Part shown: piece after piece, positions 1 to 64,000 of the stretch | Layout: each line of letters opens with the position of its first letter | Position numbering within the stretch: the first letter of the stretch is position 1 | Source of the DNA: Octopus vulgaris | Lineage: Eukaryota | Direction of reading: 5' to 3' | Length of the DNA: 64,000 bases | Assembly (NCBI GenBank): GCA_951406725.2 | Contig: OX597820.1 | Coordinates: 49,166,001 to 49,230,000 of the forward strand | Program-made: the position numbers and the translations under genes | Notes under the pieces: model-generated | Told to the model about the DNA's origin: nothing | The model's database searches: none | What the model saw: the letters and a program-made list of their open reading frames with translations, nothing else

Positions 1-124
1 CCAAAAGACGAAAAAAAACTCATAGGAAAAAAAGAAAAATAGTTTTGCGTTTCGCGCAAAGCTCTTCTCCGGAATCAGGAAACAGAGGAAAAAATCGCCA
101 ACGAACCACATATTGTTACATTCA

Positions 125-145
125 TATACACACACACATACACAC

Positions 146-228
<83 letters not shown>
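125..228. repeat. (CA)n/(TA)n compound microsatellite, representative of dozens of (TA)n, (CA)n, (GATA)n, (CATA)n and (AAT)n tracts across the window
   Basis: Directly visible tandem repeats; these generate the [12 protein letters not shown] ORFs in the track. Confidence 0.98.
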
Positions 229-1498
229 CGAGGGGCGTTCAATAAGTAATGCCCCTGACCCACTTTCCATAGCAGTAGAGCAACGACACTTGGCGCAGTT
301 ATTAGTATTTTCCTACATAGAAACTACCCAGAGTTATGCATTTCTCCCATCGTTTGATACAGCTCTGGAAACCGTTTTTGTAGAAAATCCCAGCTTGGTC
401 CTCCAACCACGACGTGAGTTCAGAAATCAAGGCTGCATCATCTGGGAGACGCGTTCCTTTCAAAATCAACTTCATGGCTGGGAAGAGGTGGAAATCAGAG
501 GGTGCAAGGGGAGGAGTTCATAGCTGCACGCCTGTGCTTCTGATCTGGCGACACGCGAGTTGTGGACCGGAGCGTTGTCCTGCAGGAGGAGGATGCCTTT
601 GCTGATCTTGCCCCGCCTCTTGATTTTGATAGCTTCTCTTAATTTCCTCAAAAGTGAAGCATAATAGGCTCCTGTAATTGTGGTACCCTTTGCCAGGAAA
701 TCTGTCATCACTACTCCGTCCTGGTCCCAGAAGACTGTGAGCATAACCTTGTCAGCGGAGGGCTGCACCCTTGCCTTCTTTGGAGGAGGTGAGTCACGGT
801 GCTTTCACTGCATTGACTGAGCTTTGGTCTATGGATCATAGTGATGGACCCAGGTTTTATCCTGTGTGATCAGTCTTTTGAAAAAGTTTGACTCATCTTC
901 TTGGCACATCTCCAAATTCATCCTCGAGCACTCAACGCGTTCTTGCTTCTGGAAAGGTGTGAGCAACCTGGAAATCCATCTGGCAGACACCTTTTGCATA
1001 TGCAAATGGTCATGAATGATAGTTTCCACAGACCCGGTACTAATCTTGACCTTATGGGCTATTTGGCGAATAGTTATGCGTTGGCCTTCCAAAATGGCAG
1101 CCTCAACTTGACGGACAGACGTCTCATCAATGGCAGAAGGGGCCGACCAGATCTGGGAGCTGTTTCCACAGAGTTCCGACTATGTTTGAATTCACAATGC
1201 CAGCGTTTTACAAGATCATATGATGGGGCATCATCACCATAAGTTACTTTCATTTCATCAAAAGTCTCCCGTGGTGTGCGTCCTTTCAAATACAAAAACC
1301 AGATCACTGCTCGACACTCAACAGGCTCCATTTCACACTTGACTCAGTTCAAACACCTGTAAATCAGAAACCACAATTAGTTCAGAGCTGTAATTCACCA
1401 CTTAATCTATAGAGGTATAAAGAAGTGCACATGCAAACTTTCAGCTAGATCAAACAACTGCAAGTGGGTCAGGGGCATTACTTATTTAACGCCCCTCA
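229..1498 (-). mobile_element. Full-length mariner DNA transposon (~1270 bp)
   Basis: 37-bp TIRs CGAGGGGCGTTCAATAAGTAATGCCCCTGACCCACTT (from 229) and its reverse complement ending at 1498 with 2 mismatches; TA on both flanks; internal transposase fragments. Confidence 0.95.
302..1331 (-). pseudogene. Frameshifted mariner transposase
   Basis: Consecutive ORF pieces MEPVECRAVIWFLYLKG (HTH), ARWISRLLT (WVPREL-like), LITQDKTWVHHYDP, KVMLTVFWD, LLQDNAPVH, ending YVGKY*; broken by frameshifts and stops. Confidence 0.93.
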
Positions 1499-2220
1499 TA
1501 CATATACATATACGTATATCAATCACATGCTACCTGAAGGTCGAAATACACCAGTGATCTTAAGGGGTAATCATTCCTGTAGAGCCGTCTGGAGAAGTTA
1601 GGGAAATTTGATATACTTTTGGAAAAGATGATAAAGGGCAACTAGCTCGGTAATCTGAGCTTAGTCAGAAGATACCTAGATTATATCAAAAAAATCCGAT
1701 GATGAATTTCGGGCCCAATACATTTCCTTAAAATAAATTAGTACTTTCCTAGCTGTCAGGATGATGTCAATGACAAACCGAATGATAAGTGTATACATAG
1801 CCTTGGCGAGAAAATGCCTGGCAAAAAAGAAAAAAGTACATAGCAAAGAGATATATATGAGCAAACAAGCAGTCAGTGTTACATGGATACGTGCACAAAA
1901 ACAGAAACAGGATATATAATCAGTTTGAGACCGTGGTATAGAAAAAACAAAAAAAAACATGCATACACACAATTACCACCACTTACTACACAATATTGAT
2001 TTCCAAATTTGGCACAAGGCCAGGAATTTTGAAGGAGTGTTAAGTTGATTTTATCGACGCACGTGCTCAACTTACAACCGGTATTTTTTTACGCCTCTGT
2101 ACCCTGAAGGTTACCCCAAAGATATTGCAAAGAAAATTACCTGACAGAACACGTAAATGCCATAGCTGATTTGTTCGACTAAAGTTCAATCATTGCAACG
2201 CACAAAAGATAAAGTATATA

Positions 2221-2545
2221 GAAGCTGGTATCAAAAAGTTCTCGGACTAGTTACGTATAAGATAAGTTTGCCGAAGCATGCTCAATGTCTCTGTAGCAGA
2301 CGTCCCAAGTTTAACGCAAAATTTCTCGTTGGTTTATTCTTCCAACTTCCTGTCCATGCCACAATCGCAGACTACAGCATATGCGTGATCACGCAAATTT
2401 TGCAACTCGCGAAGTAAAGACAGCGATGTTACTCGGCACACTGCCTTATAAAGATGACTGCTAGCTCTCACTGCACACGTAACCGTGTGTTGCCATTTGA
2501 TGGTGTACTACAGAACAAATGCGGGAACGTTTTGATACTACATCA
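2221..2545. mobile_element. Internally deleted mariner-like element / MITE
   Basis: Degenerate TIRs GAAGCTGGTATCAAAAAGTTCTCGG ... CGGGAACGTTTTGATACTACATCA flanked by TA. Confidence 0.6.
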
Positions 2546-2579
2546 TAATTGATTTTGTTAGTTTTCTTTTATCGAGACA

Positions 2580-3400
2580 TCATCCAGTCAGGCTGGTTGC
2601 CTGGACCAGCCTGGCTAACTCTTTCCATCCATTCCGATCTTCCATTCCTGTTTTTAGGTCTTCAACTTGGTATCCAATAACATTTGCAAGCTGTTGTATA
2701 TAACGTCTTCCAACTACTGTGGTACTATGATTTGGTACCCACAGCAACACATTACTTACAAGTTCTTTACTTCTCCGGGAGTGGCCAGCAACCCTGAGTT
2801 TCCGGTCTTGGATGGTTGATGAGAAAGTTGGTACATTCCCATATACCCTCCAAGAGATGTTGAGCACTGCACGTAACATTCTGGTGGGCACCGTCCAGCA
2901 TACACCTGAGTCTCTTGGTGAGAGTCTAAATTGGAGATCAATATACAAGCTCAGATTCAACAACTGATCTGTAGAACTGTCTCTTCAATTTATCTGGTTG
3001 GGTTGACTTCCATATAGTTCTAAGACCGTCTGTAGCTGCCCAAGCCTTAGCAATGCGCGATTTAATACCTCTTTCAGTGGAAACGATATTGCTTCCGAGG
3101 TAAGTAAACTCGTTGGCATTTTTGAAGGGCTTCCGTTTGATGGCTCAGATTTCACCTGTTGTTCCCAGGGTAATAAAATCTTTTCATTTACATATAGTCC
3201 TGTGTCAGCGGCAACATTTTCCAGATGGAGTAAACGTTCAGCATCTTTTGTGTTATCTACGAAGAGCGCTATGTCATCAGCATAATCGGCATCAGTCAAG
3301 TAGGTGGCCGGATATCTTCTGCTTCTTGACTTCTGTAAAGTGGGACCCAGATTTCGTATATTGCTTGCAACATTGCATTTTTGAGATACAGTAAACGATC
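2580..3400 (-). mobile_element. Degenerate 3' fragment of an RTE-type non-LTR retrotransposon (RT and C-terminal domain)
   Basis: SRRYPATYLTDADYADDIAL (RT YADD motif), RMLRAVLNISW, RKLRVAGH, MEDRNGWK; multiple frameshifts. Confidence 0.85.
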
Positions 3401-4115
3401 GCATATTGCAGAATGAGCTGTCTTAAGAGACAACATAACTAAAAGCTATGTTTCGTGTTACGTACCAGTCAAGTCTTCAAATTTGAGAGTTGCTATCGAT
3501 TATTGTTCACTTTGTTGTAAGAATGCAGCAAGAAGGAAATCAAACACATAATCTATTTATATTATTATTCAGCTGTCGTATTATCACGGCGATAAGATTC
3601 ACCTTAAAACAATGTATTGCATATTAATATTCATATGGGACAAAATATTTCTTATGCTTTGATTTGAACAACCATCCCAATTAACAATCTATAGCAGCTG
3701 ACATACTGAGTTGTGAATTCTTCAGTTATACAACGATTACTGGTTCACTAACCAAATGGTTAAAATGTTGGTTTCCAAACTATATGAATTTAGTTTGGTT
3801 CCACACCCTAAGATTTGTCTAAGCGTTTGCTACTATATCCTGGATTTGAAGAATACAAATGCATTCAATGATATTTGCCAAAGTTTATATATGTGTCTGT
3901 TGGTCTGTCTGTCTTGTTTCCTCGTTAGCTGGCTGCTGGCTAGCTGGCTAGCTGCCTAAACTCTTATCTGTCTTTAACTATAACATTCGTACATAAATAC
4001 AGACATACTGAAATAGAGGCGCAGACAAAAACAGTCATAAATATGCACAAGCAGATATGAAACATATTTTCTCATTCCTGTTTTTTTTTTTTTGGGGGGG
4101 GGGTGCAGTGAAATA

Positions 4116-4316
4116 CTGCAATTCCTCGATTCTCGTAGTTGTTACGTTCCAAAACCCCCTGTGATAGGTGAAAATCTGCGAAGTAGAAACAATAATGTAC
4201 TGTATATCTTATTTTATTTTATTTTCATAATTTGCATAACAACACCACGAAGGAATCGACGTGAGCTTGAATAAGAAACCGCGATAAGTGAACCGCGATA
4301 TGGCGAGGGATTACTG
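4116..4316. mobile_element. Tigger/pogo-like MITE
   Basis: Right end reads CAGTAATCCCTCGCCATATCGCGG on the minus strand; degenerate left end CTGCAATTCCTCG...GTTACGTTCCAAAACCCC; TA flanks. Confidence 0.6.
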
Positions 4317-5385
4317 TAATACATTGTTTTGAGTCGACGGCATCAACTTTCTAGCCTTTTGAAAGAACCAAAGAGATTTATTTTCACTTATTAAGTTACA
4401 CTTAAAAAAAAACAGCTTCAAATAAACGCACAAAGTGAAAGTAACATAGGGAAAGAGAGCATAAAGAAAGATGCAGTCATTATTTTTCCATATAGACAAT
4501 ATGGAAAAAATTGTGAAATATTTCTTCTTTCTATCACCCGCTCTCTTTTCGTGTTTAAATCTGTTTATCATCATCATTGTCTTTCTCTCAAATGTTTAAT
4601 TTAACGTCTCATTTCTTAGAATCCTCTACATTAATTTTTCTTTCTCTTCTTCTTCCATGTTTTGTAACTAATCTTCCATTGATTCCACTCTTTCCGTTTC
4701 TTACTCTCTCTCACTTTTTTCTTTCTTTCTTTCCTTCTTCCTTTCTTTCTTTCTTTCTTTCTTTCTCTCTCTCTCTCTCTCTCTCTCTCGCTCGCTCGCT
4801 CGCTCTCTTTGTGCATCGTTCTCCATTCACCATTATTAATACCAGTGTCAACGCCAATGATATTACCCCACACCACTGTCATAGCTACCAATTATTTATT
4901 TCTGGTTCTATTTAATTAATGTCCCTTAGCGTTACACAAAAGGTACGTAGAAACGTAGTATTGTTTTAATACTTATATCAACTTCGGTAAAAGGAAAAAA
5001 AAAATAACGTCATTTGAAAAAATTTAAATTGAAGTACAAATTCCATCTAAAATTTATGCGTCTGAAAAGCAAGTCCTCTCTATCTTTTCTCAAGATACAT
5101 CTATTTACAGATATTCATTTGAACTGCCACTACATCATCTTCACCGAAATACCTACAAAGCCTATAATGATTGTGGATACGATTTACTGTTCGTTCCATC
5201 TATACAATCAAATAGAACGGAATAATCTATTAAATTTGTCTCGCCTGATGTTGATATTCTATTAAAATCTAGAAAAAGCTGCGCGTTGTTATCCAATAAG
5301 AAAGACATCTTAGACATCTTTATTAAGTAGGCACTCAATTTCAAGTGTTTTATATTTTTAACATTCGTAAAACACGAGAAGTGTT

Positions 5386-5420
5386 TCCTGACGTTTCAGG
5401 CAGATCTCTTCTTCAAAGTT
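5386..5420 (-). ncRNA. Degenerate minimal hammerhead ribozyme motif
   Basis: Minus strand: TTGAAGA-AGAGATCTGCCT-GAAAC-GTC-AGG; C3 mutated, stems weak. Confidence 0.35.
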
Positions 5421-6967
5421 TCCAAAGATTCTAATTATTTTCTTTTATATTCTTAGCTTTTGTTTGTTCTAGTGTAGACGACTAACTCTAGTGGTTAAAT
5501 TGTTGTAATGCCATCTGTTATTTCCCACGATCAAACATCGTACTACGTGTTTCATTGTGTTTTTACAATACCTCATATAAACTACCTATTGACACGGCTA
5601 TTCACATATTCATATACACAACTAAGAATTCCTACCTACATAGAGATGCATATACACACACATATATACATATATGCATCGTACATATATATATACACAC
5701 ATACATATACGTGTATTTATGTGCGCTCGTACGTGTGTATGTGTTGTACACCAAGGATTAGCTATTGAAAAATAAACACAAACACACATATATACACATT
5801 CGATTTGAGTACGAGTGTTCAATCAATTCTCTTGTGGCAGAGTGTGGATTGTTACTTAAAATACACATAAACCTTTGTTTAATGATTCTATAATTTGATA
5901 TCTTATTGTATTCTTGTAGTTGCTTCTTGCAATTCTTAATGTAAAGCTATATGTCTAAACATATGTAGATGTATTTTTTCGAGGATCACACTACCAGTAA
6001 CATCACCAAACATTCTGAGAGCAGTCAACTTCTACATCAATTGAATAGTAAATCAGTGGACTACAACAAGTGCTTGTGAATTAGCGATCTTTAATGTTTT
6101 CACCAACTACAATTGATTTATCATGCTCCAATAATACACACATTTTTCACTTATGATGTGAGGTCAGTCACGAGTGTTACTTGTGTAACAATCTACTGCA
6201 TGATGGGGCCTTCCAGGAAGAAAAAAGCTCGCCCGTCATCCTTGCTAGAAATGCTGCAGTACGAATATCCTGTCTAGCAAAGTAGCACGAGGTATTTAGA
6301 ATTTCCTATGCAATGTCCTGTCCCACGTGCTGCCAGACCACTGGAAGCGAGTCATGCTCTAGTTTATGGTAAAAACATGTCGCTAAGAGACAGTATTTTC
6401 GGCAATATATCTGGGCAAGCAGTCTAGGCTCGGCTAGCTTGTGAGTGGGCAACTAGAAGGACAATATTGAACGTAAAACCTCACTGACTGTGAGTGCCTG
6501 AAAAATGCCAAGACCAAGTGAGCCAACCTCGACAGTAAATATGGTCAAAAGAAGACTCGAGGCCAAACGACCTTAATCATCCTGAAGAGAGCATCAAGAT
6601 TCAAGGAAAGAATTATCTGAGGCCCCAGCCTTCTGTTATGAGTATGTGAATTTTCATTCATTATATATATCTAATCTTGGTGTTGACATTATTTCACTGC
6701 AAGTGTTCTCTGTATGTTCTGTAATAACACAAAATAAGTCATCATTTTAAAATTCACCAAATTAAACAAAATTGATCACATTAAAGACATCAGGATCTTA
6801 CACAGATCTACATTGAAACCTCTGGCAACAGACATGTTATTATCCCTTACAGTCTACATTTGTTTTAGCAGTGACATCTGACATTAGGAATTAGCTAAGT
6901 TCGTGTAATAGTCACTAAGTTAGTCGGCTCGTGATCTGTATTTTGTTAATTCCTCTATGTTGTTGAG

Positions 6968-7260
6968 AAGGTGCGTAGCCAAGTAGTCTGCTGGGCCTAC
7001 AATCGCAAGCTTTTGGAGTGGATTTATACACCAGACGACGCATTGTGTTCTTGAGTAATGTGAATTATTTCACTTTGCTGCAATATTCTCAACTGAAAAC
7101 GTATACTACCTTAGTATCAATGTCTTTGCTTCCTCTCGCTGTTACATCTTCAACGATTCACTTAGTCAAAGCTATAATAAATGGCAGTGCACCTGTGGCT
7201 AATCGTATTTGCAAAGGCGCCTAAAACATATAGCAAACGTGAGGTACAAGTTACCTGGGC
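6968..7260 (+). mobile_element. Old, degenerate tRNA-derived SINE
   Basis: A-box-like GCGTAGCCAAGTAG followed by GCATTGTGTTCTTGAG...TTTCACTTTGCT, similar to the copies at 8437, 21752 and 38000. Confidence 0.5.
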
Positions 7261-7594
7261 AGACTTGTTTGTAAGAGATGACAAAGTTACTCATTTTTAG
7301 CACTATTTACCAAAAAGAATCTTTCATGTTCACGATAAAGGTATTTCGATTTGGTCCCACTTTTTTCCCAATAGTCTTCGTGTTGCAAATGGTCACTGGT
7401 CTCGGAGATCCCAACGTAGAATTCCGTCCAGACTAACCTGTAAACAGAAAAAAGGTGTGTAGTCGAATGACTTTTAAATACTCTCATACACTCGCGTACA
7501 AATGTGCGTACATATATGTTAAGATGTGCGAGCATGCATGAGTACATGATGTGTATATTTATATATATGCGTGTGTGCACGCGTGAGTGTGTGT

Positions 7595-7632
<38 letters not shown>

Positions 7633-8149
7633 TTATGTATGTATTTATGTATGTAGTATATCTGGATTCGTCTCTGCGTGAATATGCGGCAACGTTACTT
7701 TATTTTCCACACCCCAAACAGCATAGTATTAATTTAAGAATATATTAGTTGACATGTATATGATCCATAATCATTCGTAAAAATATTGTTTGTTTGCGTG
7801 AAATCTATAGAAGAAACCCATTGTATAAAGTTATATACCTGACAAACTTTCCATAATAAATATGATATCACACTTATCTAGAAAACTGATCTATATTACA
7901 GACAGACAGTTGTGCAAATGTTTGGGAAATGGAATACACAAAATTATATTTGTTCACATATTATGAAGTAAAGTATAATTTATATGGCTTCACACACCCT
8001 AAATATCCTCTGTTATTTTTAATCCGAAACGATGGTTTGTACAAATCACTAAAATAACAGATATATGTGTATGGTATAATATATATATATACACTGTATT
8101 TGTAATTGCTTACCATTCCTCCATTTTTGTTTTCGTATACATTGGCTAA

Positions 8150-8364
8150 CTTTTTTCATAGGAATCTAGAGCTTAGATTTTCTTGGGGCTGGCCAGGTTG
8201 GAGCAGCTTCGAGTGTAACCGGCTGAAACTGCTAAAATGGTACTCAACTGAGGATAGGAAGCTCCGAATGGCCCGTCCTTGTTTTTTTCTGTCCTTTTTT
8301 GTATCTTCTAACTGTCCGGATGTTTTGTTGTCGCTTGTTGTGTTCTTGTTCTATTTTTTGTTTT

Positions 8365-8366
<2 letters not shown>
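8150..8366 (+). repeat. Dispersed repeat abutting (TA)n, related to 21295-21600 (opposite strand); possibly Penelope-derived
   Basis: Shared blocks GGAATCTA..GCT..., GGGGCTG.CCAG.TTGGAGCA, ACTGA.GATAG..., CCCGTCCTTGTTTT between the two copies. Confidence 0.6.
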
Positions 8367-8436
<70 letters not shown>

Positions 8437-8438
<2 letters not shown>

Positions 8439-8641
8439 GGTTTCAGTAGCGTATAGGTTCCCCACCTGGACGGGACGCCGATCCGTCGCAGGATTACTCA
8501 TTTTTGCCAACTGAGTGAACTGGAGCAACACGAAATGAAGTATTTTTCTCAGGGACACAACACATCGCCCGGTCCAGGAATCGAAACCACAATATTACGT
8601 CTATGAATCCAGCACCTTAATCACTAAGCCACGTGCCTCCA
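8437..8641 (-). mobile_element. tRNA-derived SINE
   Basis: Minus strand: A box TGGCTTAGTGA, B box GGTTTCGATTCC, body TGTGTCCCTGAG...CCTGCGACGGATCGGCGTCCCGTCCAGG. Confidence 0.8.
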
Positions 8642-8673
8642 CACACACACACACACACATATCTATCTATCTA

Positions 8674-8737
<64 letters not shown>

Positions 8738-9064
8738 TAATATATATATGTGTGTGTGTGTGTGTGTATGTATACATGGGCTATGCGACTTCACCTGAGC
8801 GCTGGATTTGAATCCATAATGTAGCACCCACGTGAGTTTGGTACGTATTAAAGCTTTTATCCATCCCACTAATAAACTATGGATGAGAAATTAATTTATT
8901 TGCTCGAGTATGGATGGCATTAACTAATAATTCTTTTTGTTTCTATTTATTCTAGTGCCATTATAGGCTTGCCTTTAGATGTAGTTTTTTCGTGGTTTCG
9001 GTTTAGCATGTAAGTGCTCTCAAGGGTTTTCTCTCTGTGTATGAATCTTTATACATTCTTATGT

Positions 9065-9141
<77 letters not shown>

Positions 9142-9262
9142 AATAATTGAGGGAATATTATTCCTAATTTACAGGGAAAAATTCAATTTAGATATACTAA
9201 ATTTTCTAGATGGTGTAATTTAATTGTTCATTTTGAATTGATAAAAGGTGTGTTTTTCTAAG

Positions 9263-9310
<48 letters not shown>

Positions 9311-9312
<2 letters not shown>

Positions 9313-9475
9313 GACTGGCTTCTTTCAGTTTCCTCAATGAAATATTCTCACAAGTGCTTGGTCGAACCGAGACTATGGTAAAAGATAATATTTCAAGGTG
9401 CCACACAGTCAGAATGAACTCGAAACTATATGTTTACCAAGCAAACTTCATACCGCACAGTTGCGCTTCTCCCTA
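9311..9475 (-). mobile_element. SINE family A, partial degenerate copy
   Basis: Aligns by eye to the 5' half of the 19977-20385 copy. Confidence 0.7.
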
Positions 9476-9589
9476 TACCCTCACACTCATATACACACAT
9501 GCGTACATTCATACATATATACATACATATAACACACACACAAATATTATATACATATATATATATGCATGTATGTAATATATCTTTTA

Positions 9590-9898
9590 TTTTTCTATTT
9601 GTTTCAGTTATTTGACTGCGGACACACTGGAGCAGCGCTAGATTACGGTGATGTAAACACACCAGCATCGCGTGTTAAGTGATGGTGAGGGTACAAACAC
9701 AGACTCAAAAACATATGTATATACATAGAGATATACATATATACGACGAGCGTCTTTCAGTTTCCGTCTACCAAATCCACTCGCAAGGCTTTGGTCGACC
9801 CAAGGCTATAGTACAAGACACTCTCCCAAGGTGCCATGCAGTGGGACTGAACCCGGGACCATGTAGTTGGTAAGAAAACTACTTGCCACGAAGCCACT

Positions 9899-9900
<2 letters not shown>
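9590..9900 (-). mobile_element. SINE family A (tRNA head, CORE-like motif)
   Basis: GGTTCAGTCCCACTGCATGGCACCTTGGG...GGATTTGGTAGACGGAAACTGAAAG and the same 3' tail as the other copies. Confidence 0.85.
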
Positions 9901-9947
<47 letters not shown>

Positions 9948-10703
9948 GGGGGTATATTTATTTATTTATTCATTTACTGCTTTTATTTTTTAAAAAACTG
10001 CTTCTCAAACATTGCATTCAGATCCGTGAATACGTTGCTTCATTAAAATCCACATATATCAATAACTTATTCCTCTAGAAATATGGTTTCTTGTCCACAT
10101 GCTCTTCCTAATATTGGTTACTGACCAATATTCATGGAAATTTCAAATATTTCACATTCAGGAAGCTATCTGTATTTTGAGAGAGACAAGGTTGCTATTT
10201 CTAACTATTGAGACAACCAGGCAGATGTTCCTCTATCAGTTTGCATTACGTTACACCATTATAAATTCTGTATTTATTGTAGTCTTATTTTCATAACCTT
10301 TGTGCTTGTTATTTCGTTCTGCAACAAACACATACAGATATATTTCAGAACGTTAAATTTCAATGATATTTCCCTGGCGTTGCTAACCGCCGTTACCATG
10401 TAATACACGACTTTCAGAAAATAACTAATTAAAAGAAAAATGTTACTGATGTAGAAGAACAAAACTATAAGAAATAATAAAAAAGCTTAGAGATGAGTTG
10501 TAAATTTAATATTGGTATATTATATATGGAGAAGGAAAAATATATTTAAAATCATTGATTTGTGTATTTAATGTTTAATTTAAGCGAATAATTGAGTTGA
10601 TATGAATTTCGGGCACATGCTCTCGCCACATCATATGATGAAAATTGTATACAATAAACGCATGCACATACATACATCTCTCATACATACATACATACAT
10701 ACA

Positions 10704-10738
<35 letters not shown>

Positions 10739-10783
10739 CAAAGCATCTATGTTTGTACGTTTGTATAAACAAGTATTTAAATG

Positions 10784-10823
<40 letters not shown>

Positions 10824-10970
10824 TACATATACACATATGATTTCTTACACACATATATTCATATATACACTAATACGCTCACACGCACATGCATGGGTGA
10901 GTATATATGTGTGAGAATGTGTGAAGTAGATACATGAAGTAAACTCTTGTTTTCATATTTCATAAGAGGT

Positions 10971-11019
<49 letters not shown>

Positions 11020-11671
11020 TTGTTGTTGTGTTTTTGTTGTTTTTATTGCTGCTGTTGTCATTTCTGTTGTCGTTATTGCTGTTGTTGTTGCTGTTGTGTT
11101 GGCGTTAGTGGTTGCGGCGGTGTCCTTTTTATTGTTGTTGATGCTGTTTCTGTATGATTGAACAATTCAATTAATTTCATCCGTGTGAACGACAACATAG
11201 CAGAAGTTAGTGAGAAAACAGATAGAGATATACGAATGACATGGAGATGGAGAAATGGTGACGGTAGCAGGGAAGGGAGGGGGCAAAAAGATGAAAAGAG
11301 AGAGAGACAGAGAGACAGAGAGAGAAAATATTTGTGTGTGTATGTGCATGTGCGTGACAGCGAGGGGTTGGTAATAGAAGGAGGAAAGGAATAATAGATT
11401 TGGAGTGGAATGATGATGGTGGAGTAGGTGAGAAGAAATTTAGAAATGTCGAAATGTAGAAAAACATTTGCAAAATATTTTAGAATTCTTAATTTAACAA
11501 CCTATTCTATATTATGTCTGCTGTTGTTGACTTCCAAGATTCTAATGTTGTTTGCAAACTTCTCCCTTCTTGTATATATCCTTTTTGTCAGTCTTATCAT
11601 CGCACAACTTGTCAATTATTGCTATTATTTTTTTCCCTAAAATATAATTCTAATTAATTTTACTATTATTA

Positions 11672-11731
<60 letters not shown>

Positions 11732-12239
11732 GTGGCTTGTAAATATCTCTCAAGTCTCTGTTCCCTTTCTTACTAGACAAACATGCATACAAATGTTAGA
11801 GACTAACAGTTTATATGTGATACCACCCCAATAATATTTGAAAGCTCTAGTATTGTTGTTTTTCCAGAACGTAGGCAAATATTACCTATATCTTTGGAGT
11901 TAATCTTTACGAATTGACTTTCTATCTTTCTAATTTTAGCATTAATACTTTGGTTGATAAACGCAATCCTAAACTGCCAATACTTTTCAATGTTACACTT
12001 TAGTCGGTGTACTTCACTGTCATTTGAACTCGACTCTTTACTACACTATCATCTTCTGCTACTGGGAAAAGGCTAAATTTTACACTATAGTTCTAAAATT
12101 AAGTCAAGTATATCAAGTGAGATAAAGTGGTAAAAATTCTCCAAATTCAACTATGATCTGGAGAAAGAAGTTCTGTTTCCCACTTTTTGCAAATAACAAC
12201 TGGCACATCTTGAAATCATCACACGCCAGGACACGTAGT

Positions 12240-12594
12240 TAGTTTATGTTAAGATAAGTTAAGTTAATTTTTTGGCTCAAAAACCAAAAAGCAAGGCCAT
12301 GTAGGGTGACATGGAGTTATGTACAGGGAGGGTGTTCATGCAAAGAGTTCAGGCCATTTCTGGTCAAGAGAGATTTTGAACCGAGCGGTCGTCGGCATCT
12401 TCACTATCTTGTCCGGCAGCTTATTCGACGGATCCGCAACCCGGACGGAGAAAGCCCTTCTCCTTCGATTGAGATGAAATCGTCGCAGATAGAGCTTTTC
12501 GGAGTGACCCCGCAGAGCATGAGTGAAGAACAGTTCTTTCGAGAGGTTACACTTTCCGCTTATGATGATGTGAGCGAGAATGAGATCACCACGG
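12240..12594 (-). mobile_element. 5'-truncated CR1-group LINE 3' end
   Basis: Minus-strand translation RGDLILAH...LRGHSEKLYLRRFHLNRRRRAFSVRVADPSNKLP...FKISLDQKW; short (AACTT)-like tandem tail. Confidence 0.85.
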
Positions 12595-12622
12595 TGTCGT
12601 CGTTTAATACTCAGTAATCATA

Positions 12623-12840
12623 AGGCGGCAAGCTGTTGGCAGAAACGTTAGCACGCTGGACGAAACGCTTAGCAGTATTTCGTCTGTCTTTACGTTCTGA
12701 GTTCAAATTCTGCCAAGGCCGACTTTGTCTATCATCCTTTCGTTATCGATTAATTAAGTACCAGTTGCGTCCTGGGGTCGATGTAATCGATTGGCCCCTC
12801 CCACAAAATTTCGGGCCTTGCGCCTAGAGCAGAAAAGAAT
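12623..12840 (+). mobile_element. SINE family B
   Basis: AAGGCGGC.AGCTG...GAGTTCAAATT...GACTTTG...CATCCTTTCG...AAGTACCAGTTG...GGGGTCGAT; near-identical in plan to 29993-30392. Confidence 0.85.
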
Positions 12841-13366
12841 ACTCTATAATTATAATTGTAGAAAAATAGCAATATATGTATTGCACCTGCAGTAACAATA
12901 TTTACAAAGCAAAACATTTAATTTCAAACTGCTGAAAAATTTACGCAAAAAGTTATACAGATATCTCACATGTACCATGCTGAAGAATGATAAATGCAAG
13001 ATCAAAAATTAAGCCAGAGGGACGGGCGAGGGACGATGCCGTTGTGCATATGTGACGAGTTACGGTGGGGAATTGCCATTCTGATAGTAGCGGAAATGCC
13101 ATTCTGAGTTGCAATATTGTTCTCTGCTGTTGCTGATGCGGTTATTGTTTTTGGTTATTCCTGTTGCTGAAGCTCCTTTTCTATTGCTTGCTGTTATCGT
13201 TGTTGTTGTTGTTGGTGGTGGTGGTGGTGCTTCCGATATTGTTATGGCTGCAAATGCAGCACCAACTGTTGTGATTAGTGCCGTTGGCGGTATTCTTCTC
13301 CTTGCAGTTTGTGCATCTAGCAACAGTGCAAACCTTCTCTCTTGTGTACCTTGCTGGGGAAAGCCA

Positions 13367-13497
<131 letters not shown>

Positions 13498-13498
13498 C

Positions 13499-13530
<32 letters not shown>

Positions 13531-14502
13531 ATATATATATATATAACAAACATTGCAAGTGACTGTGGAGAAAAGTATTTCTCAGGCTTCAGCAATGAAT
13601 GTACGCAATAAATATAACTTCTAAAACAATAATGAAAGGAGAACCAGTCTTAAAAATATATGACTTGCTCTGCTACAGCTTCATTCATTGTCCACTGATA
13701 TCGATTCAATAACAACTAAGAAAACACCAGAATACTTCTTTCCAAAATCAATGATATGAAATAAGACCTGCAAAACCAGAACAAAATGTTTATTATAAAA
13801 ATGTGCGAAAAAACATAACGTCAAAAACTTCACATTGCCAGAAATGAACAAACCCATACCCATAAAAGTAGGCAGACTCCAAATAAATTCCTAGACGTTA
13901 TATTTCATACACTAAAGAAGCCGACGTAATAAAAAAAAAAGCAGCTTTTCTCCAGTTTTAATGCAATTCGGAAGATTTTACGAGTGATTTGGATTGAAGA
14001 AAACAAACTAGCACAATGCTAAATCACATTCAAAGTAGTTGATTCTTTTTTTATGCTGGGGAACATATGAGTAAGAAAAGTACCATCACGGCCAAACCAA
14101 AAATATTTAAATCAATAATTGCAACTGAGGAATGCTCGTATAAAAAATATCGTTACAAGAAATATTCTATATAAGCCGTCAGAAAAGTGAAAGTGCGAAA
14201 AGTTTGCCTAAACTAGCTGAGTTTCTTTTACTTTCCGTTTATTGGTTTATTCAGTGGAAGCAACATTCGACCACAATACTTAGTAGTGTATCGTCATATT
14301 TTGACAAACAGGTCTAGTTCGCAACGTAAACGAATCAGCATTATATGTCTTGTTGTCAAATGATGGCAGACTAATAGGCAGAACGACAGACAGACAGACA
14401 CTTGTATGGGTATAAATATAAATGTATGTGTGTGCATGTGTGTGTACAGATAAATAGATAGATAGTGATAGACAAACAGATAGACAGACACATAGATATA
14501 TC

Positions 14503-14553
<51 letters not shown>

Positions 14554-14744
14554 GATAGATAGATAGATAGACATATAGACAGATAGATAGATACATAGAT
14601 GGATAGATATATAGATACAAACATAGAAACATATATATATGTATATATATATATATATAACTTAGAATAACTTAGAAAGGTTTTGGCCAGTATTGGCCCA
14701 GGCCATGTCTAACTTAATAGCACCACCTGGCGAAGTCTTTCAGT

Positions 14745-17700
14745 TCAGGATGTGGGCACCAAGGCCCATTCGAGCAGAGAGTTATTGTTTGCGGAGACAT
14801 ATCCGGGTGTGGGTGGTTTGTCCGGTACTGTTTGAAGGAATTTGTCCAAAGACTTCTTGAATTTTGTGTGGTCAGTTTCTTTTTTGACGTGCCCTGGTGT
14901 AATGTTGAAGAGAGCAGGTCCAATTGAGGTGAAATAGTTGTGCCGTATTGTCGTTATGTGATGCGATTTAGATTTTTGTTGTGGACGGATGGCACGTGGT
15001 CCAAGCTTTGGATGCATTTTGAAGGTGATGCCAACATCATTCGGACAGTGCTGGTGGAATATTTTCCACATCATACTGATAATGTAGCGTTCACGGCGTC
15101 GTTGGAGTGAATACAATTTCAGCTTCTCTAGTCTACCCCAGTAGTCAAGGTCTGACATGCCATCTATCTTTTTTGTGATTGACCTTTGGGGAGCTTCAAT
15201 TCTCATAATATTTTGTTTTGTGTAGGGAGACCACAGTGGACAGCAGTATTCAAGGTGGGGTCGGGCAAAAGTGGAGAAGAGAAGGATAATAGCGTGGGAA
15301 TCTCTCGACTGGAAGGCTCTGAGAATCCAGGAACACATTCTGCGGGCCATGTCAACTTTGCTGCTTATATGTGTAGCCCAGCTTATGTTGTTGTCCACTG
15401 TTACTCCCAGGTCTCTGATGTTGTTGGATGCCATGAGAATTTCTCCAGAAGGAAGAGAGTATGGGAGTTTCAGAGCGTCCTCCCTTCCAAAGTGGATCAG
15501 TTCAAATTTGTCTTCATTTAGCAACATGTTATTCTTTTCCGCCCATTGGACAACAGCCAGTAGGTCTGACTGAAGGTTTATTCGGTCATCCACGCCATTG
15601 ATGACCTTCTGGAGCTTGGAATCATCAGCGAAGGTTCTGATGTTACTGTGTTTGATGGTGTCAGTAATATCATTTATGTAGATGATGAAGAGAAGTGGGC
15701 CCAACACAGTGCCTTGTGGGACACCACTGCTGACTTTGGCTGGGCTGGATTTGACTCCTTCGACTACAACATGTTGGGTTCTGTTAGACAGGAAGCACTT
15801 GATCCACTGCAGTAGCTTTCCAGTGACACCAATATTTGACAGCTTTCTCAGAAGGATCTTATGATCAACCCTGTCAAAGGCCTTGCTGAAATCAAGGTAG
15901 ATGACATCAGTGTTGGAACCTTCTCCCAAGGCTCTCAAAATGTCATCAAAATGATGCAGTAGCTGCGTCAGGCAATCTCTCCCATTACGGAATCCATGCT
16001 GGTTGGGGTTCAGCATATTATGACTCTCAAGGAAGTGAGTCATACGCGATCTCAGCACCCTCTCAAATACCTTGAGGATATGAGAGGTGAGTGAGATTGG
16101 ACGGTAATTCACGGCAAGCGATTTGTTTCCTTTTTTGAAAACTGGGACAACAGACTGGGATAGAAGGTCTTCTGGTATATATCCAGCATCCAGTGAGTTC
16201 CGCCACAGATTGGCTAGAGGGGGTGCAAGTTGGTTTTGACACATCTTCAAGACACAAGCAGGGAACCTATCGGGACCTACTGCTGAATTATGCTTCATTT
16301 CCTTTATTGCTGCTAAGATATCAGGAGCGCCAAATGTTATGTCCGATAAAGTGTATTGGGGAGTAACATCACTGATACAGCCCAGATCAGTCATATCAGG
16401 ATTGCTGAAAACAGAGCAATATTGTTTCTGCAATATCTCTCCCATAGTTTTGGCATTGTCTTGAAGAGTACCATTTTCATCAATCAGAGGGCCAACAGTA
16501 GAACCAGTGACTCTGTGTCTTTTTGCAAATGAAAAGAACACTTTGGGATTGAGTTTGATCTTCTCAATGGCCCAGGCCTCTTCAGCTCTTCGCTGACTAT
16601 TGATGATAGACATCATGTTGTTTTGGAGTTTATGTTTTTTAATCTCTAGCGACGAGATGGCAGTCAGGTTGGTGTGTTGCTGTTGACAGTATTTCAGCAT
16701 GTTGATCTTTTTGTTGATTCTTTTAATTTTCCTTATGAGAGATTTTCTATTTCTAGGGATTCGACACTTAGATTTGTTTGCAGATCTTAATGGGGTGTGC
16801 CTTGCACATATGTTCGTGATGGTGTCTACAAGTGACTGCCAGGACTTTTTGATGTTAGTGGGTGTGTATGTGTGCGTGAAGGACCAATCGACTTGTGCAA
16901 GATCATTATTGATCGCTTCCCAGTTTGCATTGTGGAAATCCATAGTGTCAAATGGATGAACAGGAGGGTTGACATTTGTTTTGCATTTTGGCCAGTGAAA
17001 TCTCAGATCACAGAGAACCATGTCATGGTCGGAGAGTAGGGTTTTCTCCACTGCAATATTGTGGATAGTATCAGTGTGATTGCTGAAAATTAAGTCTAAG
17101 ACGTTTTTGTGACATCTCGTTGGTTCGAGTACCAGTTGGGACAAGAAGAAGTCATCCATGAAGTCAAGAAGCGATTCCACTGCCTCCCTGTCAGGGGTTG
17201 AGAGAGAAGAACCTGGCGGCAGACTGTTTGTAGACCAGTCAACCCCGGGAAGGTTGAAGTCTCCCATCGTTAAAATGTTGTCAGGTTGACACTGCTGAAT
17301 GAAACACTTTATGCTGTTCAGGCGTTCCTTGAAGCATGGTAGGGGCGTTTGGGGTGGTCTGTAGAGCCCAACTACTGTTAAGTTGTTGGTTTGACTGAAT
17401 ACAGAGACTGCTTCGCAGTATCCATTGGAAAATATGTTCATGGCTTCTGTTGAGAATGAATCATGGACATAAATGGCAGTCCCACCCTTTCTTCTGCCAG
17501 CACGATCAGCACGAATGGTTTTGAAATGTTTAACTTTCACCTCGGCTTCCAAGTGGAGGTCACTAAGATGGGTTTCAGTGAGGACGAAGAAAGGGATGTG
17601 GTTTGGATGGGCCTCGACCCAGTCCTCCAGGAATCTTATCTTCCATTTTTGTGTATTGGTGGAAGGGCTGATGCCTTGGGCATTAAGCAGAAATGTTGAG

Positions 17701-17762
17701 GCGAGAGTGGATCGTTTTAATTGTTTTGGTGATTTGTTTATTTGATTGCTTTTTAATGGCAT
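14745..17762 (-). CDS. LINE ORF2: APE endonuclease plus reverse transcriptase, 1005 aa, uninterrupted
   Basis: APE motifs LLNAQG, LTETHL, GLYRPP, MGDFN, LDLIF, SDH; RT motifs NYRPISLTS, QHGFR, YLDFSKAFD, GVPQGTVLGPLLF, FADD; CR1/L2-like C-terminus RPHLEYCCPLWSPY...LYSLQRRRER. Confidence 0.97.
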   Translation of the reverse strand: MPLKSNQINKSPKQLKRSTLASTFLLNAQGISPSTNTQKWKIRFLEDWVEAHPNHIPFFVLTETHLSDLHLEAEVKVKHFKTIRADRAGRRKGGTAIYVHDSFSTEAMNIFSNGYCEAVSVFSQTNNLTVVGLYRPPQTPLPCFKERLNSIKCFIQQCQPDNILTMGDFNLPGVDWSTNSLPPGSSLSTPDREAVESLLDFMDDFFLSQLVLEPTRCHKNVLDLIFSNHTDTIHNIAVEKTLLSDHDMVLCDLRFHWPKCKTNVNPPVHPFDTMDFHNANWEAINNDLAQVDWSFTHTYTPTNIKKSWQSLVDTITNICARHTPLRSANKSKCRIPRNRKSLIRKIKRINKKINMLKYCQQQHTNLTAISSLEIKKHKLQNNMMSIINSQRRAEEAWAIEKIKLNPKVFFSFAKRHRVTGSTVGPLIDENGTLQDNAKTMGEILQKQYCSVFSNPDMTDLGCISDVTPQYTLSDITFGAPDILAAIKEMKHNSAVGPDRFPACVLKMCQNQLAPPLANLWRNSLDAGYIPEDLLSQSVVPVFKKGNKSLAVNYRPISLTSHILKVFERVLRSRMTHFLESHNMLNPNQHGFRNGRDCLTQLLHHFDDILRALGEGSNTDVIYLDFSKAFDRVDHKILLRKLSNIGVTGKLLQWIKCFLSNRTQHVVVEGVKSSPAKVSSGVPQGTVLGPLLFIIYINDITDTIKHSNIRTFADDSKLQKVINGVDDRINLQSDLLAVVQWAEKNNMLLNEDKFELIHFGREDALKLPYSLPSGEILMASNNIRDLGVTVDNNISWATHISSKVDMARRMCSWILRAFQSRDSHAIILLFSTFARPHLEYCCPLWSPYTKQNIMRIEAPQRSITKKIDGMSDLDYWGRLEKLKLYSLQRRRERYIISMMWKIFHQHCPNDVGITFKMHPKLGPRAIRPQQKSKSHHITTIRHNYFTSIGPALFNITPGHVKKETDHTKFKKSLDKFLQTVPDKPPTPGYVSANNNSLLEWALVPTS

Positions 17763-18994
17763 GTGCAGTGGGGTAATAGTGGTGGATGGTGGTGGGTGAT
17801 AGCTCGGATGTTTTTTTCCAGTTCTTTTGTTAGATTCATTATAGCTAAAAAAGAGGAAGAGGAGGTGGTTTCCTGTCTAGGGAACCGCAGGTAACTGTGG
17901 CCGCGGCTATTTTTATGTGAGTGGTTATCTTTAAATGTCCGACGAGTCCCCGGGAGATGGGTAAAGGGGCAATCCCTGTGCAAACACAATCTGTCTCGCT
18001 GGGAATAGCGGCAGATTTGGGGATTCCTTGTTTGAGATATTGGTGGTTGTGGTGGTGTTGTATTATGGTGGTTGCTGTTGTAGTTTGTGGGGATAGAGCG
18101 TTTTGTTCCAGGTAAATGGGTGAATTTGCAGTCTCTATCAGTTCACAGTCTATGGCGAAGAGAATATCGGCAAATGATGGGGTTTCGAGTGGGTGTGTAG
18201 GTGCGTGTGTGTGTGTGAGTTGTGAAAGGTGTAGATGATAGTTTGTTGAAGTTTTGGCGACCTTTGTGACCTGTAGGAGGTAAATTCCTTGAGATAGCAT
18301 TAGTAGTAGTAGTTGTAGTAGTAGTAGTAGGTAGAAGAGATGTTGACAGTGGTAATGATTGAGGAGGTCGATTCCAAGACAAAGATGTTTGTCGATACAT
18401 AGTGGGAGTAGTACTAGTAGTAGTAAGCAGAGGAGATGGTGTTGACAATGATGATGATTGAGCTGCTGGGGCAGTGAAAGGAAGGGGTGGTGCTTCCTGC
18501 TGTGTGACCCTGAAGACTGGGGGGTCAATCCTTTCGTTTAGCAAATCGGCCATTGTAGATGAATCAAGGAGTGGTTCATCCTGTTGTTGTTGCCGCTGAG
18601 TTTGTTGTTGAGGTTGTTGTTGTTGTTGCCGCTGAGGTTGTTGCTGCTGAAGTTGTTGTTGTTGCTGTAGCTGTTGTTGTTGTTGTTGCCGCTGAGTTTG
18701 TTGTTGTTGAGGTTGTTGTTGTTGTTGTTGCGCCGGTGATGCGTTCGAAGAGAAAACACATCTCAGTTTATCGAAGTGTTTATTTATTAATTTAAAAGCA
18801 ACTTCGATTTGTTTTAATTTATTTTGTATCTGCTGTTCAGATCGAGTTTGCAAGTGGTGAACTGTTCGTTTAGCAATTTCGTTCAGACACGAAGCACCTA
18901 TGCTCTCTGTTTCGGTAAGGCCATGCCATGTGTTGATAAGAACGTCGACTTCATTATCAGACCAGTTTTTGTTGGATTTTTGGTGGCTAGCCAT
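17753..18994 (-). CDS. LINE ORF1 (413 codons, one in-frame TGA at 18143-18145): Myb/SANT-like N-terminus, polyQ, S/T/P-rich linker, two CCCH zinc fingers
   Basis: Track ORFs 18143-18994 and 17753-17989 are in the same frame; reading through gives ICRYSLRHRL*TDRDCKFTHLPGT and ICRYSQRDRLCLHRDCPFTHLPGT; stop overlaps the ORF2 ATG. Confidence 0.85.
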
Positions 18995-19459
18995 TCTGGT
19001 TGATATGTTTTATTAAATTTTATTTTGTTCGTTTGTTTTGTTGATTACTTTTAATTATTATTTTTTTATTTTTTTAAGGAGAAGTATGTAGAATTGATTG
19101 TACAGAATGTTTGCTGTAATACTGAGAAGTTTGTATTTGAATTATGAGCTTGTAGTTATTTTATCTTTCTTTTCTTTTCTTTTTTTCCCTCTTTTTCTAA
19201 TTTTTAATGTGTGGGTGATCCTTTAGTTATCAGAAGGTGTTTGAGAATATTTGGTCGTTTGAAAATTATGAAAATAGTTTGTGGTTAAGGAAAAGTCTAC
19301 TCACGAGTTGGGAAAAAGCGTGGTTTCAAATATACAGGAATATATGTGATGGTCAATTACGACGAATGTAGCTGTGAAGCTTGCTGCTGACCGGCGCAGA
19401 GAGGAGTAAAAACACGTATATATATATATACTTTATTTAAAAGCAGCAGAAAATTCAAC

Positions 19460-19506
19460 AAAACCTGTTACTCTTAGTTTCACGTTCCCGTTCGTCGGAC
19501 AGTTTT
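19460..19506 (-). ncRNA. Type I hammerhead ribozyme-like motif (U4C core variant)
   Basis: Minus strand: AAAACTGT-CCGACGA-ACG GGAA CGT-GAAAC TAAGA GTA-ACAGGTTTT; stems I, II and III all pair. Confidence 0.6.
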
Positions 19507-19537
19507 TGCTAGAATGTGTTTACTCCGGTATATATAT

Positions 19538-19539
<2 letters not shown>

Positions 19540-19627
<88 letters not shown>

Positions 19628-19667
19628 GTATAGACAGACAGACAGACAGACTGATAGACAGATAGAC

Positions 19668-19726
<59 letters not shown>

Positions 19727-19805
19727 CAGATAGACAGATAGATAGATAGATAGATAGATACATACATACATACATACATACATAGATACACAGATAGATA
19801 GACAG
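19540..19805. repeat. (GATA)n/(GACA)n microsatellite
   Basis: Directly visible. Confidence 0.97.
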
Positions 19806-19920
19806 ATATAGACTTGTTTTATTTATATTTCCTGAGCGCCATACTAATACAATTGTTTGTTTGTTTTCCACCTGCCTTCGTCTTTTGTCTGTTTTCATAA
19901 AGCTTCCCGTTATATATATA

Positions 19921-20548
<628 letters not shown>

Positions 20549-21219
20549 TAACTCAACAGGTTTGTCTCAATTTCTACCTTGCAAATTCACTCACATGTCA
20601 TTGGTTGCTTTAAGGATATAGAAAATGCTGTTATCCACTGGTTTCGGGCTTCAACCCAAAACGATATCGTAGCGAGAAAAAATCAATAATGACAAGGCCA
20701 ACGAGCACAATTAAATTTTGTTAGATTTTTCATGCGCTGAAGCTCATCATACTCTAGGCCATTTTATGGCTTCTATAGACAATTTTTTGCCCTCCTGGGG
20801 CAAAGGTATATTTGCTAGCACTCACATCTCAAAGCACAACTTAGCCGATAAGAAGAATGAGAGATATCGTAGTACTTCACCGGTGATATATTTGTTGATC
20901 TCGAAAAGAGTAGTTTTGATATTTGAAGAACCTTAACACAAAATGTAAGGGGCCGGAAGTATTTCCACAAGGTATTTCCACGAAGTATTTATTTTAATAA
21001 ATCTGTCAATCAAGTTAGGCATTTAAAAGGAAGACATGAAAGTACTATGTACAGAGAATTCTAAAGAAAAAAGTATTTTTAAAAAAGTGCAATGATCGAT
21101 TGGAAGTCACCAATGCTACAGCGAAGGCTCTAAAAATTAGAAGAATATCAAGACCAACACATACAACGTAATCCTACTGTACCAAGATAGGATATATGGA
21201 AGGAAGATGTGTATTCCCA

Positions 21220-21296
<77 letters not shown>

Positions 21297-21603
21297 AAGT
21301 GGGACAAGAACGCAAGAGAAGGTGATATAAAAATGGACAACAAAACATTCAGATAGACGATACAAAGAAAACAAGGACGGGTCTTAAGAGGTTCTCTATC
21401 TTCAGTCAAGAACCAGAATACCCTTGCAATTTCTGCTGAATATTCTTGATTCATTGCTCCAATCTGGTCAGCCCTAAGGAAAAATTAAGATAAGAGCATT
21501 AGATTCCTTGGAAGAAAGCAGGTAATACAAAAACAAGGACAGACAAAACGGATGTTACACAAATATAAACAAAATAAAAATAAAAACAGGACATTACAAC
21601 AGG

Positions 21604-21719
<116 letters not shown>

Positions 21720-21751
21720 TATGTGTGTGTGTGTGTGTGTGCGTGTATAAA

Positions 21752-22058
21752 GGCGTATATCTCAGGGATTAGACTCACAATCATGAGGTAGTAAGTTCAC
21801 TTGTGTTGCGTTGTGTTCTTCATTTCTCGTTGCACCAGTTCACTTATGTATAGAAATGAGTTGCGTCGTCACTGGTGCCGAGCTGCATCGGCGTTTGCCT
21901 TTCCCTTGGATAACATGGATGGTGTAGAGAGCGGACGTTGTATGCAGGGATGACTTACTAGCCTTCCATAACCAACCTTGCCCGGACGTTTTCATCGGAA
22001 GGGAAGTTTCTGCGGGCAATTCCATGGTTATTCACAACTGAAGGGATTCTTTACCCTT
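21752..22058 (+). mobile_element. SINE family C
   Basis: Shares GTCACTGGTGCC...GCCTTTCCCTTGGATAACAT core with 34571-34910 and 38000-38309. Confidence 0.8.
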
Positions 22059-22064
22059 CTACTT

Positions 22065-22118
<54 letters not shown>

Positions 22119-24333
22119 AGTCTGTGTGTGTATGTCTGTGTCATGTTTTGCGTTCTTGTCCCGGTTTGTATTTTTTACATATATATATGTATGTATGTAT
22201 ACACACACACACACACGCAGACACACACATATTTACAGGCACGAACATATATAAGCTACTAAGAGTTTTCGTCAGGGTGATTCAAACTAATAGGTTTGTG
22301 CTCTGAGTGCTCAGACAGGTATGCCAGTACAATTCCTGTTTGAAAAACAGTTACAGTTCTAGCACTTTTCACTGCCTCATACAAAGCGGCTAGAAATGGC
22401 TTCTCCTTGGGTCACTAGTCTTAGCTTAGAGTAGGAAAGAAAGACAAACAATTGTCAAAACTTCACAAGCAAATTTAATTTAATTTAGCTATGTATGAAA
22501 GGTAGGGATTGTTTCTGACAGCTGTTTCTGGGATATCCTAGCTTTCGGAACACCACGCCGAGCGAAGACTCCTTATGTTGAGTATACCTCATCAATGCGA
22601 GTTGTTGTGGTTCCTTCTGTCCAGAGAGGGAGGAGAGATTCTAAATAAACCAAGTTAGATTAGGTGCTCCTTACGTAAAACCATAATCAGAGAGAATGGT
22701 TAGACAATAATCTATAGTGAGGTAAAATGGATGCTAGCTGTTCAAAAGTTGGACAAATACTGATGAAACATCTATGTTTCATCGCCAGTCACTAATTAGT
22801 CCAAACTAGTTTGTTAAGTGCCGAAGCACAAAACTCTCAGATATTCAAATCACACTGATAAATCTGCCAAATATAAATAAAAATGTATATACTCATTTTA
22901 AGTTCTATTTTTCCTGTTTTCACCACTACACTTATATATATATATATATATATCAAGACCATATATATATATATATAATGGATAATAAAACGTATGTTCC
23001 ATCTTTCATTTGCCATATGTGTGTGTGAGTTTATGTGTGTGTGTCTGTGAGTGTGCGTGTGTGTGCACGTATATCACATATATGCTATATGTGTGTGTAT
23101 GTGGGGGGTGTATTTGTGTGTTTGTGTGTCTATATATATAATCATATATACAGCAATATCATACAACTCTAATACTCTAAAATATAATGTTCTTAGTATG
23201 CTTTCGAAATTGACAAAATCATCACCAGACCAGCAATTGGGTCTTATATTTTACATTTTTTATTCTCCTCTCTCTCTCTCTCTCTCACTCTGTCTCTCTC
23301 TCTCTCTTTTAATTCAAAGGTATAGCCTTGTAACGAAATATATTACATTAACTCGGTCATTAGTTTCATTATGAGTACAAACAAGGACGTCAATTAACAG
23401 GACGATAGTACCTAAGAATTCTTGCGGGGGAATTAAGTCAAGGAATTATATAGACACGATTGTTGTGTACTGAAATGTTCAGTCTTTAGTTTTATGTGGT
23501 CGCAATTTTGAATGCTCATCGTCAAAATTGACGGAGAATACATCGTGGGAACGGTGCAAGCGAAAGATTTTCTGTAGAAATAATGTTAGGATACCGGCTT
23601 ATAACTTGATCATGCAATAATAAATTAGAAGGCAAAAAGTTTGAGTTTACGTGGAATAACCTACTTAGAACTTCGTGAACTTCAGGCCCAAATTTCTGAT
23701 AAGGAGACAGAGACATATTGGCTAATATGATATTGTATATCTATAAAATAATAAAACGGTATGTTAATGGCGAGAATCCCTTTGAACAAATGTCAATACA
23801 CCCGACATCGAGCCGGCTTAGGTAACAAAAACGAGTAGTCTTGTTTACTAAAGTAAAAATTTTATTGCAATAGGAGATGCATTTCTCATCCATGTAACAC
23901 CAATATACTGCACGAAAGCGAAGCGTTAATCCTTCAAAGTCCTTCAAAGTATAGTATTGATTATCGTCAGCAATAAAAATAGTTGGTAAAAGTAGTGATA
24001 GCAATATGAGTGTGTCAGGTTGCTTCGCTTTTTGTACTGGCAAAATGTAACACATTACAGCCTATTATATGGTCGGGTCGTCGATGACTAATACCTGGAA
24101 TCTCACCAAGCTTGCTTGGTATGAAAGGTGATTTTCGACACCTACCAGACTATGACGTGTACCTGTGAAAATACCATAATTGTAGGATAGACCTTCAATT
24201 TACGCAATAAAATGGACACGGACATGCTTGTATAGGTACTTAATTTTGTAACCTCATAGCTTCAGTCTGATCTTATCGCGGAGAATTTTATGGATGCTTT
24301 TCTTGTACAATAGCCAATGGTCGACCGAAACCT

Positions 24334-24383
<50 letters not shown>

Positions 24384-24444
24384 CACATATATATGTGTGT
24401 ATGCGTATGTGTGTGTGTGCGTGTATATATATAGAGATATATAG

Positions 24445-24635
24445 AGAGAATTCCCGAAAAAAAACAAAAGACGAAGACAGGTGGTGTTGAAATCAAACAG
24501 ATGTATTAGTATAACGCTCGGAAATTGAAAAAGTCTTTAACGTTTCGAGCCTACGCTCTTCCACAGAAAGGAACACAGAAAGAAACAAGGAGAGAAACAA
24601 GGTGGAAAAAATGTATGTAGTGGCTACCGATGTTC
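24445..24635 (-). mobile_element. Short Penelope-type (pLTR-like) repeat carrying a minimal hammerhead motif at 24535-24570
   Basis: Highly similar to 58120-58317 and related to 19810-19910; minus strand CTTT-CTGTGGA-A-GAGC GTAG GCTC-GAAAC-GTT-AAAG. Confidence 0.7.
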
Positions 24636-25436
24636 TCACATATACATTTATGTATGGATATAATTATGCATGTGCGTGTTGCGAGAGGAGAGTGTGAACA
24701 ATTATATCCGCATTGAACAAATAAATAATTGAATATATGAAGGAACGAAACATAACCCGTGGTAAAGTTCAGTGGTACATAAGTGCAGTGATGGATACAT
24801 TAATAGATAGACCAACAAGCATAAACGCAGCTTAGTTGCTCCGTTTCTTTCAAATATATCATTTTAAAATCTCATTAAACGCGATCATTTGATGTAACTA
24901 TGCTAACAAGACGTAATACACTCTAAATATTACACGAAAAGTACTATTCATATCAGCACATTTCTACCTACACATTGCGATGGTTGTTCCTTTTTAGCTT
25001 TCTTTAAAAGAATTACAACATTGCACTGATAAAAGAAAATGCAAAAAATGATGTTCTATTGTCCCCGTTGCGTTCTATACAGCGAAGAGCATAATGCGGC
25101 GTGCAGCAAGTAACAAAATGGAGGAAACAAATTATAGCCTTCGAGTGCTTACGAAGTGCATTGTCCACGGAAGAAGGGTAGAGATACGGGATTGAATAGT
25201 GATGTTTTAATAAAATATATTGGGAACGAAGTTGTGCACGATCTTACAAAAGGAATTCAATTAAAATATAATAAAAGCTTCCGCAAGAGGCGATATGCAA
25301 AAGAAATGCTAAGACATTATGCACACCATACGATCAGCTTTGAACGCACATATACATAAACGCACTCGCGCACACAAGTACCCCCCACATATATAAAATA
25401 TGCGTTTGTGTATGTATATATGTATGTGCATGCATA

Positions 25437-25531
<95 letters not shown>

Positions 25532-25564
25532 ATATATACAGACAGATAAATAAATAGATAGATT

Positions 25565-25650
<86 letters not shown>

Positions 25651-26225
25651 AAGATACTATATATCTGGGAAAGGAAGGAGGGAAGTTAAAAATATACGTA
25701 TACTAATAAATTCTGATAAGAACACACACATTCACACAAGCACACACAGAAATGTATATGTGTATGTATGTGTTTGTGTGTGCATGTACGTGCGTTCGTG
25801 TGTTGTGTGTAGTGTGTAAGTGTGTGTGCGCGCGCGTGCGTACGTATGACATATATCTGCACGTACTTTGGGACACAACAGGAGAAACGGGTCGCAATCA
25901 CGTGAGGATTTCTTGAGAGTAATTAAGCATTATTGTTGGTGACAGCGGTATGGCCACAAAATCAATGATCCGCACACGATTCACTTTTCGGAAATAGATT
26001 CTGGATTACAACTGCTTTCATGCCGTCTTTAATAAATTATCAATATTCTTAAGAGTGAAAAACAGTTGATGGAAATTAAGTAATCCCCGTATGGTGCATT
26101 GTCGCATGTATTGTTTCAGTTAAGTATTGCATCACATACAGATACTCACACGCACACACACACATTAACACAGATAGAGAGGTAGCTAAATAGGTAGATT
26201 AGTAGATATATGCATAAATATCTAC

Positions 26226-26256
<31 letters not shown>

Positions 26257-26477
26257 GGACTCCTTGCACGCTATAGAGGACTGTTAAATTCCAAGCCACT
26301 ATTAATGGTTTGGAATTTAACTGTCTTCTCTCAGCGTGAAAGGAATCTTATGATGGATACTTCTTATGCGTTTAAATGTACACTGTATTCATATGAATAA
26401 TATATTGTCTATTGACTAAATTTCCTTACGCGCCAGACCACTGGTAATGGAAATTTCAAATATTTCTGATTACCCTT

Positions 26478-26542
<65 letters not shown>

Positions 26543-26673
26543 TTCAGTAAAATTTAGATTTAGTTGAGTGTGTTACTTTAGTTAAAGGCACCAGAATTTA
26601 GTATGGTATTATCCATATAGTTCAAAATGGGGTGATTATAATCAAAATAAGCAACAACGATATCCAGAGGTAA

Positions 26674-26762
26674 ATGCAGTACGATCGTTTCATGCGACTC
26701 CGTTTAATTGAACAATGAAAATATTACATCAATTTACAATGTAGAGTAATCTTCAGCTGCAT
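26674..26762 (-). ncRNA. Type I hammerhead ribozyme motif with intact core
   Basis: Minus strand: ATGCAG-CTGAAGA-...long stem II (ACTC/GAGT)...-GAAAC GATC GTA-CTGCAT; perfect 6-bp stem I and palindromic stem III. Confidence 0.7.
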
Positions 26763-27469
26763 AAAAATATAGAAACCCCATAAATTCCTTACTTTTATGT
26801 TAACTAACCACTGAAAGCAGATTTACGTACACTGGAACCATCACATGATTTTATTTTAGCATATCGCCCACAATATTCGTGAGAGAAAATACCTGTCGTA
26901 CCTTGGATACTTAATCAAAGCCACAGTATTGAAGATGAGGTATTTTTTACACAGTCATCACAGCATTAACTCTTACATCATCCACTGAATTTGTACAGAA
27001 GGAAAAGATATCTTTCTCTGTTGCCCGATCGAATATATCAAGGGTTTCCGTAAAATGAATCATAAATATGACGGATTTTGCAATATATATCTTCATGTAC
27101 GTCATTTTGCTAATTCAAAATGATGTTATAAACATAATCTTAATCTTAAGTTTATATGAAAAGCAATTAATATTTTAGGTGATGGAGAAATCTTCCAATT
27201 CGATCATATGTTGTAACAAATTTCAATGGTCAGTGTTCATATTCACTCAATATACTTCACTCAAAATCTTTCAAAGCATCGGAATACCTCACAGCATATA
27301 TAGGTCTACTTATATGGACATGAAATAATATAAAAATATATAAATGTATAAAAATATATAAAATATATAAAAATCTAAAAATATATAAATATACAAATAT
27401 ACTTGCGAGGGTGTATGTCCGTATTGAAACCAATAAGGTTATTAATATATGCACATAGTGAATGTATAG

Positions 27470-28328
27470 TGGTAGTCAATATAGGGGAGAATGTTGGTAT
27501 AAAATGATTTTACATTGAATCTGACGGCCGTTTCGAGAAAGTATAGTTTGGTATGGGCGAGTTAATTCCAACCACAACAAACATCTACATTTCTCTCAAC
27601 AGAGTTAATCTAAAAGGATTTATAAAAGAATTATTTAAATCTTAAAGTTAAGCATGAGAAATTTTAAGAATTTCTAAGATTCAAATGCTGTTTCGGAACA
27701 TACCGTTCACGCAGATGATATAAGAGCTAAATTTATATGTTTAAATAGATTATGAGGCTATGGATAATCGTACTTTAAGATGAATCTAAATGCACAAAGG
27801 GTAAATAGATTAAAATCATATAAACTAATTATTTTTAGAAAAAATTTAAAAGTTGATAAATATTTATGTTTACAAAGAAAAATGATATCTGAAATCTTAT
27901 TAAGTAAAATGTTTTAGTCAGCATGGGGTATATTAATCGCTTCTTTTGTGCATAATTTACAATTGCTGGCATGTGTATTGTATGGTTTGGTTTCCATTAT
28001 AATAGACCAATTGAGAGTGAATTCTTTATTACGCATTTTTAATTTATTAACGTGGTAGCTAGTGCAGATTCAGTTTTTTGTTTCTTGATTAATAAATGTG
28101 TTTTGTCTCCCATATATCTAGTCTTAAAGTCAGTTGTACTTCATGTGTATATCTTCTTTGATTCATTAAGGGTTGAAACTTCAACTTTATATGCGACATT
28201 TCTCTTTAAACAGAATCCATTTAAGGGACAGAAATCCCGTTCATGGCAATTACCTATTCCGATGCTTTGAAATACATTGAGTGAATATGAACTCTGACTT
28301 TTGGAATTTGTTCTCTCATTCTTGGCTT

Positions 28329-28330
<2 letters not shown>
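27470..28330 (-). mobile_element. Penelope-like element 3' remnant: GIY-YIG endonuclease plus pLTR
   Basis: NCHERDFCPLNGFCLKRNVAYKVEV...KIYT*STTDFKTRY and downstream SNCKLCTKEA, typical of PLE endonucleases; hammerhead motif downstream. Confidence 0.8.
27517..27607 (-). ncRNA. Penelope-associated hammerhead motif (A6 mutated)
   Basis: Minus strand: CTGTTGA-GAGAAA...TTTCTC-GAAAC GGCC GTC-AGA. Confidence 0.65.
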
Positions 28331-28385
<55 letters not shown>

Positions 28386-29992
28386 TGAGATATATATATA
28401 TATATATATAGGTGCCACGTGCCATTTAGACAGCGTGTCATGTAATAATTAGGTAACGTGTGTAGGGGGAGTGGTTTGGGAGATAGATAACTCAAGACTT
28501 GTTCTTCTGTCTCACTGATTACACGCCCATAATTTATATACATAATCCATATGTATATAAGTTATTCATGACATTGAGAATTGTCTGGAGAAATTCTAGC
28601 CTCTAATTCGCTGTTAGTGACATGACGTGAAGAACATTGTATAATCACCATACATTTCATTTGCTTTTTCTTGGTTGGGGAGGGGTCAAATATATCGATC
28701 GTCTTTATGTACGTCTACAAAATAACTATTTTGATTTTGGTTGAATAGCTGAAGTACGAAGTAATTAATTGTCAATTAAGTACATTATATATATTACAAT
28801 CGAAGATATTTCGGGAAGGAATGAGGTAGAAGTATTTGATGAAGAGTATATGAATTATTTCATAGTTCGTTAGTTGTATAGGAAAAGAAGTAGATATAAA
28901 TTTAAATGAACGTGAAGATGTAGGTGTTTGCTGTAACGTTCTAATTTAAAGATGTTCGAATCTAGTCATTGTGGACTAGAAATTGTACTGACACGAGTTC
29001 ATTTTCCATACACGAACTAGTAGCGGATTGCCTCTTCAATACTTTTCACAACCAAAATTTTCCATCTTTCGAACGAAATTGAGAGATATTTTTAGTTACA
29101 GAAGAACTGTTAGTTTGATTCTCATTGCTTGTTTCTTTTCATCGCAAGAAAAGGAAATACCTTGTACTGTATACCTATTTTAGTCTTTGAAATATCATCA
29201 TGAAGTGAAATAAACAGAATTGATGTCAAATACATGCCTATAATTGCTAGCGGTCTAATTTTAATTTTTACTCGTTTCAAATAATAAGATATCACTCTTT
29301 TGATTTGAGCTAAATTTCTCCGGTACGAATAATTTAGAAATCTATATTGTTTATATTAGAAACAGAAACAAATAAACCTTCACCTTCACACACATATACC
29401 TATGAAGCAACTCAAGGCTTTCGATGTATGTATATGGAGAAAATAATTAATTTATCAAAATTCTAAAGTGGTTTCGACAATTTTTGGTTTTTCAATCGTA
29501 AATAAACAAGGTTTAAGAGAGATAGAATGCACAAGGGAAAATTCAGAAGAACATGCTTAAAATCTCAAATGTTTATATACATTCCAAAATTCAATAAGTT
29601 TTGCAAACATTGACAGTAACGCAAGTTCAAATGTTCGATGAATATCATAACAGTAATTGCATGCTTGAACGTTTGGTGACAGTGAATACAATAGGTTGAA
29701 TTCGAAACGATGAAAGTTCAGAAGATTAAGAGAGAAAGGGAAAGAAAAGAAACAAACGTTTCTTAATTTCTGAAACAGGATTTCTCGTTGCTGATTTTGC
29801 AGATCACTTGAAATTGCTTTGTATTTCTAAAGTAAAGATTCAAGTTCTGATTATTTGTAAATTTAATGACGTTACTTGTTTTAGCCTGCCTATGTAATAT
29901 TATTGTGGCTGGTTATCTAACAGCCTGAATAAGTCACTCAGTTTACGGATGTTCTGGTCACATAGTTTGCTTTCGCAGAATTCTTGCATTCT

Positions 29993-30392
29993 AAGGCGGC
30001 GAGCTGGCAGAATCGTTAGCAAGCCAGGCGAAATGCTTAGCCGTATTTTGTCTGCCGTTACGTACTGAGTTAAAATTCCGCCGAGGTCGATTTTGCCTTT
30101 CATCCTTTCGGGGTCGATTAAATAAGTACCAGTTTCGCACTGAGGTCGATGCAATCGACTCAATCGATTTTTCTGTCCTTGTTTGTCCCCTCCATGTTTA
30201 GCCCCTTGTGGGCAATAAAGAATTAATTATTTCGTCTGTCTTTACGTTCTGAGTTCAAATTAAGCCGACGTCGCAATTGCCTTTCATCCTTTCGGGGTCG
30301 ATAAATTAAGTGCCAGTTGCGTCCTGGGGTCGATCTAATCGACTGGTCCCCTCCCCCAAAATTTCGGGCCCTGTGCCTAGGGTAGAAGAGAA
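29993..30392 (+). mobile_element. Two tandem SINE family B copies (second lacks the head)
   Basis: GCCTTTCATCCTTTCGGGGTCGAT..A..AAGT.CCAGTT occurs twice; second unit begins near 30225. Confidence 0.88.
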
Positions 30393-30482
30393 TAGAAAAT
30401 AATACTTGGGTTCTTGTTGATTATATTTGACTCCCGTCGAAAATTCTAAGCGTAACAATTTAAATATTTATGAATATATATG

Positions 30483-30815
30483 CGTAGCTGTCTGGTAAAA
30501 AGTTTGCTTGCTAACTCGTACCACGTTGAGCAAGTGTCTTGAACTATAGCCGAAGTCCAAGATCTCGTAAGTGGACTTGGTAATCGGAAACTGAAAGAAG
30601 CCTGTCGTATACATTTATATGTGCGTGCGTATGTGTGTGATGTGTATGATGTGTGTACTTATGTGTGTGTGTGTGCTTGTTTTTGTCCCATCACCATAGC
30701 CTGTCAACCGGTGTTAGTCGGTTTTTCCTTGTAACCTGGGGGGTCAGTAAATATGTTTGATAGAATAAGTGACAGGCTTTAGAAATAAGAATCGGAGTTG
30801 ATTCGTACGACTACC
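30483..30815 (+). mobile_element. SINE family A, degenerate
   Basis: TTGAGCAAGTGTCTT...CGGAAACTGAAAGAAGCC...GATAGAATAAGT. Confidence 0.75.
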
Positions 30816-31089
30816 ACATTTCAAAGCATATGTATGTATGTAGGTATGTATGTATGTATGTATGCATGTATGCATGTACGTATGTGTGTGTGCGTGTGTT
30901 TGTATATATGTGTGTATGTAGTTTGATAGCAGCATAGATCAAAATGCAAACACACACAAAACCAGACGTACGCATACACACATATACATTTAAACAGATT
31001 GGTACTTTGATGCACATATAGATAATTAGATTAGTATAACTGTATAGAGGCAACAAGCGCGCGTAAAAGGCAGATAGATAGGGTGATAA

Positions 31090-31175
<86 letters not shown>

Positions 31176-31727
31176 TAATAGATAGATAGATTAATAGATA
31201 GATAAATAGAGAGAGAAAGACAGAGACGGAGACAGAGGCAGAGGGTAGCAAAGTAAATTAGAAAGAGGAAGAACAAGATGAACTAAAGAGTGAGTCTGTT
31301 GAAATATACTTACTGATGGAATTATTTATACACGATTTAAGATGGATAGATGGATTCATAGACAGAAAATAAGAATAATATTTAAACAATAACAAGGAGA
31401 CAGTGCTTTGTCTACTACAAATACATCTCATTAATTCTCAACGTTTAATTAATCTTTAGATGACCTATCATCCAATCTTTACACTGCAAAATATTTAACT
31501 TAACTTTCTGTTTGTCTCAGTTATCTCTATTGATAGTTCTTTCCGTTTGTGTGTATGTGTCTATATATATGTGTGATAGTACTATGTCGAAATTGTAGGT
31601 CTCGTTACATATATACCCATATATATATATAATTATGCCTACGCATTCGCATACATACGTGTATGCACATCTTCTTATATATGTATGTATGCATGTATGT
31701 ATTTATGTATGTATATATGTATGTATC

Positions 31728-31787
<60 letters not shown>

Positions 31788-32147
31788 TGTGTGTAAGTGT
31801 ATGCGGAGGAGAAAGAAGGGGGGGGGAGAAAATGATTTATATTTATGAATTTATATACATATGCCTTTGTGTGTATATGTGTATTTGTGATTAGATGCCT
31901 GCTGTTGCTTAGAGTATATTGAAAGTGTCGGTAAAGAAAGTATTCAATACGTGAAATAATATTTTATCATATACGCCTCTGAAAACTGTACAAACGTTTA
32001 TAATAAAAATCCCTGTTCTATTTCTACTCATAGTGGAAATGAGTGCATCATAATCCAGAAAGTATAGATTTTCGAACACAAAAATGAACATGAAATATAA
32101 TCTTTAGAGTGACATGAAGAAAATTTAAGTAAAGGAGTTACACACAT

Positions 32148-32520
32148 ATTAGAACTGGGTGCCATTGTAGAGTGCCAAGGACTCCAAATTTGCCATCACG
32201 ATGTAGGAAAAGATACTGCAATAGCCTGGACTTCAGAGTTCTACAGCTCTTCAATATCCTCCCGAAGGACTTGAGATACCTGCATGGGGTGGATGTAGGT
32301 GTCTTGAAAATAAAACTGGACCTCTTCCTGTCAGGTGTCCCAGATGAATCAACGTCGCGGCAGAAGGTGCAGATGAGGGCAGCCGCATCAAACTCTCTCA
32401 TGCACCAAATGTCAATTGCTAAAAACATTCGTAAAGTAAAATTTTGTTGCAGTACCAAATGGCGGTACCCCAGCATTGCCACAGCTCGGGAGCTGAAACT
32501 AGATGAAATAAAAAAAAAGG
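32148..32520 (+). mobile_element. 3' end of a second CR1/L2-group LINE family
   Basis: LQLFNILPKDLR...LKIKLDLFLSGVPDE...NSL parallels the C-terminus of the 1005-aa ORF2 (ALFNITP...FKKSLDKFLQTVPD...NSL); A-rich tail. Confidence 0.82.
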
Positions 32521-32959
32521 AAAAAATAACAGAATTCTAAACGATGCGTATAATTTCTACTTTAGATTTTATTTGGCTCTGAAAGAGAGTGTTAAATTTC
32601 CCTTTCTGTCTTCGAGATCTTAGGTAAAACTTCATGGACTGTGAACGTTATTCTACCGCATAAATTTACATACAGAACTTACAACTCTTGTATCCTGACT
32701 GGGAATCTTCATCTGTATTTATCATAATAGGCGCATTAGGTTATGTACCAACCTAGAAACACTTTGTTTTGCAGAAAAAGAGTAAATGAAACTAGAGGAC
32801 CAGTGAAGTTTTGTAAGACATACCATAAATTTTCCATGTGAAAATCTAAAGTGAATAGATCCAAACTTTTGTGTGTATGCATCAACATCTGAACCAAAAC
32901 TCCAACTCAACCACATATTTACAAACACTGGGAACTCTCTTAACTCAAAATATCTTGTT

Positions 32960-34027
32960 GTCTTGTTAACAACTGTATTTTTCATACCGGGGAACAGATG
33001 ATACACATATGGGACCAAATCCGGTGAATAGAGAGAGTAATCGGTTAAAAGCCACAATCATGCTCAGCCGCTATTGAAGGCATGCCTTGCGTACTGGAAC
33101 ATTGTCCTGATGAAACAAAACCCCCATTTGTCACTTCTCCTCGACCTTTGGACTTGACATACTTTTGTAGCTACCTGAGTTAGTTGGCATAGTACTTTTT
33201 ATTGGTGATATTTATCTTTTGAAGACAGTCAATTAACACAATGTATTTTGCATTCCTCATAACAGAGTCCATCAACTTCCCTGCACACGAAACCACCTTC
33301 TCCTTCTTTGGAGCAGGCGAGGGGGTGTGTTGTTACCACTACATGGATTGTCTCTTTGGCTCAAAGCGATGACGCCAGCACTCATCCAGGCTTAGGAAAG
33401 ATTCAAGAAAACCAGATGGATCTGTTTCGAGCAATAATGCCTGATTTCCCGTGATATGATCAGCTTGGTGTGCTTTTGATCAGATGTCAGAAGACGTGGA
33501 ACCTACCGAGGTGAAAGCTTCGTCATGCCAAGTTCTTTGTGCAGAATATTCTCAACTCTCTCGGAAATATGTTAATAGCATTGGTTATTTGAGATATATT
33601 CACTCACCTGTCATCCATCTCTATCTCATGAACACGATTAATATTTTCTTCGGTTGTGGCAGATCTAGTCGTCCAGATCATCAGTTATATTCAAGACTGT
33701 ACTCTTCCATCATATATTCAACTGAGCTGTTGGTAAAGCTAGAGCCTCATCCCCTAAAGTAACAACCACATCAGCATGAGTGTCGTTGCGGGCTAAATAC
33801 TTTCCCTGCAGATACTTTTCACAACGATGCTAAACGTTTTCTATTTTCAAGAGTTGTAGACACTAGTTAGTTTTGAAGCCTTCTTTGACCAATCAAATAT
33901 CAGTTTACCTGGGGAAAAAAAAATCATTGCGGTTATTCTTAAGAAGAGTTGAAACGCATGCAAAAAATTTCCGAACTGTTGCAACACTCCTCCATATTCA
34001 CCCTATGAACTTTTGAGCTCATCCTCG
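32960..34027 (-). mobile_element. Degenerate mariner element
   Basis: Minus-strand FHQDNVPV and YSPDLVPYVYHLFP; TIR-like end GAACTTTTGAGCTCATCCTCG followed by TA. Confidence 0.8.
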
Positions 34028-34570
34028 TAAGCACAAAAAAATAGATAAACAAATACATACAACTCCCCCAACTTACACATATTTATATACATCATGTTTG
34101 GGAAGCGCATAGTGTCTATGATTTTTATGCAAGCATTTTAACATTTTCCTCCCTTCATATGTGATTGCAAACTTTTACATTTTAAACGTCTGCTTCTTAA
34201 TATAGGTTGTCTATGCAGTATTGTGTTTATTTATTTTTCAGAACATAATTCCTCAAAAATTTTGACTGTGATCGATGACAAATTACAGCTTTTTTATTTA
34301 CTACAACACAAACATTACTCTAAATATTGCTTCATCCTCTTCTATCCACACCACACGTTTCATTTGTATATTTTTTTCCTATATAAAACTGCAATTAAAA
34401 ATTTGATTGATTAGCATTACCATTAATATAAATTCGCCGAACATGGTGGTGGAAGCATGAGGGGCCAGAATTTGTTGCTGAGATAGTAACGTTATCTTAC
34501 AATACACTTAATGAATATGCAAGTTGAGTAAAGTGAAAAAAGAGTTTGGCAGAACAGTTGTCTCCCATAA

Positions 34571-34910
34571 TCTCTGACCTAAAAGAGTAAAGATTAAAAA
34601 CAGCTTTCGATCATGAATGATCATAGGATTGTACCTAAAACGTTCCTTTCCGAGCAAGAAGTCCAGGCAAGTTTGTTTATGGAAGACCAACAGCCATCTA
34701 TGCATACCAGCCTCCCCTCTCCACGCCACCGATGTTATCCAAGGGAAAGGCAAAGACTGATACACTTTGGCACCAGTGACGTCGCAACTCATTTCTACAG
34801 CTGAGAGTAAACAGGAACAACGTGAAACACACAGCCCGCTCCGGGAATCAAATTCACTACATAATGATTGAGAGACCGACCTTCTAATCACTGAGCCATG
34901 CGCCTTCACA
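34571..34910 (-). mobile_element. SINE family C
   Basis: Head GGCGCATGGCTCAGTGATTAGA, B-box-like GAATTTGATTCC, core CCCTTGGATAACATC. Confidence 0.85.
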
Positions 34911-35647
34911 ATGTCTGACCCAGACTCTACGTACGTAATGTATTGCCGTAACAATTCCAAAATCACCCTTTACTGATAAAATGATTTGATATTCATTGTA
35001 TGAATGTATAGAACATCTGTTAAGAGTATGTAGGTTTATTTTCGATTAAATTTCCACATCTTTCCAACGCGTACTGGAAGAAATGTTATATTCAACAGAA
35101 TCGCGAATTTCTCGACATTTAATATTCGTCGGTTTCTGCGCACTTGTTTTTCTACTAACAATACTCTTTTCTTTACATCCTAATATAATTACAGATGCTT
35201 ATTCGAAAGAATGATTTTCTCTATTTTAGACTTAATTCAATATACATTAATAATTTGAATGTTTCAACTTTCATACTGGTATTCCTATGAAAAGTATATT
35301 TTTAGCTAATTATTCATATTTGTATGGCGGTATTCAACTTCTATATTGAGGGTCGGTTTACGATTCAGTATTGAAACTCTTTCACTTACTAAATTGTTTA
35401 CATGAAAGTATGAAATAAACCCTCATATTATATATCATATATTTTTCTAATTTTAAATAGTATAAGACAGCTCTTACAAATTCAGTAGTGATTGGTACAA
35501 ATAATAGATATCATTGCAATACATAAAGTGGGATAAAAATCTGAAAACACTGTGGTATGTTTCGTCTATCACTGATAATAATAACAACAAACCTCAGCAA
35601 CAACAACTAGATAAACAACTACAACAACAACAACAATAATACTCATA

Positions 35648-35850
35648 TTGGTTTCAAATTTTGCCACAAGCGCAGAAATATGGGGGGATGAGGATCGTCG
35701 ATCACATATACCCCAGTGCTTCACTGGTACTTGATTTATCGATACTGAAACTATGAAAGGCAAAGTCGATCTCGATGCACTTTGAACTCAGAAAGTAGCG
35801 ACGGGTGAAATACCGTTACGCATTTCGTCCGGCGCACTATTTTAACAGCA
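35648..35850 (-). mobile_element. SINE family B
   Basis: Reverse complement of GAGTTCAAA...GACTTTGCCTTTCAT...TCGATAAATCAAGTACCAG. Confidence 0.8.
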
Positions 35851-36670
35851 CGATACATTAATGATGGTGACGATGATAAAAATAATAATAATAATTTCAA
35901 CAACAACAACAATAACAATAATAATAATAATTTGGCCAAAACTCATGTCGTGTCAAGGGAAATATAAACAATGATAAATAGTAAAAAAATGAAAATAATA
36001 ATATCAGTGACCTAGAGATTAAGTTTTTAGATTCGTTTTTGACCGCCTCGCTTGCATGTAAATGATGTTTCTTTATTTCCTTTATAATTATTGACCTATA
36101 TATGTTTTATATTTTGACCTCCTACAAACTTACCCAGATCAGTAAAGCTTCCAAAGAGTTTAGTCTGAATTTTTAATACAATTTCTGAAAAAGATTTTTT
36201 GTAATCTTTCTTATCGCAATAAAAATATATATTAAATTGCATTAAAGATAAATAAAACTCCACTACCGTGTAATTCCTCGCGATCCTAATAAATTTTCAT
36301 TAAAAAATTAACTACCAGCAGGCTTGTCGTCCCAAATATTTTCAACTTCGCTATATTAGATACTGTTGGCTGAAAATAATATTTGTGTTTTTCAAAATAT
36401 TATCTACTTGATTCAATCAGTAGATGGGCCATGCTTTAGCACCGCTATGAAGAAATTTAGTCGAGCGAATCGAACCCAGTAAAATTATGCTTAAGCCTGC
36501 TATTTATTCTATTATTTACTTTTGCCAAACCATAATTTACGAACCATAATATACACGCACCAACACTGATTGTCAAGCGGTAGTTGGAGAGGTACACGAA
36601 GACAGAGCAAAAGTTCGCACGCACACACACTTCTTCGCGGTTATAAACTCATACACACATACACGTATAT

Positions 36671-37335
36671 ATATGGGGTGCGGTGAACGAATTGTCGTCT
36701 AAATTTCGGCCTCCCGACGACTTCGGAATTTCTCGCAACTCTTCGAGTTGGTCTCCTTGTTTAAGTTGGTGAATACTGCCATAATCCTTGCCGTCAGTTC
36801 ATCTTTGGTGCTAGAAGGAGTTTTGTTGGTCACTCGCTGAACTGCGCCCCACTTATAATAATCAAGGGTGTTGCAGTCTAGGTAGTTAGGTGGTCAAATG
36901 TTAGAGGTGATGTGATCATACAAATTGTCTGACAGCCTTGACTGGGTTTTCTTGCTTGTGTGGCATGGTGCAGAGTCCTCTTGCTAGACATCTAGTCTTC
37001 CAGCAGCCGCCCTCTTGATCCAGGTCATGACCACCTCCTCCAGGCAGTTGTTGTAGGCCTCTGTGTTGAGTGTGAGACCATGTGGGGAGATGAATGGAGA
37101 CATAACGTTGCCATCACTAGCGGTCACTCCGAACACCATGATTTTGACTAGATGTTTGATTGGTACAGGTTTTGGGGACTCAGATTGACACCCAACTCAC
37201 TGAGATGTTCGTAGTAGAGCTTGCAGCGCGAATGCCAAGCAGAGCATGTCGTTTCCAAATTTCTGGCAAAATGAATTGCGTTATGGTGGTGCTTTTCTCA
37301 CAAACGGTACCCAACTGAACCTACTATACTGTGTA
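36671..37335 (-). mobile_element. Deleted maT/DD37D-type Tc1/mariner element
   Basis: Minus-strand MVFGVTASDGNVMSPFISPHGL...EDSAPCHTSKKTQ...PPNYLDCNTLDYY; 37 residues between the second and third Asp. Confidence 0.75.
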
Positions 37336-37711
37336 GTCGACGAAATCAAAAAGAAACAGTGTGCATGCGCGACGCTAAGAGTATACACTTTCTACAAATT
37401 ACCCAATCACATCATACACACACACACGCATATATATACACACACACACATATGCAGACTCACATAAATATATATCTGACAGGATTCTTTCAATTTGCAC
37501 CTAACGAAGCCTTACACATGACTTTGGTCGTCTCGTGGCTATGGTAGAAAATACCTTAGGAATCAAACAGTAAAACTGAACGCGGAAGTATGTGACAGGG
37601 AAGCAAACCTCTTAACTCATGCCTGCGTAGATGATGGAACATTTGTAAAATGACCTTCGAGAAGAGGCAGCACAAATATAACATAAACCATTTATTAACC
37701 AGTACAATATA

Positions 37712-37951
37712 AAGGGTGGAGCAGAAAGGTTACCCCGATAAAAAAACAAACACATGCAGAGGCATGAAAACACTTTGTGTTTCTATGAAGTTAAGTAAAT
37801 GGCAATTTTTTTTTGTTTGTTTCAGATAGTACCCACTATGGCCTAGAGTGCAGAACATCGAGCATTTGTGAGAAGTACAAAGTCGTTTTCGTATTTTCAT
37901 GTGTCTATTTCTCAGTAACCTTTGAAATCGGGGCAACCTTTCTGCCGCACA

Positions 37952-37954
<3 letters not shown>
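37712..37954. mobile_element. Tc1/mariner-type MITE
   Basis: TIRs AAGGGTGGAGCAGAAAGGTTACCCCGAT versus CAGTGTGCGGCAGAAAGGTTGCCCCGAT (minus), TA flanks. Confidence 0.7.
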
Positions 37955-37998
<44 letters not shown>

Positions 37999-37999
37999 G

Positions 38000-38440
<441 letters not shown>

Positions 38441-39437
38441 ATGTATGAATGCATGTATGTATATATGTATGTATGTATATGATTGAGAGTTTGCTACAAT
38501 GATGATATTCAACGAGGAGATGAACGCGTTCATACATGACCAACTTAAACGGAATGTTAGGCGTGTGATGTTGAACAATTCTTTCATTATTATAGAAGGG
38601 AAATGTTTAAAACTTTAGAAAACAGTGGTTGTTTAAGATCATTTAAATATTATATTTTGAATTAATCTTTACACATGAGTGCTTTGATTTCCAGTAACGC
38701 TTATAGCAGTATTGCTATCAATAAAAGAATCATCTGTTCTTATTAAACAAATCCCCCACCGAAAACTAAACTTAGATAATCGCTATTCTAAGTGTTATAC
38801 ACTATTTAAAAAGTAATGCTTGAGATGTAATTATATTTTGTTTGTTTGTTTTCATGTGATTATGAGTTTTTCTTCTTACAGTTGAGAGAGTGTCCTGTAA
38901 AACGATATCCTAGAGCGTAGAAATGCAATGCTTTCTATAATGGCTTAGTTAAAAACAAAAAGCACAAAGAAACGCCAAAGAAATAAGCAGAGAAACATGG
39001 ATAACTCTTAAAAGACCGCTGTTTCTCTTTGGAAAAGCTCTAGAAATAGAGTCACGAGTAAGAAGCCAGACAATCCCTGATAATATATGACGAATAAGTG
39101 ATATTCACTGGTCCATATAGAAGTCGAACCTAAATGGCAAGCACGGCTTGACTGAAGACTATTTCCATACAAGAGAACTTCTACGGAAGAAATAGTCATT
39201 TAAAGGTCAAATACCAATGAAGTGGACTCCCCATCGATTAGATAAACGTTAATATACACCGTCTGATTTAATTGTGAGAATCCAATTTCTTTTGAAACTC
39301 ATGTATTGAACTTTCAATTTGTCAGTGATTTCAATAAAACAGATTTCCTCGAAATCTTCATGATAATGTTATGCAGGTTGGATCTTCTCTCCCCTTTCAT
39401 TATCTTTAAAACAAACACGACGAATAGCAAGCCTTAG

Positions 39438-39471
<34 letters not shown>

Positions 39472-39725
39472 GTATATATATATATATATACGTATATATA
39501 TATTTATATATATGTATATATATGTGTATATACGTATATATATATATATATATGTGTGTGTGTATATATATATATATGTATACACAGAGAGAGAGAGTGA
39601 GCGAGAGATGTATATATGCTTGTATGCATGCATGAAAATATGTATATATCAATAAAGTGATAAACTGTATATATACAAACATAAATGTGTATAATTATGT
39701 AAATATATGCATATATATATATATA

Positions 39726-39763
<38 letters not shown>

Positions 39764-40520
39764 TATAGATATATATATATTCCAAGTGAAATTTCAGCCT
39801 AAAACTATTTCCGGTTTTCTGAAATGTCATTCATTGCCGATTATAAATATGCCGCCAATTCAAGTCGATATCACGATTATTTCTTTTGAAGGTTTAATGC
39901 GATTATTTTGGCTTTTACATCTCGTTTATGCTTCATTCAATTTATGTATGGTTTATCATAAATGGAGACGAACTAAACAGATGATTCTGCGAAATATTGT
40001 GACTTCCTGAGCAGAAACAGAACGGATGTACAGTTTAATAAAATGATTTTACATCGAAAGCACAATAGATGGGGTTACCTGGTAAATAAGACAATACTTG
40101 AAATTAATAGAAAATGTGATCTGGATACAGAAAAGAAACATCTTTTTTTCTTATTATTTTCATGAGATTTTGTAAAAGTGAATTCTGGAAAACCGAAATG
40201 TCTTGGTAACTCATGGATCGAATTCTGTCACCAGCACTAAAATATATATTTTTTTCTTTTATTTCTTTTACTTGTTTCAGTCATTTGACTGTGGCCATGC
40301 TGTAGCACCGTCTTTAGTCGAACAAATCGATCCCAAGTCCTGTAAGAAGAGTAATCATTCTATCACGCTGTTTTTCTGAACCGCCATGTTTATATACATA
40401 TACATACAAACATACATACACACACACATACAAACATACATACATACATACATACATAAACACAAACATACATACATGCATACATACATACATACATACA
40501 TACATACATACATACATACA

Positions 40521-40634
<114 letters not shown>

Positions 40635-40657
40635 CTATACAATATGTTACATTACTC

Positions 40658-40743
40658 GGAAATGAAGAAAATGCTGACAAATAATTGAAGTAATTTAAGT
40701 AATTTAATTACTTCAATTATTTGTCAGCATTTTCTTCATTTCC
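40658..40743. repeat. Perfect 38-bp inverted repeat with 10-nt spacer
   Basis: GGAAATGAAGAAAATGCTGACAAATAATTGAAGTAATT (40658-40695) and its exact reverse complement (40706-40743). Confidence 0.95.
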
Positions 40744-40784
40744 TTTTTTATATATCACCACTCGTGTTCGACATCTCCTTTTTT

Positions 40785-40829
<45 letters not shown>

Positions 40830-40893
40830 ACTGTAATAATAATAAAGGTTATTACGAAGTTTCATAGCGTTACGTTTAATTCTGTCTGTCTGG

Positions 40894-40955
<62 letters not shown>

Positions 40956-42534
40956 GTGTGTGTGTGTGTATGTATGTATATATGTATATGTATATCTAGC
41001 TTTTCATAGATCTACAGGTGATCCAACTGCACCGGTTTAACAGTTTAAAGAACGAATGTATGTATATTATATTATAAAATGTTTTTGCTGAGATAAAGGA
41101 CAAGCTTCGACTCCACAGCCATACACCAACAGGTGTCTCTCCATACGCGGAGATCCATAGTGTTCATAATCAGCTTGGATTTCTTGTGACTGAAGGCAAG
41201 AAAACACGGGAAGAGATAGAAATGTATAGGGCTTGGGTGTTAAAACCTCAATAACTTTAAACTGAACCCCATATATAAGAACCAACTGTATTATTTGCCA
41301 AGATTTTTACTAAGGAAACACTGTACTGAAATAATATCTTATATAAAGTGTGTTTAATGCCAGCCTCCACAACACACAAATATCCATTTAGAATGAGATT
41401 TAGAATTAGACAGAGTATGAGATGATCATTCTACGACAGGTACCATTTTACATACTATTCGGCAGTGCATGTGAAAATGTGTAGTACGGTTTTGAGATAG
41501 ATAGAATGGAAATTTCATGATCATGGAAATGAATAGTATAGTGTTATTCAGACAACTATTCAAGTTGTTCGATCAGACATAAATTTGGTCAACTGAAAAC
41601 AATCACAAATGCATGTTCCCTTTCCAATAAAGGGGTTTACTTGAAGTTTTTGTCAACTTACAACTTCGACGCATAAAAGGTTGTGAAAACTTCCAAAATG
41701 TGATCGTGCCAGAGTTAAGAAGCTGTGGCTTTCACAGACTTCTTTTGAAATTTAATTTAATGGAGACTACCATACAAACATTGTCTACACACAAGACATC
41801 ATTCATGGAACATGCAGCAAACATTTTAAAAGTTCCGTTTTAAGTGTATAAATATTTGCAAGTAATTTCAAAGTAATTTATCATTAAAATCACTATGTGG
41901 TATTGAGATATACAGCCGCATAGGAAACATTATGGAATTGGTTCGATTTCTATCAGTAGATTTGTTGCTCGTTTAGCTTCCTATAGTTTACAAATAAATC
42001 ATCTTTAACATATGTATCCAAATCTCAGCTGCTGATTTGTTATATAAACATGGAAACTTAAACGTACGAGCACACATATATATTCATCTTTTCTTATACG
42101 TATATACATACATTGGCACACTCACAAATACACACACGAATACACACACATACACACATATATTACGTGTGTATCTACCTATACACCATACCTAAATATA
42201 TAAAATAAGCGTACGTTCGCATGTGAATGTTTACGTAAGCTGGAACTTAACATCTAATGATGATGGCTGGCACTTTTATGCATTGCATTAAAACATTTAT
42301 AGAAATCTGTCCAAGTACAAACGTTGTTTGACTGATGATAAGGAATCAGTTAAGATAGATATAATGATACTCCGTACATACATTCTACATAAAGTGCCAT
42401 ATATACGTCTCTGTGTACACTGTGTACATTTACACACACACATCTATATACATACATATATAAAAATATGCGATATATGCATATATATAATATGTATAAG
42501 TGACTACAGATATGTACATACACATGCATACGAG

Positions 42535-42614
<80 letters not shown>

Positions 42615-42773
42615 TTACATATATATGTATGCGTGTATGTATATTTATATATATGTATTTATGTGTGTGTATATATATATAGTGATATTAAATTAGTTTC
42701 CTTGTTTATTTAACCCAATCGCCTTTTAGTAACAAGTAAACAGTATACATGTAAACATACGTACACAACAATC

Positions 42774-42825
<52 letters not shown>

Positions 42826-42869
42826 GCATATATGTATGTTGTGTACGTATGTGTTTACATGCATACATG

Positions 42870-42911
<42 letters not shown>

Positions 42912-43794
42912 CATACATGTGGCGTATGTAGGCGTATGTACATATACGTGTTTCTGTATATGTGTGTATATTCTAATTCACTTATGTCATTCATTACTTC
43001 GTTACGTTAACTTCATAAGTTCTTTTACGACAAACCGCATAAACATACGTGCACCTAATTATCTCGGCTTGTATCTTGTATAAACAAAAACAGAAAGACA
43101 CCAAAATACACAAAAAAATAAGAAAAAAAGAAAAAAGGAAAAGCCCAGCCTACATACCAGCTGGCGACGCTAGTCCACCCGAAGTAATAAACACGAAATT
43201 AGGTATAATGAAACCTTGATATTATTAAGTTCGGGTATTCAATGTGTTTCTTTATTTGTACATTGTACATTTGGTAATGAATGCTCGACGGAACTGTTGA
43301 CCCTAGGGTTGTCTAATATTAAGGTACTGTTCATTTGATAAGAGGGTGCGTCTAATGTACAAGTATCAGGGGTAAACATCTACTTTCATGTTATTTGGTT
43401 ATAATACATTTACATCCACTTCGCTTTGCTAAATACCTGGTAATTTTTTTTTTGTCTTTTGGGCGTGTTTGTTATTTTTTAAATTTATTTATGTAATTAC
43501 TTATCGATGATATCTGACTTCATCATTATCATCATCAACATTACTACATCCTCCATCACCGTCAACACCAGTTCGATCATCCTCAAACAATTTGATTATC
43601 ATCATGAAGTTCATTATCATTACCAACATAAACACCATCCTGATCACCATTGTTACGGCGTTACCAAGAACACCATCATCATCAGCAGCAATAACGTCAT
43701 CGTAAATACCTTCAACGTTGCTTTCATCATCGTCATCATTTTGATGAGGATGATCATGATGACGATGATGAAGATGGGAAATCTACTGATTCCA

Positions 43795-44083
43795 ATTCTT
43801 CTTCTTCTTCTTCTTCTTCTTCTTCTTCTTCTTCTTCTTCTTCTTCTTCTTCTTCTTCTTCTTCTTCTTCTTCTTCTTCTTCTTCTTCTTCTTCTTCTTC
43901 TTTTTCTACAACTTCTTTTTCTTCTTCTTATTCTTATTCTTCTTTTTCTTCTACCTCCTCCTCCTCTCTCTTATCTCCTCCTTCGCCTTCTCCTCTTCCT
44001 TCTCTTCCACATCATCACCATCAACGAAATCGTCGTTGTCGTCGTTGTCATCATCATCATCATCTTCATCGTCATCGTAATCG

Positions 44084-44142
<59 letters not shown>

Positions 44143-44222
44143 GTCGTCGTCATCATCATCATCATCATCATCATCATCGTCGTCGTCGTCATCATCATCA
44201 TCATCATCATCATTATAATCAT
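43795..44222. repeat. Compound trinucleotide microsatellite (CTT)n, (CCT)n, (ATC/GTC)n
   Basis: Directly visible; source of the poly-L, poly-I and poly-M ORFs. Confidence 0.95.
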
Positions 44223-44710
44223 CCTAAATTCCTCATGCAAGTCATCTTCGTCGCCGATGCCCTCGTCGTTATTACTTCCATCAGCATTACCGTAATTCAA
44301 CAGATATTTCTTTCCAATCAACTACTGTCGAATAAAAATAGAACTAAAATGGATATGTAGCAGGTGTGTTAACGTCCCTATGTTCTGCTATCACAGCCAC
44401 TATCATCACCACTCCCGTCACTATCATAGACAGTACCGTGTTCAATGTCACCGACATTTTCTATACAACCTCCAATATTACCACGACCACTACCAGCATC
44501 ACCACTTCTGCCGCCGCCACCTCTACTACATCGCAATGACAAGTGTGTCGTGTCAAAGACACCCTTACGAGGTTAGCAGCTAATTTCTAACAACACAATT
44601 GTTTGATGTAAAACAGAAGACAAGTTAATTAATTGGATAACAGATTTCAAACACATTCAACAACACAGTCAGGAAAAATGCACATAGGTATGTTCTTTCT
44701 CACCAACATG

Positions 44711-44766
<56 letters not shown>

Positions 44767-44776
44767 TATATGTATG

Positions 44777-44813
<37 letters not shown>

Positions 44814-45038
44814 GTATGCATGTATGTGTGTATGCATGTATATATGTACGTATGTATGTATACGTGCGTGTGTGTACCATCACACTGTCGAGAACACAAA
44901 CACTTTTCCACTCTCTTGTATGTACGTAATCAGAAACCCCCACAAAAATATGCATGTATCTTTCACACAAATGACATATACATGCATACGTACATACATA
45001 CACACACACACACACATATATATATACACATACATATA

Positions 45039-45096
<58 letters not shown>

Positions 45097-45926
45097 ATAC
45101 ACCTGTAGCTATGCATACTTATGCACACATGTATACTGAGGAAACATGGGTACATCTACGCTCCTAACATAGTAACACTATAGATATAATATCTAATTTA
45201 TACATATAGATCAACATGTTGTGCTAATGAGACTGGAGATAAGACAAATTGTCGTATAACCCGGATGTTAAGAAAAGATAATCACTTGAAACAGTTACAT
45301 CCCCAATATATTAGACTTACATGAAAATAACGAGAAGCTATTTCTGGCTTTAAGAAATAAAAATATGAGACTTGTGCTCTTTGTAACATGTCATTTTGTC
45401 TTATGTTTTCGTTAAATATCCTCAGGACAGCATAGAATGTTCTTTTCAATTAACTGTTGGATTTACTGATTTCGATTCCATCAGTTCTTAATGTATATTA
45501 ATTGTTATGTATTGTTACTTTAGCAAGCCAAAGCATTAAAGTAATCGAGAGATTGTCAGCTTCAAGGCTTTGCTTTATTGATTTGGGCATTGTCCATAGT
45601 AAGTTCAGAGCACGAGAAGGTCATGCAAGATTTTTCAACGCTTAGCAGTTGATAAATAAACTAATATTGTAGCACTGCACTCATTACACCAACCTGAAAC
45701 TGATAGGTGTCACCGTATTTTAATGACATACCTACTTAATTCCATCAAGTGTTCATCGCTCAGGGCACAATTTCCGAGTGTTTGAACTATAGAATAACTG
45801 GCGGAAGGAACGTAGAATGCGCATTTGTGGAGGGTGCCTTTTAATGTAATTGAAACTATATTAGTAGAATTTAAATGTCTGGCATTTCATTTTTAATTAA
45901 TAAATAGTTTAATAGTATATGCCAAA

Positions 45927-46113
45927 AAGGCGAAGAGTTGACAGAATCGTTAACACGTGGGACAAAATGCTTATGTTTAACATCATTTCGTCAGTCCTTG
46001 CGCTCTGAGAGCAAATTCTGCTTAGGTCGACTTTGCCATTCATCCCTCATGGTCGATAGATTAAGTACCAGTTGAGCACCGAAACTGCTGTCCTTGTGCC
46101 AAAATGTGATGCC
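45927..46113 (+). mobile_element. SINE family B, degenerate
   Basis: AGGCGAAGAGTTGACAGAATCGTTAACAC...GGTCGACTTTGCC...AAGTACCAGTTG. Confidence 0.72.
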
Positions 46114-46382
46114 AATAATATATATGCCACTATAACTCGTATATTTTAGTATACCGACAGGATTGAACACTAATCGAATACATGTCTTTACAGATAAATA
46201 AACGTATCTGAAATGTAACATGAAAGTAAATCAACTGATTTTCCTAAAATATCGATCCCACTCATTCTAGTTAAAATCTTTGTACTTGAATCATTCATTA
46301 TGATATTTTTGTTGCGCGCATATAATGTGACATCTACTGGAAAACGAGGCAATCCATTTCAGTATACATAGTAATAATTATA

Positions 46383-46677
46383 CTAGCAAACCGCGAATCC
46401 AATGACGGTGCAGTTGTTAGGTTGGTTTTCGTTGTATTTCTAGCAGAATACTTTAGATTGCATTAATTCGTTTCGCCGAAACTTAGTGCCAGATTATTAG
46501 AGAATATTACATTCATTAGACTGGAGTTGTATCCCAAGGAATTTATGTCTCGTATCGGCTTTACCACGTTAAACAATACCTAAGCATACCTTGGCCGTTA
46601 AATTCTCATCGGGTCTTATAAAACATTTACATTCTACGTACAAACTGAAATATTACATTTTAGACCTAGTATTGTAG
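46383..46677 (-). mobile_element. Possible non-autonomous Helitron
   Basis: A-CTAG terminus followed by ACCG...CGGT hairpin remnant; candidate 5' end A|TCTACAATA on the minus strand. Confidence 0.4.
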
Positions 46678-48131
46678 ATAGGTTTTCCCGTTGTGTGCGA
46701 GTTTTATTTGCAATTTTACGACCACCGTTCCCGCTTCTTCGTTTCTTGTCATAGATGAATAATTAAATATTATAACAGTCTTCATCGCATGATTTATCCA
46801 CTGACACTGTAATAATCTAGCGTTTCAGCATAAATATAAAGGGAATTGGACAATTTAGTGAGGAAGATAAAATATCGAAGCTGTAGAAGACAGAAGAATA
46901 ATGGCTCTTGTCAGAATATACAATAAGTACAGTATGTTAGAAATGATAAAGAATATTCTAGCACAAAAAAGTTATCCGCACGTACTGAAATCAATGAACA
47001 TTATGACAGATTCTTAACAATTTTCGGGTATATTTATTTTATCGAACCTAAAAGATTGAAAATCAGACTGAGGCCGAATATTTTCTTATCAAATTTGTAT
47101 ATATTTCAACATATAAAATAAGTAAGTATGTGTGTATGTGTGTGTGTGAGAGAGAATATGTATACTTATGTACAAACACACATATATATATCGATACATT
47201 TATACATGTATATATAAGTTTACATCATATATTAAATAGTGTCACACACGTATAAATTTATTGTAATTGATCTGTTGTGAAAGATGAGGTTCTGAACCGC
47301 GTCTCGAAGTAATCATGAAACCTATAGGATGTAAATGTTAGATGAATAAAATCAAAATGATGACAGCATATATAGAAACAACGAGAAATCTTCAGAACAC
47401 TTATCTGCCCGATTAAAGTGTTTAATGCAGGGTAGGAATGTAAGGGTAGCAACAATATGGCTGATGAGAAAAGGGGAAATAAATGGGTTACCTATAACCG
47501 AAAAGAGGTAAGATACCAACCATTTCCAAGCAACAAAGTTAATTGTTAAAAAGTTAGAAGAGGCACAATGAGAATAGAGTACACCTGTTTACCAAATGAT
47601 AGAGGGTGGTGGTGAGCTGATATTACTCAGAATACATTGTTCTACTCTGATAGTCATTAAAATTCCAGTTACAAATGTGCCATAATTCTGAATATACCGT
47701 TTGAACAATCGCTAATCAATTTATATATTTGACGACAGTTAATAACATTTATCCAAAAATGAAATGTCAGCCAGATGCTGTAGACATATTGAACAAGGAA
47801 ACAGAAAATAACGGAGTTTATAATAAGGAACGTAGACAAATGCATGTATATCAAATAACATACAATATGAATTCTTGATGAAAACCATGATACATCATCA
47901 GACAAACAGAAAACAATTAATAATTCAAAACTTCTGTAATATAGTAGTTGTTATTCTTGTATTTGTCTATGTTGTACAAATACATAAAATACATGCCACC
48001 GACCAATGTGTTGATACTCAGAGATAATTTTTGTTTATAAAAATGAATATCTGTACAATGGTACGAGGCTACTATGTAAGCTATGGCGTATGGTGTCTGA
48101 TTTAGTGCTCTCTTTTATATGAATAATAGTA

Positions 48132-48275
48132 GTACATTATTTACAATATTTACATTTGACGGATATCTGTCATCTTGTTTGTTGTTAACACAACGTTTCG
48201 GCTGATATACCCTCCAGACTTCATCAGGTGTCTTGGTGAAATTTCAAACGTAAGGTATTTTTCGATGTGTCTGTA

Positions 48276-48342
<67 letters not shown>

Positions 48343-48833
48343 TCACTGCTTGGAATCGAACTCTGAATCTTGGGGTTAGTAGCCCGAGCACTTAACCACT
48401 ACGCCATATGCCCGTGAATTTTAGGGCTTATAAATCTGTGTCCTAGCATATGTGCTGCTTCTTTTAGTTTTCGTATTTTCCAATGGTGTTCTCTGTCTAT
48501 TAGTTTAAGTTAAAATAATAGGGAACACCACTGGAAAATACGAAAAGTAAAAGAAGCAGCACATATGCAAGGACATAACAACCTCCTAAGCAGACCGAGT
48601 ATAGAAATGAACAGCATATGGGAACCGGTATTAAGGAAGGATAGAAATATTTATTACATTTATAAGCTCTAAAATTCACTCCATTATTGCCCACGGGCAT
48701 ATGGCGTAGTGGTTAAGAGCGTGGGCTACTAACTCCAAGATTCCGAGTTCTATTCCAAGCAGTGATCTGAATAATATTAATAAATAACAATAATGAGATG
48801 AGGACAAATATCCGTAAAATGTAAATAATGTAC
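48132..48833. mobile_element. ~700-bp inverted duplication of a tRNA-head plus hammerhead repeat
   Basis: Arms 48132-48501 and 48517-48833 are reverse complements with indels; tRNA-like units at 48340-48413 (minus) and 48695-48769 (plus). Confidence 0.85.
48187..48232 (-). ncRNA. Minimal type I hammerhead ribozyme with canonical core
   Basis: Minus strand: GACAC-CTGATGA-AGTCTG GAGGGTATAT CAGCC-GAAAC-GTT-GTGTT; stem I GACAC/GTGTT, palindromic AACGTT in place of stem III. Confidence 0.75.
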
Positions 48834-49499
48834 CTAATTACTCATCTCATAAATATAGAACTGGACTAATAGTAGTTTTTCAAGAACATTCTTGTTACTT
48901 ACTACGATAGGAAAATATTGAATAACGCTTTAACCTTTTTTTTCTCGAATGAAAATAGATTCAAAGTGTGTGTATAGTTACATTACCAGGTCTACAGTTA
49001 CGATTCTTTGCCCTAGGTATCGAGAAGACACTCGGCAAGAAATAGGAACAAAATTGAAAGAAGAAAATCCAGTAATAATGATGATAATGGTGATGATGAT
49101 GAGGAGGAGGACGGTGATCTGCACAAGAAATGAAAGCAAAAATACTGAAATATTTTCGGCCAATAAATAACATATTTAAGTGTGTCATGGCTTCTCTATT
49201 ATACATAAGCCACTTATCCAACACGCATGAGCATTATGAATGATACGTATACAAACATATTCCAGTAAAGCTGTGACGATCGAAAATATTTTTTTTTATG
49301 AAACAATAACTTTCAAAACTTGAAAAAAGACAACATTAGGTAGAATAACAACTGAAAATAATGCAAAACATATGCCTCCACAATGAAACTTGACCTACCA
49401 AAAAATCAATGAAAATATCACAAGAGAGTAAGGTTTCTGCTATAAGGTAGAACACAAAGCAAAACGAAAAAATAGGAAATCAAATACAAAAATAAACAG

Positions 49500-50760
49500 T
49501 GAAGAAAATAACTGGCATTCAAAGAGGTGTTGGTTGGAAATACCAATAGACACACTAAAGAAAGGCACGCTGAGTATATACCCTCCAATACACACCGCGC
49601 AGCAATAAAAAAACTGTCATGATAGAGCAGCTTGATTTAACAGGGAGAAGGATATATCAATAAATAGACAAGAGAACATTTCAACATCACTGAACAGGAA
49701 TCAGCTTTCACACCTGCCGCAGCAAAAAATGAACAAGCAATTTTAGGAACGGATAAATAAATGTAATAGAGCTTTGCCATATACATCGTTCATGGCAATA
49801 AACTCCGCGAATTCCGACATATTGAATGATCCAATTTAATCTGTAGCAGTTGCAGTATCGAGGGAAACCGAGTTTGATTCCAATAGAGTTAAATCCGCGA
49901 CCAAACCCCAGCAGAAACATGAAGAATATAAAAAAAATCACTTATCATGTTTTTACTTAGCGAAATAGAGAAAGTTGGGGATCTAATAAATGAACAAAAG
50001 GGACCAAAATAATAGACAAATACAACCTCAATAAAAACGAAGAGATTTTGGACGCATAAGAAGAGGTCAAACAAAGAAAAGCAGCAAAAGCATGTAAAAT
50101 GAGATGCTTTGAAAAAACGCAAAGCCTTTTCCCAGGAGATTAAAGTATTTCAATCAAATACGAGATCAAACTGACATATTCATTATAAAAGAAAAAACCC
50201 AACTCACATCCAAAGCAGAACACTAGCGAAACTGCAAAAGCTCAATACAATACAGTAGATCAAAATGGAAGAAAGGAAAAAGAAAATAGCAAGGGGAAAC
50301 ATGACCGTGCATAACCAGTAGCTCATCAACAGACTGAATGGAATTGGAAATCACCTGGGAGGGACAAGGTCACCTAATTCTAACTGAAACACTACACTTG
50401 ACACAAGGACATACGGCTTCATTATTATAGAGTCCTAAGTAACATATTTTTTTTCTTTTGCAACATAGACATGGAGAGAACGGGGATGACGTTCATCCTT
50501 TATCTTATTCAAGGACTCCCAAACTGGAGAGTTTTGAAGAAGAGGAAGCTGCGCAACAACATAAAACCTGGCATAAACGTTGCAGCAGGGTGAGTGCTAT
50601 GTATCTATTCTACATGAATATTTTAGAGCAACACTGCAAAAAAGAAACTACGACGATTCAACTCGTATAAATTTGAAAATTAGCAGGAGACTAAAAGTAA
50701 ACCTGGAATACAATAGACTAGGTAACTTAGAAAGCTACATTCCCAATGCATTCAAAACAT
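49500..50760 (+). mobile_element. Highly decayed R4/Dong-like non-LTR retrotransposon remnant
   Basis: Fragments KQRKAAKACKMRCFEK (~50070) and NWKSPGRDKV (50342), resembling the pre-RT region and RT domain 0 (WKAPGPD) of R4-clade elements; boundaries approximate. Confidence 0.6.
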
Positions 50761-52256
50761 GATAAATGAAGTATACATACACAACTAATGTATTTCGGGC
50801 CAATAACCAAATTTAACTCAGTCTGTACCATGTACAGAGCACCTACAAATCACTGACAAGGATAAACTGAACCTAAAATGTTTTTAAAAAGTGAAACATG
50901 AAAAGATGTAAGAATTTCAATTTCAAATGACAGAAATCGTGAAAAACGTGAATAACGTAGAAACGTGTTTTATGCCTTTTTTTCAGTAATTATGCCACCC
51001 TAGACATCTCACGGTTCGCAGACACAAACATTGATGTCACCAGTCTAAACACAATAGCTTTTGCACAGGGCCCTGTAAAACCAAAACAGTACTTTATTTC
51101 TCAGATGAACTCATGTAGGTATATCGAAAAACAACCAAGTAACATGGCAAAAGCACATGGAGTTAACATGGGAACAAAAAAGAAAAAATACCTTAATCAG
51201 TGAAAGTATCGATAAAAAAATGATAGCGCGGTTAAAAATGAAAGAAATATTACAGAAATGTAACTCAACAAAAAATTAAAGGGTGCCTGAATTGAAACAA
51301 AGTTTAATCTCTGCTATAGCACAAATGATTTGAGAAGAACCCGAAAGTATTTGGTCAAGATATTGATGACAAAGAATAAGCCCTGGACTAAAGGCAGTGC
51401 TACGGCATGGTAGCAGTAAAATGACTGAAACAAATAAAATAATTAAAGAAAAGAATGAAGAAACCTTGAATAATCCAAAATAAAATCTCCAATATTATTT
51501 TAGAACACAGAATATGAAATTAGATCATGAAAGGTTTCAACTAAATAAACGACTATGATGAATTTCACTGAAAGTCTGGAATTGATGATAACATTGTTAA
51601 GAACAAAATATTTAAAACAGTAAGTTTTAGGAAGTGATACACTTGATTAAACATGTCTGCGGAAGAATGAATAGAAAATTTTGACTTCTATAGCATTTGA
51701 ACTGAGAACATAAAAACAGGGAATCTAAAGATGCTGCACTTTTGCTATCAACTCAATAGAGATTCTTCTCATCGATCCGCATCCTTTGTAAAATAAATAA
51801 AACAAGTACCATCAGCAGAATATTACAGGCTATATTTCTCCACGTCTGAACATTTGGTATTACATAATAAGATTTAAAGAAACACGTGGAGGTCAGTACT
51901 AAATCATGTACTTGGGATATTTATGTGGAAGCCGTGCGATAATCTATTTGTCAAATATCCAATAACACAAGTGATAATCAAGACCTGTAATTCCTGAAAG
52001 CAGGCGGTAGCTATAACGAATTTGAATATCTATGACGAAAGAAAGTACAACAGAACATACACATTTTCAGACATTTATGTACGTGTACAACGTACGTTAG
52101 GCACCGACATACACAAAAACAAAACAAAGCCAAAGACATGCACACATTTGCATACCTACATGCACACATGCAGAACTGCCGATGTGATTCTTCACTACAT
52201 AATATGCATATACGTGCAACTGGAGATATAAAGATATATATATATGAGTTACAGAA

Positions 52257-52301
<45 letters not shown>

Positions 52302-52428
52302 CATGCATACGTGTGTGTATGTGCGCCATGTGTGTGTGTGAGTGTGTATCATATATATATATACATATATATATATTTATATATATATATATATGTATAT
52401 TATATCTATCTATCTATCTATCTCTCTC

Positions 52429-52558
<130 letters not shown>

Positions 52559-52658
52559 GGGTGGGCCAAAAGCCGAAGTGAAAAAAAATGGTAGTTGATG
52601 CAACAGCTGAGCTGAAGCTTCCAGATTGCGTCCTACATATCGCGCCTGTCACCAGGTA

Positions 52659-52717
<59 letters not shown>

Positions 52718-53776
52718 TCCTCTCTCTCTTTCTCTCTCTCGTGCACACACACACACATGCACACACGCATGCATGCACGCACACATACACACACACTCAA
52801 ACATAAACACAGACACACACACAGAGAGACGTATATGTAATATATACGAATACGCATGTATATATATATATGTAGATATATACATATATGGATGGAGATA
52901 TAACGTCCATAAATTACCACGCGGCATAGTTATAGCTAACGTTACAATTGCTTTCTTAGCGCAACACGTGCATCGATATGATGCATGTAGGTATACATGC
53001 GCGTATACCTTGTAGCTCAGGCATTAATTTTCCATTCATCTTCTTTGGAGCATTGGTACGTAAACGCAAGAAGGCGGCAAGTAAATTATTCAAGAGTATG
53101 CACGCATACATACACATATATATGCATGAATTAGATATTTCTCTCTCACAAATAATACGAGGTATGAAATTTGGGCGGGGGCATTACTTTGCATTTTTGA
53201 ATTACAAATTAGTGTATAAACCAAGATCAAAAACATGTATCCTTTCATTCTCTCGCTCGCTCGCTCACATTCTCAGATTTTCGAATTCATTCTCATTGTA
53301 TTTGTGACCGTGACGTATGTTTATGTGTGTTTATGCTTAGTAGAAGGTATATTTATGTTAGGTATATTTATACAACGATGAGAGAGTCAGACCCTCTTCC
53401 AACGAAGTATCACATTTCTACTCAGGTATCTCATACTCAAATACGCTCGTTATACCAACAAAATCTCTGGAGTGATGAAATAGTAGTAACACATGCCTCA
53501 CACAGCATCTAGTAAGAACAAGTTCTGTAAGAAAGTGAAATTGGAAATCTATGCATGATATGAGATGTTTTTTTTTTGTTTTTACATTATACTTTTAGTA
53601 TATTTTTCTGCAAGGAACGTGTCGACAGTGGCTGTCAGCTAAATATCATTTCTATCATTCTCTTAAATTAGGAAAGGGTCCACTAGTGTGTGTGTGTATA
53701 TATATATATATGGGGGGGTGCGTGTGTGTGTGTGCATGTGTGTGTGTGTGCGTGTGTGTGTGTGTATTTTGTATAA

Positions 53777-53820
<44 letters not shown>

Positions 53821-54286
53821 CCCACATACATATTTATATACGAGGTCTGATCAGTAAGTATCACCACTATTGATATATTAACGAAGCTAGACCACTTAGA
53901 TTAAAATCGCTTGGCACAAATTGACCTTGAACTCTGCTGTGCATGCGCAAGTTGTAACGACATAACTCTCTGCTGCCGCCAACAACAGTGCTTGGAAGTA
54001 ATATGTGTAGCGAGTGATCGTCGCATTGACCATGACAGAGAAAATTGTCATGGTAATACCTGCTCGGAGACCTGCGCAAACGACTATAAAATTAAATTCA
54101 GAATTAACAAACGGCTAGGGACACATGCCATACGCCCACTACTCAATTCAGACTTACAACACAAATTCACTGCGACGCATTTTTTGTCTTCAAAAGACCG
54201 TGCTCTTCTTAACATTATCCCCCAAAACAAAGCGAATAAGGAAATGATCCGATCACCTTCAAACAAAACCTGAGTAAATTTCTTCG

Positions 54287-54438
54287 AAGGTAAAAGATAG
54301 GTCACCCATATGTATATACCTCTCTATCAATAACAACCCCATCCTTCAATGGGCCACGATACCTCAAAACATGAATTAAAATAACTTTAACAGATAATTT
54401 GAGGAGATGCTATAGAGTTAGATATCGCCTGGGACACT
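54287..54438 (+). repeat. ~140-150 bp direct repeat, copy 1 (copy 2 at 56240-56381)
   Basis: GATAGGTCACCCATATG...CCTTCAATGGGCCA.GATACCTCAAAA.ATGAATTAAAATAACTTTAACAGATAATTTGAGG.GATGCTATAGAGTTA in both. Confidence 0.9.
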
Positions 54439-55559
54439 CTTTGGCCGAAACAGTCTGCAAAAATACATTTTCAAATGGCTGCATTCCTAATTGAAGGCAA
54501 CACGTGATTCTAGTATGTCGACTTAAATACGCAGGGACCTTTTTGCGTTGGAAGTAACATGGGTTGTGGCTAGGGCTTTACATAGTTATTTCCGTGAAAA
54601 AAAGTTCAGATTAGTTTCATTAATACGGACACACACTTAAACACACATATACTCTCAGATCCCCCCACACACAATATATATATGTATTATATATATATAT
54701 ATATTCGTTTGTATATGAATATGTGTGTATGTGTGTGCGTGTGTCTGTGCATTTTTGCGTGTGCATGCATGTGTGCGTGAGTGTGTTCGTCTGTGTGTGT
54801 GTGTGTGTGTGTGTCTGTGCGCGCGTGTGTGTGCGTGCTTGCGTATAATGTAATACGTGAAAAAATATTTATTGAATATTTTACAATTTAAACTTCCTCA
54901 GTATGTAAGTATTCTTGATAAACTTTTCAGGTAGGTAAGTCTTCGGGAAATGCCACCTGTAAAAAAAAAGTCACCGAAAAATGTTGCTAGAAGAAAAAGT
55001 TCCCAAAAGTTGATGGGTCACAAGATAGCAATGTAACATTATATGAAGAGAGAGAAAAAGCTAGGTTAGCAAAAACTTCAGAAAGAACTTTGTATGTTGT
55101 TGCAGTAACTGCAGAAATTCAAGTGGTGGATGATCTGTTCATTAAATGTAAACGATAACTCAATTACTATTTCCTTATAAAAGACTACATATCGCTAATT
55201 ATATGTTTGTAGAAAGTGATACATTATTAGTAGAAAGAAGACCGTGAAATGTATGGGAGGGATTTATTGAACATAATTACACTGGAGGGAGTACATAGGT
55301 TTATAATTAAAGAATGTAAAGTAAAGATTGCTAATTGTTTCGAATATTAACAGTAAAAATAATATGGCTTTTTATTGTCAGTAGAGCTGACGTGTCAAAT
55401 ATTAGGGTTGTGTGAAAAGCAATAGAATTTATATGTAGTTGTGATTTAATGAAGGGTGGGAAACAAATATATAAAAGAAAACATCTGTTGTTGAGGAAAA
55501 AGACTTATTGATATTATGTAGATAATAATATGAATATCGCTGACATTGTAAGATTAAGA

Positions 55560-55750
55560 CTGGTTTCCCGGAATGGGGGAAATCGGTTACATCGTCCCAA
55601 GTGCTCATGCTCTGGAATTTCCTTTATCGATTCCGGAACGACGAAAGGCAAAGTCGACCTTGCCGGAGATGAAACTCAGACCGTAAAGACGGGCGAAATG
55701 CTGCTAAACAATTTCCACAGCCTACTAAAGATTCTGTCAGTTCGTTACCT
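55560..55750 (-). mobile_element. SINE family B, degenerate
   Basis: GAAAGGCAAAGTCGACCT...GAAACTCAGA.CGTAAAGACGGGCGAAAT on the plus strand. Confidence 0.72.
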
Positions 55751-56239
55751 TAAACTTTAAGATTAATATTGAAATAAATCTGTACACAAAGGACAATTTT
55801 ATTCCAATTAAGCGAGAAGGGAAGAATGCGTGTTGCAATATAATAATGCAACTATGGAAAGTATTCATTGAATAGGTTTATAAAGTAAAGTATATATTGA
55901 GAGTTATTGATGGATTAGTTGACGTACTGTGGTGGAACCATAGTGGTTTAAAGCACCTTGATGTTTTGTCGTTAAGTTAGCATTTCTATAGAACATTCTT
56001 TTAGGAGTGGTATGTTGATAAAAAAGGTTTCTCATATATCAAATGTAAAAATGTCGGCAGATTTTCTGTCTATGAATCCGGAGTCTGTAGTGTGAAGTAT
56101 ATTCCATTCTCTTTTCTAATTACTATTTTCGAATTTTATCTAAAAGTTTACTTCAAAGCAGAATTATCACGGCTTTCCATTTGCCTGCAAAAGGAACTGG
56201 AATTTAATCAATGACATTAGCTAAAAGGACTACATATCA

Positions 56240-56381
56240 AAGGTAACAGATAGGTCACCCATATGCATATACCACTCTATCCACCCTTCAATGGGCCATG
56301 ATACCTCAAAATATGAATTAAAATAACTTTAACAGATAATTTGAGGTGATGCTATAGAGTTAAATATAGCCTGAGACTCAC
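56240..56381 (+). repeat. Direct repeat copy 2, inside a probable decayed Penelope RT region (~55770-56640, minus)
   Basis: Matches 54287-54438; flanking minus-strand translations weakly resemble PLE RT motifs (PKI.K..RP). Confidence 0.8.
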
Positions 56382-57063
56382 TTCCCATCGTCTTCTACGC
56401 AATGTAATGCATGGGGGTCTTGAGCATGCGTTTGTGATCTTTTGGATAGTCAATAGTGAACGTAAAATTGCAATACATGCTATAAAGTTTTGACGTTCCC
56501 AGGCTAAATGTAGATATGTGAAAGTTAGATTTGGGTTCTGTAAAGTTAGATGAGTGTAATAGAGTAAGGAAATTTCGACACAAATTTTGTTTCAAAAGCT
56601 ATGATACTTGTCATTTAGTGAGTTATGCTTAACAGTTGAAAGAAGTAGGCTATCTATATCGTTTTCATTGACGTTTTCGAAGTGCTATCGTTTTCTATAT
56701 GCATTATACCTATTGATTAATTTGTATGAGTTGTAAATTGCACCAGTCAGAGAAATTCTTAATTTTTACATTTCAAAATAATTTAATGGTTTTTAATTTT
56801 GACACAAGGACAGTAATTTTGGGTGGCCGGTTGCGTCGACCCCAAGATCAACTGGTGCTTATTTAATCGACCATGAAAACAGGAAAGGCGAAGTTGACCT
56901 CGGACTTTTAAAAAGTAATTTATGAAACTTATGGAATGATCTACTTTCTCAAAGGATTTCGCACGACATGAATTACATACGAAGGAAAATATTTTACTGT
57001 AGAGCTGGAACTTTTCTGTACTGCTCTTGAAAGTTTGGTAAATCCTTTGAAATACGTGGAATA

Positions 57064-57366
57064 GGCGCAGGAGTGGCTGTGTGGTAAGAAGCTTGCTTCC
57101 CAACCACATGTTTCTGGGTTTGGACCCGCTGCATAGCACCTTGGGCAAGTGTCTTCTTCCATAGCCTTGGGCCTACCAAAGCATTGTGAGTAGATTTGGT
57201 AGACGGGAATTGAAATAAGCCCGTCGCATATATACATATATATATATAGATATATATATATATATGCGATGTTGAAATGTTTACGCCTCCGTAACTTTCG
57301 TCTAAAGGCGGTGCTCCAGCATGACCGCAGACAAATAACTGAAACAATTTAAAGAATAAAAGAGTA
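57064..57366 (+). mobile_element. SINE family A with internal deletion
   Basis: GGCGCAGGAGTGGCTGTGTGGTAAGAAGCTTGCTTCCCAACCACATG...CACCTTGGGCAAGTGTCTT...GGCGGTGCTCCAGCATG. Confidence 0.9.
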
Positions 57367-58119
57367 AAGGTATATGGAAATTTCTCATTACTGCGCGATT
57401 TTTACCAACAATTTCCTCTAAGCTAAGCTAGATGTTCTTTTTCCTGGGAATTATAGACCTGGCTACCCGAAGTCTTATTTTCTATGAAATGATAAAAAGC
57501 CCGAAGCAATATAAATTACTTTTTCCATTGATTACGAAACATTCTAAAAACGCCAACGATTTCTTTTCCTTGTGCGGATATTACACGTCTCTATTTTCCT
57601 TATTATTTCGCTTAATTTTTGAGTTTATATCTAATTTCGATATTCTTACAACCTAGATTAATATACTAATGCTCCTTTTAGAATTATAATGCAACTCCTG
57701 CGAATTCATGCTCATTGTTTAATGCTACATCTATGTGTTCTTTTGTAACGTTCCCTACTGCCTTCTTTTTATAGTTATTTATCTTTTCATATCATTTTCT
57801 TTATTCATTTCCCTTTTCCTTTCTTCTCCCGATCTCTATCTTTCTTTCGAGAAGTTGATTGTAGCAAGCCCTGACAATCAAGAGACACCACCAAGTTTAA
57901 CTGATAATCACACGCCTGAGTCACGACATAATCCCCACGACACTATCTCATCAACAGCATCAAAAGACAAATATCAATCTACGTTCATACACACACACAC
58001 ATACATGCACCGGCCTATACTCACAAATACACATACATATGTATACACATACGAATATACATGTGATTGCGTACGAGAGATGTACCTGTATGTTTGCTTG
58101 CGAATATGTATGTATGTAG

Positions 58120-58317
58120 AGAATTAAAAAAAAAACAACAACAAAAAACAAAAGACGAAGACAGGTGATATAGACAACAAATATATATATATTAGTTTGA
58201 CGTTCGGGAAAGTGAAAAAGTCTTTAACGTTTTGAGCCTACGCTCTTCCTCAGAAAGGAACACAGAAAAAAACAAGGAGAGAAAATGAAGAATATGTAGT
58301 GGCTAGCGATCTATCAT
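58120..58317 (-). mobile_element. Second copy of the pLTR-like repeat, hammerhead motif at 58222-58257
   Basis: Minus strand CTTT-CTGAGGA-A-GAGC GTAG GCTC-AAAAC-GTT-AAAG; matches 24445-24635. Confidence 0.7.
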
Positions 58318-58896
58318 GTATACATGTATGTATGCATATATGTATGTCTGCTATGTATGCAAACATGTATATATGTATGCAAATATGTATGTATGTATGT
58401 ATGTATGTATGTTTGCTTATGTCAGGTCACTCTTAGTACTACATGTTATCTAGTACAAAGTGTCAAGTGATTGTCGCTGGTAAAGAGGATAGTTTACATT
58501 GGACAACCTGGGGGAAGAAAAAGGTCCTGCGAAAAGACGGATGAATTCGGCAGAGTCAACGACCATCCAAAAGGTGGCATTGAGAAAACCCTCGTCTTTG
58601 TTTAGAGGGCTTTGTACCAGAAAAGAAATCCAAAATTACACGTCTCTTACTGGGAAGTCGGAGAACTTCTCTCGTTTGTGTATGGATTTGAAGGTGAGTG
58701 TCTTAACTGTTTTCTGCAAGCTGATGTTAAGTTAATATTTCAGCACTAGTATAGCTGGAAGATATTGTTTTAAATATCGGGGATAGTTAACCTTTAAGTG
58801 ATGATCATACACGTCTACAGACACGATATGAATGTTTGTGTGTGTGTGTGTGTGTGCGTGCGTGTGTTTCTGCGTGTATGTGTAAGTATATATATA

Positions 58897-59113
58897 TGAG
58901 GAATTACTTAAAAGTTCCTGGCTTTAAGGGTGTCGCGAAAAGCCTGGTTGGAGTCCCAACCTTTCGAGTTCCTTTACATCGCTCAGAGAATCTGAAGGAT
59001 CGCTGCAATACGTGAGTGAAAATGAAAGTGGGAATATGTTGAATAAAATCATAATTAACCTATCTTCCTGTATTTTCTTTTACCCAAAGCGAGGAGCGTT
59101 TCAGCACATCCTG
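58897..59113. mobile_element. Mariner-derived MITE
   Basis: Ends TGAGGAATTACTTAAAAGTTCCTGGCTTT and AAAGCGAGGAGCGTTTCAGCACATCCTG with TA flanks. Confidence 0.62.
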
Positions 59114-59115
59114 TA

Positions 59116-59162
<47 letters not shown>

Positions 59163-59257
59163 TTCTCCGAATATGATGTGTCCCCACGAAATGTGTGACA
59201 TAATTAAAATGAAAGTCAACCTGAATTTCCCAAGTTTAAATATACCCGATCTGCACA

Positions 59258-59640
59258 TCTATATATATAAAAGTGAAGTTGTGTGAGTGTCTGTCTCCTA
59301 CGATTTAGATCCCTAACTACTCCCACATTTTGCGGTGCAGTTTAACCAAAACCGGATATCTTATAGTCGTGATTCATATAGAGCCCTTCTGGGTAATAGA
59401 GCGCGTCTATGATGAGTCTACGATTTTAAAAATAATTTACCATAATTTTTTTCCATTTTCATGCATATTTTTTAAAGGGAAGTAACTCTCTAAAAATGAC
59501 TGCGATGAGTCAACGATTTTTTAAAAAATTTACCATCATATTTTTTTCCATTTTTAATGCATTTTTTGGCTATAACTCTCTAAAAATGCTGTATAGTTAT
59601 TTCCCTTACAAACCCGAGCAACGCCGGGCGATACTGCTAG
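59258..59640 (+). mobile_element. Non-autonomous Helitron (383 bp)
   Basis: 5' TC terminus (A|TCTATATATATAAAA), subterminal hairpin CCCGAGCAACGCCGGG, 3' CTAG|T, no TSD. Confidence 0.9.
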
Positions 59641-59876
59641 TCTTGTTATAAATTTATAAATGATATATTTGTAGATTTAAATACAGGTGTATCAGAACAC
59701 AAACATAGTTGTGCAAGTTTCTTCGAGTTTTCTTATTTCGTGCATTGAATGTGGTGAGTATTTTAGATACAACAAAATTATTTACGTCAACATTATTCAT
59801 AACTAATGAAGATCGTTACCGAGACTTTGAGTTTGCCAATTTGCCTGAAATGTGACGCGACTCATCTATGTTGATA

Positions 59877-59918
<42 letters not shown>

Positions 59919-60424
59919 TGTGTGTGCGCGCACACACATAGAAAGACTCATAAATCTTGTCCGACTGAAAAAGTTTTCACGGGTTATGTCTGAGTGAGCT
60001 TGCTTTCAAATATTTCTGAAATTGCATATTAATATATATAGCTCTATTGCGTTAAGCTGTACTTTACCTTCTGGAGCATAAATTTTGCTTAACACATAAT
60101 TCTTCAGCAACTTAACACTGTCGATCAGGCGACGTGCTAATGCTTAATGTATCATATCGCTTTTCTAAGATCTCAACGGTAATTAACCAAAGCAATATGA
60201 ATAAATTATGAATTCACGCGTGCAATATACCATATAAACAAGAATGTCTCTCGGTTTTTGACTTAAAATTAGTGTTTGTATCAATATAATAATTAATTTT
60301 GTTTGTCTCAAATAACTTATCGGTTAATTTTTAATGCATATATGTGTGCTAGAGACGTGTGTATGTGTTCATACTTACGCATACGTATACGCATATATTT
60401 AGAACTAGGTATCTAAATACAAAT

Positions 60425-60477
<53 letters not shown>

Positions 60478-60587
60478 CATATATGTATATATATATACAT
60501 ATATGTATATATATATACATACATATATATATATATATATATACATACATTACATACGTATATATATATATAGACACACACACACGT

Positions 60588-60628
<41 letters not shown>

Positions 60629-60629
60629 G

Positions 60630-60674
<45 letters not shown>

Positions 60675-61415
60675 ATTATATACGGACATGAAAACATAAG
60701 GGGAAAGTGGCAAGACACTAACATCCAATTTATGATATTTCTCACCGTGATTAATGTACGTAGTATTGTGAGGTATACTGAGTAAAGGTAAAAATTGAAA
60801 TGTAAAATGGTAAGACGCGTGTAGAGAATGAGCCAATAAAAGAAATAAATTAAATCTTGACAAAATTTTTACATGGTAGGGTGATTGACTTCCAACAACT
60901 TCCTGTATAGAAAGAGCAATGACTTTATTGTAGCGTCATTTGCATAATCAAAATAGTTTTCTTTGAAATGTGAAAAACCGTAGACGCAAAATGTGTTATT
61001 AAAAAATGGTTCAAATTTTAGACGGGCATATGTTTCTGCTTACACAAGCGCGCTTCATCATTTCAGTGTTGTCTGGTTATTTCAATCAATTGAATATTAC
61101 ACAGATGGTGTTTCTGCATTTGAATATCATTCATTAATAAATAATATGTTCTAAGACAAATTCATTTGATTTTGCAATATTTAGTGATTAGTTATTTCAT
61201 ACAGAAATCGTAGCAATTTCACCTGAATTCCTATACAATAACTCATATTTTTATACGCAGTAACCTCTATTAATTTCGTAGACAAAATTTAATCTTTTCA
61301 TCAATAACAAAAAGTTTTTCAGTTAATATAGAATACATAAATGATAAATATTTTCCAATCTTGAAACAGATTCTCCAGATATTTTGGCTCAAATCAAAAC
61401 AATCCTAAAGTTTTA

Positions 61416-61452
61416 GGCGCAGGAGTGGCTGTGTGGTAAGTAGCTTGCTTAC
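61416..61452 (+). mobile_element. SINE family A, 5' piece of a split copy
   Basis: GGCGCAGGAGTGGCTGTGTGGTAAGTAGCTTGCTTAC, continuing at 63517. Confidence 0.9.
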
Positions 61453-63516
61453 CCAGAATGAAACAGTAGTTGGTCTGGACTGTTACAGTCAGCAGATGTG
61501 AGTTTCAGCTCCGCGAATAGAAAAAAAAGAACAAAAATAAAAATTGTCAATTATGGCTCACTATAGTGAGCAAAATACTGGGTTCTCATCACCTTGACGG
61601 TGAATTGAGAATTTTTTTGAAAATTCTTCTTTTGAATTCTAGTGGGGGTATCTCGCCAGAAAAATAAGAATAAGCCATTTGGATTACCATTTGGAAAACC
61701 TTTTTGGAGTATTATACAAAGGATTCCCTGTCTGTGCTATTTGTGAGGTGTTTCTTTTACTTTTCCCTTCTATTTTTTCTATCTTTCTAAATTTTGGTTC
61801 ATTCTTTTGATTGCTTTAATTTCAGTTTCCTCCCCTCCTCTTTTATTTTGTTTTATTTTTCTATTCGGTTTAATTTTTTGGCAGACTGTCTTTTGAACTA
61901 ATTTTGAACTGTTTTTTGACATGGCAGAGAAGGAACTTAAAAAGAAAAACTCTATCTTAGAGTGGGAAATTAACCCGCCTAAGCAATGGTTAAAAGATAT
62001 GGAGGAGAAGACGGTGGTACTTAGAACGTATTCTAAAGTTCTTAATTCCATCACCGTCTTCCCAAAACAAGTCATAAAAAATGAACTTAAAGAACATTTG
62101 TCCTCTGTAAAATATATATCCCGTGGTGTCAAACATGCAACCGTATGGTTGCTGTTTGACACGGGGAAAAGGCTCGCCAGTTTGCGAGTCAGCCTTTAGA
62201 AGGCAAGGAAATTCTGTTTCTCCCGTCATATTGTGGAAGAAAATTAATACGAGCCAGGGTATGTGGGCTCCCCCGGGCACCGAAGCGGATTGGATTGAAG
62301 ATACCATCCGACAGGGACTGGGGGATGGCGGGCCCAGGCTCTTAAATGTAAGGTATTGCCGGCGGTCGATTGGGAAGGGTCAAAAGCGATTTTGACCCTG
62401 TGGACCCCATCGGCCGCAACAGAACTGGTTTTTCCAGATTTCTTGAAAATGGCTGGCTGCAGGTATCCGGTGATACTTGAGGGACGTCCCCCAAAGTGTC
62501 ACTCGTGCCTGCAGCCAGGCCACATTAAAAGGAACTGCCCCCAGGACCATGGTAAGGTCCTGGAACAGTCACTAGATGCCACCTCCCCTACCCGGTCAAA
62601 GGGAGAGGTGGATGTGGTCGAGGAGGCTTCAGCCTCCTCAACTCAAAAAAGGATTAAAAAGGAAGAAGGCGGGCAACAATAGTTGCCCGCCGAAGGAACC
62701 TAAGGCTTCGGGAAGGCGGGGGAGAGTCTCCGGACAAAGCGGAAGAGCTCCACTCTCCCGAAGCCAGGAAGAAAAGAAAAAAAGAAGGAAGAAGAACGGG
62801 TCATCTCAGCGGGGAGATGATGTGCCGACTGCATGTCCCGAAGTTGTGCCACCCACGGTGGAAGAAACCACCCCCACCCTTAAAGATGATCAATTAATTA
62901 TCTTTTTCTACAAGGGCGGGGAGGTGGAAAAAATAGTAGAAGAACATAAAGAAACAGTAGATATGCCCTTCACACGGGATCCCGAATGGCCTCCGCAGAT
63001 AGCTGTGGAGGTCATAAGGTTTCCTTGTGGAAAGGCTTAAAGGATTTGGGGAGGTGTCGCATATGGCCGGGTGGCCCTTACACGACTTACATGTCCTACA
63101 TGAGTGAGACATGGGAAATGGCGGGATACAGGAACTCAAGCGGCATTGAAGATAATGATGAATATATCGATGGATATATCGAAGAGTAGGAGGTGAAAGA
63201 CCCTCGTTACAGGGTTTGAAACCTCACCTTATTGGATTATTTTGTAGTGGTTTATAACCTCAATTGTGTGCTTTAAGAAAGAAAAAAAAAGAAAACATGT
63301 TAAGTAAGAGGTTTTAGTGCCTCTTCTTGTAAGAGGTTTTGAAACATCATATTGATTTAAAAAAAAAAAAAGAAAATATGTTTTCGAGAATAAAAACAAT
63401 CGGCGGGTGTTGGGTTTCGTCTCTCTTTTATTCATTATATTTCATTTTCATTCATTAATGTATTTGTCCAGCCCGCAAAGCTCTTTGTACTGTCTATATT
63501 AAAAATTTATGAAATA
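61453..63516 (+). mobile_element. ORF1-only (HAL1-like) L1/Tx1-type retroelement with 15-bp TSD
   Basis: AAGTAGCTTGCTTAC at 61438-61452 and 63517-63531; single gag-like ORF; ends at AATAAA; no RT or endonuclease. Confidence 0.85.
61921..63189 (+). pseudogene. Frameshifted ORF1-like protein (~420 aa) with CCHC zinc knuckle
   Basis: Tiling ORF pieces from MAEKELKK to YIDGYIEE*, containing YPVILEGRPPKCHSCLQPGHIKRNCP (CX2CX4HX4C) and a basic low-complexity region. Confidence 0.8.
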
Positions 63517-63972
<456 letters not shown>

Positions 63973-64000
63973 ATTTTACTTACAGAAAGTTCATGATAGA

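Follow-up and report, generated by a model that had tools for sequence, protein, structure and literature searches.

The question raised by this locus is what kind of retrotransposon protein joins a Myb/SANT-like head to CCCH fingers, and how the ORF2 that overlaps its end gets translated. The first-pass annotation of the window, that is, the whole stretch of 64,000 nucleotides analysed here, had proposed a LINE ORF1 composed of such a head, a polyQ tract, an S/T/P-rich linker and two fingers. This ORF1 was found to belong to a near full-length element with the following features:

14660..19417, minus strand: CR1-type LINE of family A, near full-length, aligned with 20 other copies and about 24 nt short at the 5' side relative to the family end
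19417..19430, no strand: (TA)n tract abutting the 5' end; it and the tract at about 14632-14659 together represent the interrupted target
18995..19417, minus strand: 5' UTR, with an AAGACGT terminal motif common to families A, C and D
17753..18994 (reads 18994->17753), minus strand: ORF1, 413 codons plus TAA, broken in the window copy by a TGA at codon 284
14745..17876, minus strand: ORF2 frame, 1043 codons open, -1 relative to ORF1, with an AUG at 17762 within the ORF1 end
17025..17642, minus strand: apurinic-type endonuclease domain (Pfam PF03372, E 4.8e-9; PF14529, E 2.4e-13)
15399..16130, minus strand: reverse transcriptase domain (Pfam PF00078, E 8.4e-31)
14685..14698, minus strand: 3' UTR hairpin with a 5-bp stem and a 4-nt loop (fold z -2.43; 5 of 200 shuffles equally good)
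14660..14679, minus strand: tail made up of two repeats of 10 nt (TTCTAAGTTA-like) that runs into a (TA)n tract

The element is 4.76 kb long and sits between two (TA)n tracts, and 20 further copies align to it at 94-98% identity, several of them from 19417 through the tail. A search of its own genome (2.8 Gb) returned 141 candidates with the 5' part and 1628 with the 3' end, of which 40 were scored for each end (identity 95-100%); the Myb-headed element is young and very common in this genome. Its endonuclease and reverse transcriptase share one intact ORF, and the 3' hairpin is followed by a short tandem repeat, without poly(A), which corresponds to the CR1 layout described in the available part of PMC8665684. 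On the basis of this ORF layout, the hairpin and the repeat tail, the element is classed as a CR1-type LINE; the rows of the trees are unnamed. The 10-nt tail unit is similar to the avian ATTCTRTG given in the same part of PMC8665684. Identity with Zenon, which according to the available text of PMC13343379 is without ORF1 and has a poly(A) tail, was ruled out by the presence of ORF1 and of the tandem-repeat tail.

ORF1 lies on the minus strand, the plus strand across this region being crowded with stops. The N-terminal motifs WSDNEVDVLINTW, EIAKR and RSEQQIQNKLKQI, the polyQ tract of about 50 residues, the linker and the two CX8CX4CX3H-LPGT units that had been reported from the letters alone were all found in it:

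18749..18973, minus strand: Myb/SANT-like (trihelix-class) domain, residues ~8-82 (Pfam PF13837, AF2, structural neighbours and hhalign)
18581..18730, minus strand: polyQ tract, residues 89-138, 40 Q in 50 residues, 32 of these Q encoded by CAA
18173..18580, minus strand: S/T/P-rich linker (S+T+P = 49%)
18104..18172, minus strand: CCCH finger 1 (CX8CX4CX3H-LPGT), residues 275-297, second Cys replaced by TGA (18145-18143) in the window copy
17945..18013, minus strand: CCCH finger 2, residues 328-350, intact; it matches, as finger 1 also does, the last finger of the family C and D arrays (three to four fingers)
17789..17854, minus strand: conserved C-terminal stretch of ORF1 (S-F-L-A-I-M-N-L...), a predicted amphipathic helix that overlaps the ORF2 frame

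The notion of a 413-aa read-through protein did not hold once other copies were compared. Of the 30 loci that the 5' part retrieved, 29 have TGC as the codon for the second Cys of finger 1 and one, the window's, has TGA; the Cys allele was also read in contigs from two public runs. With 29/30 copies carrying TGC, read-through or selenocysteine insertion at this codon was rejected. The TGA is a nonsense mutation private to this copy rather than a recoded codon, and because of it the window copy is unable to make the full ORF1p or a fusion. A whole two-finger ORF1 is present in 16 of the 29 other family A copies, the remaining copies being frameshifted or shortened; the architecture is a property of the family, of which the window holds a damaged member. 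The length of polyQ, a CAA repeat, ranges from 29 to 62 residues across 29 copies, and the tract is far shorter in family C. Both low-complexity tracts, polyQ and S/T/P, probably serve as flexible spacers that expanded from microsatellites, and it seems unlikely that putative polyQ-driven condensates are a selected function. The middle of ORF1 is of low complexity.

Searches of the same genome for the Myb head identified three related families carrying it (A, B and C). Family B (729 candidates, 150 scored) keeps the full Myb-to-fingers architecture intact in an ORF1 52% identical to that of A, while family C, with an ORF2 about 61% identical, combines the Myb head with a four-finger array. A fourth family, D, has a PHD-type head upstream of an ORF2 that is 39% identical to the window's, and the clade formed by A, B and C excludes D with a support of 100 (FastTree, with long-branch warnings). 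In A and B, each of the two fingers corresponds to the final one of the family C array. Outside this genome, the finger array matches 1627 representatives in a library of 1.84 billion proteins, and the C-C-C-H spacing is kept in all four families and in 123 of the best 150 of these relatives. Between A and B the fingers gave a dN/dS of 0.07 over 60 codons, the Myb domain a pN of 0.27 vs a saturated pS of 0.77, and the linker 0.21 on an uncertain alignment. The comparison per domain that had been suggested for ORF1 accordingly returned a signature of purifying selection on the Myb domain as well as on the fingers, and more strongly on the latter. RNA binding by the CCCH fingers is predicted from Pfam matches that are weak (E 0.0053 in family A).

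Our main reading, to which we assign a probability of roughly 60%, is that of a young CR1-type lineage in which a Myb/SANT-like head has taken the place of a PHD finger and a -1 slip at U UUU UUA yields an ORF1-ORF2 fusion. Most ribosomes would complete ORF1p, which would coat the element RNA through its fingers and may oligomerise via its last helix. A minority of ribosomes would slip into the -1 frame, giving a protein of about 1410 aa without that last helix, and in this fusion the Myb domain and the CCCH fingers, with predicted DNA and RNA binding, respectively, would share a chain with the endonuclease and reverse transcriptase. The weakest step is that the basic helix 3 of the Myb domain would bind double-stranded DNA and anchor the fusion to AT-rich sequence or (TA)n; there the endonuclease would nick and the TA-ending tail would prime reverse transcription.

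The flanks of the insertions bear on this last step. A flank was scored as TA when its 16 bases were alternating purine-pyrimidine and TA-rich, a rule passed by 6% of window positions (background). Among near full-length copies, the 3' flanks were TA in 17/21 (A), 22/22 (B), 13/22 (C) and 4/14 (D) cases. In sets picked by the 3' end alone (window copy excluded; one A and one D locus without readable tail; three D loci shared with the earlier set), TA flanks were found in 21/28 A loci vs 7/29 D loci (p 0.0002), and truncated 5' ends showed them in 11/18 A vs 5/22 D cases (p 0.02). At these truncated ends the TA cannot stem from the tail. The 5' junctions of family A, stripped of the element's own terminal motif, had TA in 24 of 32. 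Family A inserts into pre-existing TA repeats, and does so more than the equally young family D. The difference between C and D in 3' flanks came with p 0.10, and D, which is without an intact Myb, was still over the background (24% vs 6%).

A contribution of the Myb domain to this targeting fits the contrast and is put forward tentatively, as a putative role. A competing explanation, which we rate just short of an even chance, accepts the fusion and attributes TA targeting to the endonuclease and to pairing of the tail with TA, leaving the Myb domain another job, such as chromatin or nuclear retention, a protein contact or binding of the element's own promoter. The tails of A, B and C end in ...AAGT(T)A and run directly into TA, many flanks of the (GAAAT)n-tailed family D also begin with TAT, and family C has the Myb head yet a weaker TA bias. 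The available part of PMC7265360 moreover describes the endonuclease as the main target-site determinant in SART1 and TRAS1, where endonuclease swaps shift the target. Such an explanation has to contend with the direction of both A vs D contrasts, which is the one that Myb targeting predicts, with the basic character of helix 3 (7 K/R vs 3 D/E) and with the R2-type elements, whose Myb domains are used for target recognition according to the available part of PMC13708176. The contrast between A-C and D is one of one lineage vs one, in which Myb is confounded with the endonuclease (39% identity) and the tail, as these differ as well. As far as the same part of PMC13708176 describes them, R2 and other RLE elements (zinc fingers and Myb) hold the Myb domain on the same chain as reverse transcriptase and nuclease, as the predicted fusion would, although, unlike family A, they have a single ORF, a restriction-like endonuclease placed C-terminally and rDNA targets.

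The predicted fusion itself would depend on a short signal, missed by the first-pass annotation, at the start of the last helix of ORF1:

17846..17852, minus strand: U UUU UUA heptamer in ORF1 phase, a predicted -1 ribosomal frameshift site, conserved and found once per coding span

The codons for the S-F-L opening this helix read (T) TTT TTA. Coding spans of about 4.2 kb in A, B, C1 and D each contain a single TTTTTTA, always in the same place, and the 2.4-kb span of C2 also has one. Counted over copies in which the start of the endonuclease was found, a few of which carry later phase-shifting indels, the heptamer precedes the endonuclease in 27/28 (A), 19/20 (B), 13/16 (C, one with a longer run) and 12/13 (D) copies. 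It stands as X XXY YYZ in zero-frame phase. ORF2 occupies the -1 frame, which becomes open 9-30 nt upstream, is open across the heptamer and then stays open for 40-70 codons up to the endonuclease. From codon usage, the probability of this S-F-L spelling is 0.003-0.014 per family. Counted from the heptamer, the first Met of ORF2 is residue 198 in B and 140 in D, and the predicted catalytic Glu of the endonuclease is residue 96 (B) or 106 (D). An AUG start in B or D would therefore give a dead nuclease, since the first Met follows the predicted catalytic Glu; A and C have an in-frame AUG before the endonuclease, at residues 28 and 23 past the heptamer, respectively.

The outside relatives point the same way. 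Of 126 tails, 110 carry F-L behind the last finger, where 24.5 would be expected; the residue in front of that F-L is K, E, Q, M or W in 2 of the 110, vs 29/123 for F-L elsewhere (p 3e-7). The codons of these five amino acids cannot end in U. At the protein level, the relatives show an apparent shadow of the same slippery signal. Taken over the families and relatives, the sequence evidence makes it probable that a -1 ribosomal frameshift joins the Myb domain and fingers to the endonuclease and reverse transcriptase.

Another alternative, improbable in our view, is that no fusion exists: ORF2 would be translated on its own after reinitiation, which in A and C would use the AUG within the ORF1 end and in B and D a non-AUG codon, and F-L would be kept for the sake of the helix. 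The AUG of family A lies 7 nt ahead of the ORF1 stop, the zero-frame helix past F-L is conserved in the relatives, and simple folds gave no conserved stimulatory RNA structure past the heptamer that would be common to the families (z between -1.3 and +1.2 for families A, C and D; B alone has a hairpin there, z -2.8, without spacer). Protein selection would nevertheless leave unexplained why a T-ending Ser codon, TTT and the rare TTA are fixed across ORF2s that are 39-78% identical, and it would account neither for the absence of K, E, Q, M and W before F-L in 108 of the 110 relatives nor for the 40-70 open codons of the -1 frame. Even less probable is that the U run works by transcriptional slippage, or that rare extra-T copies with a fused ORF act as masters. 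The length of the T run does vary (six T in 27/29 A and 34/45 B copies, 3-8 in other B copies) and several copies have fused frames of 1400 aa, but most young copies hold exactly six T, which would be unexpected had fused copies served as masters. A run of six U and then A, precisely in X XXY YYZ phase, moreover has the tandem-slippage pattern of the HIV-1 gag-pol heptamer.

Returning to the ribosomal frameshift, a precedent is offered by TRE5-A and TRE3-A of Dictyostelium, APE-type LINEs in which, according to the available part of PMC5911963, a -1 frameshift is needed for ORF2, as predicted here, and ORF1 of TRE5-A binds TFIIIB and is implicated in targeting. These elements differ in belonging to the L1 clade and in using the flanks of tRNA genes via TFIIIB, and Myb or CCCH domains are unmentioned in that part of the paper.

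The identity of the head was approached by profile and structure comparison. Pfam Myb_DNA-bind_4 (PF13837) matched the window ORF1, where the first-pass annotation had placed a Myb/SANT-like domain at residues ~8-75, with E 8.8e-5 and 23.3 bits, under the curated cut-off of 27 bits. The model was matched by 8/8 aligned ORF1s of families A-C (best E 7.6e-7); whole proteins scored 25.3 (B) and 28.9 and 23.9 bits (C), and many domain stretches of B and C in the genome scan were above the cut-off (27-43 bits). An alignment of 14 domains keeps W11, E15, I20, W23, I40, S52, Q55, I56 and K61; the position in helix 3 that is usually Trp is Leu. The alignment-based AF2 model (pLDDT 79.8) has three helices, 13-29, 35-48 and a long third one at 53-83, so that the structure-prediction check suggested earlier yielded a three-helix HTH fold. 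The structures ranked closest to it are DNA-binding domains of the HTH class (SANT, Myb, GT-1, Zeste and homeodomains; best Z 6.7), including the SANT domain of DNAJC2 (Z 6.3, rmsd 2.8 over 70) and GT-1 (Z 6.0), with homeodomains level with Myb/SANT and no neighbour reaching E 0.001 or Z 8. In hhalign, the LINE head profile matched seven host-type Myb/SANT domains of its own genome at 96.7%, a comparison that is not fully independent, as these seven had been selected with that same Pfam model. Searched as a profile against solved structures, the head returned only coiled-coil noise and no Myb. Homologue searches with the Myb part beyond its own genome, in collections thin in animal proteins, gave seven candidates with none at E 0.01 and, in a second search, 7994 longer candidates with none at E 1.

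Pfam, the predicted fold, the HTH neighbours and hhalign together support a Myb/SANT-like three-helix domain of the trihelix class, as had been proposed, and we hold the architecture and the Myb-class fold to be real with high confidence. That the head is a generic three-helix or coiled-coil module, the Myb label being an artefact of a weak match, would agree with the sub-threshold score of family A and with a single-sequence model (pLDDT 66.6) that matched coiled coils only, but is very hard to reconcile with the matches in all eight members, the relatives exceeding the cut-off, the hhalign result and the HTH folds ranking first for the alignment-based model. Binding of double-stranded DNA by the Myb domain is predicted from its basic helix 3.

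Among the seven host-type domains, those of L103 and L104 scored highest with the LINE profile, at 27.3 and 24.6 bits (the others at most 17.5). These host genes encode a Myb/SANT-like domain that starts a few residues past the Met, as in the LINE head, and, unlike LINE ORF1, they represent a two-copy gene that has introns and encodes a coiled coil at the C-terminus. They are presumably trihelix-like and of the Harbinger-accessory kind. As a named donor of the Myb domain they were rejected as too distant.

The outside relatives also indicate what stood in the place of the Myb domain. Within the best 150 of the 1627, 102 have at least 150 residues before the array, and a PHD-like motif is present in 90 of these by a loose pattern and in 52 by a strict one; four hold half of it and eight, several of them truncated, none, while shuffles gave it in 0 of 5100. 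Pfam found PHD in 9 of 60 relatives at E 0.003 and Myb in none, and the Myb profile had no match among the best 150 (best E 0.048). These PHD-headed proteins and family D share with A-C the terminal CX8CX4CX3HxxGT finger (123/150) and F-L followed by a helix; they differ in having a helical domain and a PHD-like finger as head, and in a finger count of three or four. A and B, by contrast, retain the last finger alone, doubled. Two fingers of the terminal type occur in 5 of the 150. A CR1-type ORF2 downstream of a PHD-type ORF1 is seen in family D, and it is from D that a LINE setting for the 150 outside proteins is derived, because two metagenome scans for PHD-type ORF1 and outside ORF2 loci gave no confirmed locus. 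Look-ups of clusters for these relatives returned no name beyond 'hypothetical protein', and the Atlas gave two unnamed clusters for one relative (0.86 and 0.85). The chimeric nature proposed for ORF1 is borne out in that its finger array and C-terminal helix are common to PHD-headed ORF1s. Because the same finger array follows PHD in 90/102 relatives and in family D, Myb likely replaced PHD by a domain swap in the ancestor of A-C. The simplest reading is that, after the swap, three fingers were lost and the last one was doubled in A and B.

Known ORF1 types were compared with this architecture. Pfam models for the domains of ORF1 types I-IV (RRM, CCHC, Tnp22, PHD and esterase) had no match at E <=10 in the two ORF1 pieces of the window and none at E <=1 among eight ORF1s, a level at which a very divergent RRM might escape. 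The CR1/L2 ORF1 types I-V of Metcalfe and Casane (2014), especially the PHD-bearing types III and V, resemble family A in being two-ORF APE-RT elements with a modular ORF1 and a chromatin- or DNA-reading head, as described in the available part of PMC4120745. In that part, the catalogue of 448 elements lists only PHD, RRM, CCHC, Tnp22, esterase and zf/lz, the terms Myb, SANT, MADF, CCCH and frameshift do not occur, and supplement 1 shows no octopus, Aplysia or Lottia rows; "frameshift" is likewise absent from the available parts of PMC13343379 and PMC10294476. Literature searches listed no paper on a Myb- or CCCH-type LINE ORF1. The earlier impression that this combination had not been described agrees with its absence from the ORF1 catalogue as available in PMC4120745, and, as far as the literature searched extends, the Myb plus CCCH ORF1 is a new ORF1 variant of CR1-type LINEs.

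These observations bear on how LINE ORF2 gets translated and on what the varied ORF1 heads do. If the fusion is true, ORF1 heads would ride on the endonuclease, which would give a direct reason for the presence of PHD, Myb and similar readers in ORF1. A broader proposal, which we regard as doubtful, is that a CR1 lineage widespread among invertebrates, its ORF1 type (reader head, then CCCH array and helix) being absent from the catalogue, makes a Gag-Pol-like fusion at an HIV-type slippery site, with the head as a swappable targeting module on the endonuclease, and that in this genome capture of a Myb/SANT domain redirected the element to (TA)n, an R2-like design in an APE LINE. The four coexisting young families represent a natural swap experiment, with the same finger array and slippery site, PHD vs Myb and a different target bias. 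The fusion, if real, may also explain why LINEs and TA microsatellites are linked in cephalopod-like genomes, and it would supply those who engineer retrotransposons with a candidate module for targeting.

Exchange between lineages, described as ORF1 shuffling for CR1/L2 in the available part of PMC4120745, was also encountered among the copies of this genome. In L039 and L043 an A-type 5' half is joined to a C-type ORF2 at the identical point, L050 joins B to A, and five D copies carry a decayed, AUG-less Myb fragment of A/B type in their 5' UTR.

In the three related LINE families with a Myb/SANT-like ORF1 head (A, B and C), about 35 nt before the 3′ UTR hairpin (window 14700-14735) are near-identical, whereas the ORF2s of these families diverge by up to 40%. 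This stretch is likely to be the recognition element for the reverse transcriptase. Very young family B copies (L141 and others) are surrounded by very long (TA)n tracts, one of which exceeds 500 nt at a 5′ flank, and this suggests that the tracts grow at or after insertion. Other repeats lie upstream of the family A element in the window:

Positions 19970-20370 and 21790-22030: SINE-like dispersed repeats that lie between microsatellites.

Chimeric elements were also observed. At two loci (L039 and L043) a C-type ORF2 follows an A-type ORF1, with an identical junction in both, while L050 combines an A-type body with a B-type 5′ ORF1. One C subfamily (L127-L132, L186, L191) carries an additional half finger upstream of its four-finger array, consisting of C-x7-C with the remainder of the finger missing.

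In family D, whose ORF1 has a PHD-like head, the long 5′ UTR contains a decayed A/B-type Myb N-terminus (L174, L175, L176, L179, L185):

L174-L176: Myb remnant, ~740 nt 5′ of the family D ORF1.

This remnant, which is a captured 5′ end, shows 44-53% identity to the A/B type over ~40 residues and lacks both an AUG and helix 3; a partial duplicate of it is also present in the 5′ UTR. Among PHD-type ORF1 relatives in the protein library, some (P0033, P0053, P0056 and about a dozen others) start with a hydrophobic leader closed by G-[VI]-E-x-N-P-G-P, a motif similar to a 2A ribosome-skip sequence.

Of the seven host-type domains tested, those closest to the LINE head belong to a tandem gene pair, one member of which has a coiled coil in later exons:

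G000:C26:2.39-2.42 Mb (L103, L104, L195): tandem pair of host genes whose first exon is Myb/SANT-like.
L197:4383-4958, (+): open frame near the host Myb genes, inspected by eye.

On this inspection, the open frame in L197 resembles a death-effector plus death-domain adaptor.
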